Assembly (NCBI GenBank): GCA_001661245.1
Contig: KV454014.1
Coordinates: 877,606-897,605, forward strand
DNA length: 20,000 bases
From: Pachysolen tannophilus NRRL Y-2460
Taxonomy: Eukaryota
Direction of reading: 5' to 3'
Made by a program: the position numbers and the translations under genes. Under the pieces are notes generated by a model, which was not told the origin of the DNA, did no database searches, and worked only from the letters and a program-made list of their open reading frames with translations. Positions 1 to 20,000 of the stretch are shown here, in pieces; the first letter of the stretch is position 1; each line of letters begins with the position of its first letter.

Positions 1-3000
1 ATTGGATATTATAAGGACCTGTAACATCCAAAGCCTTACCAATTTTGGCAGTCGCTTCAACAATTCTATTGACAGTTTCTGGATCTAAATCCTGCGGTGG
101 AACAATTAAAGTTGCATCACCAGAGTGAACACCTGCATTCTCAACATGTTCTGAGACAACGTGCATGATTAATTTTCCATTCTTGGCAACAGCATCCATT
201 TCAATCTCCTTCGCATTTTCAATATATTTAGTAATAACAACAGGATAATCAGGTGAAACTTCAACTGCTTGCGATAAGTAAGAGGCTAAATCATCTCTTG
301 AATAAACAGTATTCATGGCTGCACCTGACAAAACATATGATGGACGAACTAATACCGGGTATCCGACATTGTTTGCAAAGTCTTCAGCTTCTTCGAAGGA
401 GGTTAATTCTTTCCAGGCAGGTTGGTCAACTCCAATCTTATCTAACATACGAGAGAATTTATATCTGTTCTCTGCGGAATCGATCATTTCCGGTGAAGTA
501 CCCATTATTTTAACATTTTGACGATGTAATGATAAAGCAATGTTATTTGAAGTTTGACCTCCCATAGAAATAATAACACCAGCAGATTTTTCAAGCTCAT
601 AGATATCCAATACTCTTTCCAAATTAATGGTCTCAAAATAAAGACGATCTGCTTCATCATAATCAGTAGAAACTGTTTCAGGGTTGTAGTTTATCATAAT
701 TGTCTTAGTACCTAAAGCTCTTAAAGTTCTAACTGCTGTAACAGCACACCAATCAAACTCAACTGAGGATCCAATACGGTAAACACCTGAACCCAAAATA
801 ATAACACCATGATCGTTGAACTCTACATCATGCGAGTCAGCATTGTATGTTAAGTAAAGATAGTTGGTATATGCAGGAAATTCAGCGGCAACCGTATCAA
901 TTTGTTTTACAAATGGAAGGATACCAGCATCCTGTCTTAATCTTCTGATAGCAACTTCATTAGAATTTAAGAATTTGGCAATTTGTCTGTCTTCAAAACC
1001 TAATTGTTTTGCTTGTCTCAAAATCGAAACAGGAAGTTTCTCTTTACTACCAAACTCAGCAATTTTGAAACCAAATTTAATTAAACCATCTAATTTGTTT
1101 AAGAACCATCTATCAATATTTGTCATCTTGTGGATTTTTTCAACAGAATAACCAGAAGATAAAGCATTTGCAATGGCGAAAAGACGTTGATCAGATGGTG
1201 TTTGTAATTCCGAATCAATATCAATTGACATTAAAGCTTCAGTCTTGTTAAAACCAATATTTTGATAATCGGTTGACCTTATAGCCTTTTGGATAGCCTC
1301 TTCAAAAGTACGACCAATACTCATGACTTCACCAACAGATTTCATTGAAGAAGATAATAAGTTTGAAACTCTTGTGAATTTTTTCAAATCCCATCTTGGA
1401 ATTTTAACAACAACATAATCCAAAGATGGTTCAAAACAAGCACAAGTAACTTTTGTAACTGAGTTTCTAATTTCGTTTAACGGAATATTCAAACCTAACT
1501 TAGCAGCAGTATATGCCAATGGGTAACCTGTTGCCTTTGAGGCCAATGCTGAAGAACGTGACAAACGTGCATTAACTTCAATAATACAATATTCCTTAGA
1601 ATGCGGGTTCAATGCATATTGAATGTTACATTCACCAACGACACCCAAATGACGAATAACGTTAACAGCAGTTGTACGTAACATATTATAGTCTTCATCG
1701 GACAAAGTTTGAGATGGAGCAACAACTATAGAGTCACCTGTATGGATACCTAATGGATCAAAGTTTTCCATATTACAGACGGTAATACAGTTATCGAAAG
1801 CATCACGAACAACTTCATATTCAATTTCCTTCCATCCTTTCATTGATCTTTCAACTAAAACTTGAGGAGAAGTTGCAAATGCTATATTACATAAATTAGT
1901 TAATTCAGTTTCATTTTCAGCGAAACCGGATCCCAAACCACCTAATGCATAAGCAGCACGAACAATGACTGGGAATCCAATGTCCTTCACAGCGTCTAAT
2001 GCTTCTTGTAAAGAAGAAGCAGCTTTGGATTTAGCACATTTCTCCCCAATTTCTTCCATTGATCTAGCAAATAACTCTCTATCTTCAGTGGTAATAATAG
2101 TATCAATTGGAGTACCCAAAACCTTAACTCCTAAAGATTCAAATTCATCTTTTAATTTGATACCAACGCCTAAAGCGGTTTGACCACCAAAAGTAACATA
2201 AATTGCATCTGGTTTTTCATGTCTAATAACTTTTCTTACGAAATCAGCATTAACTGGTAAGAAATAAACCTTATCAGCCAAACCTTTTGAAGTTTGTATG
2301 GTTGCAATATTTGGATTAATTAATATTGTATAAATTCCTTCTTCTTTCAAAGCTTTAATTGCTTGAGATCCTGAATAGTCGAATTCACCAGCTTGACCAA
2401 TTGATAAACCACCTGAACCTAAGACTAAAACTTTTTTAACTTTTTCTCTTGGATGTTTAGCCAAATTTTCTTTGATGTCACCTCCTGGGAAAGAGACAGC
2501 TTTTAAAGCACGGCTTGATTTAAATTCTAAGACAGAATTAATGAAAACATCAAATAAAAATTCGGTATCTCTTGGACCTGGAGTTGATTCTGGATGGAAT
2601 TGAACTGAGAAAAAAGGTTTTCCAGTGTGGTAAATACCTTCATTCGAACCATCATTTGAATTAACAAAAAGTTCTTTCCAACCAGGTTGTAAAGTGGTGG
2701 TATCAACAGCATAACCATGATTTTGAGAAGTGATATAACATCTACCAGAAATACTGGATGTACATGGAATATTGTGACCTCTATTTCCGAATTTCAATTT
2801 AATTGTTGATGCACCAGAAGCTCTAGCTAATAATTGATGACCTAAACAAATACCAAAAACTGGTGTTTTTTCTTCTTCCAAGACTTTCTTCAATCTCTCT
2901 ATAGTTGAAGTCATTACTGATGGATCACCTGGACCATTGGAAACAAATAACCCATCATATTCTTCCGTGGTAAAATCATAATCCCAAGGAACAACTTTTA

Positions 3001-3736
3001 ATTCAACACCACGTCTAACAAAACATCTAATTTGATTAAATTTCATACCAACATCAATTGCAATAATTCTAATAATTTTACCATCTGGTCCTTTTTTCAA
3101 ATTAGCAATTGGTTTATAAAGAACTGGTGATTTTGTTGAAACTTTTGCAACCAAATTTTTAACATTTGGATCATCAAATTCTGGTATTTCAAAATTTTCT
3201 TTCCAAGTATTAGGATTTAAAGCATCTTCTAATTTTGAATCTTTTTTTTGTAAAGCCAATCTACCTAAAGTTGAACCTTTTTCTCTTAATCTTTTTGTTA
3301 AATTTCTTGTATCAACACCATAAATTGCAGGAACACCTTGTTCTTGTAACCATTGACCTAATGAAGATTTAGCTAAATAATGAGAATATTCTTCTGTATA
3401 ATGAGCAACAACTAAACCAGCAATATGAATTTTAGAAGATTCAAAATATTTTGGTAACTCCGGTACATCTTCATCTCTCAATTCACGATCAGGAACACCA
3501 TAATTTCCAACCAATGGATATGTGATGACCAAGATTTGACCTTCATAAGAAGGATCTGTAATTGCTTCTGGATAACCAACCATACCTGTTTGGAAAACTA
3601 ACTCACCAGCAGTTGAAACATTGGCACCAAAGGAATAACCTTGCAATGCAAGACCATCCTGAGTTTCCAAAGTCATCAACCTTTGGCCAGTAGATTCATT
3701 TGGTGGTGTAATTGGAGCCGACAAACTTGAAGCCAT
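1..3736 (-). CDS. URA2: Multifunctional pyrimidine biosynthesis protein Ura2 (CAD-like): GATase/CPS small domain fused to CPS large domain; 3' part runs off the window start
   Basis: Manual translation gives an uninterrupted frame of about 1245 codons from ATG 3736: [38 protein letters not shown]...[14 protein letters not shown]. It contains GATase motifs [10 protein letters not shown] and QFHPE fused in frame to CPS motifs [17 protein letters not shown] and [15 protein letters not shown]. The fusion separates it from CPA1/CPA2. Confidence 0.97.
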
Positions 3737-3839
3737 TATAATTTTTTATATGTTAAAAATGCAAAGAATAAATGAGAAACCAAAAAAAAAAAAAAATTAA
3801 ATTAAATTAAAAAAAAAACAAAAAGTATTAAGAATAGCG

Positions 3840-4122
3840 CTAAATCAATGAAAAAAATACATTAGAATCATTAGTTAGTTTATTGTTAATTATCAATTGA
3901 AAATTTAAGGTCATTGGCATGATTACAATATAACAAGGCAAGAAATCCGCATCATCTTTTCAAAATTAGAATAAAAGCAAGAATATTTCATTTTTTTTTT
4001 TTTACTCAAAAATTAAAACTTTATCAATTCTATCTCTCTTCTATCTTTCAAAATGAGCATCAAAACTAGCCTTCAATCGTTAACCGCCGTTCAAAAAAAC
4101 CTTTTCTTTTTTGTAAACTTAC
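3840..4122 (-). other. Spliceosomal intron in the URA2 5' UTR (283 nt)
   Basis: Minus strand: donor AAAG|GTAAGT at 4122, branch AACTAAC at 3880-3874, acceptor TTTAG ending at 3840. S. cerevisiae URA2 is known to have a 5'-UTR intron. Confidence 0.75.
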
Positions 4123-4520
4123 CTTTAACAAATATTTAAATAGCAAGAACGAAAACTAAAACAGAGGAAAAAAAAAAAAAATTTTTTTGTATGTGTCTTT
4201 TCTATCTATCAACAAAACTCAAAAATAATCTTTAATTCAATTTATAAAACAATTCCTGGAGAAATAATCGTTATACAAATTGGATTTAAATCAAGTTAGC
4301 AGTCAAGAATAAAAAATATATATATATAAAAAAAAAAATTTTTTTTTCTTTTGTATGTATTATTTTAATTTAATTTAGTGTTTTTTTTTTGTTTTTTCTT
4401 GTTATTAAAACTTTTTTCTTGTACCTTTAAACAAATGAAAAATTAATATGAACAGGCCCACTTCAGTTTAAAAGCAGCTTGGATCAAAGACAAAGACAAA
4501 CCAGAGTCCGATTACTTTTT

Positions 4521-4573
4521 GAAAGAAGAAGAGAGAGAAGAAGAGAGAGAGAGAGAGAGAAAGAAAGAAGAAA
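4521..4573. repeat. 53-nt pure purine tract, (GA)n/(GAA)n; pure pyrimidine on the URA2 sense strand
   Basis: Directly visible: gaaagaagaagagagagaagaagagagagagagagagagaaagaaagaagaaa. Confidence 0.95.
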
Positions 4574-4640
4574 TAAAATAAAAATAAAAAAAAAAAAAAT
4601 GAAAAAACGTTAAAATCTTGTTAAAGGTTTGAACTCAAAG

Positions 4641-4648
4641 TATTTATA
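4641..4648 (-). promoter_or_regulatory. Candidate TATA box for URA2
   Basis: Minus-strand TATAAATA (TATAWAWR consensus) upstream of the pyrimidine tract and the ATG-free leader. Confidence 0.5.
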
Positions 4649-4769
4649 TGAAAAAAAATTTTTTTTTGATGTAATGCAACCCAAATGACAACATAGATCG
4701 ATGTGGCTGGTGTATGGTATTAAACAAGTCGATGTGCATATGATTAGCCTTATATTACTTGATTCGGAT

Positions 4770-4830
4770 CTCATCTCATCTTTTTTCCAAGAGTTTAAAT
4801 GGTTATGGAAAAAAAAAATTTTTTTTTTCA
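4770..4830. promoter_or_regulatory. PAC-like (GATGAGATGAG) and RRPE-like (AAAATTTT) elements in the URA2/AIM11 divergent promoter
   Basis: ctcatctcatc at 4770-4780 gives two overlapping GATGAG cores on the minus strand. A-tract/T-tract junctions occur near 4810-4830 and 4650-4667. RRPE-like matches are common by chance in this composition. Confidence 0.35.
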
Positions 4831-5299
4831 TTAATACAAAAGACAATTAGTAAAAAAAAAGTTAGTTTATGCGCGGTAGCTGTAGCGGTAACTGTAGGGT
4901 CTCTCTTTTTTTTTTGAACAGATGCAGTTATAAAACTCTGTTTTTTTACACACTCAACGTCTACATATAGAAAAATTCTACTTGTTAAGTATGTCTTTGT
5001 ATTTATTTGTATATGTGTATGTGGCGTAGTAAAACCTAGTAAAACCCACCTTATTTAAATAAAGTGTAGTGTAAGTAGTGTATATATTAAGTATAGTGTG
5101 TTAAATATCAAATTGTCCCGATTCGGGTTTACTATGGAAAGAGAGTTTTTTTCCTTTAGTAGTAAAGTGTATGTCAATGTAATGTGTAATTGGTAAATTA
5201 ATTGTATTATAATATTGAAAAGATTAATATTATTATTATTATAATAATAATTATAATAACTTGTTAATTAATTGAAAGTAAAAATATTATAATAAAATC

Positions 5300-5868
5300 A
5301 TGGTAGAGACTTTAAGTTTGAACAAGTTTCTTGGAAGAAGAGATCCATCTGAGTTAAGTGATGAGGTGAAAAAATATAATGAGAGAAGATTCAAGCAAAT
5401 GGCTTTATTTTATGGGTGTACAGTTGCAACTTTTTTATGTTCAAAAATTTCACATAGAGGAGTTATTAGTAGAAGATGTAAGTTTATTTTTTTTTGCATT
5501 TATTTATCTTCAAAATTTTTAATACTAATTCTAATTTATTGATTATAAATTTTAATATTTATTTAGATGTACCAAATTATTACCAACATAATCATGTACC
5601 GCCGCCATTTTCATTTTATAGAGATGCTTTAACTGCAGTTACTCTTTCAACTTTGTTGGCAATAAGCACAACTTCGATGTTTGTTACTGGTTCATTCTGG
5701 TACCTTGATATTTCAAATTTTAAAGAATTTAGTTTTAGATTGAAAAAATATCTTGGTGGAGAAGAAAAAGAAACTGAATTAATGAAATTACCTTTAGATA
5801 AAGATTCAGAATCTATTCAAAATTCTATAAATGATTTCATAAATGATTATGCCAAAAATGGGAAATAA
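5300..5868 (+). CDS. AIM11: Aim11/Iai11-family small mitochondrial membrane protein, spliced join(5300..5477,5567..5868), 159 aa
   Basis: Splicing joins the two ORF-track fragments into ...YNERRFKQMALFYG...GVISRR-Y-VPNYYQHNHVPPPFSFYRDALTAVTLST...WYLDISNFKEFSFRLK, with two hydrophobic segments. This matches Aim11 as I recall it. S. cerevisiae AIM11 is also spliced and adjacent to TSC11. Confidence 0.88.
5478..5566 (+). other. Intron of AIM11-like gene (89 nt, phase 1)
   Basis: Donor GTAAGT at 5478, branch TACTAAT at 5523-5529, acceptor TTTAG ending at 5566. Splicing restores the frame (T+AT = Tyr). Confidence 0.9.
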
Positions 5869-6112
5869 TTCTAGTAAATCAATTACTTCAATAACTTCAA
5901 TAAATTTCCAATTAAGTATTTTAAATACTTAATTGAAATATATATCTTTGTATATATCTTTTATATAGGCATTTTTTTGTATATTTTTTATTTTTCACTA
6001 CAAATTAATTTTCATGATATACACCAAAAATTCTTGAAACTTTTTTTTTAAATTTTATCAATTATATATATATTTAAACCTTTTTAAATGAATAAATGAA
6101 ATCATAAGAATA

Positions 6113-6961
6113 ATGTCGGAATCAGTTGTGAAAAGAGATTATAATAAAATTTATGAAATACAACTTAGTAGATTTAATGCCAAATTTACTAATTATAATA
6201 AATTATATGCAGAAGAACAGCAATCCAGAAAATTGATAAATTTCTTATATTTAAGAAATAATGCTATATTATCCTTAATTGATAAAATATCAGATCTCTT
6301 GGGTGATTATCCAAATTATGATCATTTAAAAAATGATGGAGAATTACAGAAAATAAATAAAATTATTAATAATAATCCCAATTTAACACAAAAATTACTG
6401 CCCTTGATTAATTTAATACAAATTGAAAAAGATCAACTAAAAACAGGTGAAGAAAATATTATAAATGAAAAATATGAATCTTATTTAAAACTTCTTTCTA
6501 CTTCATCTCCAAGTTTCCCACTTTCTTGGAAGTTTGATGAACCGGTATATAGAAGTCCCAGTGAAGTTGGAGATGTAATTAATTCAAAACTGAGAAGGTC
6601 TTCACTTGATAATGCTTCCTCTTTAACAGGCGCTAACAGAAATGGAACTAACTTGGTGGTTACAAATGGTTCCAATGATAGCATTGTACTTAAACAAACA
6701 GATTTTTTAAAAGAAACTGATCCATGTTCAAAATTATCATGGTTGAAAAGAAATCATCCAAAGATTTTTAGCGAAGAATCATTATCATTTTCAGATATAA
6801 TCGATAATAATACTACAATTGCTGATAGTGACGATAATAATTTTCCTTCTAATTCTTCTTTTACAAATAATATTAATTCAAGTGGGAAAAGAAGGCGCGG
6901 TAATTCAATTGTAGATGATAATGATGGGAAATCAATTACTAAAAGAAAAAAATCTACTTGA
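6113..6961 (+). CDS. Probable INO80 chromatin-remodelling complex subunit, Iec3-like (syntenic with IES5), 282 aa
   Basis: The N-terminal helix YNKIYEIQLSRFNAKFTNYNKLYAEEQQSRKLINFLYLRNNAILSLI and the motif DPCSKLSWLKRNHPKIF resemble the two conserved Iec3 blocks as I recall them. The C-terminus has a bipartite NLS-like KRRR...KRKK. The ORF is solid; the family call is less certain. Confidence 0.68.
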   Translation: MSESVVKRDYNKIYEIQLSRFNAKFTNYNKLYAEEQQSRKLINFLYLRNNAILSLIDKISDLLGDYPNYDHLKNDGELQKINKIINNNPNLTQKLLPLINLIQIEKDQLKTGEENIINEKYESYLKLLSTSSPSFPLSWKFDEPVYRSPSEVGDVINSKLRRSSLDNASSLTGANRNGTNLVVTNGSNDSIVLKQTDFLKETDPCSKLSWLKRNHPKIFSEESLSFSDIIDNNTTIADSDDNNFPSNSSFTNNINSSGKRRRGNSIVDDNDGKSITKRKKST

Positions 6962-7255
6962 TTAATTTTTTTTTAAACCTTTTGTGTATTATTATATAAT
7001 ATGCTTTACTTGTTTCTATTATTTATATACATATATATGATTGAAAATAATTAAAGATTTGATTTGTTTACTTCATCACTTTTTTTTTTTCTTTTTTTCT
7101 TTTTTCTTTTTTGAAAAATGCTCTAATATCTCTTAATTCTCTTTCATACAAAATAAATAATAATACCCTCTCTAATACAAAAAAAATAAAAAAAAAAACA
7201 AAAAAAAACAATTATAACGATTTTTTTACCCTTACTTAAAAACTTTACTCTTAAC

Positions 7256-10200
7256 TCAATGATTGGCATTTTCAGCATCTTGTTGCTGCTGTTCTAACTT
7301 CAGTTTTTTCCTGTCACTCCTAATAATTATCTCCAATAATTTATTTGAATCAATAAAATCATTTAGTAAATACCGTCTAGTACTTAACTTGTATTTAAAA
7401 TTTTCAAATAATTTTAAAATAATTTTAAACAAAAATACTTTGTTTTTGTCACTTTTGAAGAAATTCACAAAATTAGCCTTCTCATTTTTCCTACTTCCAC
7501 TATATTTTAATCTATTCAAATTCGAAATAGATTTCGTAACCATTAAATGTGTCATTATATTTATCAAATTTTCATAAATTTCCTTAAAAATTATTAAATC
7601 CCGAGTATTGGTTTTGGTTAAAAGGGAAAGTTCATTATCCATAAATGAAGTTAAATTAGTGTAACTCTTGAATTTTTCCAAAGCAATAGAGTCAGTAACT
7701 GCATCATTTTTCGAACTACCATTTATTGCATTAAAATAAGTATTACTTGCTCCATATTCAAAATTGACATTTCCAAATGAATCAGACTGACCATCTTTTT
7801 CGACATCCTTCCCATCATCGTCAACCTCATTATGATTTATATTATCATCAAGTTTCTTAATATTATTTGCATCATTATCGAAAAAGCCTTCAAGCTCATT
7901 GGGTAAACAATATCCAATTGGATTCCCAGTAAAAGACAAAGTGGAACTCCAATTTAATTCGTCTAATATTTCCATACCTTGCTCTGTATTAGATATAAAT
8001 CCTAATACGTAAAAACAAGTACCTCTTAATGAGAAACATTCAGAATTATTCATAATTGTCATGACATCTTCAACAAAATTAACAGATTCTAAAAGCTGGA
8101 TACCATAAGTACTGGCACCTATATTTCCCAAACTCCATAAATAACCTTTTAAATGTAAAACATTCCAATATTCAGGATCTTCATTGCTATCATTTATAGA
8201 AGACTCAAACTTCTCGGAAATATAATCTTTTATAAATTTTGAAAATTTGACAAATAATCCTGAATTTACCAAGAGATTGACACCTTCTTCTGTTTTAACT
8301 AATTCCCCGAAAAAATGATCTGGCATCCGCCCCTTCTCTCCTTTTTCAATTTTCGGAATAATAACAAATTTATATTTATCAGGATCAAATAATTCGTTGA
8401 ATAACAAATTTTCAACATCTATTACATACTGGAAAATTTTACCATTAATCCAATTTTCCATTTCTGTTTCAACAAAATTATTATCCATCAAGTATTTAAA
8501 TCCAACAGGGATTGACAAAAATTTTATTAACAACGATTGTCCAATTTTTTGTAAATTTTCAAAACAAGGTTTTAATTTGATAACGTTTAAAATGTTTTCC
8601 TTTGAATGATCACAATATGTATCTAAAATTTGAGCTGCAGTAGTACAAACGGTCTTATCCGGATCATATAACTGATCTATTAATAACGTTATTACAAATT
8701 CCTCAAAGGATGGATCATCATTGGTATTCAATAGCTTTTCTAAATGCTTTGTTGTAAAAATTCTCATATTTTTATCTGATGTGGTTAAAATCTTAGATAG
8801 TATAATTCTTAAATGACTTGGATATTTAAAATCCATTTCTTTTATTATAAGCTTAACAATATCATCTCTTCCACTTTTCCTTTCACTTATGTGATAGAAC
8901 ATACTGAAAATTCTCCATTGCTCTAACATTTTTAGCCCACTAAGGTCTTTTGATAAGACACCCAACATAGTGAAATAACCAGAGTTCAGAGTAGCTTCCA
9001 ACTTTTGTTTTGAAAATAAAGAATCCGTAGCTGTTATTCCACTATATGGATCAACCTGTGCAATACATTCAGCAATTTGAGGTAACAATTTATTTTCACT
9101 TAAAAACTTCACACCTTCTTCACTTGCCAATAACATTTTGAAAAGTTCACACCCAACTCTAATATATTTAGCACTCAACCTTGATTTTTTAGAAACTTTT
9201 GAAAATCTAAATTTGAAAGGTCTATAAAAAGACATTAATCTTTTTACTATCTTTGTTGTTTTCACTGTATCTTCTAATCTCTTTCCATCTGTTAGAGGCC
9301 CTTGACATAATTCTATTATCAAATCCCAATTCCATGATTCATATTGCTTTGTCTGCAATATTTTTGTATCCATTAATAATTTTCTAAATTCTGTATCATC
9401 AAATTCATATTTTAACATTGCTTTAATATCTTTTGGTAAATCGTTAAAGTGAGCAAGAGGTTTGACCTGCATACCTAATGAAACTCTTCCTTTATTTAAC
9501 CTCCTAGTGACTTTTTCAATTTGAAATGAAACAGATGAAGGAATTTTGATATTCAAATTATTAGAAATATTTCTTTCAACAAGTAATGGTAATAAAGCAT
9601 CAAATGAATCAATTTTATCAATGAAATCTCTTGGTAATAAATTTGAAGATAAATTTAAAATTTCTATAAGTAAAAAAATAGCTTTTCTTCTGTTTAAATC
9701 ATCAGTTCCATCAGTTATGATTGATGCTAATTTTTCCATTATTCCACAATTTAATAAACATGTTAAGAATAGTGAAGTATAATGATTAATAATTCTCAAT
9801 TCTTTTTCTGGTTCACTTGGCGCAATATTTGGCTTATGTGGTACCTGATTGGTAGTTGACAGATCAGATTTTGATTGATTAATATTTCTTTTACCAAATA
9901 TAGTTATTGATTGAATCCATGGTAAAGTTCTAATTCTTAAAATATCGAAAAAAATATCCATCAAGATATCTCTTAAATTTGGGATATCAAATATTAAACA
10001 ATTAATTAATTCTTTTAAAGGATTGAAATGATTTTGTGAAAATGAAATGAAACCTGGCCAAGTTTTCAAAAAAACTGTTAACATAAATGCATTATTTTGT
10101 AATTTTTCAATATTTGAATGAGTTTTCATCAGGTAATCAGTAAATGGAGAAATTAATAAATAAATGTTAAGTTGATTGAAAAGAAATTTTCTACTTTCTG

Positions 10201-11479
10201 CATGATCTAATAATCTTATTAATGATAATAAACAACATGAGGAAACACCATATGGACCTTCTGTTAAACATTGAAAAATGATTCTTAATGCATCAGCTTT
10301 AAAGGATAATTCTGGATTTAATAAAGATATTTCACATATTGTTTCTATTGAAATTAATCTTAATTTACCTTCTATATTTTCAGCTACTGCTATAATTGCC
10401 TTTATCAATCCAATTGTTAAAAAAATAATTCCATTTGGTATTTCTATTATTTTTCTTATAAATTTTAAAGCTTGTTCTGTTTCTGTTAAACATTTATTAT
10501 CCATTGATAAACTTATTATTATAAAAGTTTCTAATCTTATTCTAATCATCAAATCAATTGTATCTGCATCTCCTAATAAATATCTTGCTATTCTATAACC
10601 ACAAGCTCTAACTTCAACACAAGGATTTGATAATAGTATTTGAATAACATGACCAAATGCATGTAATACTAAGTCTTCTTTTAAATAAGTATGATGTTCC
10701 AATAAGATTACCAAATCATTTGATCTTTGTATTAAATAATCTGCTTCTCTATTTTTTTCACTTAAAGACAGTAATATATCTCCAACTAACCAAGTTGGAC
10801 TTTCTGTCACATGCTCGTCATTGCGTAAATCAAACATACTTGAATCATCATCATCATCATCATCATCATTTGAAGAAGAAGAAGTAGTAGAATCAGATAA
10901 TACAGACACTAGTGTTAAGCTTCTTTTCCTTGTTGAAGCCAAACTTGTATTTTTCGATTCTTGATTTTTCATTTTTTTAACTGTTTCTAATTTTTTTTCA
11001 ATCAGAGAAATATTTTTATCTGTTTCATGCAATCGAGATTCCATCTTACTCTTTTGTGAAAAATTATTAATATTATTATTGTTATTATAATGCAGTAAAC
11101 TACCCATATAACTAGTATCATTACTTTCTGCAGCTACTACATTATCAGCTTGAATTAATTTTTCTATAGCTTCTTTTATCCTTTTCTGTTTCAGTAATTC
11201 ATTTTGTAAACTATGCAAACTAGCAGTTGATTTCTGGAAAAATTGATATTTCGGTGAAAGTTCACTTGAATTAGATGAACTTTCTCTTCTCTTTGCTACC
11301 ACTATATTTTGTATTGCTGTATTATTAATACTATTAAGTCTTGTTAAATTACTATTACTCCCGCCATTACCATTATAACCGCCGTTACCTGTATTATTAT
11401 TATTATTATTATTATTATTTATAACGTTATTGTTGCTGCTCGGATTGCCATTACCACTATTACCAACGTTATCCGCCAT
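7256..11479 (-). CDS. TSC11: TORC2 subunit Tsc11/Avo3 (Rictor/Ste20 ortholog), 1407 aa
   Basis: Asn-rich N-terminus, HR1-like coiled coil, and Rictor motifs EVRACGYRIARY, EQALKFIR, WNWDLI, KRLMSFYRPFKFRFS, LLIDQLYDPD, HFFGELVKTEEG, LWSLGNIG and SLRGTCFYVLGFIS. Confidence 0.96.
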   Translation of the reverse strand: MADNVGNSGNGNPSSNNNVINNNNNNNNNTGNGGYNGNGGSNSNLTRLNSINNTAIQNIVVAKRRESSSNSSELSPKYQFFQKSTASLHSLQNELLKQKRIKEAIEKLIQADNVVAAESNDTSYMGSLLHYNNNNNINNFSQKSKMESRLHETDKNISLIEKKLETVKKMKNQESKNTSLASTRKRSLTLVSVLSDSTTSSSSNDDDDDDDDSSMFDLRNDEHVTESPTWLVGDILLSLSEKNREADYLIQRSNDLVILLEHHTYLKEDLVLHAFGHVIQILLSNPCVEVRACGYRIARYLLGDADTIDLMIRIRLETFIIISLSMDNKCLTETEQALKFIRKIIEIPNGIIFLTIGLIKAIIAVAENIEGKLRLISIETICEISLLNPELSFKADALRIIFQCLTEGPYGVSSCCLLSLIRLLDHAESRKFLFNQLNIYLLISPFTDYLMKTHSNIEKLQNNAFMLTVFLKTWPGFISFSQNHFNPLKELINCLIFDIPNLRDILMDIFFDILRIRTLPWIQSITIFGKRNINQSKSDLSTTNQVPHKPNIAPSEPEKELRIINHYTSLFLTCLLNCGIMEKLASIITDGTDDLNRRKAIFLLIEILNLSSNLLPRDFIDKIDSFDALLPLLVERNISNNLNIKIPSSVSFQIEKVTRRLNKGRVSLGMQVKPLAHFNDLPKDIKAMLKYEFDDTEFRKLLMDTKILQTKQYESWNWDLIIELCQGPLTDGKRLEDTVKTTKIVKRLMSFYRPFKFRFSKVSKKSRLSAKYIRVGCELFKMLLASEEGVKFLSENKLLPQIAECIAQVDPYSGITATDSLFSKQKLEATLNSGYFTMLGVLSKDLSGLKMLEQWRIFSMFYHISERKSGRDDIVKLIIKEMDFKYPSHLRIILSKILTTSDKNMRIFTTKHLEKLLNTNDDPSFEEFVITLLIDQLYDPDKTVCTTAAQILDTYCDHSKENILNVIKLKPCFENLQKIGQSLLIKFLSIPVGFKYLMDNNFVETEMENWINGKIFQYVIDVENLLFNELFDPDKYKFVIIPKIEKGEKGRMPDHFFGELVKTEEGVNLLVNSGLFVKFSKFIKDYISEKFESSINDSNEDPEYWNVLHLKGYLWSLGNIGASTYGIQLLESVNFVEDVMTIMNNSECFSLRGTCFYVLGFISNTEQGMEILDELNWSSTLSFTGNPIGYCLPNELEGFFDNDANNIKKLDDNINHNEVDDDGKDVEKDGQSDSFGNVNFEYGASNTYFNAINGSSKNDAVTDSIALEKFKSYTNLTSFMDNELSLLTKTNTRDLIIFKEIYENLINIMTHLMVTKSISNLNRLKYSGSRKNEKANFVNFFKSDKNKVFLFKIILKLFENFKYKLSTRRYLLNDFIDSNKLLEIIIRSDRKKLKLEQQQQDAENANH

Positions 11480-11880
11480 TATTGTAATTAGCTCAATTGT
11501 TCATATATAGCGGCATGCTTTAAAGTATAACCTCAATCTCGTTCTGATACTTTCCTTATATCAAAAACTATACAATAAAATAATAATAATAAGTAGATCC
11601 ATCAATCATACATATAAAAAGGAAAAAAAGACAAAAACAAAAAAAAACCCTTATTTGGTTTTAGTGATACAGTACACTACCTAGAAATATTCTTATTTTT
11701 AACGGTACACGACTATAAAGATAACAAACAAGAAGAAAAGAAGTTCAAATGACAAATGTCAAATGTTAAGAGCACATCGGTACAGTATAGGTTTATTAAA
11801 AAGAATAATATATATAATAAATAGAAACGCTATGTCTGTTGCCCTGCATTCAAACTAGAGTGCCTCCTACACACGCATCA

Positions 11881-11908
<28 letters not shown>
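11881..11908. repeat. (AT)14 microsatellite at the centre of a larger inverted repeat
   Basis: Directly visible. Confidence 0.95.
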
Positions 11909-11912
<4 letters not shown>

Positions 11913-12012
11913 GCTTGCTGTAGGACCGGTATAGGGCAAATAAAAGTTTTTTTAAAAAAAAAACTCAACACAAAAATTATACACATGTGTTAGTTGCCTT
12001 ATTTAATATAAT

Positions 12013-12020
12013 ATGACTCT
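12013..12020 (+). promoter_or_regulatory. Candidate Gcn4 site upstream of MET6
   Basis: ATGACTCT contains the TGACTC core, about 550 bp upstream of an amino-acid biosynthesis gene. Confidence 0.4.
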
Positions 12021-12449
12021 GTTGTAATTTTAATTATAATTTTTTAACATGTGGATTCAAGTTAAAAAACGCGTATTAAAAAAAATTAATTGAAAATGGA
12101 ATTGAAAGAAAAAAATAATAATTTTTTTTTGCCCTTTAATGCATTTATGAGTGCGCGTATTCGCAATACCAATACGCACTTTGCGTGCTTTGGGTGCTTT
12201 ACTTGTTTTAGCGTTCTTTTGTGTTGTTTGTGCTCTTTAACACTTGAAGTAAAAGGTATACGCAGTTTGTTTATGCGTACACTTATTGCGTACACCCATG
12301 CGTATTGACAAGCGCACTGACAAAAAAAAAAATTTTTCACTTCGACGAAAAAAAAAAAAAAAATTCATTCATCGTACAGATATGTAGTAAGGTGAATTGG
12401 CTAGTAGGATTCTTCCCACTCCCCCAACAGTTTGTACACACATATAATA

Positions 12450-12457
12450 TATAAATA
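12450..12457 (+). promoter_or_regulatory. Candidate MET6 TATA box
   Basis: TATAAATA about 110 bp upstream of an ATG in a strong A-rich context (aaacaaaATGG). Confidence 0.5.
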
Positions 12458-12565
12458 TATATATATATAATCAACTTAAATTATTTTTATATATATATAT
12501 ATTATCTTAAACAAATAATATTGTTATTATTGGAAAAAAAATAAAAAAGAAAACAATAAAACAAA

Positions 12566-14869
12566 ATGGTTCAATCATCTGTTTTAGGTTTCCCACGTAT
12601 TGGTGCTAATAGAGAATTAAAGAAAGTTACTGAAGCTTATTGGGCTGGTAAAGTTGACAAAGAAGAATTATTTAAAGTTGGTAAAGAATTGAGAGCAAAG
12701 AATTGGAAATTACAAAAAGATGCAGGTGTTGATATTATTGCTTCCAATGATTTCTCATACTATGATCAAGTTTTAGATTTATCCTTACTGTTTAACGTTA
12801 TTCCAGCAAGATATACCAAGTACCAATTAGAGCCAGTTGATGTTTTATTTGCTATGGGTAGAGGTTTACAAAGAAAGGCAACAGAAACTACTCCAGCAGT
12901 TGATGTTCCAGCTTGTGAGATGGTCAAATGGTTTGATTCTAATTACCATTACGTTAGACCAACTTTTTCTCATACTACAGAATTTAAATTAAATAGTTCA
13001 AAACTGGTTGATGAATATTTAGAAGCTAAAGATTTAGGTGTTGAAACAAGACCAGTTGTTGTTGGACCTGTCTCTTATTTATACTTGGGTAAGGCTGATA
13101 AAGACTCCTTGGATTTGGAACCAATTACTTTATTGGAAAAAATCTTACCTGTTTATGCTGAATTATTATCAAAATTAGCTTCTGCTGGTGCCACTTCTGT
13201 TCAAATTGATGAACCAGTCTTGGTTTTAGATTTACCAGAAAAAGTTCAAGCTGCTTATAAGACTGCTTACGAATTTTTATCTAAAAAAGAAGGTTTACCA
13301 AAATTGATCTTAACCACTTATTTCGGTGATGTTAGACCAAACTTGGATGCTATCAAAAATTTACCAGTTGCTGGTTTCCATTTTGATTTTGTAAGAGTTC
13401 CAGAACAATTGGATGATGCTATTGCCTCATTAAGTGATGATCAAACTTTATCCGTTGGTATCATCAATGGTAGAAACATTTGGAAAGCTGATTTCTCAAA
13501 AGCTATTACCTTGGTTGAAAAAGCTATTGAAAAATTAGGTAAAGATAGAGTTATTGTTGCTACTTCTTCTTCATTATTACATACTCCTGTTGATTTAGAA
13601 AATGAAACAAAATTAGATGCTGAAATTAAAGATTGGTTTTCATTTGCTACTCAAAAATTATCAGAAGTTGTAACAATTGCTAAAGCTGTTTCAGGTGAAG
13701 ATGTTAAAGCTCAATTAGAAGCTAATGAAGCCTCTGTTAAATCAAGATCAACTTCATCAATCACAAACGATGCTGCTGTTGAAAAAAGAGTTGGTGCTAT
13801 TGATGAAAAATTATCTACAAGAGCTGCTCCATTCCCAGAAAGATTAGCTGAACAAAAGAAGGAATTCAATTTACCATTATTCCCAACTACTACAATTGGT
13901 TCTTTCCCACAAACAAAGGATATTAGAATCAATAGAAACAAATTTGCTAAAGGTCAAATTTCTGCTGAAGAATATGAAACTTTTATCAACTCTGAAATTG
14001 AAAAAGTTGTTAGATTCCAAGAACAAATTGGTTTAGATGTTTTAGTCCATGGTGAACCAGAAAGAAATGATATGGTTCAATATTTCGGTGAACAATTAAA
14101 AGGTTATGCTTTCACCACTAACGGTTGGGTTCAATCTTATGGTTCAAGATATGTTAGACCTCCAATTATTGTTGGTGATGTCTCTAGACCAGCTCCAATG
14201 TCTGTTAAAGAATCAGTCTATGCTCAATCTTTAACTGAAAAACCAATGAAAGGTATGTTAACTGGTCCAGTCACTTGTTTGAGATGGTCTTTCCCAAGAG
14301 ATGATGTTTCACAAGAACTCCAAGCTTTACAATTAGGTTTGGCCTTAAGAGATGAAGTCCAAGATTTGGAAGCTGCTGGTATCAATGTTATTCAAGTTGA
14401 TGAACCTGCTATTAGAGAAGGTTTACCATTAAGAGCCGGTAAGGAAAGATCAGATTATTTGAAATGGGCTGCTCAATCATTCAGAGTTGCAACTTCAGGT
14501 GTCGCTAACAAGACCCAAATCCATTCTCATTTCTGTTATTCCGATTTGGATCCAAACCATATCAAGGCCTTGGATGCTGATGTTGTCTCTATTGAATTTT
14601 CAAAGAAAGATGATCCAAAGTATATCTCGGAATTCTCCGACTATCCAAACCATATTGGTTTAGGTTTATTCGATATCCATTCTCCACGTATTCCATCAAC
14701 CGAGGAATTCATTGCTAGAATCGGTGAAATCTTAAAAGTTTACCCAGCTGAAAACTTTTGGGTCAACCCAGATTGTGGTTTAAAAACTAGAGGTTGGGAA
14801 GAAACTAAGGCTCAATTGACCAATATGGTTGCTGCAGCTAAGCATTTCAGAGAAAAATACTCTAAATAA
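12566..14869 (+). CDS. MET6: Cobalamin-independent methionine synthase, 767 aa
   Basis: MVQSSVLGFPRIG, KWFDSNYHY, PTTTIGSFPQ, HGEPERNDMVQYFGE, WVQSYGSRYVRPP, zinc-ligand motifs HSHFCY and WVNPDCGLKTR. Strong high-expression codon bias. Confidence 0.99.
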   Translation: MVQSSVLGFPRIGANRELKKVTEAYWAGKVDKEELFKVGKELRAKNWKLQKDAGVDIIASNDFSYYDQVLDLSLLFNVIPARYTKYQLEPVDVLFAMGRGLQRKATETTPAVDVPACEMVKWFDSNYHYVRPTFSHTTEFKLNSSKLVDEYLEAKDLGVETRPVVVGPVSYLYLGKADKDSLDLEPITLLEKILPVYAELLSKLASAGATSVQIDEPVLVLDLPEKVQAAYKTAYEFLSKKEGLPKLILTTYFGDVRPNLDAIKNLPVAGFHFDFVRVPEQLDDAIASLSDDQTLSVGIINGRNIWKADFSKAITLVEKAIEKLGKDRVIVATSSSLLHTPVDLENETKLDAEIKDWFSFATQKLSEVVTIAKAVSGEDVKAQLEANEASVKSRSTSSITNDAAVEKRVGAIDEKLSTRAAPFPERLAEQKKEFNLPLFPTTTIGSFPQTKDIRINRNKFAKGQISAEEYETFINSEIEKVVRFQEQIGLDVLVHGEPERNDMVQYFGEQLKGYAFTTNGWVQSYGSRYVRPPIIVGDVSRPAPMSVKESVYAQSLTEKPMKGMLTGPVTCLRWSFPRDDVSQELQALQLGLALRDEVQDLEAAGINVIQVDEPAIREGLPLRAGKERSDYLKWAAQSFRVATSGVANKTQIHSHFCYSDLDPNHIKALDADVVSIEFSKKDDPKYISEFSDYPNHIGLGLFDIHSPRIPSTEEFIARIGEILKVYPAENFWVNPDCGLKTRGWEETKAQLTNMVAAAKHFREKYSK

Positions 14870-15318
14870 AGCATTTCAGGTTGACTGGATTCATACCAAT
14901 GCATTTATTCAACATTAATGTATTGCATATTGTTTTTAATGACTTTTTTTCAAGTTAATTTTTTTAATTTTTGTCTTTCTCTTATTTTTCTTTTCTTTTT
15001 TTTTTGTGTGCTAAAATTAAAATGTATTTATTAATTTTTTTGCTTTTCATCTTTTTTTTTTTTTTTTGTTTTTTACTAAGTAGGGAAGAATTTTTTTTGT
15101 TCTATATATATATATGGGATTTCAACATCGGTTTTTTAATAAGTTAATTAATATCATCATTATATTAGTCTTGATATTGTAGAATTTATTGATGGAAAAA
15201 GGTCGTTAAATGAGTTTAGAAAATTGGTCGTGCGCCCGCGAACTAAAACAGAAAATTAAGACTTCATCAAAGAATCAAATAATATAATATGTGGCCATCT
15301 CTTTTAAATGGTAATGAA

Positions 15319-15327
15319 GAAGGCAAA
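15319..15327 (+). promoter_or_regulatory. Candidate Rpn4 (PACE-variant) site upstream of SHP1
   Basis: GAAGGCAAA, a variant reported for Candida-type Rpn4, about 140 bp upstream of a Cdc48-cofactor gene. Confidence 0.4.
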
Positions 15328-15463
15328 TAGGTTCTTTTTTAATTTTTTTGAATTTTGAATTGATTGATCTGAATGACTGTATAAGTTTGTTTGGGAGATT
15401 TTGTTTAGTAAAAGTTTGAATAGGGCGGGATCATTGGTACAGATTTTTTGTATTTAGTATAAG

Positions 15464-16803
15464 ATGCAATCCGATGAAGGTATAAATGATTTTGATAATC
15501 TTATTAGTGAATTTGTCGCAGTAACGGGTTCATCAACTGGAGCTGCTCAAAAATTTTTAGAGGAAAATAATTTTAATTTGAGCGTAAGTTAATTTTATTT
15601 TATTGAATTGAAATGGATTGGTTTTATATCCAGCTTTTGGTTTTTTTCTTAAAAAAAATTTCAACTTTGTTCTTGATGTACTAACTAAAATATTTATATA
15701 TATATATGAAAATAATATTATAGGATGCTATTCAAGATTATTATGAACCTCATGAAGAGCAGGAAAAGAATATTGATCAAGTTCCAAGACCCAGTGCAAC
15801 TAGTTTCCAACCTCAAAATCAAAATCCTGGTACTTCTATGACGTCAGGATTTGGGTCAACATCAGCTTCTCAAAGATCTATACCGAAGACAAATAAATCA
15901 AAACCTAAACCTAAATTTGAAACATTCCAACAATTGGTCAATGGTAAAGATGATGATGATGATGATGAAGATACAAACTTCTTCACTGGAGGAGAAAAAT
16001 CGGCATTAGAAGTTGAAGATCCAAATGCAAATGATCCTTTACATGCAATTCAAGATTTGTTGAAAAAAGCTGAAAAGACAGGTCAAGAATTAAGGAATGA
16101 AGGATCTTCAACAGCACAACCAGTGAAAAAATTTAAAGGTACTGGTTATAAATTGGGTGATAGTGAAAATCCTTCAGTTGAAATACCAGATAATAGTTTT
16201 AGAAAACCAGAAAAGGCTACAAGAAACATCACTTTTTGGAAAGATGGTTTTACTGTTGGTGATGGAGAATTGTTTCGTTACGATAATCCTAAAAATAGTA
16301 GTTATATCCGTGAATTAAACAGCGGTAGAGCTCCATTACTGTTATTAAACGTTAAACCGGGTCAAGATGTTGATGTTAATATTACAAAGAAATTAGACGA
16401 AGAATATAAACCACAAAAGAAAAAAATACACCATTTTGAAGGAACAGGACATAGATTAGGCTCACCTGTTCCGGGTGATTTTTCCCTAAGTCAATCACAA
16501 GAATCTGAAACACAACAGGCGACCCCACTAGAACAAAAGGAAGAGCAACAGCCAAAAAAAGATGATGAAGGTGAAGGTGATGCAGTAATTCAATTTAGAC
16601 TTGCAGATGGTAAGAAAATTGTTCATCGTTTCAATTCTTCAGATCCAGTTCAAGTTGTATATGATTTCGTTGAAAATGAAACTGCGTCTTCTAGATCGTT
16701 TTTCTTATCATTCGCTTTCCCAGTAAAACCAATTGAAGATAAGGAAAAAAGTATCAAAGAATCAGGTTTAATCGGATCTGTTGTTGTTCAAAGATGGAAC
16801 TAA
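15464..16803 (+). CDS. SHP1: Cdc48/p97 adaptor Shp1/Ubx1 (p47; UBA-SEP-UBX), spliced join(15464..15583,15724..16803), 399 aa
   Basis: Exon 1 MQSDEGINDFDNLISEFVAVTGSSTGAAQKFLEENNFNLS joined to DAIQDYYE forms a UBA-like domain. Also present: FFTGGEKSAL, two SHP boxes (FKGTGYKLG, FEGTGHRLG), a SEP domain (ITFWKDGF...GRAPL) and a UBX domain (IQFRLADG...AFP...VVVQRW). Confidence 0.95.
15584..15723 (+). other. Intron of SHP1 (140 nt, phase 0)
   Basis: GTAAGT at 15584, canonical TACTAAC at 15679-15685, TAG at 15721-15723. Exon 2 is in frame with ORF 15838..16803. Confidence 0.93.
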
Positions 16804-16828
16804 GAATTTAATCATCTTTAATGGCTGC

Positions 16829-16844
16829 TTTTTTTTTTTTTTTT

Positions 16845-16881
<37 letters not shown>
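16829..16881 (+). repeat. Poly(T) tract of about 53 nt with one A, just after the SHP1 stop
   Basis: Directly visible. Confidence 0.95.
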
Positions 16882-16886
<5 letters not shown>

Positions 16887-17434
16887 ACTTCTTGCCTTTT
16901 CTATATATTGTCTGTTTGCTTCTAATAGTTATTATTGGTCCTGACAGTTTTCCTAAATGTTAATAAAAAATGATTTGTTTTTCTTTTCATTTTAATTGAA
17001 CGAACGTTGTTACACTAAAAACGTGTGGATGCGTTAGGGAGCATTAATTGATAATCTCATTAAATACAAATCGTGCCAACCTTTTTTGACTTTTGAATTT
17101 GGATCAATATTTATGCTTAATTGTACTTTTAATTCTAATTGCGATATTTTTTTTGCAATATAAATAATGTATGGTCTAAATTAAAAAAAACGGAAATACA
17201 GCAGAAGCATATGTATATTTGCAACAGAAAGTCGCCTTTCAAAAAATAGCGCAGAACTACTTCTTTACAGTTTCCTATCCTCATTGAAATCTGAACCCAA
17301 CGAATATACGCTAAAGTAATGCATCCAAGATTTCTATTGGATAGTAGACTTGGTTTTTTATAGTAAAAAAGCAGCAAATTCTTGGTTTTCGAAATCTAGA
17401 TTCTCATGCTAGAAACAAGTTATTTAATATTAGG

Positions 17435-17464
17435 ACCTAAATCTAATTTACCTAAATCTAATTT
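17435..17464. repeat. Perfect 15-bp tandem duplication (ACCTAAATCTAATTT)x2
   Basis: Directly visible. Confidence 0.9.
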
Positions 17465-18362
17465 AATTTACGAAAAAACTTATGTAGAAAGCTAAAAACT
17501 TCCGTTGTAAAGCTAACTTTTGTCTCATTTCTGCAGTTGCACTTATTGAAAACAACAATAGAAACCTTCAAAGTAATTAGGCAACAATTTAAGGTCAACA
17601 ATTGTAAACCACCTAGCCGTTTTCACATCAAAAAATTGAAATTTTTCTTCTTTCCATTCCAAACATTTGGAGAACTTAAGTTTATGGTACGTGGGATACA
17701 TACAACTTTGTGAAGTGGAAGTCAGAAGGAACTCAATATAATTCCTCTACCTTTTTTTTGTTTTTTTTTTTTTTTTTTTGCTTTTGCAGTTGTTATGTAG
17801 AGGACAGATTATTATAGCTATTTTAGCAAAGTATACATCCATAGGCAAATTGAAATTATAAGGTCCTTCTTTAATTAAATCTGCAAGATTAAGTCCGTTG
17901 AATAGATTAGGTGCATATCATGTATAACTAATTGACAATATTAATGCATAATAATTCTCTTCACCACTTTAACTACCGTATAAAGTTTAGATAACCGTCC
18001 TCGCACCTGCGTTTAAATGAGGTTTTTCAAATATTTAACAAGAAATGTTATCCTTGTCTGAAAAACATATAAAGTGTCCTTCAGAACCCCATGAACTGTT
18101 TTTCCAATAACTGGATAAAAATTTTTTTATTTTTTTTTTTTTTTGATATCTTTGATAACAAGTATTATTGGTGGTGGTGTTCCCATATTCTTTCCATCCA
18201 GAAGTTTATGCATCGGACTGTAGATCTTTTTTGAAACTACACTATTATCTTCAGATACCATCTTTTATTAAATAAGAGGTATTATTCCGTACTTGAAGAG
18301 AAAAGCTACAGAAATTTAAGTTTACAGATTAGGAGAAATCAGAAGGAAAAAACAAAAACAAA

Positions 18363-19379
18363 ATGGTGATTATTAGGCCAAGGTTCAGTTTCACTTTCTC
18401 CAGGAAAGTGTCAACCATAATCAACTCTATGACAATTGGTAGACCGGCGGAGATGGGTCCAAACATATTTCGCTTAACGCATGCTGATGCAAAAGAGTTA
18501 CCAGTTGAGAAAGTCGTTGATTTATACTTCAAGAAATATTTGCCTATCTCTTCATGTCTTCCAACCCCTTTAAATAGACCTCAAGAACCATTAATATTTA
18601 TTCCGGGTTTATTTGGATCGACAAAGATGTATAAAAAGGAAATTCAAAGATTATGTAACTTGTTGAATATCCCAGTGTACGCAGTAGATTTAAGAAGTCA
18701 TGGCCAAAGCAAATATGCCTTACCGTTAAGTTTTAATGCATATGTTTCTGATATGGTGGCATTTATGAAACAACAAGGTATTGAGAGACTGAATGTTTCT
18801 GGATTTTCATTGGGAGGCAAAGTTGCAATGGCATTAGCATTAAAACATCCAGAACTAGTTTCAAAAACTTTAGTCGTTGATATTTCACCGGCAACACAAA
18901 TTCATTTAAGTCCAATGATTGATTCATTTATTAAAGGTTTAACCCATGTTGTTGAAGATGCTGGTATTAATTCAAAAGATAAAGATTGGTTTGAACAAGC
19001 AGACAACGCATTAGAAAAACATGTTCCTCATAAACCTACAAGAAGATACTTGTTGAATACTAATTTACTAAGAGAGCATCCAGTTAAGAAAGATGGTAAA
19101 GTTCATTTGAAATGTGCACTATATCATTTCAAATCTTCTGAAATTCTTGGCTGGCCAGAAGATGAATTTAAAGGTAAAACATATTTAGGTCCTGTTTTAT
19201 TTCTCAAAGCAAAACACTCTGATTTTATTCAAGATTCTCATATGGATCAAATAGAGCAATATTTTCCAAATTACGAAATTAGGGAAGTAAATACCTACCA
19301 TTTAATTCCGAATGAGAGACCAGATTTTCTCATTCAAAATTTTGCAAATTTTATTGGAAAGAAAGAAAGTTCATTTTAA
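18363..19379 (+). CDS. EAT1: Eat1-like ethanol acetyltransferase/esterase (alpha/beta-hydrolase, ABHD11/Imo32-related), probably mitochondrial, 338 aa
   Basis: KELPVEKVVDL...EPLIFIPGLFGS...PVYAVDLRSHGQSKYALP, nucleophile elbow GFSLGGK, Asp in VVDISP and His in TYHLIPNERP. As recalled, these fit Eat1 (GYSLGAK, HFILNERP) better than Imo32 (GHSMG). The N-terminus is rich in Arg, Ser and Phe and lacks acidic residues. Confidence 0.8.
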   Translation: MVIIRPRFSFTFSRKVSTIINSMTIGRPAEMGPNIFRLTHADAKELPVEKVVDLYFKKYLPISSCLPTPLNRPQEPLIFIPGLFGSTKMYKKEIQRLCNLLNIPVYAVDLRSHGQSKYALPLSFNAYVSDMVAFMKQQGIERLNVSGFSLGGKVAMALALKHPELVSKTLVVDISPATQIHLSPMIDSFIKGLTHVVEDAGINSKDKDWFEQADNALEKHVPHKPTRRYLLNTNLLREHPVKKDGKVHLKCALYHFKSSEILGWPEDEFKGKTYLGPVLFLKAKHSDFIQDSHMDQIEQYFPNYEIREVNTYHLIPNERPDFLIQNFANFIGKKESSF

Positions 19380-20000
19380 AAATATTATAACGAAATACAT
19401 ATAATACTTTTATTTATTTTTTTTTTTTTTTTTCTTTGGCTTTTCTTATACTGGAGTTTTCTTTTCCTTCTACTTAATGATTATTTGTTTAAATTTTTTC
19501 AGCCTAATTTATTATATATCAGTATTTAATTATGCATTTGAATCAAAAACTCGCTGTAAATACAAAATGTTCATTCTAAATACAGAATCTTTTGTCTTTG
19601 CCATTTTACCAAACATTTGGTTCCTCTCTCTCTCAGGGAGAAATTCAGAGTTAAAAAAAAAAAAAAAAANAAAAAAAAACAGCCAGATTATCTGTTTGTT
19701 AAAACGTTAATTATTATATTAGATCAGTACTATAGAGCATTGCCATTAATAAATTAGAAATAAGATTTAAAACTTAAGGGTATTATTCTGTCTATTGGAA
19801 TTGGATCACATTATTTTTTTTCACAAATTAATTAATACAACAAAATAAAAATCAATAGATAAAACAAACTTATTTCCGCTAAAAAAATTTTAGTTAATCT
19901 GAGATATCAATTATTGAAACTGTGGTTGAACCAAAGGAAAAAATAATTTCCCTCACAATTAATGTATAGAAGTCCTTGTTTATTTGAATGGTTGTTCTTG

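What the first reader, a model, noticed from the sequence alone, without database searches (positions are those of the whole stretch)
6113..6961. Iec3-like protein in the IES5 slot: possible link between two INO80 subunits regarded as lineage-specific
Seen: the ORF lies tail-to-tail with TSC11, between AIM11 and MET6. Known: in S. cerevisiae the gene tail-to-tail with TSC11 (YER093C) is IES5 (YER092W), a small INO80 subunit of the Nhp10 module. Iec3 is described as an INO80 subunit of fission yeast and filamentous fungi. From recalled sequences, this protein has Iec3-type blocks (Y...F...LY.EEQ...L...N..IL.L and SWLKRNHP.IF), and its first ~130 aa loosely follow the Ies5 layout (long helix, then ELQK...NNNPNL...INLI). 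Inference: Ies5 is a truncated, diverged Iec3 ortholog and this protein is an intermediate.
Basis: partly seen in the sequence, partly recalled or inferred. Interest (0 to 1): 0.75.

Follow-up and report, generated by a model that had tools for sequence, protein, structure and literature searches.

The report
Iec3-like gene in IES5's slot
This yeast gene encodes a small helical protein that resembles the fission-yeast INO80 subunit Iec3 and lies exactly where baker's yeast keeps IES5, which suggests that two chromatin-remodeller subunits treated as lineage-specific are one diverged gene family.

Summary
The ORF at 6113-6961 (+, 282 aa) is real and lies as described: AIM11(+), ORF(+), TSC11(-), MET6(+). 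I fetched the S. cerevisiae and Torulaspora delbrueckii loci. They hold the same four genes, with IES5 tail-to-tail with TSC11, and differ from the window only by an inversion of the two-gene block. Positional orthology with IES5 is therefore well supported.

The protein belongs to a budding-yeast family, of which 36 sequences were collected. The N-terminal helix of 17 of these 36 matches Pfam Ino80_Iec3 in one register. All matches are below Pfam's cut-off (best E 2e-4, 21.8 bits against 27), and the window's own protein does not match. A protein-language-model search puts both this protein (0.92) and S. cerevisiae Ies5 (0.84) nearest the same Iec3 clusters.

Direct sequence similarity to Ies5 is weak:
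- Profile-profile comparison finds nothing (P 0.31-0.44), and no family member matches Pfam IES5.
- Only T. delbrueckii Ies5 aligns collinearly above shuffles (2-4 of 1500).

The unification is probably right (about 0.7) but is not proven by sequence. The claim that this protein is an "intermediate" is not supported: it is a full-length, divergent Iec3-like form. I found no printed statement of the link. The whole genome could not be searched for a second IES5.

The parts
6113..6961 (+). Whole ORF, 282 aa: Iec3-like protein and positional counterpart of IES5
   Evidence: Identical to database protein P0005 when CTG is read as Ala. 35 relatives collected.
6137..6304 (+). Residues 9-64: long N-terminal helix (DY.K.YE...F......K....E...R......N......), the part that corresponds to Pfam Ino80_Iec3 in relatives
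   Evidence: AF2 helix 10-64, pLDDT 88-98. Relatives match PF14612 positions about 3-56 of 70 here. Conserved columns D9, Y10, F21, E35, R39.
6317..6442 (+). Residues 69-110: two helices joined at Pro89 (GELQKINKIINNNPNLTQKL.PLINL), the family block RI..II...P.L...L.PLL
   Evidence: AF2 H69-87 and H89-110, pLDDT 82-87. P89, L91 and L95 are nearly invariant in A4. Ies5 has the same helix-Pro-helix at P77.
6503..6718 (+). Residues 131-202: S/N-rich spacer of low confidence, much longer than in relatives
   Evidence: pLDDT below 50 over most of it. It appears as an insertion relative to the other members in alignments A1 and A2.
6719..6775 (+). Residues 203-221: Trp block (ETDPCSKLSWLKRNHPKIF), the family block E.NP....W.RRN...L; absent from Ies5
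   Evidence: E, P and W are invariant in alignment A1. W is nearly invariant in A4. Both Ies5 proteins end before it.
6887..6952 (+). Residues 259-280: two basic patches (KRRR, KRKK), probably a nuclear localisation signal (inferred)
   Evidence: Read from the sequence. Relatives end in KRRKK-type tails.
7256..11479 (-). TSC11 (RICTOR homolog), the convergent neighbour that anchors the synteny
5300..5868 (+). AIM11 with one intron (about 5478-5566), flank of the conserved four-gene block
12566..14869 (+). MET6, the other flank of the conserved four-gene block

Best explanation
The ORF encodes this yeast's member of one diverged family that includes Iec3 (fission yeast, filamentous fungi) and Ies5 (Saccharomyces-type yeasts). 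The family is a small, mostly helical, non-catalytic subunit of the HMG-box (Nhp10/Nht1) module at the N-terminus of the INO80 chromatin remodeller. Shown here: the gene is real and conserved; it occupies the IES5 position inside a conserved AIM11/TSC11/MET6 block; and its family matches the Iec3 N-terminal domain consistently but below threshold. Inferred: (1) the 55-residue N-terminal helix and the helix-Pro-helix behind it dock the protein onto the HMG-box subunit and the Ino80 N-terminal region; (2) the Trp block makes a second contact; (3) the basic tail takes the protein into the nucleus; (4) the Saccharomycetaceae lineage kept roughly the part corresponding to residues 17-140 and lost the Trp block and tail, giving the 110-125-aa Ies5.
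For: Synteny. In the window the order is AIM11(+), ORF(+), TSC11(-), MET6(+). In S. cerevisiae L006 it is AIM11(+), TSC11(+), IES5(-), MET6(+). In T. delbrueckii L008 it is MET6(-), IES5(+), TSC11(-). The gene content is the same, with one small gene convergent with TSC11 in each.

Iec3 link. PF14612 is matched by 17 of 36 family members at E<=10, with a best E of 2.1e-4, and the runner-up family is matched by 2 of 36. 10 of 34 members match at E<=0.05, all in one register. The language-model search of this protein gives Iec3 clusters as top hits (0.92, 208 of 256 shared features).

Ies5 link. The language-model search with S. cerevisiae Ies5 returns the same three clusters (0.84, 0.78, 0.77). 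T. delbrueckii Ies5 aligns over residues 1-100 collinearly with the family core, from RFN to the SY motif. The best Smith-Waterman score over the 36 members is 67, reached by 2 of 1500 global shuffles and 4 of 1500 window shuffles. 11 of 36 members have z>=2.5, against 0 of 36 for the reversed sequence. HMMER and hhalign choose the same register, although without significance.

Predicted layout. This protein has H10-64, H69-87 and a helix starting at Pro89; Ies5 has H6-57, H70-75 and a helix starting at Pro77.

Function in the literature (passages read). In S. pombe, loss of iec3 or nht1 removes Nht1, Iec3 and Iec5 from INO80 (PMC7896557). In S. cerevisiae, ies5 and nhp10 deletions give comparable changes (PMC13181614). 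The C. thermophilum INO80 N-terminal construct was co-expressed with Ies1, HMG, Iec3, ZnF and FHA subunits (PMC9733932).
Against: The window's own protein has no Pfam match to PF14612, PF24244 or PF17335. All PF14612 matches in the family are below the curated cut-off (15.5-21.8 bits against 27), and 19 of 36 members have none. No member matches PF24244 or PF17335 at E<=10, and Ies5 does not match PF14612 at E<=10. hhalign gives P 0.31 (A2 against the Ies5 pair) and 0.44 (A4 against T. delbrueckii Ies5), with probabilities of 0.1-0.2%. The family HMM score on Ies5 is reached by 79 of 5000 (S. cerevisiae) and 363 of 5000 (T. delbrueckii) shuffles. For S. cerevisiae Ies5 the best pairwise score is reached by 679 of 1500 shuffles. 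BLASTP with composition adjustment gives E 0.006 for the best of 72 pairs, before any correction, and 3.9 for the second-best. Language-model scores below 0.9 are only leads by the tool's own calibration. A layout of one long helix plus short helices is not specific. No true Iec3 sequence could be fetched, so no profile-profile test against Iec3 was run.
Confidence: 0.7

Rival explanations
1. Non-orthologous occupancy. The family is Iec3-like, but IES5 of Saccharomycetaceae is an unrelated gene that arose or was inserted in the same intergenic slot after the Iec3-like gene was lost. The shared position would then be coincidence.
For: Profile methods find no significant Ies5 similarity. S. cerevisiae Ies5 is indistinguishable from shuffles in pairwise tests. 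Pfam keeps PF17335 and PF14612 as separate families, and neither matches across.
Against: It would need two unrelated small helical proteins, both linked to the HMG-box module of INO80, to sit convergent with TSC11 inside the same four-gene block. T. delbrueckii Ies5 aligns collinearly above shuffles. Ies5's nearest language-model clusters, among 7.7 million, are Iec3 clusters.
Confidence: 0.13
2. The family is not related to Iec3 or to INO80 at all. It is a lineage-restricted nuclear coiled-coil protein of another function, and the Pfam and language-model signals reflect helical, charged composition.
For: Every PF14612 match is sub-threshold, and the window protein has none. No PF24244 match. 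No solved structure or fold match was found.
Against: One family out of 24,736 is matched by 17 of 36 members in one register, while other helical families are matched by at most 2. The best single E of 2.1e-4 already accounts for the size of the library. The language-model score is 0.92, with all ten best family-bearing hits in one family.
Confidence: 0.1
3. The family is the counterpart of another Nhp10-module subunit (for example Ies3, which has a similar length), and Ies5 is a separate paralog or an unrelated gene.
For: The family's length (186-282 aa) is nearer to the recalled length of Ies3 (about 250 aa) than to Ies5 (110-125 aa). No Ies3 sequence was available to test.
Against: The synteny is with IES5, not IES3. 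The collinear similarity is to T. delbrueckii Ies5.
Confidence: 0.05

Closest known systems
Iec3 (INO80 complex subunit 3) of Schizosaccharomyces pombe and filamentous ascomycetes; Pfam PF14612 Ino80_Iec3 plus PF24244 Iec3-like_M
   Same: A small fungal protein whose N-terminal long helix matches the Ino80_Iec3 profile in relatives. It is the nearest language-model cluster. The length class is similar (cluster representatives of 249-370 aa).
   Different: Matches are below Pfam's cut-off, and the window protein itself has none. No match to the Iec3-like middle-region model. Presence in INO80 is untested.
Ies5 (YER092W) of Saccharomyces cerevisiae and Torulaspora delbrueckii; Pfam PF17335 IES5
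   Same: Same chromosomal slot, convergent with TSC11 inside the AIM11/TSC11/MET6 block. Same predicted layout of a helix of about 50 residues, a loop, and helix-Pro-helix. There is a weak collinear similarity of T. delbrueckii Ies5 to family members. Ies5 shares the same nearest language-model clusters.
   Different: Ies5 is 110-125 aa against 282 aa. It lacks the Trp block and the basic tail. No family member matches PF17335, and hhalign is not significant.

Membership tests
Iec3 (Pfam PF14612 Ino80_Iec3) | Match to PF14612 at or above the gathering score (27 bits) | tested here: not met
   P0001 has no match at E<=10. The best family member scores 21.8 bits, E 2.1e-4. 17 of 36 members match at E<=10 and 10 of 34 at E<=0.05, all in one register. 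The match is consistent but sub-threshold.
Iec3 (Pfam PF24244 Iec3-like_M) | Match to the Iec3-like middle-region model | tested here: not met
   0 of 36 members at E<=10 (it is not among the 25 of 27 matched families that the call listed, all of which from the third on have one member).
Iec3 | Profile-profile similarity to bona fide Iec3 sequences | not testable with these tools
   The three word-indexed searches and the one full scan reached only budding-yeast relatives. There is no Iec3 in the PDB sequence set.
Iec3 / Ies5 | Physical subunit of the INO80 complex, dependent on the HMG-box subunit | not testable with these tools
   Needs a pull-down. Partner sequences from this genome are not available, because the genome is not held.
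Ies5 (Pfam PF17335 IES5) | Match to PF17335 | tested here: not met
   0 of 36 members at E<=10. The true Ies5 proteins score E 2.7e-43 and 2.7e-44.
Ies5 | Genomic position: convergent with TSC11, next to MET6 and AIM11 | tested here: met
   Window compared with S. cerevisiae L006/L009 and T. delbrueckii L008.
Ies5 | Significant sequence or profile similarity to Ies5 | tested here: inconclusive
   hhalign P 0.31 and 0.44. HMM score reached by 79 of 5000 and 363 of 5000 shuffles. Family-wise Smith-Waterman maximum reached by 2-4 of 1500 shuffles for T. delbrueckii but by 648-679 of 1500 for S. cerevisiae.
Ies5 | Only copy in the genome (no separate IES5 elsewhere) | not testable with these tools
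   The whole genome is not held. Within the window, none of 144 frames resembles Ies5 (best E 0.44).

The most novel reading that the evidence does not exclude
Ies5 and Iec3 are one orthologous family. The HMG-box module of INO80, usually called species-specific, then has a conserved pair (Nhp10/Nht1 with Ies5/Iec3) that dates back at least to the ancestor of Ascomycota. Saccharomycetaceae shortened the protein by dropping the C-terminal Trp block and basic tail, so results on S. pombe Iec3 and S. cerevisiae Ies5 can be carried over from one to the other.
Probability: 0.7. Interest if true: 0.5.

Novelty: new member of a known kind. Interest (0 to 1): 0.45.

Why it matters
Papers on INO80 still describe the Nhp10 module as species-specific (PMC9543228, passage read). 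A comparative proteomics paper lists IES5 and IEC3 each as having no orthologue in the other yeast (PMC2614481, table read). If the two are one family, genetic and biochemical results would transfer between the two model yeasts. Examples are the mutual dependence of Nht1 and Iec3 and the recruitment of Iec5 in S. pombe, and the similar effects of ies5 and nhp10 deletions in S. cerevisiae. Structural models of the unresolved N-terminal module could use a much deeper alignment, and the Trp block lost in Saccharomyces would become a defined element to test. This is a modest evolutionary unification, not a new kind of system. Curated orthologue tables that I could not consult may already hold it.

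Tried and rejected
- Whole-genome search for PF14612 or IES5 in the window's own assembly: the genome is not held.
- Records behind the metagenome loci: not held.
- Metagenome scan with the TSC11 C-terminal domains: 26 pattern matches, none confirmed.
- PDB by sequence, with P0001, the family profile and Ies5: only chance-level rows, and no INO80 chain.
- Foldseek against the PDB with both AF2 models: no match at E<=0.001, and the top rows are unrelated helical chains.
- Profile searches stopped at CTG-clade and Pichia-type relatives and never reached Iec3 or Ies5.
- A 128-aa ORF in L002 (7405-7791) was the best non-self phmmer hit of Ies5 (E 0.058 among 265 ORFs). It has no Pfam IES5 match and no TSC11 neighbour, so I dropped it as chance.
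- Six of the nine MET6 loci (L001-L005, L007) hold neither TSC11 nor a family member within the DNA held. I did not annotate them further.
- Earlier notes of this scan: nothing relevant.
- Complex prediction was not used, because no partner sequence (Nhp10, Ies3, Ino80 N-terminus) was available.
- Literature: 3 papers hold both 'Ies5' and 'Iec3', 10 hold 'Iec3' and 'INO80', 5 hold 'Ies5', 'pombe' and 'ortholog', and none holds the Pfam accessions. In the passages I read, none states that the two are homologous.

Full report
What is in the window. Under the standard code the window holds eight ORFs of 80 aa or more. Pfam identifies the following:
- a URA2-type carbamoyl-phosphate synthase fragment (2-3736, -);
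- TSC11/RICTOR (7256-11479, -; RICTOR_N E 3e-111);
- MET6 (12566-14869, +);
- a SEP/UBX protein (15838-16803, +);
- an alpha/beta hydrolase (18363-19379, +).
AIM11 lies at 5300-5868 (+) with one intron, read. Its first exon matches the ORF upstream of TSC11 in the S. cerevisiae locus. The target ORF, 6113-6961 (+), gives 282 aa. It is convergent with TSC11, with 294 bp between the stop codons.

The gene is real and has a family. A full HMMER scan of 1.84 billion representatives found a database twin and three relatives (E 5e-6 to 7e-4). The twin equals the ORF when CTG is read as Ala. Two profile rounds then gave 16 and 26 proteins. Those that carry a name are hypothetical proteins of Metschnikowia and Sungouiella. 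Thirty-six sequences were aligned (A4; 19-27% identity to the window protein). The family shares four features:
- an N-terminal block DY.KIYE...RFN...SQKLF.TEK.QRQTLY.YKRRNNALLDLL;
- a block RI..II...P.L...L.PLL;
- a block SYNVNL...IPE..NDELD..E.NPQDTEMW.RRNY.HLV;
- a basic tail.
The window protein has all four, plus a long S/N-rich insertion before the Trp block.

Is it Iec3-like? The window protein itself matches no relevant Pfam family. In the family, PF14612 Ino80_Iec3 is matched by 10 of 17 members at E<=1 and by 17 of 36 at E<=10. Of the 34 members listed individually (all except P0001 and P0007), 10 match at E<=0.05. The match is always profile positions about 3-56 of 70 against the N-terminal helix, at 15.5-21.8 bits, below the curated 27. 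No other family is matched by more than 2 of 36 members, and PF24244 (the Iec3-like middle region) is matched by none. The language-model search puts the protein nearest to clusters in which 94-100% of members carry PF14612 and PF24244 (score 0.92, 208 of 256 features). I read this as a true but diverged relationship of the N-terminal domain. It does not meet Pfam's own membership criterion, and I could not obtain any true Iec3 sequence for a profile-profile test.

Is the slot the IES5 slot? I back-translated a MET6 peptide of the window and scanned the metagenome contigs, which gave nine loci. All nine hold MET6, and three also hold TSC11.
- L006 and L009 carry AIM11(+), TSC11(+), a 125-aa ORF (-) and MET6(+).
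- L008 carries MET6(-), a 110-aa ORF (+) and TSC11(-).
By exact look-up these ORFs are IES5_YEAST and T. delbrueckii Ies5p, and both match Pfam IES5 at E 1e-43. Compared with S. cerevisiae, the window has the same four genes, with the two-gene block [small gene, TSC11] inverted between AIM11 and MET6. This is direct evidence for positional orthology.

Is Ies5 similar in sequence? Mostly not.
- No family member matches PF17335, and Ies5 does not match PF14612.
- hhalign gives P 0.31 and 0.44.
- The family HMM gives nominal p-values of 8e-4 and 0.011. Shuffles reach those scores 79 of 5000 and 363 of 5000 times.
- In pairwise Smith-Waterman tests, 16 of 72 family-Ies5 pairs are reached by at most 15 of 300 shuffles, all but one of the top 15 with T. 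delbrueckii Ies5, with z up to 6.3.
- For T. delbrueckii, 11 of 36 members have z>=2.5, against 0 of 36 for the reversed sequence. For S. cerevisiae it is 0 of 36.
- Family-wise, the T. delbrueckii maximum of 67 is reached by 2 of 1500 global shuffles and 4 of 1500 window-12 shuffles. The S. cerevisiae maximum is reached by 679 and 648 of 1500.
- BLASTP with composition adjustment gives E 0.006 for the best pair, uncorrected for the choice among 72, and 3.9 for the next.
The alignments are collinear over nearly all of T. delbrueckii Ies5, from the RFN motif to the SY motif. HMMER and hhalign pick the same register. The similarity is suggestive, not conclusive.

Independent hints. The language-model search with S. 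cerevisiae Ies5 returns, as its three best clusters, three of the clusters listed for the window protein (0.84 with 168 shared features, 0.78, 0.77). By the tool's calibration, scores below 0.9 are only leads. Still, it is not expected by chance that the leads fall on the one family predicted in advance. AF2 predicts similar layouts:
- window protein: H10-64 at pLDDT above 88, then H69-87, then H89-110 starting at a proline;
- Ies5: H6-57, then H70-75, then H77-95 starting at a proline.
This layout is too simple to count for much, and Foldseek finds nothing for either model.

How it probably works. In S. pombe, loss of iec3 or nht1 removes Nht1, Iec3 and Iec5 from INO80 (PMC7896557, passages). 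In S. cerevisiae, ies5 and nhp10 deletions change the INO80 network alike (PMC13181614, passages). The C. thermophilum INO80 N-terminal construct was co-expressed with Ies1, an HMG subunit, Iec3, ZnF and FHA subunits (PMC9733932, methods passage). I therefore infer that this protein is the helical partner of the HMG-box subunit in the N-terminal, DNA-sensing module of INO80. The N-terminal helix would be the docking element, the Trp block a second contact that Ies5 has lost, and the basic tail a nuclear signal. None of this was tested here.

The window protein is not an intermediate. It is the longest family member and among the most divergent. It shows no measurable similarity of its own to Ies5 (phmmer E 8-10 among 144 frames) or to PF14612. 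Its value lies in its position, not its sequence.

Novelty. The 2008 comparative proteomics paper lists IES5 and IEC3 as having no orthologues in the other yeast. Later papers still call the module species-specific. The searches found no statement of homology. Curated orthologue databases could not be consulted. I rate this gene a new member of a known kind, with a probable (about 0.7) but unproven unification of two named subunits.

Noticed in passing
window 6398-6400 and 6590-6592 (residues 96 and 160 of the ORF); window 12788-12790 (MET6 residue 75): The database twin of the ORF reads both CTG codons as Ala and equals the NCBI table 26 translation letter for letter. This points to a Pachysolen-type CUG-Ala yeast. 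Yet one of the two CTG codons in MET6 sits at a Leu that is conserved in 4 of 4 other yeast MET6 genes compared. CTG is rare here: 2, 8 and 2 codons in MET6, TSC11 and the ORF.
   Followed up: partly
window 5478-5566: AIM11 carries a short intron with GTAAGT at its 5' end, a TACTAAT branch-like site and a TAG 3' end. Exon 2 continues the frame to the stop at 5868 (read).
   Followed up: partly
window 6113-11479 compared with L006 4361-9118: Relative to S. cerevisiae, the two-gene block (small gene plus TSC11) is inverted between AIM11 and MET6. As a result MET6 faces TSC11's promoter here, whereas it faces IES5's promoter in S. cerevisiae.
   Followed up: yes
L008 2607-2610: In the T. delbrueckii locus, the IES5 ORF (2278-2610, +) and the TSC11 ORF (2607-6350, -) overlap by 4 bases at their 3' ends.
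   Followed up: no
window 11300-11479 (TSC11 N-terminus): TSC11 starts with long Asn/Gly/Ser-rich low-complexity runs and has an Asp run near residue 205. The first 200 or so residues do not align with S. cerevisiae TSC11.
   Followed up: no
L001, L003, L007, L004, L002/L005: Six of the nine yeast-like MET6 loci from metagenomes have no TSC11 and no Ies5 or Iec3-like ORF within the DNA held. The MET6 side of the block is therefore not conserved in all yeasts.
   Followed up: partly
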